A stretch of DNA of 9,380 bases from a virus. Taxonomy: Duplodnaviria > Heunggongvirae > Uroviricota > Caudoviricetes. The DNA lies in IMG/VR virus record IMGVR_UViG_2563366903_000014. One strand, 5' to 3'. The notes under the pieces were generated by a model. It was given only the letters and a program-made list of their open reading frames with translations. It did not search any database and was not told where the DNA came from. This document shows positions 1-9,380 of the stretch, one piece after another (within the stretch, counting starts at the first letter, position 1; the number at the start of each line of letters is the position of its first letter). The translations under genes were made by a program, and so were the position numbers.

Positions 1-747
1 AATTGTGTCCTTCGTAGTAATTAAACATCAAGAAACCTTAACAACATCCAATAAAGATTATATTGTATTCAGATATGCAGTAGTATTATTTATTTTTATC
101 AATGTACAATTCCTGTAATCTTTCCTGCTATTTCCTTTCAAAATATTTCACAATAAAGTGATAGAACTAATACCCAACATCAGTTAAAAATATTCGCAAA
201 GTACTCCATCACTATCTACAACGCAACTCCATTTCAATATATTCTCTGTTAATCTCATTTTTGTATTCTGTTCAGATTGAATAAAACTCCCCATGATTTC
301 CCATGTTCAAATCAGGAAATACTGATGATCTGATTTCTTTAGATCAAATTTCTGAGATTACTTTATATTTATCTATCAAGCTGTATACCTTTATACCTGT
401 TATACCAGAGCAAAAAACAAATGAGCTACAACATAAAACCTGTTTTGCAATAAAGCTCACAAATTAAGCATATTTCCATATCTGATAGTCGTTACAAACA
501 AGTCTTTTCCAGCCGTTACTTCCAGCATTACCGTATGGCTGACATTTACGAGGCGGATTTGAGTTCACTGTCAGTTACGGGCTGTGTATTTGCGCGCGCC
601 CACTGTCTGGATCGGGGGACACGTTTATCCGGCGTTGCTCCCATGCTTCGGTCACCCTCCACATGTACGCCATCGCTACGCAGTCAAACTAACCAATTAC
701 TGCGGCAGGACTCTCACCTGCAAGACACTGAGCAGCTTTCGAACCGC

Positions 748-1188
748 TCAGAACGGGATATCGTCAGGGAACAGGTCATCGTGATTATTCTGCGGTGGAT
801 GTCCCCGTGATGAGGTCTGTGCCCCTGTGTTTTGTGGCTGGCCTGTGTGTTTTCTCTGACCTCCACCAGGGCGAACAGTACGGGCACTGATTACGCTGTC
901 GGCGATAACCTGCCACCCCTGCCGCGTCTCCCCGTTCTGTCCGGTCCACTGGCTTATCTGCATGTTACCCGCCACGCTGATAAGGTCGCCTTTCTGGTGC
1001 TTCGCCAGATGGTCGGCCTGTTTACCAAAGGCTGTTACGGCAAGCCATAGAGTCGCCTGTCCGTCATCTGCGTTATGGCACGGTACGGATACCGCCATTC
1101 TCGCCAGCGTCATGTTTGTACCCTTGCTGGTCTGTTTTACCTGCGGGTCGTCCACCAGCCGCCCGTAAGCTGCAATCTGTGCTGTCAT
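748..1188 (-). CDS. ssb: Single-stranded DNA-binding protein (short phage/plasmid-type SSB)
   Basis: 146 aa; OB-fold pattern resembling E. coli SSB (IAAYGRLVDDPQV...TLWLAVTAFGKQADHLAKHQKGDLISVAGNMQISQWTGQNGETRQGW); Gly/Gln/Pro-rich linker; C-terminus ends DDIPF, the canonical SSB acidic tip. ATG at 1186-1188 overlaps stop of upstream ORF (ATGA). Confidence 0.85.
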   Translation of the reverse strand: MTAQIAAYGRLVDDPQVKQTSKGTNMTLARMAVSVPCHNADDGQATLWLAVTAFGKQADHLAKHQKGDLISVAGNMQISQWTGQNGETRQGWQVIADSVISARTVRPGGGQRKHTGQPQNTGAQTSSRGHPPQNNHDDLFPDDIPF

Positions 1189-1634
1189 GGTCTGCGCTCC
1201 TTGTTCCGGTACTCCTGGATAATATCCATTGTCATATCAAATAAATCACACGCTGCTTTTTCTGCGTCTTCTGCTTTCAGGTCATACAGCGTCATGAAAT
1301 GGTGAGTGATTGCCCGTGCGGCTCTTTTGCTGTTTGCTGCATATTGCTCATAGATTTTTTCTGCCCTATCCTCAATGTCTCGCCGGAATTCTTCACGCTC
1401 AAACAGGTCGCGGTGTATCAACACCAGCGAGTCATTCAGCCATGTCACATCGGCGTAGACTGTTCGCTTCCAGACAATCAGGATCGGGATATGATTTTCA
1501 TCGCAGTAATGCAGATGTTTTCCTGGCACTAAAAGCACTGGCCTGCCTCGTGCCGATACGAACTTCACAACAGATCCCTGTTCGGTTAAATCGATGGCGG
1601 GTGAGTGTGATTTTTTAGCGTGTTTCTCTGTCAT
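1185..1634 (-). CDS. Hypothetical protein (149 aa), translationally coupled to ssb
   Basis: ORF with GAGGAAA Shine-Dalgarno 8 nt upstream of ATG at 1632-1634; stop overlaps ssb start (ATGA). No family recognised by eye. Confidence 0.55.
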   Translation of the reverse strand: MTEKHAKKSHSPAIDLTEQGSVVKFVSARGRPVLLVPGKHLHYCDENHIPILIVWKRTVYADVTWLNDSLVLIHRDLFEREEFRRDIEDRAEKIYEQYAANSKRAARAITHHFMTLYDLKAEDAEKAACDLFDMTMDIIQEYRNKERRP

Positions 1635-1730
1635 AAAATTTTCCTCAAAGGAATAAATAAAAATTTATGCCAAAAGACTGTTCAACTGTTCATCTTTTGC
1701 TATTTCATCTTTAAATTCATGAGGTTAAAG

Positions 1731-1908
1731 GGTGAACACTTTTTGTAAAGGTGTTCACCAACTGTTCACCCTGTTCACCCGCTCGCCGTTCAAAAATCAA
1801 ACAAAAGGGTGAACAGGTGAACACTCCGGTGAATAGTTTTACAAAACTATTCACCCATTAACTTACTGATATCAAATGTATTTGTCACAGGGTGAACAGC
1901 GGTGAACA
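1731..1908. repeat. Iteron cluster: 8 perfect copies of octamer GGTGAACA/TGTTCACC (both orientations) plus a degenerate palindromic pair; putative replication origin (P4 ori/crr-like) with adjacent AT-rich stretch 1640..1730
   Basis: GGTGAACA at 1731, 1808, 1816, 1891, 1901; TGTTCACC at 1752, 1763, 1772; GGTGAATA (1828) / TATTCACC (1848) form a perfect inverted repeat around TTTTACAAAA. Lies directly downstream of the primase/helicase gene. TGTTCACC is, to my recollection, the type I iteron bound by phage P4 alpha protein. Confidence 0.75.
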
Positions 1909-1921
1909 GTTTTTCTATAAC

Positions 1922-3742
1922 TTAATTTTTATCACCCTCATTTTTCACTGGTGCACATGACGGCAGCCAGTCCTCAGACTCATCCATCAGTATCACGTTT
2001 GATCGCACACCTTCTTTCGTTCTCTTTTTCATATACTCCCTGCCATATTCCGCCATTGCGCCTGGCATATCTGCACCGAAGCGCGTCAGTGTTACGGGCT
2101 TACTGAAACCGTGCGCCCTCATATACGAGAGATAGGCGTGATAGAGATAACGGCGCGGACTGAACGGAATAATCTCAGCATTACCGACTAACAGGCCGTC
2201 ACACATTACCGACGACATGAGATAGCCGCAGAAGTCCACCAGCGAATCCCCCTCACGCTTTATTGCAAGGGCTTCTTCTGATTTCTGCTGCTCATGTAAC
2301 AGGCGTCTGGCTTCGTCCTGGTCAGAAAAGCGCGTAAGCAGATGACGAATCACTACAGCAAGCTCACCCTCTATTTTTTCCGGCAGCATCGGATCGCGCT
2401 CGTTTTCCGGTACAACCTCCGAAAAATTGAATATCACACGACGACGCGAGATCCCCCCGCTGCGGTCACTGAATGACATGGCGCTGTTGTTAACCGCCAG
2501 CACTACCGCCGGAATACGCGTTGAGTATGGCGCTTTGTGTTTCGGGTCAATTGCCACCTTGTCACCGCCCGTAATGGCCTTTATTCCTGCTCCATCACCC
2601 GCGTAGCGGGTCATATCCGGCAGAATAATCAGTGAAAAGCCAACCACTAACGCGCGTTCCCTTGCATCCTCCAGTGCCTTCATGCTTGCCGATACCGTGT
2701 TGGCCTTACCCGCCAGCATGGTACAAATCTCCGCCATAACGCTTTTACCGCTTCCACCAGGACCAGTTACCTCAATGAATAACTGCCAGTCGTACCGGTT
2801 CGCCAGCACCATAAATAACGCTGCCAGTACGCGATCCGCCTTGCGGTCATTCTCTGCCACCGAACGGCGCAACCATTTCCAGAAATTCGGCGCATGTGTT
2901 GCCAGCGTTTCACCCTCTGCTGGTGGAGTGAACGGTAACTCACTGGCAATTAACAGCCAGTCATCTTTATCGTGTTCCCGAAAATCACCTGTACGGGTAT
3001 CAAATACCCCGTTGCTGAATCCAATCAGGTGACGGGCGGTATTACCCATTACGGGTAAACTTAACTTCATTGTGTCAACTGCCGATTTAATGGCGTTTTG
3101 TGAATAGCAGATATCTTCGTCAATGAAGATTTGCGCCATTGTGCGCTGTAGCTCTTTGTCCTGCACGGGGGACCATATAACCCCGTTGTAATAGTGAACT
3201 GTGTCAGAGTCAGGGTTTATTGCCAGTTCCCCTCCGTAATGAGCAAGAAGAACCCTGCCACGCTGGCTGGCCCCCATCTGGTTAAGTGCCAGTGACGAAT
3301 CATCACCCTGTCCCCGCGCTTTTTTCTTTACAGGCAGCTCAATAACCAGCCCGTCAGAAATGTTTTTGCGTTCAATATCCAGATAGTTACGCCAGTTCTG
3401 CCGCTCGTTGTGGTGCATTCCTTCAGGGTAGTAATCAGCATCCTGTATACCTGCGGCTGCCAGCTTCTGACCGATGCCTTTGACCATCATCTGATCGAGG
3501 TGTCCGGCCTTGTATATACGCGCTGATTTGCGCCCGTCGGGCACAATTTTCAGATTGCCAATATCCTTAAGTTGTTCATCAGAAAGCACGACTGGCGGAA
3601 CATCATCACCTGCAAGTCGTCCCTCCTGCTCCTGCCACTGTTTCGCGTGCGCCCACGCATCACTGCCAGCGAAAATAATCACTTCCGTATCGGCGTGTTT
3701 TTTCCCTCGCGGCTGTTTTTTTAAGTTCGGTGCGCTTTTCAT
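1922..3742 (-). CDS. DNA primase/helicase, P4 alpha-like (phage/plasmid primase with C-terminal P-loop NTPase domain)
   Basis: 606 aa; Walker A motif GPGGSGKS in the C-terminal half; N-terminal region primase-like; start ATG overlaps stop of upstream small ORF (ATGA at 3739-3742); iterons immediately downstream. Confidence 0.88.
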   Translation of the reverse strand: MKSAPNLKKQPRGKKHADTEVIIFAGSDAWAHAKQWQEQEGRLAGDDVPPVVLSDEQLKDIGNLKIVPDGRKSARIYKAGHLDQMMVKGIGQKLAAAGIQDADYYPEGMHHNERQNWRNYLDIERKNISDGLVIELPVKKKARGQGDDSSLALNQMGASQRGRVLLAHYGGELAINPDSDTVHYYNGVIWSPVQDKELQRTMAQIFIDEDICYSQNAIKSAVDTMKLSLPVMGNTARHLIGFSNGVFDTRTGDFREHDKDDWLLIASELPFTPPAEGETLATHAPNFWKWLRRSVAENDRKADRVLAALFMVLANRYDWQLFIEVTGPGGSGKSVMAEICTMLAGKANTVSASMKALEDARERALVVGFSLIILPDMTRYAGDGAGIKAITGGDKVAIDPKHKAPYSTRIPAVVLAVNNSAMSFSDRSGGISRRRVIFNFSEVVPENERDPMLPEKIEGELAVVIRHLLTRFSDQDEARRLLHEQQKSEEALAIKREGDSLVDFCGYLMSSVMCDGLLVGNAEIIPFSPRRYLYHAYLSYMRAHGFSKPVTLTRFGADMPGAMAEYGREYMKKRTKEGVRSNVILMDESEDWLPSCAPVKNEGDKN

Positions 3743-4032
3743 TTCTTACCTCTGCTGATCGTCTTCTTCATGGCCTTAACATGCGCCTTTGCTTTGTTGT
3801 TGCTGGTTGGGCTACGACGTGGTACGGCCTGCACCAGGGAAAAATCACGCCGGAACTGACAAACAGGCATCACGCAGTCATAGTCATACCCTTCACGGCG
3901 GTAGGTGATGCGCCGTTCCCTCATGCTGATAATCATCACGATGCCGCCGTACTTATCGCGGTAAATATCCCCGCGCATAAATTCGGGTTGAGTTTTGCCA
4001 CTGGCAGTTAAGCCAGTATTTTTTGATTTCAT
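3739..4032 (-). CDS. Hypothetical small basic protein (97 aa) immediately upstream of and coupled to primase
   Basis: AGGAG Shine-Dalgarno about 10 nt upstream of ATG at 4030-4032; stop overlaps primase start. Very basic C-terminus. Function unknown. Confidence 0.5.
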   Translation of the reverse strand: MKSKNTGLTASGKTQPEFMRGDIYRDKYGGIVMIISMRERRITYRREGYDYDCVMPVCQFRRDFSLVQAVPRRSPTSNNKAKAHVKAMKKTISRGKK

Positions 4033-4089
4033 TTAATTAATCTCCTGAAGGCGTCGTCTTAATCTTTATTTCCTGTTTATTTTTCTCCG

Positions 4090-4293
4090 TTATTGTTCAG
4101 CGCGTTTTTCTTCCTCCGTCATTAACCATACCGCCACATTTGCGGAAAGTTGTTTAATCAGTCCCGCAATAACAGAAAGGTCATGGTCGTCAATTTCTTC
4201 GTGGTTACGTTCTATCATGCGCTCAATCATGCGGCTGATTACTTCGACCTGCTGCGCTTTCAGTGATGCTTCTGCCAGTGTTATTTCCTGCAT
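4090..4293 (-). CDS. Hypothetical protein (67 aa), predicted helical, acidic
   Basis: ATG at 4291-4293 shares one nucleotide with stop TAA of upstream ORF (TAATG); GGGGTG SD-like sequence upstream. Confidence 0.45.
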   Translation of the reverse strand: MQEITLAEASLKAQQVEVISRMIERMIERNHEEIDDHDLSVIAGLIKQLSANVAVWLMTEEEKRAEQ

Positions 4294-4478
4294 TACTGCA
4301 CCCCATTTATTTCATGAACGGCGTGGATAATTACGCCGGATAAACCGGCTTTAGCTGATTTGTTAATTACTGTGCTGATTGCAGCCTGGACGTTTTCGGC
4401 CTTCACGTTCTGCGTGATGCCAACGGTATAGCCGCGATTATTAACAGCACGGGAAAAGACGCGGAAGGTTTTAAGCAT
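4293..4478 (-). CDS. Hypothetical protein (61 aa)
   Basis: Strong Shine-Dalgarno AGGAGGTGA 5 nt upstream of ATG at 4476-4478; first gene of the leftward operon ending in primase. Confidence 0.55.
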   Translation of the reverse strand: MLKTFRVFSRAVNNRGYTVGITQNVKAENVQAAISTVINKSAKAGLSGVIIHAVHEINGVQ

Positions 4479-5110
4479 GAGTCACCTCCTGACGGATACG
4501 GGCGACAAAAATCAGATGTGCGTGCGGCAGCTGCGCGCGTGCTTCGCGCTCAGTGGCAGCTGTAACGGTGAATATTGCAATGCTGCCTGTCAGGCACTGC
4601 ATAAAGCGCCAGACAAAGTAAGGGCGTGCAGATACAGCCATGTGAAAGGCACCTCTGACTTTGGGATTATACCCACCGCCCAAGAGGCCAATCTTGCTGG
4701 CGGTGGACTGTACGGAATTGGCCTTACTGGTGTTAGAGGAAACCAGCCTTCCCGAAGGAAGTTCCATACAGCCCACCATTGTTGAGGTGTGCGTGTGCGC
4801 CGATACAAAAAAAGACGCTGGCGCGTCGTGTATCGCCTCTAACTCCAGCGGGAGGCCAATCCCGATCCCCGTTTTATAAGGGATAGCCTCAGTATATGCC
4901 GCTTTTTTGCTTAAGTGGTCGGATGTGTTGCGAGAAAAGTTTGTGCGAAAAATACCTGCGTTTTCTTTGAAAGCACATAATAACATCACGTTATTTATGT
5001 TTATGCAGTGTGTCGCAAAGCGACCTGAATCATCACGCAAATTACAACCATAAAAAATACCTGCGCTGTGATATGAGGTACTACAGCGCACCGCTTTACG
5101 GGTACAGACA
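4479..5110. promoter_or_regulatory. Candidate divergent control region between leftward replication operon and rightward small-ORF unit (palindromes, direct repeats, hairpins)
   Basis: 13-bp palindrome TGCCTGTCAGGCA (4584-4596); hairpin CCACCGCC...GGCGGTGG (4673-4706); GGCCAAT motif three times (4686, 4854, and inverted at 4716); hairpin GACGC-tggc-GCGTC (4814-4827) preceded by A7; 13-nt direct repeat AAAAATACCTGCG (4948-4960 and 5053-5065). Specific -35/-10 hexamers could not be assigned with confidence. Confidence 0.4.
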
Positions 5111-5290
5111 ATGACCAACGAAGAATTACAGGCAATCGCATTATCCATACTTGAGCGCCAGCGCGAAAAAGCACGCCAGAAGCGAGAGTATTTGCTTAAT
5201 CCACCTCCTCTCACCAGACCAAAACGATTTGCGCTTGAAGCATTTCTGGATAAATGCCCTCGGCGGTTAATCTCGCCTAAAAACCGATAG
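5111..5290 (+). CDS. Small basic protein, paralog A (59 aa); unknown family
   Basis: ATG 5111, TAG 5288-5290; C-terminal KRFALEAFLDKCPRRLISPKNR is paralogous to the C-terminus of the next ORF; several nucleotide differences between the two copies are synonymous in this frame (gcg/gca, ctg/ctc, cct/cca, tta/cta, aac/aat, cga/cgc). Confidence 0.4.
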   Translation: MTNEELQAIALSILERQREKARQKREYLLNPPPLTRPKRFALEAFLDKCPRRLISPKNR

Positions 5291-5386
5291 CGATCCGCTT
5301 TTGCTTCTCCGACTCCATAAAGCGAATAAAAACCATCAGCGCCGTGGTGTGAGGTACTGCGTCGCTCAGCTGTACAGGAAATAAGT

Positions 5387-5665
5387 ATGGATTTATCACC
5401 AGACGATGAGAAATTTTTACGACAACTACAACACCAACTACTCATGGATGCCATTGTCGAGCAGCAAACAAAGAGCAGCCCGATAGATTCATCGCTGAAT
5501 AAAAAGGCCGCCTCCCGTTTTATTGAAAACAGGATAAGGCGCGGAAAAACATGTGACGACGAGTCAAAGGCATCGCATACAAGAGATAAAAAATTTGCAC
5601 TTGAAGAGTTTCTCAGGAAATACCCACGGCGGCTAAAAGCAACCAAAAATCGCCCGCCAGGCTGA
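5387..5665 (+). CDS. Small basic protein, paralog B (92 aa); unknown family
   Basis: AGGAAA SD 6 nt upstream of ATG 5387; C-terminal KKFALEEFLRKYPRRLKATKNR matches paralog A; conserved upstream leader motif GTG-TGAGGTACT shared with paralog A; intrinsic terminator downstream. Confidence 0.5.
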   Translation: MDLSPDDEKFLRQLQHQLLMDAIVEQQTKSSPIDSSLNKKAASRFIENRIRRGKTCDDESKASHTRDKKFALEEFLRKYPRRLKATKNRPPG

Positions 5666-5731
5666 TAGCATTGTCCACCAGCTACACTCATGGCATAGTT
5701 GGTGATGCGCTTGATTTCCTTTATCTCCACT

Positions 5732-5762
5732 GGCGACCCTTCCATGGTCGCCTTTGTTTTGC
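5732..5762 (+). terminator. Rho-independent terminator for the rightward small-ORF unit
   Basis: Perfect 7-bp GC-rich stem GGCGACC / GGTCGCC (5732-5738 / 5746-5752) with 7-nt loop, followed by TTTGTTTTG on the plus strand; sits between convergent genes. Confidence 0.55.
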
Positions 5763-5765
5763 CTG

Positions 5766-5978
5766 TCATTCCTGCATCATGCGGATATTCGCGCCGTACA
5801 GGGCCGCCAGCGCGATAATTTGATAAAACCTCCCCAAGTATTGCTTAACGTGTTTCATGCGCTCAGCGGCGAAATGGCTCACGATATGGCGCATGTAATC
5901 AGCATGGTTGATGTTCAGTAGTGCGAACTTATCCGCCGTGTCGATGTACCGGACGGCAGGTTTGAGGATGTCAGGCAT
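5766..5978 (-). CDS. Hypothetical protein (about 70 aa), last gene of the alpA-rha operon
   Basis: ATG at 5976-5978 lies 2 nt upstream of the rha stop codon (ATGCCTGA); alternative GTG start at 5984. Confidence 0.45.
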   Translation of the reverse strand: MPDILKPAVRYIDTADKFALLNINHADYMRHIVSHFAAERMKHVKQYLGRFYQIIALAALYGANIRMMQE

Positions 5979-6708
5979 GTTCACGTTCTCCCAGGCGACG
6001 GGCCAGCCAGCGTTGGGCTAATTCGGTGAGACGTTCTTTACGTTCTGGCGTTGGCATATCCATATCCAGTAGCGCACAGTTACGGCTTTCCAGATACGCG
6101 AGCAACGCCAGTTGATCAGCGGTTATATGGTCACGAACTTTTTTTGATGGGATGCCGTTTTTTTTGGCCCATACAGGCGGGTGCATCCCTAATACAAGGC
6201 GCGCAATGAAAGTACATTCGTTGTTATAAGCATGACCGTGTTGAGTGTCTCCAGTACGCTCTATGTATCCCTTCATGGCATCCCCCATAGAGCGCATCTC
6301 AGCTTTGGCCTCACATCTCTCTGCTATCCAGTTAGCCATGCGGTTAAACTGCGCAATGTATGCCTCTTTGAATGCAGCCGCTTTTTTTCCGGTAAATCCC
6401 ATTGTTAAAAACACGAAGCCGTCTTTGGTGACTTCGTAGGCTCTCAATACGCGCCCCTTATGCTCAAATTTAACCCGCCGAAAATTGCGGGTTAAAAATT
6501 CAGCAGAACAACACAGGTTTTCAATCCGGTTAACAACCTTATCGTGATCCTTTCTGAAAAATCGGGCGATAGCCTGTGAAGTGGTTACAGGCTCACCGCC
6601 AGAAGGAAACACTTCCGGCGCAGTGAGTGCATTTTTATTTATTCCGTCAGCAATAATCTCATTGCCGGAAATTACCGAAATAATTGCGGCGAAATCATAA
6701 TTACGCAT
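5971..6708 (-). CDS. rha: Rha-family phage regulatory protein (antirepressor-like)
   Basis: 245 aa; N-terminal region carries the Rha signature (VTTSQAIARFFRKDHDKVVNRIENL ... DGFVFLTMGFTGKKAAAFKEAYIAQFNRM); start overlaps the upstream gene by 8 nt. Confidence 0.82.
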   Translation of the reverse strand: MRNYDFAAIISVISGNEIIADGINKNALTAPEVFPSGGEPVTTSQAIARFFRKDHDKVVNRIENLCCSAEFLTRNFRRVKFEHKGRVLRAYEVTKDGFVFLTMGFTGKKAAAFKEAYIAQFNRMANWIAERCEAKAEMRSMGDAMKGYIERTGDTQHGHAYNNECTFIARLVLGMHPPVWAKKNGIPSKKVRDHITADQLALLAYLESRNCALLDMDMPTPERKERLTELAQRWLARRLGEREHA

Positions 6709-7216
6709 GATTCACCCCCAGAGACGGCGCTGACGTCATCAGGCTGGCGAACGTCTCCATGCGGCGAGCAACTTCCCGCACCGCTTCGGTCGGTGTCATG
6801 CCGTTCTGTATCGCCTCGTTAAAAGCCGATATCCCGATTTCTTGTACAACTGACAACAAATGAAAGCGGTGTTTTGTTTCGTCCTGCTTGAGGTGGCGCA
6901 TATGTTCTGGGTTACGACCGCGAACAATGCGTAACAAGTAATCATGTTGCATTTCATTCAGCATATAGCGCATTTCTGGGCGACCGCGCTTATGGCCTGA
7001 TTTCAGACTATAGCGAGGCAATGCTCCCAGATCGCGTAACTGCTGCTGATGTTTTTTGATCGTCGCGCAAAGACTTTCGTGTTGTATTCCTGCTCGCTCA
7101 GAAATAACGCGGGAATCAATACGCGACTCTGCTTTGTGGCGAATCAATATATCGTTCTGGTTGATTTCAGGCTGAACGAAGCCCTGCCCCTGTACGGGCA
7201 TATTCGGACGTTTCAT
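6701..7216 (-). CDS. Hypothetical protein (171 aa), possible helix-turn-helix DNA-binding protein
   Basis: AGGAG SD 7 nt upstream of ATG 7214-7216; segment ISERAGIQHESLCATIKKH has HTH character; overlaps rha start. Function not recognised. Confidence 0.6.
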   Translation of the reverse strand: MKRPNMPVQGQGFVQPEINQNDILIRHKAESRIDSRVISERAGIQHESLCATIKKHQQQLRDLGALPRYSLKSGHKRGRPEMRYMLNEMQHDYLLRIVRGRNPEHMRHLKQDETKHRFHLLSVVQEIGISAFNEAIQNGMTPTEAVREVARRMETFASLMTSAPSLGVNHA

Positions 7217-7280
7217 TGAAAACTCCTGCTATCGGATCAGGTTTAGTGCTGGGGGAGAATATCCCCCTCCCAAAAGATTA

Positions 7281-7484
7281 TTACGCGGCGTTGTTGCGAG
7301 AAGCATCAATACGCTGGTTAATCCATTCGTCGACTTCACTTTCAATAAAAGCCACGGAGCGGGGACCAATTTTTACCGGTTTAGGGAAGCGCCCCAGGCT
7401 GATCAGGCGATAAATCCATGCGCGACCGTAACCAGTACGGCGCATAACCTCAGAAAGACGGATGAATGAATTGTTATTAGCCAT
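7281..7484 (-). CDS. alpA: AlpA/Vis-family transcriptional regulator (prophage CP4-57 regulatory protein family)
   Basis: 67 aa; IRLSEVMRRTGYGRAWIYRLISLGRFPKPVKIGPRSVAFIESEVDEWINQRI resembles E. coli AlpA; AAGGAG SD 8 nt upstream of ATG 7482-7484. Confidence 0.85.
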   Translation of the reverse strand: MANNNSFIRLSEVMRRTGYGRAWIYRLISLGRFPKPVKIGPRSVAFIESEVDEWINQRIDASRNNAA

Positions 7485-7559
7485 TTATCAATCTCCTTAA
7501 TGTTGACGCGGAAATCCCCTCCTGTGGCTTAGCAAGAGTTTTATTTGCGTCAAATTACG

Positions 7560-7597
7560 AACACGACAAAAACCACAACATGAAAACATGTTGTGGT
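7560..7597 (-). terminator. Candidate rho-independent terminator (minus strand) or operator palindrome upstream of alpA
   Basis: Perfect 10-bp inverted repeat CCACAACATG-aaaa-CATGTTGTGG (7573-7596); on the minus strand it is followed by TTTTTGTCGTGTT. Confidence 0.45.
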
Positions 7598-8126
7598 ATT
7601 GCATAAGATAAATTCAGATTGTTTGGTTGGTATGCTCCAGCAAGGTAGAGCTATTCCCGCTTTCGGCGGGGTCACACGATTAGGCGTGACGTCCAGTAGT
7701 TTTAAAGAGCGCTTTTTCAGTACATGGTGGACGGACAAGAGAGCAATTGCGCTTTGTCAGCGCCGTAGATTCATATTTGAATCGTTGTATGTTTCCCGAT
7801 AGCAAATCTATCGGTCACTGCGGGACGAACCATCCCGCCGCATCAATGTTAAAGATCAACAGCACTTTGCCAGCGCTCCACCGCCTCATGGATGAATCAT
7901 TACATGCTTTGTAATAGTGCATGTATCACCATTCTTTCCTGCATCAGGAAAGCACTAAAGGCTGTTAAAGAGCATCCAGCTTTTCAGCTGCGTAGAAAAC
8001 TCAATCTTCGTTGTTACAAAGAGCGCCCATACATGACGGATAACTGCGTGAAAAACCCTCTGTAAGAATGTTAGCTGTAGCTTTCCGTGTACGTTAGCAT
8101 ACATCTGTATACTTGTCCAGTCGTTT

Positions 8127-9341
8127 TTATGCACATACACTAAACTTGCCGTGCACCACGTTTCCGCCCTGTTCCAGTGAGTCCATATAGTCGGCGTACC
8201 ACTGGAGCATCTCCCGCCGTCCGTCCAGATATTGCGCGTGATTGTATGTGCCACGGATCGAGTTTTTATCGACGTGCGCCAGCTGCGTTTCTATCCACGC
8301 GGAGTTATAACCCTGCTCATGCAAAATTGTACTCATGGTATGCCGGAACCCATGACCAGTAACGCGCCCAGCATAGCCAATACGACGAATAAGCACGTTC
8401 ATCGCCATTTCACTCATCGGTTTACTGTGCTGTATTCGACCAGGGAAAATAAACGGATACTGCCCCGTCATGTGTTTCAGTTGTTCCAGAATAGCAATCG
8501 CCTGTTCTGAAAGCGGCACGCAATGAGGACGGCGCATTTTCATTCGTTCTTTCGGCACTTCCCACAGACGATTATCAAAATCAATCTCCTGCCACTCTGC
8601 CTGCCGCAATTCACCCGGACGGAGTCCTGTAAGAATCAACAATCGCATACCCAGCTTGACGATCTGGCTTCCGGTGTACGTATTAAAAACGCGGAAAAAT
8701 TCCGGTAGCTCATCAACTTTCAGATACGCGTAATGCTCTTTTTTGTGTGGTGCAAATGCGCTTGCCAGATCAGGAGCGGGGTTATATTCAGCGCGTCCGG
8801 TAATTATTGCGTACCGAAACACTTCGCCACATCGCTGGCGAACCTTACGCAATTTTTCAGTTGCGCCACGGTCATTAAGACGGGATAGAACCGCGAGCAA
8901 TTCCATCGGCTTAATCTCTGCGATGGGCCTACCTCCAATGTACGGAAAAACGTCTTTTTCAAACGTCTCTATCATTTCCTCTGCATATGAGGGAGACCAT
9001 CGGTCCAGGCGTTTTTCATACCACTCACGGGCGATCACCTCAAAGGTGTTACCGCATTTGTTCGCCTGTTCTCGCTTTTGGGCCTTTCTGACCTCACTCG
9101 GATTAACTCCACCAGCGATAAGCCTTTTGGCTTCATCCCTTGCCGTCCTGGCATCAGAAAGGGACACCTCAGGATAGACACCCAGCGACAACATTTTGGG
9201 CTTGCCTGCAAACCTGTATCGCAATCGCCAGCCCTTCGAACCGTTCGGCTCAATGAGTAACGAAAGCCCGTTGCCGTCATTGAGTGTATAGGCTTTCTCT
9301 TTTGGCTTCGCGCGGCGGATAGCAAGGTCTGAAAGCAACAT
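8127..9341 (-). CDS. int: Tyrosine recombinase / P4-family integrase
   Basis: N-terminus MLLSDLAIRRAKPKEKAYTLNDGNGLSLLIEPNGSKGWRLRY matches the P4/CP4-57 integrase N-terminal pattern; C-terminal catalytic motifs HGFRHT and RGTYNHAQY. ORF is open to the window edge (alternative ATG at 9378-9380), so the true start may be 9341 or lie further upstream. Confidence 0.88.
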   Translation of the reverse strand: MLLSDLAIRRAKPKEKAYTLNDGNGLSLLIEPNGSKGWRLRYRFAGKPKMLSLGVYPEVSLSDARTARDEAKRLIAGGVNPSEVRKAQKREQANKCGNTFEVIAREWYEKRLDRWSPSYAEEMIETFEKDVFPYIGGRPIAEIKPMELLAVLSRLNDRGATEKLRKVRQRCGEVFRYAIITGRAEYNPAPDLASAFAPHKKEHYAYLKVDELPEFFRVFNTYTGSQIVKLGMRLLILTGLRPGELRQAEWQEIDFDNRLWEVPKERMKMRRPHCVPLSEQAIAILEQLKHMTGQYPFIFPGRIQHSKPMSEMAMNVLIRRIGYAGRVTGHGFRHTMSTILHEQGYNSAWIETQLAHVDKNSIRGTYNHAQYLDGRREMLQWYADYMDSLEQGGNVVHGKFSVCA

Positions 9342-9380
9342 GTGTATAGCCCCCAAAAAACGATTTTGTCCTATACGCAT

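Follow-up and report, generated by a model that had tools for sequence, protein, structure and literature searches.

What is the AT-rich block at the left edge of this DNA, where the composition breaks abruptly next to the last gene of a conserved replication module and short repeats cluster? The window (the whole stretch that was analyzed, 9,380 nt) is separated by one mismatch, at position 8067, from Escherichia coli ED1a (CU928162.2), and window position p corresponds to position 11189-p of the ED1a locus (L005). Every gene of the window lies on the minus strand (Table 1). A tyrosine integrase gene has its ATG at the right end (9380), and position 1 of the window directly adjoins the ATG of a leftward-reading nanX (yjhB)-like gene, here called nanX', which encodes a 405-residue MFS transporter. 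The answer we consider very likely is that the block is the NanR-site control region of nanX'Y', a self-contained cassette that occupies the slot of a PICI-like island at glyU and abuts an intron scar.

Table 1. Positions, strands, and supporting remarks for the features of the window
Feature	Positions	Strand	Basis or remark
Integrase	8127-9380	minus	
AlpA	7281-7484	minus	
Weak Rha-like ORF, 171 residues, under Pfam cut-off	6701-7216	minus	
Rha-family gene	5971-6708	minus	
Ash-family gene	4471-5769	minus	
DUF4222	3739-4032	minus	
D5-type primase-helicase	1922-3742	minus	D5_N/DUF5906/Pox_D5 domains
Probable replication origin of island	1676-1915	none	At least 12 iterons
ORF, 149 residues	1185-1634	minus	
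ssb, last gene of conserved replication module	748-1188	minus	Pfam SSB, E 6e-17
Group II intron remnant, part of domain I	519-750	minus	Rfam RF02003 and 91-92% identity
Junction filler, 18 nt	501-518	none	Covered by neither flanking homology
Predicted nanX'Y' promoter, operator, and ~390-nt leader	1-500	minus	nanX upstream homology
Putative CRP-like site	446-461	minus	8 of 10 consensus positions
Predicted NanR operator	384-406	minus	(GGTATA)3 match, conserved
TGATCT/AGATCA inverted repeat, chance feature	326-346	none	4 seen vs 3.5 expected
Open frame, non-gene	2-118	plus	Closed 103 nt left of window

The preliminary description had reported a sharp change in composition at the left edge, and the change is there: GC content is 0.297 in 1-518 compared with 0.55 in 519-747 and 0.571 in ssb, while the rest of the window stands at 0.484. 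Its placement at about 535 was 20 to 30 nt too far right, since the maximum-likelihood change point, searched over 1-1200, falls at 508, with GC of 0.29 to its left and 0.57 to its right. Every minus-strand frame is indeed closed within positions 21-40, with stops at 21, 28, and 38, one per frame, because the minus-strand gene nanX' starts immediately left of position 1. The plus-strand frame at the very edge had been taken for the possible 3' end of an AT-rich upstream gene. In the flanking sequence a stop 103 nt left of the window closes it; it amounts to 74 codons in total, runs antisense across the start of nanX', and is not the 3' end of a gene.

Homology identifies what the block contains. 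Positions 19-500 align at ~68% identity to unannotated DNA in 1,165 E. coli genomes, and in every case inspected this DNA sits directly upstream of nanX (yjhB). Alignment to the canonical nanX counterpart gives 72.6% identity across 485 columns, with no more than background similarity past position 500. On this homology, a leftward-reading two-gene operon, nanX'Y', has its cis-regulatory DNA and a long leader in positions 1-500, which makes the AT-rich block a second allele of a promoter already known to be controlled by NanR.

The three TATACC direct repeats that first drew attention to the block are present at 384, 392, and 401, and on the minus strand the triple reads GGTATAACAGGTATAAAGGTATA, with the layout GGTATA-ACA-GGTATA-AA-GGTATA, i.e., with spacers of 3 and 2 nt. 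The window has this spaced triple once and 0 of 200 dinucleotide-preserving shuffles contain it, and elsewhere in the 9.4 kb there are just two more copies of TATACC and one of GGTATA. Such an arrangement is far beyond chance. The 29 nt at 381-409 do not vary when the window is compared with the nanX upstream regions of three canonical E. coli copies and with Siccibacter turicensis, in which nothing outside this 29-nt operator segment aligns; of all features of the AT-rich block, this invariance points most strongly to functional constraint. NanR binds three GGTATA repeats spaced 2 to 3 nt apart in the nanATEK, nanCMS, and yjhBC promoters (PMC3658417, PMC8012715), it controls yjhBC (PMC8012715, PMC3658417), and both its binding and its derepression by Neu5Ac have been demonstrated for the canonical operators (PMC8012715). 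The block has three GGTATA repeats with gaps of 2 to 3 nt, lies upstream of a sialic-acid operon (the operator sits 384 nt from the nanX' ATG), and is homologous to a known promoter. We infer putative control of nanX'Y' by NanR and induction by Neu5Ac. As a separate observation, a 265-bp contig assigned to Methylobacterium mesophilicum (NZ_BPQU01000128.1; L019) holds an exact 28-nt nanX-type NanR operator, and it is most likely enterobacterial contamination of that assembly.

Direct repeats in AT-rich DNA beside replication genes could also be iterons, and the block could then be the replication origin of a satellite. E. coli PICI origins are AT-rich, with iterons downstream of the pri-rep genes (PMC6092414), and the block is likewise AT-rich and has three direct repeats. 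A much better candidate lies elsewhere in the window: the AT-rich gap directly downstream of the D5-type primase-helicase gene has GGTGAACAG/CTGTTCACC in at least 12 copies, with both orientations represented. This field of repeats is probably the iteron replication origin of the island, and its presence there removes an origin as an explanation for 1-535. The block is also homologous to nanX upstream DNA in genomes that have no adjacent satellite, and its repeats are exactly those of a NanR operator, so that we regard an origin at the left edge as extremely improbable. Short direct repeats in an AT-rich junction between core and cargo may thus be operators for host transcription factors, not sites of recombination or replication.

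Reading the block as a promoter region, its other candidate element is a CRP-like site, TGTGAGCTTTATTGCA, a half-palindrome whose distance upstream of the operator is 55 nt. In the canonical nanX upstream region a site matching 9 of 10 consensus positions, TGTGACATCAGTAACA, lies at an equal offset, and we treat the copy in the window as a putative CRP site. If the -10 element is TATAAC (404-399, in the first operator repeat), transcription would start near 392 and the center of the CRP-like site would lie at -61.5. A consensus promoter and terminator scan of 1-800 gave no minus-strand hit, and its hit count was below that of shuffles. With no minus-strand sigma-70 promoter in the consensus scan, the promoter is placed by geometry only.

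Several other features of 1-535 proved to be ordinary or were rejected. The inverted repeat TGATCT (326-331)/AGATCA (341-346) is present as described, but the meaning attached to it does not hold: it is at chance level and is not conserved in the canonical nanX upstream region, and as many 6-bp inverted repeats as are seen in 1-535 arise in 43% of simulations. An Rfam search of 1-1300 at E <= 1 found an intron fragment only, leaving the leader without a riboswitch or sRNA, and the fold of the leader (1-395, minus strand) has no special structure (z = +1.0). One candidate leader peptide, a 36-codon minus-strand ORF at 184-294, is not conserved, because its start falls in an 11-nt insertion missing from the canonical sequence. 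The plus-strand ORFs at 303-467 and 535-810 have no Pfam or PADLOC match, and the second overlies intron RNA and the end of ssb.

That intron fragment accounts for the DNA between the block and ssb. Rfam model RF02003 (group-II-D1D4-4) matches 570-723 on the minus strand with 67.1 bits (gathering score, 49; E 3e-14), and 519-750 is 91-92% identical to the 5' end of intact introns of ~2.0 kb. Intact copies lie in hcaF of E. coli M8, in the antisense orientation, and on a plasmid contig directly after an ssb gene. An intact copy has RF02003, an RT/maturase ORF, and RF00029; window positions 1-1300 have neither an RF00029 match nor an RT ORF. The domain I-IV signature of a group II intron is therefore here and its domain V/VI and RT/maturase parts are missing, and with no RT/maturase gene or domain V/VI in the window, what is left is a truncated remnant that cannot splice or move. 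By its homology, 519-750 corresponds to the 5'-most ~230 nt of a group II intron, one inserted at the ssb stop codon and truncated afterward. It shares domain I with bacterial group II introns that encode an RT/maturase (ltrA-type) and has the same position after ssb as the intact copy on the plasmid contig, whereas only about 230 of the about 2,000 nt of intact ltrA-type introns remain. Ahead of each of the three intron copies stands GACGATATYCCGTTY, which encodes the C-terminal DDIPF of SSB, and the intron probably targets the end of ssb.

At the left border of the intron remnant, the nanX upstream homology stops at 500 and the intron begins at 519, leaving 501-518 outside both, and TTCCAGC, a heptamer at 507-513, is repeated at 520-526. 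The boundary is a composite of the ssb stop at 748, the intron remnant, the filler, and nan regulatory DNA from about 500 leftward. We read the GC step at about 508-519 as a recombination scar where the nan cassette abuts the broken intron, with a presumed order of events. The intron loci compared are window 519-750, L009 6001-6231, and L010 5225-7233, and the 15-mer with the intron-flanking DDIPF codons, GACGATATCCCGTTC, is found in hcaF of E. coli M8 as well.

A check of whether the conserved core ends near 535-750 had been suggested, and the homology shared with related islands ends at ssb or a short way into it (window 748-866). It stops at window position 863 for a sister island (L008) and at 748 for another locus (L001), and 2,081 E. 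coli genomes match a query of 1-1200 over 748-1188 or 841-1200 only. The features of the block are explained by known elements, namely a NanR operator, a nanXY-type leader, and a group II intron remnant, and have an ordinary cause.

The genes served by this control region lie just outside the window, where nanX' starts at L005 11189 and reads away from it. NanX' scores 769 bits against the YjhB equivalog NF008963 (cut-off, 637), the NanY' protein is 87% identical to annotated NanY, and the coding DNA of nanX'Y' is 87.8% identical to canonical nanXY. The order nanX' to nanY' is that of K-12, in which the gene for a YjhB-type MFS transporter precedes that for a YjhC-type Gfo/Idh/MocA enzyme, and by gene pair and order nanX'Y' is a member of the nanXY (yjhBC) operon type. 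A terminator hairpin (z = -4.0) follows nanY', so that the cassette of ~2.9 kb has its own operator/promoter region and its own terminator, with a GC content of 0.30-0.36 compared with 0.48 for the island. Gut bacteria such as Ruminococcus gnavus free 2,7-anhydro-Neu5Ac from mucins. Growth on this compound requires nanXY (PMC7535918, PMC7315737), and only about 15% of the isolates in one survey carried canonical nanXY (PMC10088187).

Canonical nanXY (yjhBC) is the third NanR-controlled sialoregulon operon and the nearest known relative of this cassette. The two have the same gene pair, the same order, the same (GGTATA)3 operator with its 29-nt surroundings, and a CRP-like site at an equal offset. 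In both the operator is similarly far (~390-410 nt) from the start codon, both are low in GC, and both lie in a tRNA-linked integrase island. They differ in that coding DNA is 88% identical while upstream DNA is about 70% identical, which means that regulation could differ outside the operator. The site of nanX'Y' is glyU and that of canonical nanXY is leuX; the former lies in a compact satellite-type island and abuts a group II intron remnant, whereas the latter lies in the IS-ridden KpLE2 region and abuts IS4 or IS66. As canonical nanXY is a few kilobases from tRNA leuX and an integrase in K-12, linkage of nanXY to an integrase island is not new in kind. The literature, which was incompletely covered, yielded no description of nanXY in a glyU island or in a satellite.

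One possibility is that the block and its genes are a dead passenger: a decaying, nonfunctional remnant, silenced as AT-rich foreign DNA, in which the operator has been kept by recent descent. In a metagenome assembly (L003 11189-12406), gene calling splits nanX' into products of 84 and 301 residues, which suggests a frameshift or stop in that lineage; the cassette thus decays in some lineages. A degraded attR, an intron remnant that records past deletions in the region, the failure to find a consensus promoter, and a leader without special RNA structure (z = +1.0) would all fit the same view. Both genes are nonetheless intact in 4 of the 5 places listed (nanX', 405 aa; nanY', 367 aa), without frame damage, and are 87-88% identical to functional canonical ones. 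The operator and the CRP-like site have been kept against a background of ~70% identity, and the operator is identical in another genus. We consider a dead remnant unlikely, except perhaps in individual strains, and continue to read the block as the control region of a cassette with intact genes.

As to where the cassette came from, the DNA of nanY' (L005 12419-13522) matches Gfo/Idh/MocA genes at 66-70% identity. These genes lie on megaplasmids of Ligilactobacillus salivarius, on a plasmid of Enterococcus, and in the record of a Staphylococcus phage, a pattern consistent with a low-GC Firmicutes origin. The nan cassette is absent from the phage and plasmid collections, which returned just these 66-70% Firmicutes matches to the nanY part and a mislabeled E. 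coli chromosome.

A compositional step that adjoins the last recognizable replication gene might equally mark the end of the island itself. The block would then be attR, nanX'Y' would be chromosomal, and the TATACC copies would be end or arm repeats. The tRNA-Gly gene glyU lies just past the integrase gene, and its 3' end is attL. An exact and 3-mismatch search for a second glyU 3' end across 20 kb found the tRNA itself only, in keeping with such an island end, and a generic direct-repeat search found no attR. Aligning the empty site, a sister island (L008; strain S1-KEN-03-A, same glyU site), and ED1a located it 5.5 kb past the window, as a repeat that ED1a has in degraded form and the sister island in clean form. 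In the latter, the glyU 3' repeat is followed by empty-site flanking DNA, and in the empty site of strain TUM13754 glyU is followed directly by yqeG, without nanX'Y'. The module past nanY' that ends in antiterminator Q is common to islands at glyU and at other att sites, which also places nanX'Y' inside. A check for recurrence of the TATACC repeats at the island ends had been suggested; the triple is seen once, as the NanR operator of the cargo operon. An island end at the left edge is very improbable, and the nan cassette is cargo within an island of ~14.5 kb (L005 1684-16232), with nanX'Y' in the middle.

The ED1a attR core (L005 16210-16232) has decayed to TTCCCTTtGCCt, and the 67 nt that directly follow it in the sister island (L008 ~16780-16870) and in the empty site are missing. 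Because of this damage, the ED1a copy may not excise precisely or act as a mobile satellite.

Comparison with the sister island defines the slot in which the cassette sits. Common to both islands are the genes from int to ssb and a right module made up of a small ORF, the Q antiterminator, and a repeat block, and the slot is bounded by ssb on one side and by the conserved module ending in Q on the other. In place of nanX'Y', the sister island carries a type II restriction-modification (RM) system (MTase_II, E 3e-164; REase_II, E 7e-124). The islands agree exactly at the right junction: from L005 13602 on, 80 nt past the nanY' stop and just beyond the nanY' terminator hairpin, both read CTAAATAGCTGTTCGG.... 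Five metagenome contigs contain this junction, three with the nan allele and two with the RM allele, and among the data reached only two cargo alleles share exactly these flanks. More distant islands that share the replication module but lie at other att sites have ProQ/FinO plus PerC, a YeeE/YedE transporter, waaB/waaO, or capsid modules after ssb. The 29-mer of the right junction was not found in viral contigs, and in the E. coli genome collection no place reached 80% coverage of window 1-1200 or of the flank queries.

The block therefore edges variable, low-GC cargo beside a conserved satellite core, as the preliminary description had proposed, and is not a conserved spacer without variable genes next to it, since nanX'Y' alternates with an RM system. 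The AT-rich genes predicted upstream do exist, but on the minus strand instead of the plus, and the suggestion of defense homologs did not hold for this allele: the genes form a metabolic operon, and PADLOC found no match for NanX', NanY', or the neighboring small proteins. In terms of a hotspot, alternative content lies between conserved flanks, and anti-phage defense content is lacking here and confined to the sister allele. Satellite and prophage cargo hotspots and phage "morons" likewise place alternative alleles (one here being a type II RM system) between the same conserved flanks, and the nan cassette is like a moron in having its own regulatory signals, a terminator, and a divergent GC content. 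Unlike the cargo of such hotspots, the nan allele is nutritional, not defensive, and the slot has two alleles with exactly these flanks in the data reached.

The island itself resembles phage-inducible satellites. The published layout of E. coli PICIs is int, alpA, pri-rep, iteron origin, and accessory genes toward the far end (PMC6092414), and the island has int, alpA, pri-rep, and an iteron origin in this order. It is about 14.5 kb long, which falls in the range of about 10-15 kb for Gram-negative PICIs, has its own att site, and has no structural or lysis Pfam family among its called genes; no rpp, terS, or cos element was identified in it. The Gram-negative PICIs EcCICFT073 and EcCIED1a.1 have the same layout, with accessory genes at the far end. 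Unlike those PICIs, the island also has Rha-, Ash-, ssb-, and Q-type genes and a damaged attR. The published EcCIED1a.1 is a different island, at yejM-luxR (CU928162.2 2568989-2580428), and we describe the present one as an apparent PICI-like satellite.

We propose a model in which the cargo would be run by the host. The core repressor NanR of the host would bind (GGTATA)3 at 384-406 cooperatively and keep the cargo silent, its binding probably overlapping the -10 element and transcription start of a CRP-assisted promoter. Neu5Ac would release NanR. NanX'Y' would import 2,7-anhydro-Neu5Ac, the presumed substrate, and convert it to Neu5Ac, and the resulting Neu5Ac would enter the host NanATEK pathway and reinforce induction. 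In the history of the locus, a group II intron would have inserted by homing at the end of ssb, and at the junction with the nan cassette everything past its first ~230 nt would have been lost.

In a wider reading, one slot in a PICI-like satellite would have two alleles, a type II RM system or a self-contained sialic-acid operon prewired to host NanR and CRP, nanXY would be mobile between the leuX and glyU islands, and the intron may be a landing pad. We offer this wider picture tentatively, as one that may well turn out otherwise. As the cassette carries the site for a repressor that, to our knowledge, is present in every E. coli, it would join the host sialic-acid regulon on arrival. Since canonical nanXY occurs in such a minority of isolates, a second, island-borne copy could matter for gut colonization by B2 commensals such as ED1a. 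If the picture is true, satellites would spread "regulon-ready" nutritional modules for gut colonization, beyond defense or virulence genes, and E. coli nanXY as a whole would be a mobile cassette moving between tRNA-linked islands. The island offers an example, of satellite type, in which a variable slot holds either a defense system or a nutrient-scavenging operon.

Some further observations concern the right part of these islands. The last recognizable gene, here and in related islands at other att sites, is a phage-type antiterminator Q (L005 15086-15478; Pfam E 3e-51). Near the right end of the ED1a island a repeat block (L005 15748-15920) contains GTTGCCTCAAAT / GTCGCCTCAA and inverted copies; a cos-like reading of this right-end block was rejected, as it had no match in the phage collection. 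The sister island has such a block near its right end (within L008 15647-16794) and a 90%-identical copy at L008 10533-10712, between the primase gene and a hypothetical gene upstream of ssb. In a variant of the RM island on a metagenome contig (ERZ773241 NODE-7325; L024), the region corresponding to L008 7056-11072 is deleted, including DUF4222, the primase gene, and the presumed origin, and this variant is a replication-dead derivative that retains its cargo.

Follow-up and report, generated by a model that had tools for sequence, protein, structure and literature searches.

The origin of a PICI is described in PMC6092414 as lying immediately 3′ of the initiator gene, with sets of iterons placed around an AT-rich region. 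For EcCICFT073 the same source reports that a segment comprising pri and ori sustains a plasmid and that deletion of either ori or pri abolishes replication, and in engineered payloads a PICI primase and its ori have been put to use as a conditional replicon (PMC11338833). Phage P4 has two cis sites, ori1 and crr, which its linear map places about 4.7 kb from each other, this being the shorter way round the circle; crr, in which a 120-bp unit is duplicated, follows the alpha gene directly on its 3′ side, with the terminator t-alpha between the gene and the iterons, and the ori of the phage also has three type II repeats. In vitro, P4 replication depends on alpha, SSB, gyrase and Pol III and is not known to require DnaA, DnaB, DnaC or DnaG. 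The annotation of NC_001609 marks 8-bp ‘ori type 1 repeats’ in both the P4 origin and crr, and it is on this annotation, on PMC2777425 and on general knowledge that the statements made here on P4 biochemistry are based. Origins of this sort have been described before, in kind, position and function, from PICIs as well as from P4, and it is against these two systems that the present locus is set.

The window (the whole stretch of DNA that was analysed, 9380 bp) has a 287-bp gap, 1635-1921, bounded by the stop codon of a gene for a 606-aa protein, here termed pri-rep, and by the ATG of a 149-aa ORF. An exact search of the entire window for the octamer TGTTCACC/GGTGAACA finds eight copies, all of them between 1731 and 1908 (178 bp), of which three are on the plus strand (starts 1752, 1763 and 1772) and the other five on the minus strand (starts 1731, 1808, 1816, 1891 and 1901); the chance expectation is 0.28, and eight copies were reached in none of 200 dinucleotide shuffles. 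Four octamers with one mismatch are also present in the gap (Table 1), and the 11 that occur outside it are near chance, the expectation for octamers with up to one mismatch being 7.7 over the whole window. Chance as the source of the cluster is rejected. The earlier sequence-only reading had pointed to eight perfect octamers in both orientations, clustered in less than 200 bp directly downstream of the 606-aa gene and beside an AT-rich stretch, and the search, the open reading frame map and the GC content of 25-32% over 1620-1740 bear this out.

Taken together the 12 octamers extend from 1679 to 1908 in an array that is not uniform, with start-to-start spacings of 8, 44, 21, 11, 9, 36, 8, 12, 20, 43 and 10 bp, and the end of the last of them is 13 bp from the pri-rep stop codon. 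Two inverted repeats are formed by head-to-head octamers. In one (I11) the 13-nt arms, 1731-1743 and 1747-1759, are 92% complementary and 3 nt apart, and in the other (I9) the 13-nt arms, 1828-1840 and 1843-1855, are 100% complementary and 2 nt apart; the octamers of I9 are both among the four of the 12 that are degenerate, and an inverted pair equivalent to it is found in P4 ori1 and in all the aligned relatives.

The least stable duplex stretches of the locus are 1646-1675, 1856-1885 and 1906-1935, and three AT-rich tracts, 1856-1890, 1906-1935 and 1640-1675, are candidate melting sites. The spacer between the iteron sets has a GC content of 24-32%, and its 25-mers have a dG of -26 to -28 kcal/mol where the mean for the window is -33.6. 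The tract across the pri-rep stop codon, where the 25-mers starting at 1908-1910 (dG about -24.0) rank with the 25 least stable ones of the window, has a counterpart in P4, where an A-rich tract also follows ori1. The tract singled out in the sequence-only reading overlaps the downstream gene’s leader and its ribosome-binding site as well as the A/T tract with which the crr-like unit described below opens, it aligns with the A6T8 tract that opens each P4 crr repeat, and a ATAAAATTAAAAAATAT-like tract is conserved in other genera. DnaA boxes are absent from the origin region. A scan for promoters and terminators detected no intrinsic terminator between pri-rep and the iterons, and its one promoter-like match, with 0.8 expected, is a weak sigma-70-like one on the minus strand at 1875-1846. 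The gap also accommodates the signals for translating the gene that follows and, as no terminator was found, transcription passes through it; part of its conservation may stem from causes other than origin function.

Table 1. Positions of the features discussed, in window coordinates, with the basis or distinguishing character of each
Feature	Position	Strand	Basis or remark
Island SSB (single-stranded DNA-binding protein)	748..1188	-	Pfam SSB, E=6e-17
149-aa ORF directly downstream of the origin	1185..1634	-	ORF list
Whole intergenic origin region (ori)	1635..1921	.	ORF map; 287 bp; all 12 iterons inside
AT-rich tract picked out by the sequence-only reading	1640..1675	.	GC 16-24%
crr-like unit	1655..1780	+	aligns with each 120-bp P4 crr repeat
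Degenerate iteron TGTTCAAC	1679	+	one mismatch
Degenerate iteron TGTTCATC	1687	+	one mismatch
Head-to-head iteron palindrome GGTGAACACTTTT-TGT-AAAGGTGTTCACC	1731..1759	.	inverted repeat I11
ori1-like core	1806..1912	+	collinear with P4 ori1 9308-9418
Degenerate iteron TATTCACC	1828	-	one mismatch
Head-to-head iteron palindrome GGTGAATAGTTTT-AC-AAAACTATTCACC	1828..1855	.	inverted repeat I9
Degenerate iteron TATTCACC	1848	+	one mismatch
AT-rich spacer between iteron sets, candidate DNA-unwinding site	1856..1890	.	GC and duplex stability
Least stable duplex of the locus, spanning the pri-rep stop codon, alternative unwinding site	1906..1935	.	dG
pri-rep gene, 606-aa putative initiator	1922..3742	-	TOPRIM-like N-terminus, D5_N, SF3 helicase, winged helix
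Origin-binding domain, aa 498-594	1961..2251	-	phmmer match to PDB 1KA8
Candidate specificity segment, aa 570-583, YMKKRTKEGVRSNV	1994..2035	-	co-varies with iteron sequence
N-terminal domain, aa 1-148, in place of the P4 alpha primase domain	3299..3742	-	
alpA (PICI activator family)	7281..7484	-	Pfam Phage_AlpA, E=2e-20
Tyrosine integrase, arm-binding	8127..9380	-	Pfam Arm-DNA-bind_3, Phage_int_M, Phage_integrase

The sequence-only reading had matched the octamer to the type I iteron of P4, correctly, as it proves to be exactly identical to the annotated ‘ori type 1 repeat’; a scan of NC_001609 places six perfect copies of TGTTCACC in ori1 (9310-9413), and crr has five. The comparison with P4 ori1 and crr, which the sequence-only reading had named as a check on itself, goes beyond the identity of the octamer, as two modules of the gap align with P4 outside the octamers also. 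The ori1-like core has, in order, octamers at 1808(-), 1816(-), 1828(-) and 1848(+), then CCATTAACTTACTG, the AT-rich spacer, and octamers at 1891(-) and 1901(-), so sharing with P4 ori1 three iterons on the same strand, an inverted fourth, CCnTTAACTTACTG, an AT-rich gap and two iterons. The order and orientation of the six iterons are common to both, and the spacings are 8, 12, 20, 43 and 10 in the window and 10, 11, 22, 43 and 10 in P4, the 43-bp AT-rich gap of ori1 being among the features held in common. The crr-like unit consists of an A/T tract (1655-1672), octamers at 1679(+) and 1687(+), a T-rich spacer, and octamers at 1731(-), 1752(+), 1763(+) and 1772(+); an A/T tract, two adjoining direct iterons, a T-rich spacer and an inverted iteron are what it has in common with a P4 crr repeat. 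Local alignment scores are 73 for ori1, with shuffles giving 16.4 +/- 2.6, and 46 for crr, with shuffles giving 17.4 +/- 2.8 (z about 10). Both scores are above those of all 500 dinucleotide shuffles and each was reached by none of 1000 controls in which the iterons were kept fixed and the spacers shuffled, while cross-comparisons, of the ori1-like core with crr and of the crr-like unit with ori1, are near background.

On these alignments the region is more than a mere patch of iterons and corresponds to ori1 and crr, the two P4 cis sites, set next to each other. The two modules, far apart in P4, are adjacent here and both within 260 bp, and in place of the duplicated unit of P4 crr a single crr-like unit abuts the ori1-like core. 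The gap is directly 3′ of pri-rep, as crr is directly 3′ of the alpha gene, but the terminator which P4 has at that place has no equivalent, and type II repeats are not above chance in the origin region. As seen from its sequence, the cis site is a compact version of the P4 system, with an ori1-like core and one crr-like unit.

Homology with P4 is not confined to the DNA, as the SF3 helicase and winged-helix domain of the adjacent protein are also homologous to those of alpha. The 606-aa reading frame is intact, and its product has matches above the Pfam cut-offs to D5_N, DUF5906 (the SF3 helicase core) and, C-terminally, Pox_D5. Residues 149-596 are 50% identical to residues 323-771 of P4 alpha, and a phmmer comparison of aa 498-594 with the P4 origin-binding domain (PDB 1KA8) gives E=9.9e-24; the score for TIGR01613, the P4-family primase C-terminal domain, is 97.6 bits and so below the cut-off of 108.7. 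The DnaG-type primase domain of alpha (aa 1-322) is absent. What occupies its place, aa 1-148, gives no alignment with P4 alpha and matches no Pfam or NCBIfam family, though a confident AlphaFold model made with 26 sequences (pLDDT 82) has a weak TOPRIM-like predicted fold, in which the positions of the TOPRIM glutamate and DxD would, by eye from the model and an alignment, read AGSD and AGHLD. In other E. coli proteins the same domain is fused to a helicase of RepA/AAA_25 type or to a C-terminal module of yet another kind, which we presume, from the annotation ‘DUF927 domain-containing protein’ in related islands, to be of DUF927 type. The earlier description of the protein as a primase/helicase is thus unsupported in its first half, the alpha primase domain being absent and its 148-aa replacement being without a family; the label ‘primase’ is inherited from the family name and is unproven for the 606-aa protein. 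The replication chemistry that the sequence-only reading gave to the element is therefore assigned only in part. As aa 1-148 do not constitute the primase of P4, priming may depend on host DnaG, and because the alpha primase domain is missing, it is doubtful that the independence of P4 from DnaA, DnaB, DnaC and DnaG extends to this element.

The genes of the window, all on the minus strand, are those for an integrase, AlpA and two Rha-family proteins, an Ash/Icd-like region, and genes for a DUF4222 protein, Pri-Rep, a small ORF product and SSB; the small ORF has no Pfam or NCBIfam family and its PHROG match is only marginal. This organization is that of the Gram-negative PICIs described by Fillol-Salom et al. 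2018, in PMC6092414. P4-like satellites have int, psu, delta and sid, together with alpA, epsilon and alpha (PMC8628076), and a P4-like satellite, as defined there, was considered and rejected for this element, psu, delta and sid being absent from the ORFs of the window and from related complete islands. Only int, alpA, an Ash-family match and an alpha-like helicase are shared with such satellites, and the element is a Gram-negative PICI and not a P4-like satellite. Upstream of pri-rep, the DUF4222 protein has no similarity to P4 ORF106. ORF106, which is in the same relative position, we take to be the copy-number regulator Cnr. The window ends at the start codon of the integrase on one side and within the island on the other, so that the ends of the island are outside it. 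At the left end of the window there is a fragment of a group II intron and an AT-rich stretch devoid of ORFs. In related E. coli islands the genes that come next are those for ProQ/FinO and PerC regulators; these islands adjoin tRNA-Gly, yicC/rph or roxA, and in many of them there are pseudogenes (SSB, Icd-like, ProQ/FinO).

Among described PICIs the likeness is to EcCICFT073, located for this purpose in the CFT073 genome. The order int, alpA, DUF4222, pri-rep, ori, small ORF and SSB is the same, with ori directly 3′ of pri-rep, and the part ori-small ORF-SSB recurs in other islands too. Its Pri-Rep and that of the window share 48% identity across their full length (594 aligned residues), the N-terminal domain included, and its ori is collinear with that of the window in having three iterons, an inverted fourth, a motif that contains TTAA, an AT spacer and two iterons. 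The octamers differ, being TGTTCACC in the window and TGTCTACC/TATCTACC in EcCICFT073, and so does a co-varying segment of the binding domain, KKRTKEGVRSN in the one and TRKVKGVTQTN in the other; function has been shown for the EcCICFT073 allele, whereas the window allele is known from its sequence. TGTTCACC is absent from the supplements of PMC6092414, and in literature full text the octamer was met only in unrelated primer sequences. The likeness to SaPIs and other Gram-positive PICIs is of a more general kind, comprising an origin 3′ of the initiator gene, iterons around an AT-rich region and a self-loading helicase of SF3 type. The similarity of the helicase core to SaPI5 Rep (PDB 7OLA) is distant (E=2e-10), and the SaPI5 type differs in that its iterons and DNA-binding domain are unrelated, its host belongs to another phylum and the homology is far more distant.

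The layout is widely conserved. In vB_KppS-Ant (LR881103; 16.5 kb), the primase of which has a full-length identity of 72%, there are eight perfect copies of TGTTCACC, all just 3′ of the gene and laid out as in the window. This is a small induced element with its own capsid, portal and terminase, and downstream of the origin it has capsid-formation genes, whereas islands of the window type have the small ORF, SSB and regulators. The E. coli H1 island at tRNA-Gly (31.8 kb) has nine perfect copies, all just 3′ of the gene, and the E. coli 83972 island, with a protein 86% identical, has seven 3′ of the gene. A scan of relatives, with one genome taken per species, yielded 75 loci. In the loci of 12 genomes, mostly of other genera (two Raoultella, Pluralibacter, Kluyvera, Citrobacter, Klebsiella, four Pectobacterium, Rahnella and Enterobacter), three to eight perfect copies are within 700 bp downstream of the gene with almost none elsewhere; in an Erwinia relative there are iteron clusters far from the gene and on both sides of it. 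On alignment of 14 origins the majority base accounts for 92.5% in the columns of the window’s iterons and 72.5% in the other intergenic columns (Mann-Whitney p=1e-15), and this far better conservation of iterons than of spacers across genera indicates continuing selection.

Where the octamer departs from that of the window, so does one part of the protein. At the same place relative to the gene, the octamer is TGTCTACC in Escherichia ruysiae, Kluyvera georgiana and Enterobacter, TGTCCGCC in two Serratia, TGTCCACC in Serratia oryzae, TCTCTACC in Symbiopectobacterium and TGTGCACC in Proteus. The proteins of these loci, which are related by descent so that counts of them are of non-independent events, have an identity of 26-37% to that of the window in a segment of 14-19 residues as against 71-77% in the rest of the binding domain. 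They have a five-residue insertion in the segment, which follows the third helix, and in the Escherichia ruysiae homologue a segment of KRAKCTKGPDKGRVITN type is found at the position of aa 570-583 of the window protein. P4 alpha is only 47% identical elsewhere in the binding domain, yet there the pattern K-x-x-T-K-x-G is kept, and so is the identical octamer. The pattern is as expected if the segment aa 570-583 reads the middle of the octamer. Going by the topology that winged helices generally have (PMC2777425), this segment would probably form the ‘wing’; a single-sequence AlphaFold prediction of the origin-binding domain has a pLDDT of 36. This co-variation is the strongest evidence from sequence comparison that the adjacent protein may be what binds the octamers.

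With the octamer identical to that of P4, the layout that of ori1 and crr, the neighboring protein of alpha type and the iterons conserved, the proposal of a P4-alpha-type iteron origin is supported, and 1635-1921 is very probably the vegetative replication origin of a Gram-negative PICI. The octamers could instead be chiefly operators, which control downstream transcription or read-through or limit copy number by origin pairing, and have no role in initiation here. Initiators of iteron plasmids that bind iterons commonly also regulate their own expression, and the cluster is directly upstream of the ribosome-binding site of the next gene, with the sigma-70-like match mentioned above within it; but promoter-like matches are at the level of chance, the downstream genes vary among relatives when the iteron layout is constant, and the homologous DNA is an origin in P4 and EcCICFT073. 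A role confined to that of operators is quite improbable, and a regulatory side-role would be compatible with origin function rather than replace it.

Another thought is that the region is just a replication enhancer like crr, with true initiation at a separate cluster outside the window. The left half does resemble a crr repeat, the place directly 3′ of an alpha-like gene is that of crr in P4, and the Erwinia relative illustrates that clusters can be remote from the gene. But the right half is collinear with P4 ori1 and not with crr, and no second cluster of iterons is present in the 9.4-kb window, in the 16.5 kb of vB_KppS-Ant or in the 31.8-kb E. coli locus. The EcCICFT073 pri gene and the region adjoining it are by themselves a replicon, according to PMC6092414. 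Because of the ori1 collinearity and of the lack of a second cluster in these sequences, the enhancer possibility, itself highly improbable, is rejected. That the origin is a fossil in a defective island and is no longer used, to which the intron fragment and ORF-less stretch at the left end and the pseudogenes of related islands could point, is exceedingly improbable, as the 606-aa frame is intact with all its domains there, eight of the octamers are perfect and the iteron columns are better conserved than the spacers across genera. The island may nevertheless be partly decayed, and an origin that looks intact need not be active.

For a vegetative origin the sequence of events that we infer, from binding through helicase loading and melting to the source of the primer, would run as follows. 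The genes of the island would be switched on, as happens in the studied relative through AlpA after induction of a helper phage, and Pri-Rep, of 606 aa, would be made from the gene just upstream of the origin. Its C-terminal winged-helix domain would bind the twelve octamers of TGTTCACC type, including the two head-to-head pairs, and so concentrate the SF3 helicase part on the DNA, where the helicase may assemble and open an adjacent AT-rich tract, with 1856-1890 and 1906-1935 as candidates. A host polymerase would then copy the excised circle. If correct, this fixes the site at which replication of the island starts and the protein responsible, both of which are needed for a minimal replicon. 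The current understanding of how such origins work is unchanged by it, and the points for the specialist are the homology in cis between a PICI origin and P4 ori1 and crr, the identical iteron and the apparent specificity segment.

A wider reading with three parts can be entertained, tentatively, as on balance we lean somewhat against the three holding jointly. The first part is that the replicons of this subgroup of PICIs and of P4 share their ancestry both in cis and in trans, the compact PICI origin with its ‘unique’ layout and the puzzling split origin of P4 being two versions of a single ancestral site. The second is that P4 alpha and Pri-Rep may each recognize the origin of the other, for which the reasons are the identity of the octamer and the retention of the K-x-x-T-K-x-G pattern; were this so, satellites with different helper phages could activate each other’s replication or prove incompatible. 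The third is that the three bases in the middle of the octamer would be read by the segment of 14-19 residues, acting as an exchangeable part, in which case TGTTCACC, TGTCTACC, TGTCCGCC, TGTCCACC, TCTCTACC and TGTGCACC would represent natural orthogonal pairs of initiator and origin. Such natural variants of initiator and iteron could serve as a source of conditional replicons that are orthogonal to one another; replicons of the conditional kind are already employed for DNA payloads that do not replicate (PMC11338833). Apart from this wider reading, it is the iteron of P4 itself that a widespread class of E. coli islands uses: of 5426 E. coli genomes that are complete, 738 have the origin region, and it is annotated in none. 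Two families of satellites that have been kept separate in the literature are linked in this way, with possible cross-talk in replication to be kept in mind.

Natural variants of the iteron, the repeated octamer at the origin, occur in the same origin layout 3′ of pri-rep homologues in relatives (loci L007, L012, L015, L017-L019, L040, L042, L056, L060 and L081). They are TGTCTACC, TGTCCGCC, TGTCCACC, TCTCTACC, TGTGCACC and TATCTACC, and each goes with its own version of a 14-19-residue segment in the origin-binding domain. A split arrangement, closer to that of P4 than to the compact PICI origin, is found in Erwinia rhapontici (L020), where one cluster of TGTTCACC lies ~4.3 kb upstream of the 3′ end of an alpha-like gene (55% identity) and a second ~2.2 kb downstream of it, with none in the 700 bp directly 3′ of the gene.

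The P4 record (L001) has an annotated terminator, t-alpha (4604-4628), separating alpha from crr, whereas no terminator-like hairpin is present between pri-rep and the iterons in window 1635-1921, so that operon transcription of the island probably passes through the origin.

The N-terminal domain of the 606-aa Pri-Rep protein is a mobile module. In other E. coli proteins, near-identical copies of it are fused, in place of the D5/SF3 helicase, to a RepA/AAA_25 helicase or to a different C-terminal module, taken to be of DUF927 type. Its predicted fold is weakly TOPRIM-like; the usual TOPRIM acidic motifs were not seen in the domain.

Features of the window outside the origin
Feature	Window	Strand	Remark
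Group II intron D1-D4	570-723	-	Rfam 67 bits, full model length
N-terminal domain of 606-aa protein (aa 1-148)	3299-3742	-	
DUF4222 gene	3739-4032	-	4-bp overlap with pri-rep start
C4 antisense RNA	4696-4783	-	Rfam 73.8 bits, above gathering score
isrK Hfq-binding RNA	4808-4884	-	Rfam 52.1 bits, above gathering score
Rha-family (Phage_pRha) gene	5971-6708	-	
Rha-family (Phage_pRha) gene	6701-7216	-	

In EcCICFT073, E. coli 83972 and JNEC-KY176 the DUF4222 gene is conserved in the corresponding place. In P4 this place is taken by ORF106, the copy-number regulator Cnr; the two proteins share no sequence similarity. The Rha-family genes adjoin with an overlap of a few bases, and in related islands AntA/AntB antirepressor genes occupy the position of the pair. 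Both the C4 and isrK matches fall within a 432-aa ORF (4471..5769) whose sole family match is to the Ash family (residues 292-378), and at whose position Icd-like genes are annotated in related islands. The region looks like a c4-icd-ant style module of the P1/P7 type, and the 5′ end of the ORF is probably over-called.

At the left end, the group II intron match sits just 3′ of the SSB gene. To its left, window 1-570 has a high AT content, and translation of its three minus-strand frames gave no long ORF; homology of the window to E. coli begins only at ~866-880. A fragment of an intron, or else an insertion in the interior of the island, may account for this.

Follow-up and report, generated by a model that had tools for sequence, protein, structure and literature searches.

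The three small open reading frames stacked upstream of the replicase gene in the analysed window (the whole 9,380-nt stretch of viral DNA) are real genes of a phage-satellite island of E. coli and are conserved, and the 97-aa product of the last of them is, judging by its sequence, an orthologue of RgdR. The explanation that we consider reasonably probable is that all three are early-operon genes of an E. coli PICI, and that RgdR natively serves in the island replication or early programme. The finding is largely ordinary, as annotations of the genes exist in hundreds of E. coli genomes and a description of the RgdR family dates from 2012; the sole new point is the overlap of rgdR/DUF4222 genes with replication genes, the remainder being already known. 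The features of the stack are as follows.

4483..4490, minus strand: Shine-Dalgarno site AGGAGGTG of the 61-aa ORF, within the 3' end of the Icd-like ORF
4293..4478, minus strand: 61-aa ORF, basic (pI 10.6), phrog_3672, homologue of Sakai ECs_1578
4090..4293, minus strand: 67-aa ORF, acidic (pI 4.6), phrog_1478, homologue of Sakai ECs_1579
4033..4089, minus strand: spacer between the 67-aa and 97-aa ORFs, 57 nt, with the site AGGAGA at 4041-4046
3739..4032, minus strand: 97-aa ORF, RgdR family, DUF4222
1922..3742, minus strand: replicase, 606 aa, with a family-less N-terminal domain (~1-140) followed by D5_N, DUF5906 (SF3 helicase) and Pox_D5

The initial annotation had described three small ORFs stacked before the replicase gene with overlapping start and stop codons, and the coordinates, the strand and the junctions are confirmed. 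The Shine-Dalgarno site of the 61-aa ORF, AGGAGGTG, lies 4 nt before the ATG and is indeed strong, as is that of the 97-aa ORF; in 40 loci the former is kept as CAGG(A/G)(G/A)GT. The stop of the 61-aa ORF had been said to share a nucleotide with the next start, and this is the case in TAATG at 4291-4295, where one A is common to the TAA of the 61-aa ORF and the ATG of the 67-aa ORF; the same junction is found in 33 of the 40 loci with a 61-aa homologue. The 97-aa ORF is basic (pI 10.4) and overlaps the replicase start, again as described, with ATGA at 3739-3742 serving as its stop and as the start of the replicase. The 57-nt spacer is the sole gap in the chain of overlapping genes, and no minus-strand terminator-like site was found between 4478 and 1922, the spacer included. 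One more link, absent from the initial annotation, is provided by the Icd-like ORF, whose TAA stop (4471-4473) falls 8 nt into the 61-aa ORF. As the stops and starts overlap, ribosomes might be passed on from one ORF to the next: those leaving the Icd-like ORF could continue to the 61-aa and 67-aa ORFs, and those on the 97-aa ORF, to the replicase, so that the stack would be translationally coupled into the replicase gene.

The reality of the genes, their family membership, junctions and synteny, and the predicted folds are direct observations. Homologues of the three ORFs in the same order are present in many E. coli islands, including prophage Sp7 of E. coli O157 Sakai, and identical or near-identical proteins are encoded on hundreds of E. 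coli contigs. Conservation of length and frame in related islands had been proposed as a check on the genes, and the lengths are kept, with a median pairwise dN/dS of ~0.27 for each of the three. The reading of these ORFs as chance frames or annotation artefacts could be based on their short length (61–97 aa) and on two of them having no Pfam/NCBIfam family, but it is refuted by their conservation and has a practically negligible probability: the Shine-Dalgarno sites are strong and dN/dS is well under 1, length, order and junctions are kept down to 40–67% amino-acid identity, all three ORFs match PHROG families (1e-17 to 1e-25), and the orthologue of the 97-aa ORF has an experimental function.

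None of the three had a family recognised in the initial annotation, which proposed profile searches and structure prediction. These assign the 97-aa protein to Pfam DUF4222/RgdR, the 61-aa protein to phrog_3672 and the 67-aa protein to phrog_1478, and yield confident models for the 97-aa and 61-aa proteins. The match of the 97-aa protein to PF13973 (DUF4222) covers residues 16-68 and scores 84 bits against a cut-off of 27 (E 5e-24), compared to 82 bits for ECs1581 (RgdR), with which it shares 66 of 99 residues (67%) over the full length (E 7e-48, 2 gap positions). The protein, identical on 491 contigs, has a pI of 10.44, and its last 29 residues contain 10 K/R and zero D/E. In the AF2 model the core (residues 21-70, pLDDT ~90) forms a Tudor/SH3-like five-strand barrel (23-68), and a basic C-terminal helix spans residues 77-95. 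The RGD motif at R20-G21-D22 (in the context F18 M19 R20 G21 D22 I23) directly precedes the barrel; across the RgdR family its arginine varies, position 20 being occupied by R, C, N or P. No solved-structure relatives were found by sequence with the DUF4222 profile. A scan of one genome per species for long RgdR retrieved Shigella flexneri and E. albertii only, and thus gives no broad taxonomic leverage.

RgdR (ECs1581), encoded in OI-51/Sp7 of E. coli O157:H7, is a small DNA-binding activator of LEE1 and a repressor of motility (Flockhart et al., 2012, PMC3378721). When ecs1581 is deleted and complemented, type III secretion, adherence and motility change, sheep colonisation is lowered if the OI-51 island is deleted as a whole, the RGD tripeptide of ECs1581 is needed for T3SS activation and DNA binding, and the binding itself is non-specific (PMC3378721). 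LEE1/T3SS activation, motility repression and non-specific DNA binding have been reported for ECs1581 and C1493 only (PMC3378721). The 97-aa protein of the window would probably be a low-specificity DNA-binding co-factor of transcription or replication.

The position of rgdR is remarkably constant in relation to the replication gene. The gene content upstream varies between loci, but rgdR and then the replicase close the cluster in every case. The final codons of rgdR, AGA GGT AAG AAA TGA, provide the replicase gene with its Shine-Dalgarno site and its ATG, and both the position and the 4-nt overlap are the same in Sakai Sp7. The ATGA overlap of the rgdR stop and the replicase start is present in 83 of 86 loci, which span three unrelated replicase classes, D5/SF3, AAA_25 and DUF927, with an N-terminal domain of ~130 aa common to all. 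Moreover, short DUF4222 ORFs in lambdoid phages overlap the gene in the O position (Pfam Phg_2220_C) by 11–44 nt in 80 of 84 loci, these 84 loci representing one closely related lineage. The conserved overlap hints at a replication-linked role of RgdR. Since rgdR appears to be co-translated with the replicase almost everywhere, its native role would lie in the replication or early-gene programme of the island itself, with cross-talk accounting for the effects on host virulence genes. Conserved coupling to replication genes thus favours control of replication by RgdR. Still, such control would not be essential: an arabinose-inducible rep gene plus ori of EcCICFT073 is enough for plasmid replication, apparently without rgdR, and a natural in-frame deletion of 171 nt in rgdR (the L002 type) is common. 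In this allele the barrel is gone, and the frame, the Shine-Dalgarno site and ATGA are kept. The 40-aa barrel-deleted remnant seems to be present in about 100 complete E. coli genomes, as estimated from 84% coverage, and since such remnants seem widespread, RgdR is likely dispensable for island persistence.

The same data bear on the possibility that RgdR serves purely as an accessory regulator, or "moron", acting on host genes (LEE1, flagella, curli), its slot beside the replicase being merely convenient for expression. We regard this as possible, though on the doubtful side. It agrees with the sole experimentally supported function of RgdR (PMC3378721) and with the PICI literature, where rgdR, found in all analysed E. 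coli PICIs, is grouped with accessory or virulence genes (PMC6092414), as well as with replication from rep and ori without RgdR and the common barrel-deleted alleles. On the contrary, rgdR is also carried by the islands of strains that are commensal or LEE-negative (PMC6092414, PMC3378721). Furthermore, the 4-nt overlap persists in 83 of 86 loci despite swaps of the ATPase module among three unrelated classes, and DUF4222 overlaps a replication gene in lambdoid phages too. True morons are usually autonomous units at the ends of elements, whereas rgdR is embedded in the replication module.

A comparison with phage P4 raises another possibility. The initial annotation placed the 97-aa ORF in the slot of the P4 copy-number gene, and this is correct as far as position goes: cnr (ORF106, 6984-7304) is located directly upstream of alpha (4636-6969), as the 97-aa ORF is before the replicase. 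P4 ORF106 (Cnr) matches DUF5375 (PF17345) at 2.9e-63, while the profile search with the 97-aa ORF retrieves DUF4222 only, not DUF5375; BLASTP of the 97-aa ORF against P4 Cnr yields no alignment at E ≤ 100, and in tblastn of this ORF P4 is not matched. A homologous relationship between the 97-aa ORF and P4 Cnr, epsilon or ORF151 is hence ruled out by BLASTP, tblastn and Pfam, and, as Cnr belongs to DUF5375 and is unrelated to the 97-aa protein, the analogy with P4 is positional only.

The 97-aa protein might nevertheless be a functional analogue of Cnr, binding the replicase (perhaps its N-terminal domain) or the origin and tuning initiation or copy number after induction, a reading that we hold to be rather improbable. 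The shared slot and the non-specific DNA binding of RgdR are in line with it, and so are the strict co-translation across replicase classes that have only the N-terminal domain in common and the overlap of DUF4222 with phage replication initiator genes. Replication of PICIs without control is toxic (PMC6092414), so a replication brake would be useful. Against this stand the absence of any sequence relationship to Cnr/DUF5375, the sufficiency of rep and ori, and the tolerance of natural deletions; moreover, neighbouring genes may co-vary from linkage alone.

The replicase itself had been labelled a primase, and this label does not hold. Its D5_N/DUF5906/Pox_D5 part is homologous to residues 323-771 of P4 alpha, with no alignment beyond these, and its N-terminal 148 aa compared with P4 alpha residues 1-330 give E = 0.17. 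No Zn-ribbon or Toprim primase domain was found in the 606-aa replicase by Pfam profile search, whereas P4 alpha has both (Zn_Ribbon_Prim at 30-66 and Toprim_3 at 210-299). With no recognisable primase domain in the replicase, it may be asked how DNA synthesis is primed in these islands.

The region upstream of the stack, together with the two ends of the window, contains further elements of the island.

748-1188, minus strand: ssb; the window ends just past this gene
4471..4617, minus strand: 3' part of the Icd-like ORF, host cell division inhibitor domain, NF033153
4696..4783, minus strand: C4/CI-type antisense RNA gene, RF01695, 73.8 bits against a gathering score of 45
4808..4884, minus strand: isrK-like RNA element, RF01394, 52.1 bits against 50
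7281..7484, minus strand: alpA, PF05930, 2.4e-20
8127-9380, minus strand: integrase; the window ends inside int

The NF033153 match scores 48.3 bits against a cut-off of 25 and covers residues 385-427 of the 432-aa Icd-like ORF. The isrK-like element, with a terminator-like hairpin inside it (4814-4827), lies directly upstream of the C4 RNA; this pair is found in P4 in identical order, and the RF01695 element of the window corresponds to the CI RNA region of P4. With an isrK-like and C4/CI-like leader and an Icd-like ORF, the parallel with P4 at the level of the operon is closer than the initial annotation could tell. No C4 RNA was detected in Sakai Sp7, though its ORF stack is the same.

This arrangement could be taken to mean that the ORFs are mainly translated leaders, relaying control by the C4 RNA to the replicase via coupling and Rho polarity, with their products being secondary. 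The c4-icd-ant region of P1 is the model for C4 control relayed in this way. The overlaps run without a break between the Icd-like ORF and the 67-aa ORF, and again between the 97-aa ORF and the replicase; the C4 RNA and the Icd-like ORF are directly upstream, and the L002-type deletion destroys the fold but keeps the frame, the Shine-Dalgarno site and ATGA. Still, we find this reading unlikely, given purifying selection on the amino acids of all three ORFs, the confident folded models for two of them, and the activity of RgdR in trans; the chain is also interrupted after the 67-aa ORF, by 57 nt in which the 97-aa ORF has a Shine-Dalgarno site of its own, and Sakai Sp7 has the same stack and no detectable C4 RNA.

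The window has the layout of Gram-negative PICIs, with int, alpA and the replicase in one direction, and no phage structural or lysis genes were found in its regulatory and replication half. In the collection of complete genomes, the best E. coli genome covers 70% of the mosaic at 93.6% identity, and none contains the exact mosaic. In the explanation that we prefer, with RgdR acting in the island's own programme, the island would be of the kind of OI-51/Sp7, EcCICFT073 and EcCIMP1, and the proposed order is int, alpA, Rha-like genes, the isrK/C4 leader, the Icd-like ORF, the 61-aa, 67-aa and 97-aa ORFs, the replicase and ssb. The equivalent operon of EcCICFT073 is activated by AlpA (PMC6092414), and by homology with this island alpA is the probable activator of the rightward operon here; control of the operon would then be exerted by AlpA and the C4 RNA.

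Compared to rgdR, the two upstream genes are distributed more sparsely, the 61-aa gene being present in 13 and the 67-aa gene in 25 of 87 RgdR-anchored loci. They are optional cassette genes with a narrow distribution. The 61-aa ORF matches phrog_3672 (unknown function) at 1e-23 over positions 1-60/61 and is 61% identical to Sakai ECs_1578; its AF2 model has a beta-beta-alpha-beta fold (pLDDT 81), and an exhaustive search of 1.84 billion proteins yielded only 6 representative clusters, one of them being a spurious match to a short motif of a Cache-repeat protein. The 67-aa ORF matches phrog_1478 (unknown function) at 2.1e-17 over positions 1-62/63 and is 42% identical to Sakai ECs_1579; the identical protein is found on 649 contigs, annotated as "hypothetical protein", and its sequence suggests that it is helical. 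Profile searches gave no Pfam/NCBIfam family above cut-off for either ORF, informative fold matches were likewise absent, and the matches of the 67-aa ORF to TetR_C and YfcL (E 0.02–0.06, under cut-offs) were taken as noise. A defence or anti-defence identity was rejected for all three ORFs, as the PADLOC defence-protein models yield zero matches at E ≤ 0.1. Most likely, the 61-aa and 67-aa products would be small proteins that modulate host or helper functions through protein binding.

Taken jointly, these observations allow for a broader and tentative proposal, to which we give rather little weight as a whole. DUF4222/RgdR would not be a virulence moron; temperate phages and satellites would share it as a conserved accessory subunit, or as a regulator, of replication initiation. 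It would always be co-translated with the initiator (SF3 D5-type, AAA_25, DUF927 or Phg_2220_C O-like) and act via the ~130-aa N-terminal domain of the replicase or the origin. The LEE and motility effects would be collateral binding of DNA or RNA polymerase, and the 61-aa and 67-aa proteins would form a separate coupled basic/acidic module directed at a host or helper target. That a regulator known only as an activator of the LEE virulence island is fused by a 4-nt overlap to whichever initiator the island carries makes this a testable question. If RgdR is a co-factor of replication or early-gene expression, the virulence phenotype could be reread as cross-talk of satellite induction, and the "pri-rep" module of PICIs would gain a third component.

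Among known systems, the closest counterpart of the 97-aa protein is RgdR ECs1581, which has the same RGD at 20-22, a length of ~99 aa, a pI of ~10, and the same 4-nt overlap with a P4-alpha-like replicase; the protein of the window is 2 aa shorter, and its C-terminal tail has diverged. The island backbones also differ, the window having Rha, Ash and Icd genes with the C4 RNA leader, and Sakai, a capsid-forming island without detectable C4 RNA. The Gram-negative PICIs EcCICFT073, EcCIEDL933 and EcCIMP1 have the same unidirectional order of int, alpA, small ORFs, rgdR, pri-rep and ssb (PMC6092414, PMC11773190). The assignment of the window to PICIs is based on its regulatory and replication genes, att sites and the packaging module being outside the window; relatives of the window island have ProQ/FinO and PerC genes downstream.

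P4 resembles the window in having a small protein gene before an alpha-type replicase and an operon opening with an isrK/C4(CI) RNA leader. The differences are that cnr and alpha are separated by a 14-nt gap, whereas rgdR and the replicase overlap, and that the Zn-ribbon and Toprim domains of P4 alpha are missing from the replicase of the window. A C4-family RNA followed by an Icd-like ORF coupled to downstream genes is also found in the immI region of P1/P7 (c4-icd-ant) and in the P4 CI region; in P1/P7 immI the downstream gene is the antirepressor, and in the window, the 61-aa and 67-aa ORFs, rgdR and the replicase. At the level of structure, five-strand SH3/Tudor barrels of a size similar to that predicted for RgdR are present in the Tudor-like RNA-polymerase-interacting domains of UvrD/PcrA (C-terminal) and CarD/CdnL (N-terminal), and in CarD the barrel is paired with a basic DNA-binding part, as in the predicted fold of RgdR.

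The genes of the window are carried on its minus strand, as seen by listing the ORFs and reading the sequence directly, and three small ones are stacked upstream of the replicase gene of this E. coli phage-satellite island in the following order:

4293..4478, minus strand: 61-aa ORF
4090..4293, minus strand: 67-aa ORF
3739..4032, minus strand: 97-aa ORF, basic
1922..3742, minus strand: 606-aa replicase gene

A Shine–Dalgarno site, AGGAGGTG, is located 4 nt upstream of the ATG of the 61-aa ORF, whose TAA has one A in common with the ATG of the 67-aa ORF (TAATG junction). The 67-aa and 97-aa ORFs are 57 nt apart, the spacer containing the site AGGAGA, and the TGA of the 97-aa ORF overlaps the replicase ATG (ATGA junction). 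Sequence reading confirms all details of the stack reported in the initial annotation. One more ORF, missed there, stops 8 nt inside the 61-aa gene, and hence the stack begins one gene earlier.

All three small ORFs are genes. The 97-aa and 67-aa proteins are found with identical sequences on 491 and 649 public contigs, respectively, all from E. coli, and the 61-aa protein is found at 98% identity. Homologues annotated in RefSeq follow the same order, and the same stack is present in prophage Sp7 (OI-51) of E. coli O157:H7 Sakai, where ECs_1578 (61 aa), ECs_1579 (63 aa) and ECs_1581 (99 aa) are 61, 42, and 67% identical to the 61-, 67-, and 97-aa ORFs, respectively, with a 4-nt overlap of ECs_1581 and the “primase” gene. 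The possibility that ORF lengths are not conserved in related islands is not borne out: across 87 loci anchored on RgdR (the ECs_1581 protein) and 27 for which the 61-aa ORF served as anchor, the lengths of all three are conserved, with median pairwise dN/dS of approximately 0.27 for each.

The initial annotation recognized no family for any of these ORFs, and this does not hold. The 97-aa ORF matches Pfam DUF4222 (84 bits, cut-off 27), a family equated in the literature with RgdR (ECs1581). RgdR (99 aa, pI 10) is a product of OI-51, a cryptic P4-like element, and acts as an activator of type III secretion and the LEE1 promoter and as a repressor of motility; it binds DNA without specificity and requires an RGD motif at residues 20–22 (PMC3378721); according to Fillol-Salom et al. 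(PMC6092414), all analyzed E. coli PICIs encode it. As the window protein has R20-G21-D22, these data together with the DUF4222 match identify it, by sequence, as a diverged allele of the described regulator. Its AlphaFold model (pLDDT approximately 90 over residues 21–70) consists of an SH3/Tudor-like barrel of five strands and, C-terminal to it, a basic helix, and the last 29 residues of the protein contain ten K/R and no D/E; the predicted SH3/Tudor likeness is a lead rather than an assignment.

The 61-aa and 67-aa ORFs match phrog_3672 and phrog_1478, respectively, both PHROG families of unknown function, and have no family match in Pfam, NCBIfam or PADLOC. The proposed profile searches and structure prediction have yielded family matches for all three proteins, uninformative about function in these two cases, and two folded models, both predicted with good confidence. 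The 61-aa family is tiny, with six representative clusters among 1.84 billion proteins; its predicted model, a beta-beta-alpha-beta unit, has no informative structural neighbors. The two proteins have pI values of 10.6 (61 aa, basic) and 4.6 (67 aa, acidic). We can only say that both are optional, narrowly distributed, and presumably co-translated.

In the cassette zone, which extends from the regulatory genes to the replicase, homologues of the 61-aa and 67-aa ORFs are present in 13 and 25 of the 87 RgdR-anchored loci, respectively, and other small ORFs (69 and 80 aa) are variably present. The genes keep one order throughout, with rgdR and then the replicase invariably closing the cluster. 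In every locus with the 61-aa gene, the stop of the preceding ORF falls 8 nt inside it; TAATG between the 61-aa gene and the next one is kept in 33 of 40 loci, and the rgdR–replicase ATGA in 83 of 86. The RgdR C-terminus, RGKK, is nearly invariant, and its codons with the stop (AGA GGT AAG AAA TGA) double as the replicase Shine–Dalgarno site and start codon.

Only residues 323–771 of P4 alpha are alignable with the window replicase, in which a domain search and this alignment find no Zn-ribbon or Toprim domains of alpha, so that “primase” is a courtesy name. They are replaced by an N-terminal domain of no known family (residues 1–140, ~3323–3742, minus strand). Across loci, proteins encoded downstream of rgdR belong to three unrelated ATPase classes:

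D5_N/DUF5906/Pox_D5: 582–607 aa
AAA_25: 466–468 aa
DUF927: 710–714 aa

The same N-terminal domain (~130 aa) is common to all three, being 39–100% identical to that of the window. A replicase without a recognized primase domain raises the question of how these islands prime DNA synthesis.

Lambdoid phages mEp390, ST147-VIM1phi7.2, vB_EcoS-733R5, and KpF5 have DUF4222 ORFs of 59–70 aa between cII and the gene in the lambda O position (Pfam Phg_2220_C, “DNA replication protein O” in two records), overlapping the start of the latter by 11–44 nt. This overlap is observed in 80 of 84 viral contigs, all from one closely related lineage. In vB_EcoS-733R5 the annotation lacks the DUF4222 ORF and has a “hypothetical protein” on the opposite strand in its place. 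The one new, and testable, observation is that DUF4222 genes are, almost without exception, translationally coupled to genes for replication initiators from several unrelated classes. The analysis shows that the small genes are real, that their families can be identified, and that their junctions and synteny are conserved; apart from the coupling, what was found is essentially known, as the genes are annotated and one family is published.

A natural allele, seen in NZ_CP075665.1 and similar records, has a 171-nt in-frame rgdR deletion between short ATCAGCA repeats, which takes out the greater part of the barrel and basic helix and keeps the reading frame, Shine–Dalgarno site and ATGA; the remnant is a 40-aa ORF (5135–5257 of locus L002, from NZ_CP075665.1). 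Coverage figures suggest that this arrangement is present in approximately 100 of 5,426 complete genomes. As the allele is common, the RgdR protein is dispensable for island persistence, with the coupled leader retained. An essential role of RgdR is further disfavored by the fact that rep+ori alone replicates a plasmid. Translation of the stack would proceed as a coupled chain, in an operon activated by AlpA and gated by C4 RNA, with RgdR produced together with the replicase and acting as a low-specificity DNA-binding co-factor. Most likely, RgdR natively serves the early or replication program of the island itself, the effects on LEE and motility being cross-talk.

Two RNA genes are identified by Rfam upstream of the small ORFs:

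4808–4884: isrK-like element
4696–4783: C4/CI-type antisense RNA

Both are overlaid by the Phage_ASH match (Pfam, residues 292–378, ~4636–4896) of a 432-aa ORF at 4471–5769 (minus strand), only the last ~50 residues of which are Icd-like; in relatives, RefSeq has an “ash family” pseudogene and separate Icd-like CDSs here. This ORF probably does not encode a single genuine protein, and the “Ash” family may partly represent translated RNA genes, cf. the old P4 “cI gene product.” Upstream of isrK/C4, there is a degenerate direct repeat (5050–5102 and 5326–5378; 53 nt, 74% identity, spacing 276), and plus-strand ORFs 5111–5290 and 5387–5665 both contain the motif FALE(A/E)FL(D/R)K(C/Y)PRRL; two related loci (L001 and L002) have two C4 copies ~480 nt apart. 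The repeat, common motif and paired copies suggest a duplicated, decaying immunity-RNA module. Downstream of alpA, two adjacent antirepressor-like Rha-family genes (6701–7216 and 5971–6708, minus strand, 8-nt overlap) are followed by a 72-aa ORF (5766–5984).

At the other end, just downstream of ssb, Rfam group-II-D1D4-4 (RF02003) matches 570–723 (minus strand) over the full model length (67.1 bits, gathering score 49). No reverse-transcriptase ORF is visible on the minus strand in 1–740, and the best E. coli relatives cease matching below ~880; the site may be an intron fragment or insertion boundary. In a related island, a sok antitoxin RNA of the hok/sok type I toxin–antitoxin system (RF01794, 114 bits) is located at the contig edge (L008, 543–717).

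The interpretation in the initial annotation, which likened the position of the 97-aa ORF to that of the P4 copy-number regulator, is partly supported. In P4, cnr (ORF106) indeed lies directly upstream of alpha; its product belongs to Pfam DUF5375 and has no sequence similarity to the 97-aa ORF, which rules out the latter as a Cnr relative and leaves a positional parallel only. The reported “antirepressor, Ash, primase” core of EcCIMP1 resembles the Rha-pair layout of the window. The operon-level parallel with P4 is real: the isrK-like and C4/CI-type RNAs, followed in the window by the Icd-like ORF, have the same order and orientation in both elements.

What the first reader, a model, noticed from the sequence alone, without database searches (positions are those of the whole stretch)
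5040..5765. Oppositely oriented pair of paralogous small basic ORFs with shared leader motif and own terminator, between two leftward operons
Two plus-strand ORFs (59 and 92 aa) share a conserved C-terminal segment (K-[RK]-FALE-[AE]-FL-x-K-x-PRRL...KNR). Many of the nucleotide differences between copies are synonymous in that frame, which argues for protein-level selection. Each is preceded about 30 nt upstream by a conserved element (GTG-TGAGGTACT), in copy A sitting in the loop of an 8-bp hairpin (TGCGCTGT...ACAGCGCA). A good plus-strand terminator follows the second ORF. This rightward unit separates the alpA-rha operon from the replication operon, the position a master regulator or immunity module would occupy in a satellite. 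I do not recognise the protein family.
Basis: seen in the sequence. Interest (0 to 1): 0.65.

Follow-up and report, generated by a model that had tools for sequence, protein, structure and literature searches.

The report
Small genes inside an antisense read-through ORF
In a P4-like phage satellite of E. coli, two small paralogous protein genes of an unnamed family are real, but they lie antisense inside a 432-codon reading frame that the satellite keeps free of stop codons, probably so that ribosomes can escort read-through transcription into its replication genes.

Summary
ORF A (5111-5290) and ORF B (5387-5665) share a C-terminal block. Each follows a leader hairpin by 28 nt, and a good plus-strand terminator (5732-5762) closes the unit.

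The ORFs belong to an uncharacterised, Escherichia-restricted small-protein family with the C-terminus FALEDF-x-KYPRRLK-x-KNRPPG. It has no Pfam, NCBIfam, PHROG or PDB relative. Leu/Arg six-fold codon switches, conservative replacements and a flip in AT skew show protein-level selection on the plus strand.

It is open for 432 codons (4471-5769). This ORF overlaps its upstream neighbour by ATGA. It runs through an isrK/seqA-like element and a C4 (P4 CI-type) immunity RNA, and ends as a nested Icd-like gene. That is the layout of P4 eta/kil.

In every intact related island this antisense frame stays open (205-558 codons). In seven islands simulated, at most 8 of 2000 runs that keep the plus proteins were stop-free. 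It is broken only in degraded remnants.

Best reading: a two-strand coding segment. The rightward small-gene cassette sits beside the immunity promoter, bridged by a leftward ORF whose translation matters rather than its product. The small proteins' function is unknown. The case is a new variant of a known kind.

The parts
5062..5090 (+). Leader hairpin A: arms 5062-5069 and 5083-5090, 13-nt loop GATATGAGGTACT. It lies 20 nt upstream of the ORF A ATG.
   Evidence: The stem covaries across 18 leaders.
5111..5290 (+). ORF A, 59 aa. A family member of the 'internal' type that ends ...CPRRLISPKNR*.
5338..5366 (+). Leader hairpin B, in register with A (offset 276 nt). The loop GGTGTGAGGTACT is conserved; the stem is degenerate in this window.
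5387..5665 (+). ORF B, 92 aa. A family member of the 'terminal' type that ends ...KYPRRLKATKNRPPG*.
   Evidence: (P0019, 96% identical).
5675..5682 (-). Chi site (GCTGGTGG on the minus strand), 10 nt after the ORF B stop. It is conserved at this position in most related islands.
5732..5762 (+). Intrinsic terminator of the plus-strand unit. It lies inside the first 13 codons of the minus-strand ORF.
   Evidence: Non-homologous terminators sit at the same position in L009, L013, L022 and L023.
4471..5769 (-). eta-like read-through ORF, 432 codons and stop-free. It runs antisense to both small ORFs in the shared-wobble frame.
   Evidence: Pfam Ash hit on residues 292-378. NCBIfam Icd-like hit on residues 385-427.
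5766..5984 (-). Upstream 72-aa ORF whose TGA overlaps the ATG of the eta-like ORF (ATGA at 5766-5769). It is fused in frame with the eta-like ORF in L001, L002 and L003.
4808..4884 (-). isrK / P4 seqA-like element, with a terminator at 4814-4827.
   Evidence: Rfam 52.1 bits, above the gathering score of 50. Terminator scan. Pairs with C4 at -62.6 kcal/mol against -38.1 for shuffles.
4696..4783 (-). C4 antisense RNA (P4 CI-type immunity RNA).
   Evidence: Rfam 73.8 bits, above the gathering score of 45. P4 itself scores 74.9 bits.
4471..4641 (-). Icd-like gene (56 aa), nested in frame at the 3' end of the eta-like ORF. It overlaps the next gene (4293-4478) by 8 nt.
4885..5061 (.). AT-rich region (GC about 0.40) where the leftward isrK/C4 promoter and the rightward cassette promoter should lie. 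No strong sigma-70 match was found on either strand.

Best explanation
The interval is a piece of DNA that codes on both strands, in the immunity region of a P4-like / PICI-type satellite (int, alpA, Rha-like genes ... isrK, C4, icd-like, DUF4222, primase, SSB).

Plus strand (shown by sequence comparison). It carries a two-cistron unit of two paralogous members of an uncharacterised, Escherichia-restricted small-protein family. Each protein has an N-terminal helix with I-L/I-x-R-Q-x-E, a Pro-rich linker, a short helix FALEDFL and a basic tail PRRLKxxKNRPPG. Each cistron is preceded by a plus-strand RNA hairpin that displays a Shine-Dalgarno-like loop (UGUGAGGUA). The unit ends at an intrinsic terminator.

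Minus strand (anatomy shown, function inferred). The same DNA is kept free of stop codons in the one antisense frame that shares wobble positions with the plus genes. This forms the N-terminal two thirds of a 432-codon ORF. The ORF is coupled by ATGA to the alpA-Rha operon. It reads through isrK/seqA and the C4 immunity RNA, ends as a nested Icd-like gene, and overlaps the next gene by 8 nt.

By analogy with P4 eta/kil, I infer the following. Transcripts from the upstream induced promoter are translated along this ORF. The travelling ribosomes keep those transcripts immune to C4/seqA-dependent and Rho-dependent termination, so the replication operon is reached. Transcripts from the internal constitutive promoter are untranslated and terminate.

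In this reading the act of translation matters, not the polypeptide. The rightward cassette is the unit expressed in the resting state. It converges on, and is antisense to, the read-through transcript. The molecular role of the small proteins is not established. My best guess (low confidence) is a small nucleic-acid-binding or partner-binding regulator acting through its basic C-terminal tail, possibly on its own leader hairpin.
For: Plus-strand coding.
- The family has 57 clusters in 5.8 billion proteins and 19 representatives in 1.84 billion. It shows at least 5 N-terminal subtypes and a fixed C-terminal block and stop position.
- Leu/Arg first-position synonymous switches are 17 in the plus frame against 3 in the minus frame in the C-terminal block, and 9 against 0 in the 62-aa subtype.
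- pN/pS is lower in the plus frame in 97 of 120 pairs. Mean BLOSUM62 of replacements is -0.45 in plus against -1.10 in minus.
- AT skew flips to A>T on the plus strand only in 5000-5700.
- AlphaFold2 predicts three helices, pLDDT 73.

Plus-strand transcription unit.
- Terminators of three unrelated sequences follow the last family gene in different islands.
- The leader hairpin has 4 pairs with compensatory changes and a covariation score of 0.234 against 0.151 for shuffles (0 of 500 reach it).
- RNAalifold finds the hairpin independently.
- It pairs better as plus-strand RNA (115 of 126 cells, 12 of them G.U) than as minus-strand RNA (105 of 126).

Minus-frame openness.
- There are 0 internal stops in that frame against 10-48 in each of the other five frames, in 9 loci.
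- The longest open run in 1000 dinucleotide shuffles is 273 codons or fewer, against 426-557 observed.
- I simulated each island with the plus proteins kept (synonymous permutation) and the non-coding parts shuffled. Stop-free outcomes were 0 of 2000 (window, L012, L015, L019), 1 of 2000 (L009, L021) and 8 of 2000 (L023).
- All plus genes, including a DUF3950/YlcI-family gene, sit in the shared-wobble frame.
- The antisense frame is open for at least 205 codons in every intact island and only 0-107 codons in degraded remnants.

Coupling and P4 layout.
- There is an ATGA overlap at 5766-5769 and an 8-nt overlap at 4471-4478.
- C4 and isrK lie inside the ORF, as they do in P4 eta (L008 8168-8812).
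- C4 pairs with isrK/seqA at -62.6 kcal/mol, with 0 of 300 shuffles as good.
- PMC10111431 summarises the P4 eta mechanism and states that the C4 and isrK models detect CI and seqA relatives in Gram-negative PICIs.
- The minus polypeptide is barely conserved with P4 eta (best E = 0.019). Residues 1-285 hit no family.
Against: - No expression data were available. Transcription and translation of either strand are inferred.
- No convincing sigma-70 promoter for the plus unit was found in the window.
- The copy B hairpin is thermodynamically unremarkable here.
- Frame-wise dN/dS discriminates only weakly, because the two frames share wobble positions. The codon alignment was built on the plus-frame proteins, which favours that frame.
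- The minus-strand RNA of 5000-5700 is G>C and U-rich, so it is not a classic C-rich rut region. A Rho-polarity rationale therefore rests mainly on the downstream isrK/C4 region.
- Several sister islands with an equally open minus frame have no C4 or isrK hit at the gathering score (L009, L013, L015). Escape from C4 immunity cannot be the only reason for openness.
- The primary P4 eta paper (Forti et al. 1999) could not be read here.
Confidence: 0.6

Rival explanations
1. The pair of small basic proteins is the satellite's master regulator or immunity module, a rightward unit that simply separates two independent leftward operons.
For: The unit sits beside the immunity promoter region. It is conserved in homologous islands with its own leader and terminator. 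The proteins have a basic tail that could bind nucleic acid.
Against: The region already has a complete P4-type RNA immunity set: C4 plus the isrK/seqA element, with strong pairing. Sister islands carry an RHH-like gene with three matched operator repeats as the obvious repressor, and the family gene is only the second cistron there. The family shows no DNA-binding fold and no relation to RHH proteins or to any solved structure. The two operons are not separate, because a coupled, stop-free ORF joins them.
Confidence: 0.15
2. Only the minus-strand ORF is a real gene, a long eta / Bro-network protein as PGAP annotates in L001 and L003. The plus-strand ORFs are antisense shadows with no products.
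For: PGAP calls a 502-aa 'Icd-like' CDS in L001 and an 'ash family' pseudogene in L003 over the same DNA. The minus frame is clearly under selection to stay open. Shared wobble makes the two frames look similarly conserved.
Against: Six-fold codon switches favour the plus frame, 17 to 3 and 9 to 0. Plus-frame replacements are more conservative, including K/R and L/M swaps in remote members. Start, stop and leader spacing are fixed across subtypes. Plus-strand terminators of unrelated sequence recur. G.U pairs favour the hairpin on plus-strand RNA. AT skew marks the plus strand as the sense strand. One antisense gene in sister islands belongs to an independent family, DUF3950/YlcI-YnfO. The minus translation is Ser/Cys/Arg-rich with no family hit in residues 1-285.
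Confidence: 0.08
3. Only the plus strand is functional. The long open minus frame is a by-product of codon composition and history, and is not translated.
For: The shared-wobble antisense frame intrinsically has few stop opportunities inside the plus ORFs. Under synonymous permutation, P(no stop) is 0.17 for the window and 0.03 to 0.7 for other loci.
Against: More than half of the open stretch is non-coding on the plus strand (promoter, operators, leaders, terminators, RNA genes). Whole-region simulations give 0-8 stop-free outcomes per 2000 in seven lineages. The frame is broken only in degraded remnants. There are start/stop overlaps at both ends. The layout matches P4 eta.
Confidence: 0.07
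4. The plus-strand unit acts mainly as RNA. It would be a convergent antisense transcript with structured leader hairpins that blocks leaky read-through from the alpA operon. Its ORFs would be translated incidentally or act only as spacers.
For: The transcript would be fully complementary to the 5' two thirds of the read-through ORF and would end just inside that ORF's start. The leader hairpin is the most conserved nucleotide element and covaries. In sister islands the scan also flags the hairpin as terminator-like.
Against: Protein-level signatures in the plus frame are not explained by an RNA-only role. Outside the leader no structure was sought or found. Antisense action and protein function do not exclude each other.
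Confidence: 0.1

Closest known systems
Bacteriophage P4 eta/kil nested genes with CI RNA / seqA immunity (Forti et al. 1999 and Sabbattini et al. 1995, as summarised in PMC10111431)
   Same: - A long ORF on the operon strand starts upstream of the constitutive immunity promoter and follows the alpA/vis-type gene.
- The ORF contains the seqA (isrK) and CI (C4) elements.
- It ends in frame as a small cell-division / killing gene.
- The order and spacing of isrK, C4 and the stop are alike.
   Different: - The ORF here is twice as long (432 against 214 codons).
- Its upstream part runs antisense through a complete oppositely oriented gene cassette with leaders and a terminator, which P4 lacks.
- The polypeptides are almost unrelated (E = 0.019).
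- The nested gene is Icd-like (NF033153) rather than P4 kil.
- The function was not tested here.
P1/P7 immI module (c4 RNA - icd - ant)
   Same: A C4-family antisense RNA lies upstream of an Icd-like gene, with target sites that pair with it.
   Different: It sits in a satellite with alpA, primase and SSB genes. No ant gene follows icd. Read-through from an upstream operon is of the P4 type.
P22 immI-type divergent RHH repressors (Mnt/Arc) and the DUF3950 / YlcI-YnfO family
   Same: In sister islands the first gene of the rightward cassette is a small RHH-like protein (one is DUF3950 / NF041551). It faces three matched operator repeats in the divergent promoter region.
   Different: The window has no such gene. 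ORF A and B are unrelated to it (hhalign probability 0.4%). The RHH fold is my inference from the sequence pattern.
Antisense-embedded (overlapping) protein genes reported in enterohaemorrhagic E. coli (from memory: nog1, asa, laoB, pop)
   Same: Small protein-coding genes lie fully inside a longer ORF on the other strand.
   Different: Here the long ORF, not the short one, is the atypical partner. Whole operons, with their regulatory sites, are embedded. The arrangement recurs in many diverged islands under measurable selection.

Membership tests
C4 antisense RNA (Rfam RF01695; P4 CI / P1 C4) | Covariance-model score above the gathering threshold | tested here: met
   4696-4783(-), 73.8 bits against a threshold of 45, full-length match. 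P4 itself scores 74.9 bits. It lies outside the finding's coordinates but inside the same minus-strand ORF.
C4 antisense RNA (Rfam RF01695; P4 CI / P1 C4) | Complementary target sites on the same transcript | tested here: met
   Inverted repeats 4727-4739/4836-4848 and 4713-4724/4853-4864. Duplex with isrK/seqA is -62.6 kcal/mol against -38.1 for shuffles, 0 of 300 as good.
isrK / P4 seqA-like element (Rfam RF01394) | Covariance-model score above the gathering threshold, with a 3' terminator | tested here: met
   4808-4884(-), 52.1 bits against a threshold of 50. Minus-strand terminator at 4814-4827.
P4 eta-type read-through ORF | ORF starts upstream of the internal immunity promoter and spans seqA and CI | tested here: met
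   ORF 4471-5769(-) contains isrK and C4 and starts 885 nt upstream of isrK. P4 eta, 8168-8812, contains both elements.
P4 eta-type read-through ORF | A small killing / division-inhibitor gene nested in the same frame at the 3' end | tested here: met
   The last 56 codons are an Icd-like protein (NF033153, E = 7.6e-13). It is annotated separately in L002.
P4 eta-type read-through ORF | Translational coupling to the upstream gene of the induced operon | tested here: met
   ATGA overlap at 5766-5769. The upstream ORF is fused in frame in L001, L002 and L003. This is shown by sequence only.
P4 eta-type read-through ORF | Translation of the ORF suppresses immunity-specific / Rho-dependent termination | not testable with these tools
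   Needs genetics and transcript mapping. The only indirect support is selection against stop codons.
P4 eta-type read-through ORF | Sequence homology of the polypeptide to P4 Eta | tested here: inconclusive
   The Pfam Ash family hits residues 292-378 (E = 4.7e-8). Direct BLASTP to P4 eta gives only E = 0.019 over 39 residues. That similarity lies over the conserved RNA elements.
Any described protein family, for ORF A and ORF B | Significant profile match (Pfam, NCBIfam, PHROGs, PDB sequences, PDB folds) | tested here: not met
   No hit at E <= 1 in Pfam or NCBIfam. Only E >= 0.12 in PHROGs. No PDB sequence hit with the family profile. No Foldseek hit.
YlcI/YnfO (DUF3950, NF041551) / RHH-like first-gene proteins of sister islands | Profile similarity of ORF A and B to these proteins | tested here: not met
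   hhalign of the family alignment against the first-gene alignment gives probability 0.4%. ORF A and B have no NF041551 or PF13132 hit.
Rho-independent terminator (for 5732-5762, plus strand) | GC-rich stem-loop followed by a T-run, on the strand of the unit | tested here: met
   7-bp stem with 6 GC pairs, loop of 7, tail TTTGTTTTGC. z = -3.9. The T-run is on the plus strand only.
Type II toxin-antitoxin pair | Antitoxin gene followed by a toxin of a known family, one of each | tested here: not met
   The window has two copies of the putative 'toxin' and no RHH partner. There is no Pfam toxin hit. PADLOC was not searched.

The most novel reading that the evidence does not exclude
E. coli satellites of this type maintain a 'translational bridge'. 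This is an ORF of 1-1.7 kb whose amino-acid sequence is nearly free to vary but which may not contain a stop codon. It is laid antisense over an entire oppositely oriented regulatory cassette: promoter, operators, repressor gene, small-protein genes, leader hairpins and terminator. Its purpose would be that ribosomes escort induced read-through transcription from the alpA operon into the replication operon. The embedded small proteins, a new family tied one-to-one to a conserved RNA hairpin, would be resting-state factors that act on that hairpin or on the read-through process. This would be obligate two-strand coding, selected for the act of translation rather than for a product.
Probability: 0.4. 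Interest if true: 0.8.

Novelty: new variant of a known kind. Interest (0 to 1): 0.62.

Why it matters
If the reading is right, it gives a clean natural example of an ORF selected to be translated rather than to encode a protein. It also shows complete genes, with their control sites, embedded antisense within that ORF.

It extends the P4 eta mechanism to a large group of E. coli islands. About 1100 of 5426 complete genomes carry at least a remnant.

It explains why annotation pipelines disagree on this DNA. The same sequence is called a 502-aa 'Icd-like' protein, an 'ash family' pseudogene, or plus-strand hypothetical proteins.

It defines an unnamed small-protein family with a strictly associated RNA hairpin, which can now be tested.

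It offers a precise experiment: single-base changes that are silent on one strand and nonsense on the other.

Tried and rejected
1. C4 RNA pairing with the leader loops. The loop GGUGUGAGG resembles the C4 target, but duplex energies are no better than shuffles (104 and 146 of 300 shuffles as good). Rejected.

2. Family related to the RHH-like / DUF3950 first genes. hhalign probability is 0.4%. Rejected.

3. Fold recognition. The AlphaFold2 model is three helices with pTM 0.30. Foldseek against PDB gives 0 hits. Uninformative.

4. Pfam, NCBIfam and PHROGs on ORF A and B gave nothing.

5. Wider taxonomic reach. There are only 2 loci in 185,579 species-representative genomes, both E. coli/Shigella, and 19 representatives in 1.84 billion proteins. 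Covariation and selection tests therefore had to rest on E. coli pangenome diversity.

6. Classical dN/dS by frame discriminates poorly, because plus position 3 is also minus position 3 (0.63 against 0.72). I replaced it with counts of six-fold codon switches.

7. Toxin-antitoxin reading. Rejected, because the window has two copies and no partner.

8. A 7-codon mini-ORF in the leader (TTG...TGA overlapping the main ATG) is present in several islands. It is absent from both window copies and from others, so it is not a conserved feature (read).

9. Promoter search for the plus unit in the window found only 7-of-12 matches. L021 has a better TTGCAA-17-TATATT at the homologous place (read).

10. 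The primary P4 eta paper could not be obtained. A literature search for DUF3950/YlcI and for antisense cassettes in satellites found nothing relevant.
Full report
CONTEXT

The window is a P4-like / PICI-type satellite with all main genes on the minus strand:
- integrase, 8127-9380
- AlpA, 7281-7484 (PF05930, E = 2e-20)
- two Rha-like genes, 6701-7216 and 5971-6708
- a 72-aa ORF, 5766-5984
- then the region of interest
- two small ORFs, 4293-4478 and 4090-4293
- DUF4222, 3739-4032
- a primase, 1922-3742
- SSB, 748-1188

Rfam finds a C4 antisense RNA at 4696-4783(-) (73.8 bits, gathering score 45). It also finds an isrK element at 4808-4884(-) (52.1 bits, gathering score 50). Phage P4 gives the same two hits in the same order inside its eta gene. 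The closest complete E. coli genome is only 94% identical over this region.

THE OBSERVATION

- ORF A (5111-5290, 59 aa) and ORF B (5387-5665, 92 aa) are in the same plus frame.
- They share a C-terminal block: 17 of 25 residues identical, E = 7e-9.
- A 53-nt repeat precedes both, 276 nt apart.
- TGAGGTACT lies exactly 28 nt before each ATG.
- Copy A has the 8-bp hairpin 5062-5069 / 5083-5090. Copy B's stem is degenerate.
- The terminator at 5732-5762 is found by the scan and has z = -3.9.

ARE THE PLUS ORFS GENES?

A profile search of 5.8 billion proteins found 57 clusters, all from E. coli or Shigella and all called 'hypothetical'. An exhaustive HMMER search of 1.84 billion representatives found 19. 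Species-representative genomes gave 2 loci.

Members are 56-92 aa. They fall into at least five N-terminal subtypes that share a helix motif (I-L/I-x-R-Q-x-E) and a Pro-rich linker. The C-terminus is nearly invariant: (K/R)FALEDF(V/L)xKYPRRLKxxKNRPPG followed by the stop. Remote members replace PRRLK with PKKMR, PKRMR or SRKMR. These are conservative changes at the protein level.

The plus frame and the open minus frame share their third codon positions. Wobble periodicity and ordinary dN/dS therefore barely discriminate between them: pooled pN/pS is 0.63 against 0.72, and plus is lower in 97 of 120 pairs.

The diagnostic events are first-position changes that stay synonymous, namely Leu CTN/TTR and Arg CGN/AGR.
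- In the C-terminal block there are 17 in the plus frame against 3 in the minus frame.
- In the 62-aa subtype there are 9 against 0.

Amino-acid replacements are milder in the plus frame, with mean BLOSUM62 of -0.45 against -1.10. AT skew switches to A>T on the plus strand only across 5000-5700, which is the sign of a plus-sense coding segment between minus-sense genes. AlphaFold2 predicts three helices with a mean pLDDT of 73.

No Pfam, NCBIfam, PHROG, PDB-sequence or PDB-fold relative exists. I conclude that the two ORFs are real genes of an undescribed family.

THE LEADER AND THE TERMINATOR

The leader is found in front of every family gene in 24 distinct versions. Its consensus is ..AATAAAAACCATCA-GCGCCGT-GGTGTGAGGTACT-ACGGCGC-ATTGCTTTACAGG-N8-ATG.

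The stem changes with compensation:
- GCGCTGT / ACAGCGC in the window
- TTTGCCG / CGGTAAA in L004
- GTGCC / GGCAC in L015
- TGTGCCGT / ACGGTGTA in L024

On 18 distinct leaders, 83% of cells pair, against 19-60% when the partner is slid. Four pairs show double changes. The covariation score is 0.234 against 0.151 in shuffles, and 0 of 500 shuffles reach it. RNAalifold finds a 9-bp stem with a 9-nt loop UGUGAGGUA on its own. G.U pairs make the stem better on plus-strand RNA (115 of 126 cells) than on minus-strand RNA (105 of 126).

Downstream of the last family gene, different islands carry plus-strand intrinsic terminators of three unrelated sequences. Functional conservation without sequence conservation argues strongly for a plus-strand transcription unit.

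No good promoter was found in the window.

The minus strand is open from 5769 to 4471, 432 codons.
- The ATG overlaps the stop of the upstream ORF (ATGA, 5766-5769).
- The stop overlaps the next gene by 8 nt.
- The last 56 codons are an Icd-like protein (NF033153).
- Residues 292-378 hit the Pfam Ash family, which lies over isrK and C4.

This is the layout of P4 eta/kil. PMC10111431 summarises that system as follows. Eta is translated only from the upstream late promoter and is coupled to the alpA homologue. Its translation prevents termination at the CI/seqA sites. Kil is the in-frame truncated product.

IS THE OPEN FRAME SELECTED?

- In nine loci the frame has no internal stop, while each of the other five frames has 10-48.
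- Dinucleotide shuffles never exceed 273 open codons, against 426-557 observed.
- I ran simulations that keep the plus-strand proteins by synonymous permutation and shuffle the rest. They give 0 of 2000 stop-free outcomes for the window, L012, L015 and L019, 1 of 2000 for L009 and L021, and 8 of 2000 for L023.
- Every plus-strand gene in these cassettes lies in the shared-wobble frame relative to the open minus frame. This includes a DUF3950/YlcI-family gene.
- Across 30 distinct family proteins in 69 sequences, the antisense frame is open for at least 205 codons in every intact island. It is open for only 0-107 codons in the degraded remnants of the iha island.

The minus polypeptide itself is hardly conserved: E = 0.019 against P4 eta. 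Its residues 1-285 hit no family. It is rich in Ser, Cys and Arg, like an antisense translation. So selection acts on the absence of stops, not on the product.

SISTER ISLANDS

Related islands (L007, L009-L016, L019-L023) have the same order: int, alpA, a plus-strand cassette, Icd-like, DUF4222, helicase or primase, SSB.

There the first cassette gene is usually a small RHH-like protein. One is DUF3950 / NF041551. It is preceded by three operator-like repeats that differ from island to island. The family gene follows with its leader. L015 has four plus genes under a 558-codon minus frame.

The window has no RHH-like gene, but it has two family genes plus the C4/isrK RNA immunity. In L002 the two copies have collapsed into one hybrid gene, through a deletion that keeps both frames.

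MECHANISM

Shown:
- the anatomy
- protein-level selection on the plus frame
- the plus-strand hairpin and terminators
- selection against stops in the minus frame
- the couplings at both ends of the minus ORF
- the C4-seqA pairing (-62.6 kcal/mol against -38.1 for shuffles)

Inferred:
- At rest, the internal promoter makes isrK/C4 transcripts that terminate.
- At rest, the rightward cassette is also expressed. It is convergent with and antisense to the alpA operon.
- On induction, transcription from the alpA side is translated along the bridge ORF, so it passes the immunity terminator and reaches the replication genes.

The function of the small proteins is unknown. A basic-tail regulator acting on its own hairpin is a guess.

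CAVEATS

- No expression data were available.
- No promoter was found for the plus unit in the window.
- The minus RNA in 5000-5700 is not C-rich, so it is not a classic Rho loading site.
- Some islands with an open frame lack C4 and isrK. Protection from general polarity, not only from C4 immunity, must then be the reason for openness.

VERDICT

The case is a new variant of a known kind: the P4 eta/CI system, with an antisense-embedded gene cassette and a new small-protein family.

Noticed in passing
window 5675-5682; also 1152, 2236 and 9109 (CCACCAGC on the plus strand): Chi sites (GCTGGTGG) are enriched on the minus strand: 4 in 9.4 kb against 1 on the plus strand. One sits 10 nt after the ORF B stop. 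It is conserved at that spot in most related islands, inside the block TAGCATTGTCCACCAGC.
   Followed up: partly
window 570-723 (-): Rfam match to group II intron domains D1-D4 (RF02003, 67.1 bits, above the gathering score of 49), just beyond the SSB gene. It may be an intron or an intron remnant at the edge of the replication module.
   Followed up: no
L009 3547-3745; L012 3572-3763; L015 2525-2713: Sister islands carry three island-specific operator-like repeats in the divergent promoter region. They are TGTGCGCACA in L009, GGTGTCAGCCAC in L012 and GGTGAAATACAC in L015. Each set sits next to a different small RHH-like first gene, which suggests matched repressor and operator specificities.
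   Followed up: partly
L002 5214-5402 (62 aa, WP_071827874.1): This is a single-copy hybrid gene with the ORF A N-terminus and the ORF B C-terminus. It apparently arose by a deletion between the two repeated C-terminal blocks that keeps both the plus ORF and the minus frame intact. This form occurs in many O157-type genomes.
   Followed up: partly
L001 4572-6080; L003 4791-6119; L002 5214-5402; L005 4992-5264: RefSeq annotation of the same DNA is inconsistent. It is called a 502-aa 'Icd-like protein', an 'ash family' pseudogene, a plus-strand hypothetical protein, or a minus-strand 90-aa hypothetical protein.
   Followed up: yes
L025, L026, L028, L029, L042, L050 (IMG/VR contigs): A different 57-62-aa protein (MQDNTMTDKELTKTLSPARKRRRRKIEH...FLKEYREKRSLQVWQRTEPD) occupies the same position. 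It follows a similar leader and lies under an open antisense frame of 210-402 codons. It may be a second family that uses the same leader.
   Followed up: no
window 5288-5290 compared with 5663-5665; L015 3677-3913: Family genes that are followed by another leader end ...(K/R)NR*. The last gene of a cassette ends ...NRPPG* and is followed by the Chi block and the terminator. So there are 'internal' and 'terminal' forms.
   Followed up: no
L009 3953-3979; L013 2023-2049; L022 2953-2979: The terminator scan also flags the leader hairpin plus its tail ATTGCTTTAC as terminator-like on the plus strand. It could therefore act as a leaky attenuator between the first gene and the family gene. The window copies have fewer T in the tail.
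   Followed up: no
L004 6843-6916 (-): The EHEC sRNA Esr41 (RF02676, 103 bits) lies about 1.4 kb from the degraded cassette remnant in the iha island.
   Followed up: no
L013 about 2360-2400; L023 about 3260-3300: In these islands the plus-strand terminator overlaps the Shine-Dalgarno region (AAGGAG / AATGAG) and the ATG of the minus-strand bridge ORF. The rightward unit therefore ends exactly where leftward translation begins.
   Followed up: no

Follow-up and report, generated by a model that had tools for sequence, protein, structure and literature searches.

A probable P4-type antisense-RNA immunity switch upstream of the primase operon of an Escherichia coli satellite island

The 9,380-nt stretch of viral DNA analyzed here (IMG/VR record IMGVR_UViG_2563366903_000014; referred to as the window) contains a motif-dense segment, positions 4479 to 5110, upstream of its replication genes. 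An original prediction made from the letters alone described this segment as non-coding and as a plausible RNA-based immunity locus. What does it encode, and how might it act on the genes that follow? The ORF map and family matches place it ahead of a primase operon and in the orientation of that operon, within a satellite that also carries int and an alpA/vis homolog; the order in this E. coli satellite island, all on the minus strand, is int, alpA, Rha-type genes, RNA switch, primase, and SSB. We consider it likely, with a probability of about 0.8, that positions 4479 to 5110 are the RNA immunity switch of a P4-like or Gram-negative PICI-type satellite island and that it works by the mechanism proposed below. 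This reading would locate the on/off switch for replication of the island. It is an antisense-RNA immunity switch of a kind already known from phages P4 and P1; the type of system is not new, and the module leaves the known mechanism unaltered.

RNA elements and the first gene of the module

That a P4-like RNA immunity locus precedes the replication operon had been the original prediction, with the Rfam C4 and IsrK families named as a check. Both models matched the minus strand above their gathering scores (Table 1), isrK by a marginal 2 bits. P4 itself gave 60.8 bits for isrK and then 74.9 bits for C4 at the equivalent position upstream of its epsilon/alpha operon, and the isrK-then-C4 pair occurs in unchanged order in P4, P1, a P1-like phage, and Stx phage PA2. 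Read 5' to 3' on the minus strand, the module consists of a −10 hexamer, the IsrK/SeqA-like leader, the C4/CI RNA, the a2 and b2 sites, and an Icd/Kil-like gene, a layout common to P4, P1, Stx phages, and 51 modules from viral contigs. Every motif listed in the prediction is present at its given place, and three of the five are working parts of this module.

Table 1. Features in and around positions 4479 to 5110 of the window
Feature	Coordinates	Strand	Evidence or remark
Putative −10 hexamer TATACT	4897..4892	−	putative constitutive promoter, presumed equivalent of P4 PLE / PisrK
IsrK / P4 SeqA-like leader RNA	4884..4808	−	Rfam RF01394, 52.1 bits vs GA 50, full length
Leader hairpin 1	4884..4865	−	97.6% paired, 6/6 pairs compensatory
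Leader hairpin 2, displays a1	4864..4849	−	87.7% paired
a1 target AUUGGCCU	4860..4853	−	complementary to C4 a'; a'-a1 8/8 in window
b1 target GUUAGAGG, single-stranded	4843..4836	−	complementary to C4 b'; b'-b1 8/8 in window
Compound terminator structure	4835..4801	−	terminator scan; fold z = −2.7
C4 / P4 CI-type antisense RNA	4783..4696	−	Rfam RF01695, 73.8 bits vs GA 45, model positions 1-87/87
b' = CCUCUAAC	4739..4732	−	loop of C4 hairpin 2
a' = AGGCCAAU	4724..4717	−	single-stranded joint of C4
a2-displaying hairpin	4706..4673	−	fold z = −3.6; helix 84.5% paired
a2 target AUUGGCCU	4692..4685	−	loop of CCACCGCC hairpin; a'-a2 8/8 in window
b2 target GUCAGAGG	4659..4652	−	overlaps Shine-Dalgarno of Icd-like gene
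Icd / P4 Kil-like gene, 56 aa	4641..4471	−	NCBIfam NF033153, 53.4 bits vs cut-off 25
61-aa ORF, first of downstream genes	4478..4293	−	phrog_3672 match, 1e-23
432-codon open frame, candidate P4 eta equivalent	5769..4471	−	in frame with Icd-like gene
13-bp palindrome TGCCTGTCAGGCA	4584..4596		inside Icd-like coding sequence
13-mer AAAAATACCTGCG, copy 1	4948..4960	+	64-76 nt 5' of presumed leader start
13-mer AAAAATACCTGCG, copy 2	5053..5065	+	start of 53-nt unit 5' of small plus-strand ORF 5111-5290

A TATAgT-like hexamer stands 6 to 7 nt 5' of IsrK hairpin 1 in the window, P4, P1, Stx phage PA2, and several IMG/VR modules, which makes it the putative −10 element of the leader promoter. The accompanying −35 sequence is poor (ACCACT), and a generic sigma-70 scan of both strands found no full promoter. 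Within the leader, the c4-a1b1 motif (RF03163) reached 21.8 bits, under its gathering score of 46.7, and overlaps the isrK match; P4 also falls below this score (44.1 bits), while P1 passes (51 bits). The a1 hairpin is present despite the low c4-a1b1 score, and the same bases are covered by isrK.

The leader ends in what had been noted as a compound structure (CGATAC at 4801, A7 at 4807-4813, GACGC/GCGTC at 4814-4827, and GTATCG at 4830), which holds the predicted IsrK terminator. On the minus strand, the terminator scan identified the hairpin GACGC-GCCA-GCGUC (4827..4814, 5 pairs) followed by U7 (4813..4807), both clamped by an outer stem of CGAUAC (4835..4830) and GUAUCG (4806..4801). The complementarity of this outer stem is kept with other letters elsewhere (GCACA/UGUGC, GCAUAUA/UAUAUGC, GCGACA/UGUCGC in P4, and CGGACA/UGUCCG in P1); in the formal pair count it is weaker, at 74% paired in a leader region that aligns poorly. 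The spacer between leader and C4 measures 24 nt in the window versus 107 nt in P4.

The C4 stretch folds at −40 kcal/mol (MFE; z = −5.4) into a long outer stem around two hairpins, with 96.5% of cells paired. Compensatory changes, another check proposed at the outset, were found at 14 of its 27 pairs, which differ on both sides (0 of 500 shuffles scored as high), and they also support the IsrK hairpins and the a2 hairpin. In the latter, 8 of 11 pairs changed on both sides among 14 diverse elements, 5 columns being held in common with the C4 stem. This is the strong hairpin of the original prediction, with CCACCGCC at 4673 and GGCGGTGG at 4699. Both folds need CCACCGCC, as the 5' arm in the a2 hairpin and as the 3' arm in the outer stem of C4, so that only one of them can form at a time. 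Judged by sequence alone, the 3' end of C4 is CCACCGCCA, with an acceptor-like stem.

The view that the region holds no convincing gene did not survive. The Icd-like gene, which starts at an ATG at 4641 and is annotated by PGAP in relatives, is the first translated gene 3' of the RNAs, and a 432-codon eta-like frame also crosses the region. NF033153 likewise recognizes the 65-aa ORF of P4, the first after CI (76 bits), and P1 Icd (52.6 bits), and a scan of genome contigs with an Icd alignment returned 2 loci only. The 3' end of the Icd-like gene overlaps the start of the 61-aa ORF by 8 nt (ATGCTTAA), an arrangement by which the two are predicted to be translationally coupled. A 67-aa ORF, DUF4222, and a D5-type primase (1922-3742) follow, the last two by Pfam match. 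The plus-strand ORFs 4477-4785 and 4661-4879 were rejected as genes: they have no family matches and run antisense to the Icd-like gene and C4.

Pairing of C4 with its targets and the proposed control

The GGCCAAT motif that had been counted three times (4686 and 4854 on the plus strand, 4717 on the minus strand) corresponds to a2, a1, and a', respectively. The 8-mer AGGCCAAT occurs 3 times versus 0.34 expected, and 0 of 200 shuffles contained three. We compared these sites across the 51 unique viral-contig modules by counting pairs at fixed columns. The a' and b' sequences fall into 6 and 5 types, respectively; they differ between elements and are complementary, at fixed positions, to the a1/a2 and b1/b2 sites of their own element. 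Complementarity was 7 to 8 of 8 within an element versus about 5 of 8 across elements: for a'-a1, 7 to 8 of 8 in cis and 4.8 in trans, and for b'-b1, 8 of 8 in cis in all 51 modules and 4.9 in trans. Summed RNAduplex energies for same versus different elements were dropped as noisy, because the slices took in stem bases. In the window, the b'-b2 pairing is 7 of 8 (one C.A mismatch), where 8 of 8 is the rule elsewhere; b2 is identical in near-identical islands, and in all other types it lies on the Shine-Dalgarno sequence of an ORF beginning AUGGCU. These comparisons establish what the parts are, that they are conserved, and that C4 co-varies with its targets.

We propose the following mechanism. 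Leftward transcription would begin at the promoter with its −10 element at 4897..4892, an activity that we infer, and the first 77 nt would form the leader with a1 and b1, the intrinsic terminator stopping part of the transcripts as a short RNA. C4 would lie within the read-through transcripts. In P1/P7 and P4, C4 is released from a longer transcript by RNase P, with trimming of its 3' end, and by analogy with P1 and P4 the RNA of the window would be excised and accumulate. Its exposed a' and b' would then pair with a2 and b2 just 3' of it, and the pairing with b2 would cover the ribosome-binding site of the Icd/Kil-like gene and block its translation. This block would also silence the overlapping 61-aa ORF, and Rho-dependent polarity would presumably then silence the DUF4222 and primase genes, so that the island would not replicate. 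C4 pairing with a1/b1 on the leader could provide a second control point, at which C4 would regulate itself by termination, be titrated by the short leader, or both. Transcripts entering from the upstream genes would be read by ribosomes across the entire module in the eta-like frame and so escape control, as described for P4.

The leader sites allow two other weightings of these parts. C4 might act chiefly at the leader, its pairing with a1/b1 promoting IsrK termination (attenuation and self-limitation of C4), with the a2/b2 block secondary. The a1 and b1 sites are conserved, and their co-variation with C4 is as tight as that of a2 and b2; b1 ends 8 nt 5' of the terminator hairpin, and in some relatives (L011 and L045) it shares bases with the 5' arm of a hairpin competing with the terminator; for P4, PMC10111431 describes early termination as controlled by CI binding to seqA. 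We nevertheless regard this weighting as rather unlikely: no competing antiterminator helix is evident in the leader of the window itself, b2 lies on the Shine-Dalgarno sequence of the first ORF in every element, which is sensible only for translational control, and the curated repression targets of P1 are a2 and b2.

Alternatively, the terminated leader could be an anti-immunity activator, in which a1/b1 bind C4, either free or within the read-through mRNA, and thereby turn downstream translation on. Gifsy-1 IsrK supplied in trans raised anrP translation 139-fold and needed an intact locus (PMC4825925, Table 1B), and the window leader has the three-hairpin layout of Gifsy-1 IsrK with a U-rich 3' end. 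This role is similarly doubtful here. In the P4-like prophages of S. Typhi, the IsrK-like element is required, which speaks for maintenance and not induction (PMC3632133), and in the window leader and C4 share one promoter, so that their ratio would be set by read-through alone. Translational repression at a2/b2 remains the reading that we prefer.

The long open frame and the upstream block

All of positions 4479 to 5110 lie inside the 432-codon frame, whose start overlaps (ATGA) the stop of a 72-aa ORF at 5984..5766. As the candidate equivalent of P4 eta, this frame would be translated as a pass-through over the promoter, leader, C4, and targets. Across modules, the open codons in frame 5' of the Icd-like start number 90 at the median versus 5 and 62 in the other frames, with at least 300 codons open in 9 of 57 modules, and eta-like frames in relatives span 351 to 800 codons.

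The same frame invites the opposite interpretation, that the stretch is essentially protein-coding (an "Ash"/Eta-Icd protein of 432 aa) and that the RNA-model matches are a by-product of conserved coding sequence. Besides sharing the reading frame of the Icd-like gene, being coupled by ATGA to the preceding ORF, and showing enriched openness across modules, the frame matches Pfam Phage_ASH at 33.9 bits over residues 292 to 378 of its translation; PGAP names the long frame "ash family" or as extended Icd-like proteins, and Gifsy-1 orf45, which overlaps STnc1160, is reported to be translated (PMC4825925). We judge this interpretation very improbable. Changes in the helices of C4 and IsrK come in compensatory pairs, an RNA signature, and a' and b' co-vary with distant target sites. 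The translation is rich in Ser, Cys, and Arg, and over residues 1 to 291 the Pfam search found no domain. A UAA in the b' loop closes the frame in P1, and P4 eta is described in PMC10111431 as working via the act of translation and not through a folded product. The Pfam Phage_ASH and PHROG "transcriptional repressor" labels here derive from translated RNA sequence. Over the two RNA genes, RefSeq carries an "ash family" pseudogene or nothing, an annotation that the present assignment corrects.

The T-run of the terminator also argues against a 432-aa protein. It comprises T7, T8, or T9 among the islands of relatives, and T8 or T9, found in 75 of 90 islands, breaks the frame with the Icd-like gene. 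T7 would yield an Eta-Icd fusion, T8 a stop inside C4, and T9 a stop 51 nt into the Icd-like gene, the T9 relative still reading across the module. Because the run differs between islands, the level of read-through and the framing of eta would vary with it. That the 7, 8, or 9 T in otherwise near-identical islands act as a heritable tuning knob for C4 read-through, the leader-to-repressor ratio, and the frame of ribosomes from upstream is a long shot; if true, the run and the eta-like frame, which is unusually long and selectively kept open, would jointly render both the inducibility of the satellite and the Icd-like toxicity phase-variable.

Upstream of the leader, the third of the region at 4885-5110 may instead be the promoter and 5' region of the small plus-strand ORFs (5111-5290 and 5387-5665), unrelated to the RNA switch. 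This block accompanies the small plus-strand ORF in islands without IsrK/C4 on the left, with homology from about 4893; PGAP annotates that ORF in relatives; and the 53-nt unit, repeated at 5326 with 74% identity and a 276-nt spacing, precedes both paralogous ORFs. Conversely, the left edge of the block holds the −10 hexamer correctly placed for the leader, and the generic scan gave the plus-strand ORFs no sigma-70-like promoter. Synonymous and non-synonymous counts do not separate these ORFs from the long minus-strand frame and are uninformative, because the plus and minus frames share their wobble position. We hold such a separate role of the block to be possible, if on the weaker side of even odds.

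Two further motifs of the original prediction lie outside the RNA system. The 13-nt direct repeat exists, with AAAAATACCTGCG at 4948 and 5053, but only in part as a feature: in relatives about 76% identical, 12 of 13 positions are kept in the 4948 copy, and the 5053 copy is not conserved. The 4948 copy belongs to a family of related A5-rich repeats tied to the paralogous small plus-strand ORF units. The 13-bp palindrome TGCCTGTCAGGCA is likewise present at 4584, but as a feature it fails, being broken (GGC to GAC) in islands 98.6% identical. By simple arithmetic about 2 palindromes of the 6+1+6 type are expected per 9.4 kb, and this one is most likely due to chance; unconserved and intragenic, it was ruled out as a protein-binding site.

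Relation to known systems and distribution

The module is about equally close in arrangement to P4 and to P1 immI (c4-icd). P4 shares with the window an Icd-like ORF as the first one beyond the RNA, targets that lie on either side of the RNA and are complementary to it, a long frame of the eta type across the module (in P4 the 214-aa ORF at 8812..8168), and a primase operon under control of the module, presumably so in the window, within a satellite that has int and an alpA/vis homolog. P4 differs in its a'/b' specificity (UUCUCAC and CCUGUGAA). In the window, the eta-like frame runs for 432 codons from a start that follows Rha-type genes instead of coming straight after the alpA homolog; the primase, of 606 aa, belongs to the D5/DUF5906 type, whereas P4 alpha has 777 aa; and, unlike P4, the window has no sid, delta, or psu genes.

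The window has the order a1, b1, c4, a2, b2, icd and the spacing of the curated P1 immI record; in both, b2 falls on the ribosome-binding site of icd, and the icd stop overlaps the start of the next gene. Between the window and a P1-like phage, the C4 scaffold shows 85% identity. The cargo, in contrast, consists of replication genes (the 61-aa ORF, the 67-aa ORF, DUF4222, and the D5-type primase) and not the P1 Ant antirepressor, the isrK model gives the P1 leader no more than 35 bits, and the frame through c4 is closed in P1 and open in the window.

The isrK-STnc1160/orf45-anrP region of Gifsy-1 resembles the window in having a short terminated IsrK with a read-through mRNA, a stable processed RNA 3' of it, and a small first ORF translationally coupled to the next gene (PMC4825925). 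The spacing of the orf45 AUG codons (nt 107 and 119) would fit AUGGUGGGCUGUAUGG in the 5' arm of C4. There, however, the module controls an antirepressor and through it AntQ, and IsrK is reported to have an activating role (PMC4825925); in the window, a separate Icd-like ORF comes next and the cargo is a satellite replication operon. IsrK and C4 have been described as structural homologs of P4 seqA and CI RNA in P4-like prophages (PMC3632133). According to the available text of PMC10111431, C4 and isrK profiles match several Gram-negative PICIs, whose "Bro zone" resembles the window in carrying int, alpA, Rha/Bro-type genes with embedded C4 and isrK, primase, DUF5906, and SSB. The target complementarity, allele types, and alternative helices were worked out here and are not described for PICI immunity RNAs in that text.

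Of 5,426 complete E. coli genomes, at least 76 and perhaps as many as about 89 carry the island, and many of these carriers are O157:H7, O111, and O103 Shiga-toxin strains. No phage with the exact a'/b' specificity of the window was found in the viral contigs, and in the E. coli genomes this specificity occurs once per genome and on chromosomes only, and so gives no evidence for a helper with the same alleles. Stx2a phages and P1-like phage-plasmids that share these hosts carry the same scaffold with other a'/b' alleles. With the scaffold shared and the alleles differing, the allele table allows possible cross-repression and cross-activation among these elements to be predicted from sequence.

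IsrK- and C4-type RNA module on the minus strand

The original prediction took the motif-dense stretch at window 4479-5110 for a candidate immunity or regulatory RNA locus, plausibly of P4-like arrangement. We scanned the whole window against Rfam with curated cut-offs applied, and the two models that the prediction had named for such a search, C4 and IsrK, both passed inside this stretch (see the table). The minus-strand parts are collinear with the curated order of P1 immI (promoters, a1, b1, c4, a2, b2, icd, ant). From this order, several of the symmetric elements could be placed in the module: GGCCAAT stands three times, as a1, a' and a2; the CCACCGCC hairpin exposes a2; and the compound structure corresponds to the leader terminator. 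All the listed motifs were found where they had been reported; they carry unequal weight. We counted three copies of the 8-mer AGGCCAAT in the window, where 0.34 would be expected, and no shuffle among 200 reached this number. In a terminator scan of 4200-5500, the minus-strand hairpin with its T-run was the sole terminator-like site. The 13-bp palindrome is not supported as a feature, as it lies within coding sequence and is disrupted in 98.6%-identical islands; the 13-nt repeat pair is present in both copies, but more distant relatives retain just one.

Features of the RNA module and of other regions (window coordinates)
Feature	Position	Strand	Detail
Module part 1, -10-like hexamer	4897..4892	-	TATACT
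Module part 2, leader hairpin 1		-	
Module part 3, leader hairpin 2		-	loop = AUUGGCCU (a1)
Module part 4, b1		-	GUUAGAGG
Module part 5, terminator hairpin + U7		-	CGAUAC/GUAUCG stem as clamp
Module part 6, C4	4783..4696	-	73.8 bits vs cut-off 45 (Rfam); b' = CCUCUAAC in loop, a' = AGGCCAAU in single-stranded joint
Module part 7, hairpin		-	exposes AUUGGCCU (a2)
Module part 8, b2		-	GUCAGAGG, on Shine-Dalgarno
Module part 9, Icd-like ATG		-	gene's stop overlaps 61-aa ORF start by 8 nt
c4-a1b1	4897..4845	-	sub-threshold Rfam match
isrK	4884..4808	-	52.1 bits vs cut-off 50 (Rfam)
Terminator T-run	4807-4813		T7 in the window
AUGs in C4 5' arm	4776-4779, 4764-4767	-	both in AUGGUGGGCUGUAUGG, 12 nt apart
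Icd-like gene	4641..4471	-	NCBIfam NF033153, 53.4 bits vs cut-off 25
432-codon open frame	5769..4471	-	in frame with Icd-like gene
Phage_ASH and related labels	4636-4896	-	
Degenerate third plus-strand unit	~4930-4990	+	
Paralogous candidate small ORFs	5111-5290, 5387-5665	+	59 and 92 aa, within 5050-5665
group-II-D1D4-4 match	570-723	-	context 519-760; full-length, 67.1 bits vs cut-off 49
SSB gene	748-1188		
sR17 match	3725-3775	-	27 bits vs cut-off 36

We propose, as the likeliest mechanism, that read-through transcripts would give rise to C4 RNA, which would pair with a2/b2 and block translation of the Icd-like gene, and that this block would silence the downstream replication genes via coupling and Rho polarity. 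The leader a1/b1 sites would add autoregulation, a decoy role or both, and upstream transcription translated through the long eta-like frame would escape control. The parts of the module and their pairing logic are evident from the sequence and from comparison with relatives; for RNA processing, polarity, use of the promoter and translation of eta we draw inferences from work on P1, P4 and Gifsy-1. The two AUGs of the C4 5' arm, which in the window share the frame of the Icd-like gene and in nearly all modules lie a fixed 138 nt from it, are spaced like the first and second AUGs of Gifsy-1 orf45 (nt 107 and 119-121).

Target pairing and RNA folds across relatives

An isrK-then-C4 pair is also found in P4 (isrK 8692..8615, C4 8507..8420, upstream of epsilon/alpha), P1, one P1-like phage and Stx phage PA2. 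When viral contigs were scanned for 16 nt of the C4 5' arm, 80 loci were returned, and 51 unique modules had the full layout. Their a' sequences are of six types and their b' sequences of five, variously combined. In each of the 51, a' is matched by both a1 and a2, and b' by both b1 and b2, always at fixed positions. Complementarity (of 8 positions) within the same element versus between different elements was 7.0 versus 4.8 for a'-a1, 7.0 versus 4.85 for a'-a2, 8.0 versus 4.9 for b'-b1 and 7.9 versus 5.4 for b'-b2. Whatever the type, b2 sits on the Shine-Dalgarno sequence of an ORF that begins AUGGCU; the b2 of the window has one mismatch, common to its close relatives. The window's own a'/b' pair was not found in the viral contigs; 76 E. 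coli chromosomes have it, at one copy per genome.

Stx2a phages and P1-like phage-plasmids (L009-L094 of IMG/VR, L004 and PA2, L005) have C4 scaffolds 77-85% identical, with a'/b' alleles reassorted; the window a' (AGGCCAA) is that of the commonest P1-like type, and b' differs. In PA2 (L005:2336-2983, minus strand), the ORF after b2 encodes a Rha-type protein that keeps an Icd-like "MATIP" start; the first regulated gene is therefore swappable, with RNA targets and start context retained.

For the folds we aligned 14 sequences that span P4, P1 and a diverse set of contigs. In C4, the fold was 96.5% paired, with both sides changed in 14 pairs; IsrK hairpin 1 was 97.6% paired (6/6 pairs compensatory) and the a2 hairpin 84.5% (8/11). 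The a2 hairpin and the C4 outer stem share five alignment columns, and these folds are therefore mutually exclusive. The terminator outer stem keeps complementarity through five different sequences across lineages; its formal pairing count, made on a leader that is poorly aligned, is weaker. The leaders of two divergent modules (L011:12834-13099 and L045:9299-9564) have two mutually exclusive hairpins, GAGCGC..GCGCUC, which is overlapped by b1, and GCGCUC..AGCGC plus a U-run. The arrangement resembles an antiterminator/terminator pair, which binding of C4 could switch.

Icd-like gene and long reading frame

The stretch had been described as lacking a convincing gene, which was wrong: it includes an Icd-like gene, so annotated by PGAP in near-identical E. 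coli O157 islands, and is itself contained in a 432-codon frame. The Icd-like model gives 52.6 bits for P1 Icd and 76 bits for the first P4 ORF after CI (65 aa, 8365..8168). At its start the 432-codon frame overlaps a 72-aa ORF by ATGA, and that ORF overlaps a Rha-type gene; the P4 counterpart of the frame, of 214 codons, overlaps the end of orf88. Across modules, the median number of open codons upstream of the Icd-like start is 90 in frame versus 5 and 62 in the other frames, and in 9 of 57 modules the in-frame open stretch is 300 codons or longer. These nine long ORFs (351-800 aa) are Ser/Cys/Arg-rich and have short motifs in common, with no domain found besides Phage_ASH and Icd.

Among 89 E. 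coli genomes with the island, the T-run is T7 in 15, T8 in 5 and T9 in 70, and its length changes the long-ORF reading frame and would alter terminator strength. With T9, the frame no longer joins that of the Icd-like gene; the long ORF nevertheless runs through the leader, C4 and a2/b2 and past the start of the Icd-like gene, ending 51 nt into it. We therefore regard the 432-codon frame as a probable translated pass-through, like P4 eta, rather than a gene for a folded protein. The Pfam Phage_ASH match, the "ash family protein" pseudogenes of PGAP and the PHROG label "transcriptional repressor" each map to the Icd-like gene or to translated IsrK/C4 sequence, and appear to descend from an old P4 cI protein annotation.

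In its account of P4, a 2023 survey summarizing P4 work places CI and seqA inside eta, describes kil as a truncated eta, and states that eta is translated only from an upstream late promoter, coupled to an alpA homolog, and that this translation prevents termination (PMC10111431). Because structural homologs of IsrK and C4, namely seqA and CI, are in use in P4-like prophages (PMC3632133) and both Rfam profiles match Gram-negative PICIs in the survey's account (PMC10111431), the kind of system is already known; the window module itself is un-annotated. P4 SeqA and IsrK have also been described as structural homologs, with STnc1160 downstream of IsrK (PMC4825925). What this analysis adds is modest: the a'/b' allele table with its reassortments, a conserved alternative helix that shares the 3' arm of C4, the polymorphic T-run and the very long eta-like frames.

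Upstream block and other features

In the upstream third of the stretch (4885-5110), homology with other islands begins at ~4893 and extends into the plus-strand small ORF; as those islands are without IsrK/C4 on the left, the RNA module and the upstream block are separate mosaic pieces. Their junction falls exactly at the leader's -10 hexamer, which suggests a recombination joint between promoter block and RNA module. A TATAgT-like hexamer precedes hairpin 1 by 6-7 nt in every lineage examined, in support of the assigned promoter. In the window the -35 is poor, and a generic promoter scan found none.

Both paralogous candidate plus-strand ORFs end ..FALExFLxKxPRRL..KNR, and each is preceded by a 53-nt unit, at a spacing of 276 nt (3 x 92). 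These units are antisense to the long minus frame. The relative L001 has one unit fewer, and arrays in relatives appear to be longer.

Elsewhere in the window, a weak match to archaeal snoRNA sR17 at the primase/DUF4222 junction is below cut-off and almost certainly due to chance. The group-II-D1D4-4 match lies directly downstream of the SSB gene; no reverse-transcriptase ORF follows it, the remaining 570 nt being AT-rich and stop-filled. Among 5,426 E. coli genomes, 1,147 have the ~240-nt element of this match beside ssb genes, at 80-92% identity; the element may be an ssb-associated structured RNA rather than an intron.

Follow-up and report, generated by a model that had tools for sequence, protein, structure and literature searches.

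A probable array of phage nut sites in the untranslated alpA leader of a phage-inducible chromosomal island

Introduction

Satellites that exploit other phages have to recognise their helpers, and a few such systems have been described. The SaPI repressor Stl keeps its island silent until an early helper product is sensed and is 'polygamous', in that one protein with several binding surfaces accepts several unrelated helpers by binding their proteins (PMC6695447). The Escherichia coli phage-inducible chromosomal islands (PICIs) EcCICFT073 (PMC6092414) and EcCIMP1 (PMC11773190) have int and alpA in the same direction; in both, AlpA activates its own expression, and the helper, not the SOS response, turns on alpA transcription. 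Helper-embedded PICIs tie satellite expression to helper transcription in cis, through insertion in the late operon of the helper; nut sites are not mentioned in the paper that describes them (PMC10111431). How Gram-negative PICIs detect their helpers has been an open question since their description: in 2018 the work to identify the inducer from the phage was described as 'now under study' (PMC6092414), the 2025 study of EcCIMP1 names none (PMC11773190), and our search of the literature available without subscription returned nothing linking PICI alpA with N, nut or boxB.

The locus studied here lies in a viral (Caudoviricetes) sequence of 9,380 nucleotides, the whole of which we call the window, and is best compared with two kinds of transcribed element. 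Like the nut (N-utilisation) sites of lambdoid phages (lambda, P22, phi21, H-19B/933W), the spacer between int and alpA has boxA motifs (CGCUCUUUA or close variants of it) on the transcribed strand, has boxB hairpins identical or nearly so to those of P22/H-19B nutL, of Stx2-phage nutR and, in relatives, of lambda nutR, and places them ahead of a terminator on what would be a single transcript. It departs from lambdoid phages in that the sites are 'orphans' in an element without an N gene, that several specificity classes stand in one leader where a phage operon has one site, that boxB precedes boxA at a distance of 0-4 nt, which is the rrn order and not that of lambda, and that the gated gene would be the master regulator of a satellite. 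Like the rrn leader (boxB-boxA-boxC, with NusB/E/G/A and SuhB), it has a near-consensus boxA right after a hairpin and would be a long untranslated RNA needing protection from Rho; unlike that leader, it has phage-N-specific hairpins, several repeats, and an intrinsic terminator after them.

Results

The int-alpA spacer and its flanks

The spacer and the features that frame it are the following.

8127-9380, minus strand: tyrosine integrase gene int (ORF; Pfam Phage_int_M, Phage_integrase and Arm-DNA-bind_3)
8091-8119, minus strand: candidate sigma-70 promoter TGGACA-N17-TAACGT, just past the int stop codon
7485-8126: int-alpA spacer, 642 bp, bounded by the int stop codon (8127-8129) and the alpA ATG (7484, minus strand)
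7543-7555, minus strand: palindrome ATTTG-acg-CAAAT, overlapping a -35-like hexamer, TTGACG
7281-7498, minus strand: alpA (CDS 7484-7281, 67 aa; ribosome-binding site AAGGAG at 7498-7493; Pfam Phage_AlpA, E = 2.4e-20)

In RefSeq relatives the integrase has 404 aa and begins at about 9341. The genes int and alpA share their direction, and we saw no terminator between the int stop codon and the array described below. The candidate promoter is weak in the window, its -10 hexamer matching at three positions out of six, and a promoter scan of the window itself let nothing pass; in relatives, the homologous TGGACA-17-TAAAGT passes the scan, as does a second site, TTGATA-16-TACTAT. Pfam families in the window comprise int, alpA, Rha, Ash, DUF4222 and a D5-type primase, and the element, judged from these 9.4 kb, is a PICI of the Gram-negative, AlpA type. 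No N-like protein is encoded within the window or in annotated relatives, so that any N acting here would have to come from a helper, in trans.

A preliminary description of this DNA had listed four structures in the spacer, and all are present where it placed them: the palindrome CCACAACATG-aaaa-CATGTTGTGG (7573-7596) and the hairpins GCGCT..AGCGC (7749-7763), CCGATAG-caaat-CTATCGG (7796-7814) and GCGGGA-cgaacca-TCCCGC (7820-7838). It was also right that no convincing ORF occupies the gap, since the five spacer ORFs scanned (41-99 aa) have no above-threshold Pfam match. Pfam likewise has no match for a 129-aa antisense ORF that RefSeq annotates in two relatives, and this ORF is not kept among relatives with spacers of 391-651 bp; with Pfam empty and this ORF variable across array variants, a hidden protein gene was dropped as a candidate. 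The same description had left out the confinement of all these elements to the minus strand, the boxA motifs, which number four to five, additional hairpins at 7990-7977, 7952-7934, 7877-7861, 7690-7671 and 7670-7656, and the 13-nt palindrome at 7555-7543.

An array of nut-like modules on one strand

Read in the direction of transcription, the spacer contains a succession of boxB-like hairpins and boxA motifs that ends in a terminator. Hairpins were folded as minus-strand RNA and compared with shuffled sequences.

7977-8025, minus strand: nut module 1, of the Stx2-phage nutR type (fold -7.0 kcal/mol, z = -3.5), with boxA CGCTCTTTGTAACAA (8025-8011), a 20-nt dyad spacer whose 3' end is CTACG (8010-7991), and the GAAA-loop boxB CAGCUGAAAAGCUG (7990-7977)
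7962-7974, minus strand: boxA 2, TGCTCTTTAACAG
7934-7952, minus strand: hairpin H3, CUUUCCUG-AUG-CAGGAAAG (fold -9.7 kcal/mol, z = -3.7)
7846-7877, minus strand: nut module 3 (fold -8.0 kcal/mol, z = -1.9), with a P22-type boxB variant AGCGCUGGCAAAGUGCU, loop GGCAA and one G.U pair (7877-7861), then a boxA-like motif TGATCTTTAACAT (7858-7846)
7820-7838, minus strand: hairpin H1, GCGGGA-UGGUUCG-UCCCGC
7796-7814, minus strand: hairpin H2, CCGAUAG-AUUUG-CUAUCGG
7733-7793, minus strand: nut module 4, with a 48-nt copy of an H-19B/933W-type nutL (7793-7746; spacer dyad GATTC..GAATC and boxB), whose boxB is GCGCUGACAAAGCGC (7763-7749; fold -8.5 kcal/mol, z = -3.7, 0/200 shuffles as good), then a boxA-like motif TTGCTCTCTTGTCC (7746-7733)
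7709-7723, minus strand: decayed lambda-type boxB GUACUGAAAAAGCGC, overlapping boxA 5
7700-7711, minus strand: boxA 5, CGCTCTTTAAAA
7671-7690, minus strand: hairpin D, GUCACGC-CUAAUC-GUGUGAC, phi21-type boxB-like, 9 nt past boxA 5
7656-7670, minus strand: hairpin E, CCCGC-CGAAA-GCGGG, resembling the P22 nutR boxB (CCGC-CGACAAC-GCGG)
7634-7651, minus strand: weak hairpin F, GCUCUA-CCUUGC-UGGAGC
7566-7597, minus strand: intrinsic terminator ACCACAACAUG-UUUU-CAUGUUGUGGU followed by UUUUUGU, containing the palindrome at 7573-7596

All these elements make sense on the minus strand only, which is the coding strand of int and alpA. The spacer has four strict boxA matches and a looser one, together with three genuine N-type boxB hairpins, all on that strand, and its plus strand has zero of either; the other 8.7 kb of the window have no boxA match and one hairpin match. 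Neither the boxA count (4) nor the boxB hairpin count was reached in any of 2000 dinucleotide shuffles.

The boxB of module 4, the first hairpin of the preliminary description, is identical at 15/15 positions to the P22 nutL boxB and to the annotated nutL boxB of HK106, and the 48-nt stretch around it recurs at 96-98% identity in about 370 E. coli genomes and at least 85 phage records, with an N gene downstream of the match in the prophages inspected. The upstream boxA that the H-19B phage itself has is missing here: on the 5' side the first boxA is met at a distance of about 80 nt, and one boxA lies 3 nt past the hairpin. Modules 3 and 4 form a direct repeat (D1); the position of module 3 is occupied in relatives by GCGCTGACAAAGCGC-AATT-GCTCTTTAACA. 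Module 1 has its boxA 5' of boxB with the 20-nt dyad spacer between them, as in Stx2-phage nutR. This boxA is 15/15 identical to one that VT2-Sakai and a lambdoid CFT073 prophage have at their nutR position, in the cro-cII gap, where the spacer likewise ends in CTACG and the boxB core GCTGAAAAGC is common with module 1; the core GCUGAAAAGC is also held in common with Stx2-phage nutR. By BLAST, module 1 matches phage nutR weakly (E = 0.3-2). BoxA 2 follows a hairpin and agrees at 12/13 positions with UGCUCUUUAACAA, which we take to be the rrn boxA consensus.

Further down the leader, relatives have the exact lambda nutR boxB GCCCTGAAAAAGGGC where the window has its decayed version, which no longer folds (-0.4 vs -7.9 kcal/mol). 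Several relatives have the exact lambda nutR boxB and also the lambda nutL boxB in a GGAGA variant. BoxA 5 and hairpin D have the layout of a phi21-type nutL, in which boxA is followed after 9 nt by a 7-bp stem with a CUAAYN hexaloop, as in HK629 and Kapi1 (GCTCTTTAACA-9 nt-TCTCAAC[CTAACC]GTTGAGA), from which hairpin D differs at loop position 5; this link was reached solely through phages with a phi21-type N, retrieved with an N peptide. Hairpins D and E (7656-7690) fold together at -18.8 kcal/mol (z = -3.2). Relatives vary hairpin D by G-C to G.U exchanges alone and have a C-G to U-A change in hairpin E, as read directly from the alignment. Hairpins H1 and H2 (7796-7838) fold at -24.3 kcal/mol (z = -3.7, 0/200 shuffles as good) and form an optional cassette, present in long arrays and missing from five relatives (L009, L011-L014); H3 is also optional and found in longer arrays only. 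BLAST of 7792-7850 (H1/H2) and of 7640-7735 against phages gave chance matches only, so H1, H2 and E have no BLAST-detectable phage source. In the weak hairpin F none of the six pairs varies across the alignment, and the fold is not significant. The nut-array reading gives no account of hairpins H1, H2, H3 and F.

A conserved terminator closes the array

The array is closed, 82 nt upstream of the alpA ATG, by a strong terminator with an 11-bp stem that has five G-C pairs, a 4-nt UUUU loop and a UUUUUGU tail, which folds at -18.4 kcal/mol (z = -5.2, none of 200 shuffles as good). In relatives, one pair of the stem has changed in a compensatory way from C-G to U-A and one from A-U to G.U, so that pairing is retained, and the G.U pairs are possible solely in minus-strand RNA. 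Stem, loop, U tail and pairing-preserving changes thus bear out the earlier suggestion of a minus-strand intrinsic terminator. The alternative offered with it, a dimer operator, fared less well, since the substitutions in relatives preserve RNA pairing and not DNA symmetry.

Relatives and conservation

The layout is common to 18 related spacers, all of which consist of two to five boxB-boxA units followed by D, E, the terminator and alpA. In L001, a relative with 98.8% identity, int adjoins tRNA-Gly; thirteen others (L002-L014) are associated with tRNA-Thr. Estimated from identity bands, the number of complete E. coli genomes with such arrays is roughly 300 out of 5,426. Changes in the stems of hairpins and terminator all preserve pairing in relatives, and the formal covariation count is weak because the 3' leader has just two haplotypes in the data. 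Upstream of an AlpA homologue in Proteus myxofaciens we found, at the same position, an unrelated promoter and boxA/boxB array. BoxA motifs are missing upstream of AlpA homologues at 21 of 22 loci from other species, mostly Enterobacterales; the 21 array-less loci serve as a negative control and add no covariation data.

EcCIMP1 and EcCICFT073

The AlpA of EcCIMP1, whose locus we took from the MP1 chromosome, is WP_000035054.1, the same protein as in the tRNA-Thr relatives, and its array is similar, in a spacer of 427 bp. Helper-dependent induction and packaging of this island have been shown experimentally (PMC11773190). The published alpA-lux reporter spans -449 to +50 (PMC11773190) and so covers the entire spacer; the fragment must contain its own promoter. 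It is induced by the helper Kapi1 and not by mitomycin C alone, and a weaker induction remains when alpA is absent (PMC11773190). In Kapi1 we found an N gene, Kapi1_020, of the phi21 type. EcCICFT073, the best-studied E. coli PICI, differs in having another AlpA allele and no nut array; the mechanism proposed below is hence not general, and the published lambda and phi80 induction data for that island are unusable as support for it.

Discussion

We propose, with a probability of about 0.7, that the spacer is a multi-specificity nut array through which alpA expression would depend on antitermination by helper-phage N. Under this reading the spacer would be the untranslated alpA leader of a PICI, with nut sites copied from lambdoid phages or mimicking them, and would work as follows: 1) RNA polymerase would enter from a weak promoter just past int or by read-through out of int; 2) without a phage it would halt at the terminator (7597-7566), so that the master activator AlpA is not produced and a terminated leader RNA is expected in uninduced cells; 3) when a lambdoid helper is in lytic growth, its N would bind the boxB hairpin of matching specificity as the leader RNA is being made, and host NusA/B/E/G on the boxA motifs would help to make the polymerase resistant to termination; and 4) read-through would reach alpA and the downstream genes of the island, after which AlpA would boost its own expression. 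With boxB hairpins of several specificity classes in the array, one island could detect several types of helper. From its modules, the window's copy should respond to N of the P22/H-19B/933W type and perhaps to N of the phi21 type; the decay of its lambda-type boxB should leave it unresponsive to lambda N. Regulation of alpA by helper-phage signals at this place was among the options in the preliminary description, which gave no mechanism, and it is the one that the evidence favours. We regard it as somewhat better than an even chance that a whole satellite family, EcCIMP1 included, senses its helpers through RNA, using captured lambdoid nut sites of different N specificity that are shuffled as alpA-leader cassettes, so that any one of several phage antiterminators could open the terminator and set off the satellite.

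Set beside Stl, a protein repressor that binds phage proteins, the sensor here would be RNA hairpins bound by an antiterminator, and its breadth would come from added modules instead of several surfaces on one protein. Like helper-embedded PICIs, the island would link its expression to helper transcription, and unlike them it would do so in trans, by mimicking early nut sites.

An rrn-like leader is the most serious of the other readings: boxA would recruit NusB/NusE (SuhB) against Rho independently of N, and the hairpins would be structural, with no phage sensed. The near-consensus boxA 2, the boxA after each hairpin and the presence of several boxA in about 330 nt fit such a leader. We nevertheless find it unlikely, because the hairpins include exact phage boxB (P22/H-19B, and lambda in relatives), 48 nt come from a phage nutL, the array closes with an intrinsic terminator, and the EcCIMP1 reporter is off without a helper. 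Passage of intrinsic terminators by rrn-type complexes is not known to be efficient. Such a function could coexist with N sensing. Nor would a decoy exclude a sensor. In this reading the leader RNA would titrate helper N and delay or hamper the helper, control of alpA being incidental; one transcript bears several boxB of different classes, and interference of PICIs with helper phages is known (PMC6092414). This strikes us as quite unlikely, since the candidate promoters look weak, which makes it improbable that leader RNA would outnumber N, and the terminator and alpA invariably lie directly downstream.

Phage matches limited to short patches (48 nt and about 45 nt), one decayed module and another with variant bases are what one would expect of non-functional relics, left by recombination with the immunity regions of lambdoid prophages, acquired by chance and drifting. 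That would hardly explain pieces all on the same strand in strict alternation with boxA, followed by a conserved terminator, in a layout kept across several module combinations and widespread in E. coli, nor the independent array in Proteus and counts that shuffled sequence never reached; we give this account very little credence. Just as improbable, in our estimate, is that AlpA or integrase uses the palindrome and hairpins as operators, or that the region encodes a small protein or an independent small RNA. The self-activation of AlpA in EcCICFT073 and EcCIMP1 and the RefSeq antisense ORF would suit one or another of these. Against them, stem changes yield G.U pairs that are valid in minus-strand RNA alone, known RNA elements exist with sequences identical to those of the hairpins, and the spacer ORFs vary across arrays. 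The integrase or AlpA binding sites suggested earlier were not borne out, the first hairpin being the nutL boxB of P22 and H-19B, and the palindrome at 7555-7543 is separate from the hairpins and a better operator candidate. As for a small RNA, also suggested earlier, no known family is represented: an Rfam scan of the whole window gave nothing within 7485-8126 at E <= 1.

If the multi-specificity nut array is real, the phage inducer of one widespread E. coli PICI family would be the N protein, and this would be the first instance in which orphan nut sites serve, in trans, to detect a broad range of phages. The module content of an array would then predict helper range. This would be a new route of eavesdropping, in which a parasite of a virus copies that virus's own RNA control signals, and the building of phage sensors and of engineered PICI 'drones' could draw on it for ready-made RNA parts with several inputs. 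With a matching nutL in many Stx phages, it may also bear on the mobilisation of satellites during induction of Shiga-toxin phages.

One small element lies between the terminator and alpA. The palindrome at 7543-7555 is kept in all relatives and might, speculatively, be a site of AlpA autoregulation or a second promoter.

The int-alpA spacer and its island

Every gene in this part of the window is encoded on the minus strand. The relevant features are:

9380/9341-8127, minus strand: integrase gene
8126-7485, minus-strand region: int-alpA spacer, 642 bp
7484-7281, minus strand: alpA (Pfam Phage_AlpA, E = 2.4e-20)

The nearest relatives (98.8% spacer identity) are E. coli islands adjoining tRNA-Gly, with the gene order int, spacer, alpA, Rha, Icd/Ash-like, DUF4222, primase and SSB, the same layout as that of Gram-negative phage-inducible chromosomal islands (PICIs; PMC6092414). 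The preliminary description had placed a palindrome and three hairpins in the spacer; all four lie exactly where it put them and go beyond chance, their minus-strand RNA folding into much stabler structures than shuffled controls. It had also found no convincing ORF there, and this view holds: the Pfam scan of the spacer ORFs gave no match, and the annotated antisense ORF is not conserved. The latter, a 129-aa RefSeq hypothetical protein (WP_225389441.1; plus strand, 3998-4387 and 3048-3437 in the relatives L002 and L005), is likely a spurious call, since Pfam matches nothing in it and relatives whose boxB/boxA arrays are shorter carry it in disrupted form.

nut elements in the spacer

The minus strand of the spacer contains four strict boxA matches and three genuine N-type boxB hairpins, each count being reached in 0 of 2000 dinucleotide shuffles. 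The plus strand of the spacer has no boxA match and no N-type boxB hairpin, and the other 8.7 kb of the window hold 0 boxA matches and one hairpin match. Module 1 (8025-7977) consists of CGCTCTTTGTAACAA, a 20-nt dyad ending CTACG and CAGCTGAAAAGCTG; at the nutR position, the cro-cII gap, VT2-Sakai and a CFT073 lambdoid prophage both carry CGCTCTTTGTAACAA, a dyad ending CTACG and TCGCTGAAAAGCGA, and the nutL of the CFT073 prophage follows the same plan. The hairpin at 7749-7763 (z = -3.7 against shuffles as minus-strand RNA) reads GCGCUGACAAAGCGC on the minus strand and is identical to the P22 nutL boxB. In about 370 E. coli genomes and at least 85 phage records, a 48-nt piece of module 4 that includes this hairpin (7793-7746) recurs at 96-98% identity; in the prophages and phage records inspected, the match occupies the gap that precedes the N gene, and the HK106 record labels the counterpart of the module 4 hairpin 'nutL, boxB'.

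In hairpin D (7690-7671), which lies 9 nt after the boxA CGCTCTTTAAAA, a 7-bp stem closes the loop CUAAUC. This hairpin can be likened to the phi21-type nutL of HK629 and Kapi1, in which GCTCTTTAACA is followed after 9 nt by a 7-bp stem with the loop CUAACC (the nutR loops of this type are CUAACC in Kapi1 and CUAACA in HK629). Hairpin E (CCCGC-CGAAA-GCGGG) resembles the P22 nutR boxB (CCGC-CGACAAC-GCGG). No phage counterpart was found for H1 (7838-7820) and H2 (7814-7796), which together give z = -3.7 as minus-strand RNA. Three traits of the array are unusual: boxA comes 0-4 nt after each boxB, several boxB specificity classes are chained together, and the nut sites are orphans, no N gene having been found in the element.

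Terminator and RNA-level pairing

The palindrome had been read as either a minus-strand intrinsic terminator or a dimer operator, and the former reading is borne out: on the minus strand, ACCACAACAUG-UUUU-CAUGUUGUGGU is followed by UUUUUGU 82 nt ahead of the alpA ATG, and the hairpin folds at -18.4 kcal/mol (z = -5.2 against shuffled controls). Its pairing is preserved in the second haplotype of the relatives, with one compensatory C-G to U-A change and one A-U to G.U. Hairpin D shows only G-C to G.U exchanges there, and hairpin E a C-G to U-A change (alignment read directly). Since G.U pairs are C.A mismatches on the opposite strand, these stem substitutions suggest selection on the minus-strand RNA, a support that is modest because it comes from two haplotypes. 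Downstream of the terminator, before the ribosome-binding site of alpA, lies a perfect palindrome, ATTTGacgCAAAT (7555-7543; ATTTG-acg-CAAAT), which overlaps a -35-like TTGACG and is conserved in all relatives. Speculatively, it is a candidate site for AlpA autoregulation or a second promoter.

Variation among relatives and the EcCIMP1 island

We compared 18 related spacers of 391-651 bp, drawn from chromosomes of E. coli and contigs of IMG/VR. All of them consist of two to five units of a boxB-type hairpin and boxA, with D, E, the terminator and alpA following in that order. The shortest array has a lambda-like boxB, boxA, a P22-type boxB, boxA, D, E and the terminator; the longest adds a GAAA-type boxB, a second P22-type boxB, H1-H3 (H3 at 7952-7934) and a second lambda boxB. 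H1 and H2 form an optional cassette. Several arrays carry the exact lambda nutR boxB, GCCCTGAAAAAGGGC, and several carry GCCCTGGAGAAGGGC, one loop base off lambda nutL (lambda sequences verified). The array of the window lacks the first lambda-type boxB, and its second, now GUACUGAAAAAGCGC, has decayed and lost its fold (-0.4 versus -7.9 kcal/mol).

EcCIMP1, the PICI of E. coli MP1, lies at tRNA-Thr adjoining proA and encodes the same AlpA (WP_000035054.1) as the tRNA-Thr relatives. Its 427-bp spacer has a lambda-like boxB, boxA, a GAAA-type boxB, boxA, a P22-type boxB, boxA, D, E and the terminator. The published alpA-lux reporter covers -449 to +50 and therefore takes in the spacer from end to end. 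Inducing the helper Kapi1 gives strong induction of the reporter, mitomycin C leaves it uninduced in a non-lysogen, and without alpA it is still induced, more weakly (PMC11773190, which makes no mention of N or antitermination). Kapi1 carries phi21-type nutL and nutR, and its nutL precedes Kapi1_020 (3483-3788), annotated as 'hypothetical protein'. The product matches residues of the phi21 N arginine-rich motif at 100%; because of this match and the phi21-type nutL upstream, we assign Kapi1_020 as the phi21-type N antiterminator of Kapi1.

Other AlpA loci

No boxA motif was found upstream of 21 other AlpA homologue loci (other species, mostly Enterobacterales). Proteus myxofaciens has a boxA/boxB array at the same position upstream of its AlpA homologue (1770-1950 and 2434-2462 of its locus):

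Promoter, TTGACT-16-TACTAT, heading the array
First unit, after the promoter: GTTCTTTAACA and GCGCUGAAAAAGUGC
Second unit: GTTCTTTAACAA, a dyad and CGCUGAUAAAGCG
Last element: TGCTCTTTGACAA
Hairpin and U-tract directly before alpA (read by eye; not flagged by the scan)

This array has no obvious sequence similarity to that of E. coli and looks unrelated, which suggests an independent origin. The best-studied PICI of E. coli, EcCICFT073, encodes another AlpA allele, and its int-alpA spacer (L017 4661-5025) holds no nut array, only CACTCTTAAAAAT, which resembles lambda nutL boxA and its flank, and AACAAC-like repeat runs. The mechanism is therefore family-specific, helper sensing in EcCICFT073 probably differs, and the data on the induction of this island by lambda and phi80 are no evidence for the mechanism.

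Proposed mechanism and alternatives

We propose, with a probability of about 0.7, that N-dependent antitermination through the nut array controls alpA. Transcription would enter the array either from a weak promoter just beyond int or by reading through from int itself; in the relatives, two promoter-like sites, TGGACA-17-TAAAGT and TTGATA-16-TACTAT, come through the promoter scan, and in the window, where the first is degenerate, nothing passes. Without a phage, transcription would halt at the terminator. A lambdoid helper would supply N, which would bind its cognate boxB and, with NusB/E on boxA, render the polymerase termination-resistant, so that alpA is transcribed. The identity, strand, order, conservation and modularity of the nut elements, like the terminator, are established at the level of sequence; N binding and terminator read-through would follow by analogy with established N/Nus biology. 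AlpA would then raise its own expression, speculatively through ATTTGacgCAAAT or, instead or in addition, by acting as an antiterminator at that terminator, an activity shown for a Pseudomonas AlpA (PMC7969949).

An rrn-like, N-independent anti-Rho leader is possible as an added function, but it explains neither boxB sequences that are specific to phages nor the intrinsic terminator nor the helper dependence. The array might also act as a decoy for N, which is compatible with helper sensing through antitermination. Recombination relics are a poor match for the strand bias, the boxB/boxA alternation, the conservation in roughly 300 genomes (an estimate from identity bands) and the Proteus case. 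The small RNA and the integrase or AlpA binding sites first suggested for the spacer, like DNA operators in general or a small protein, also fit poorly, the pairing being RNA-specific and Rfam and Pfam matches absent from the spacer.

N/nut antitermination itself belongs to the textbooks. What appears to be new is that a satellite uses it in trans, in the form of a multi-specificity array; an earlier description may exist outside the literature covered. No full text linking PICIs or alpA to N, nut or boxB was found in a search that left most subscription journals uncovered, and the 2018 PICI paper described inducer identification as 'now under study' (PMC6092414).

Other elements

Minus-strand Rfam matches at 4696-4897 comprise a C4 antisense RNA (4783-4696, 73.8 bits), an isrK-like RNA (4884-4808, 52.1 bits) and a sub-threshold C4 target site, and look like a P1/P4-type antisense-RNA immunity module. 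All lie within a 432-aa 'Ash/Icd-like' ORF (4471-5769), which is probably over-called because Pfam Ash spans only residues 292-378. An O157:H7 933W-type prophage (L004) has a 127-aa N gene at 2455-2838 that is unannotated as N in RefSeq, where only a 69-nt 'regulator, incomplete' pseudogene covers its 3' end. A minus-strand Rfam match to group II intron D1-D4 (570-723, 67.1 bits; gathering score 49) indicates that such an intron, whole or fragmentary, lies at the window's far end.
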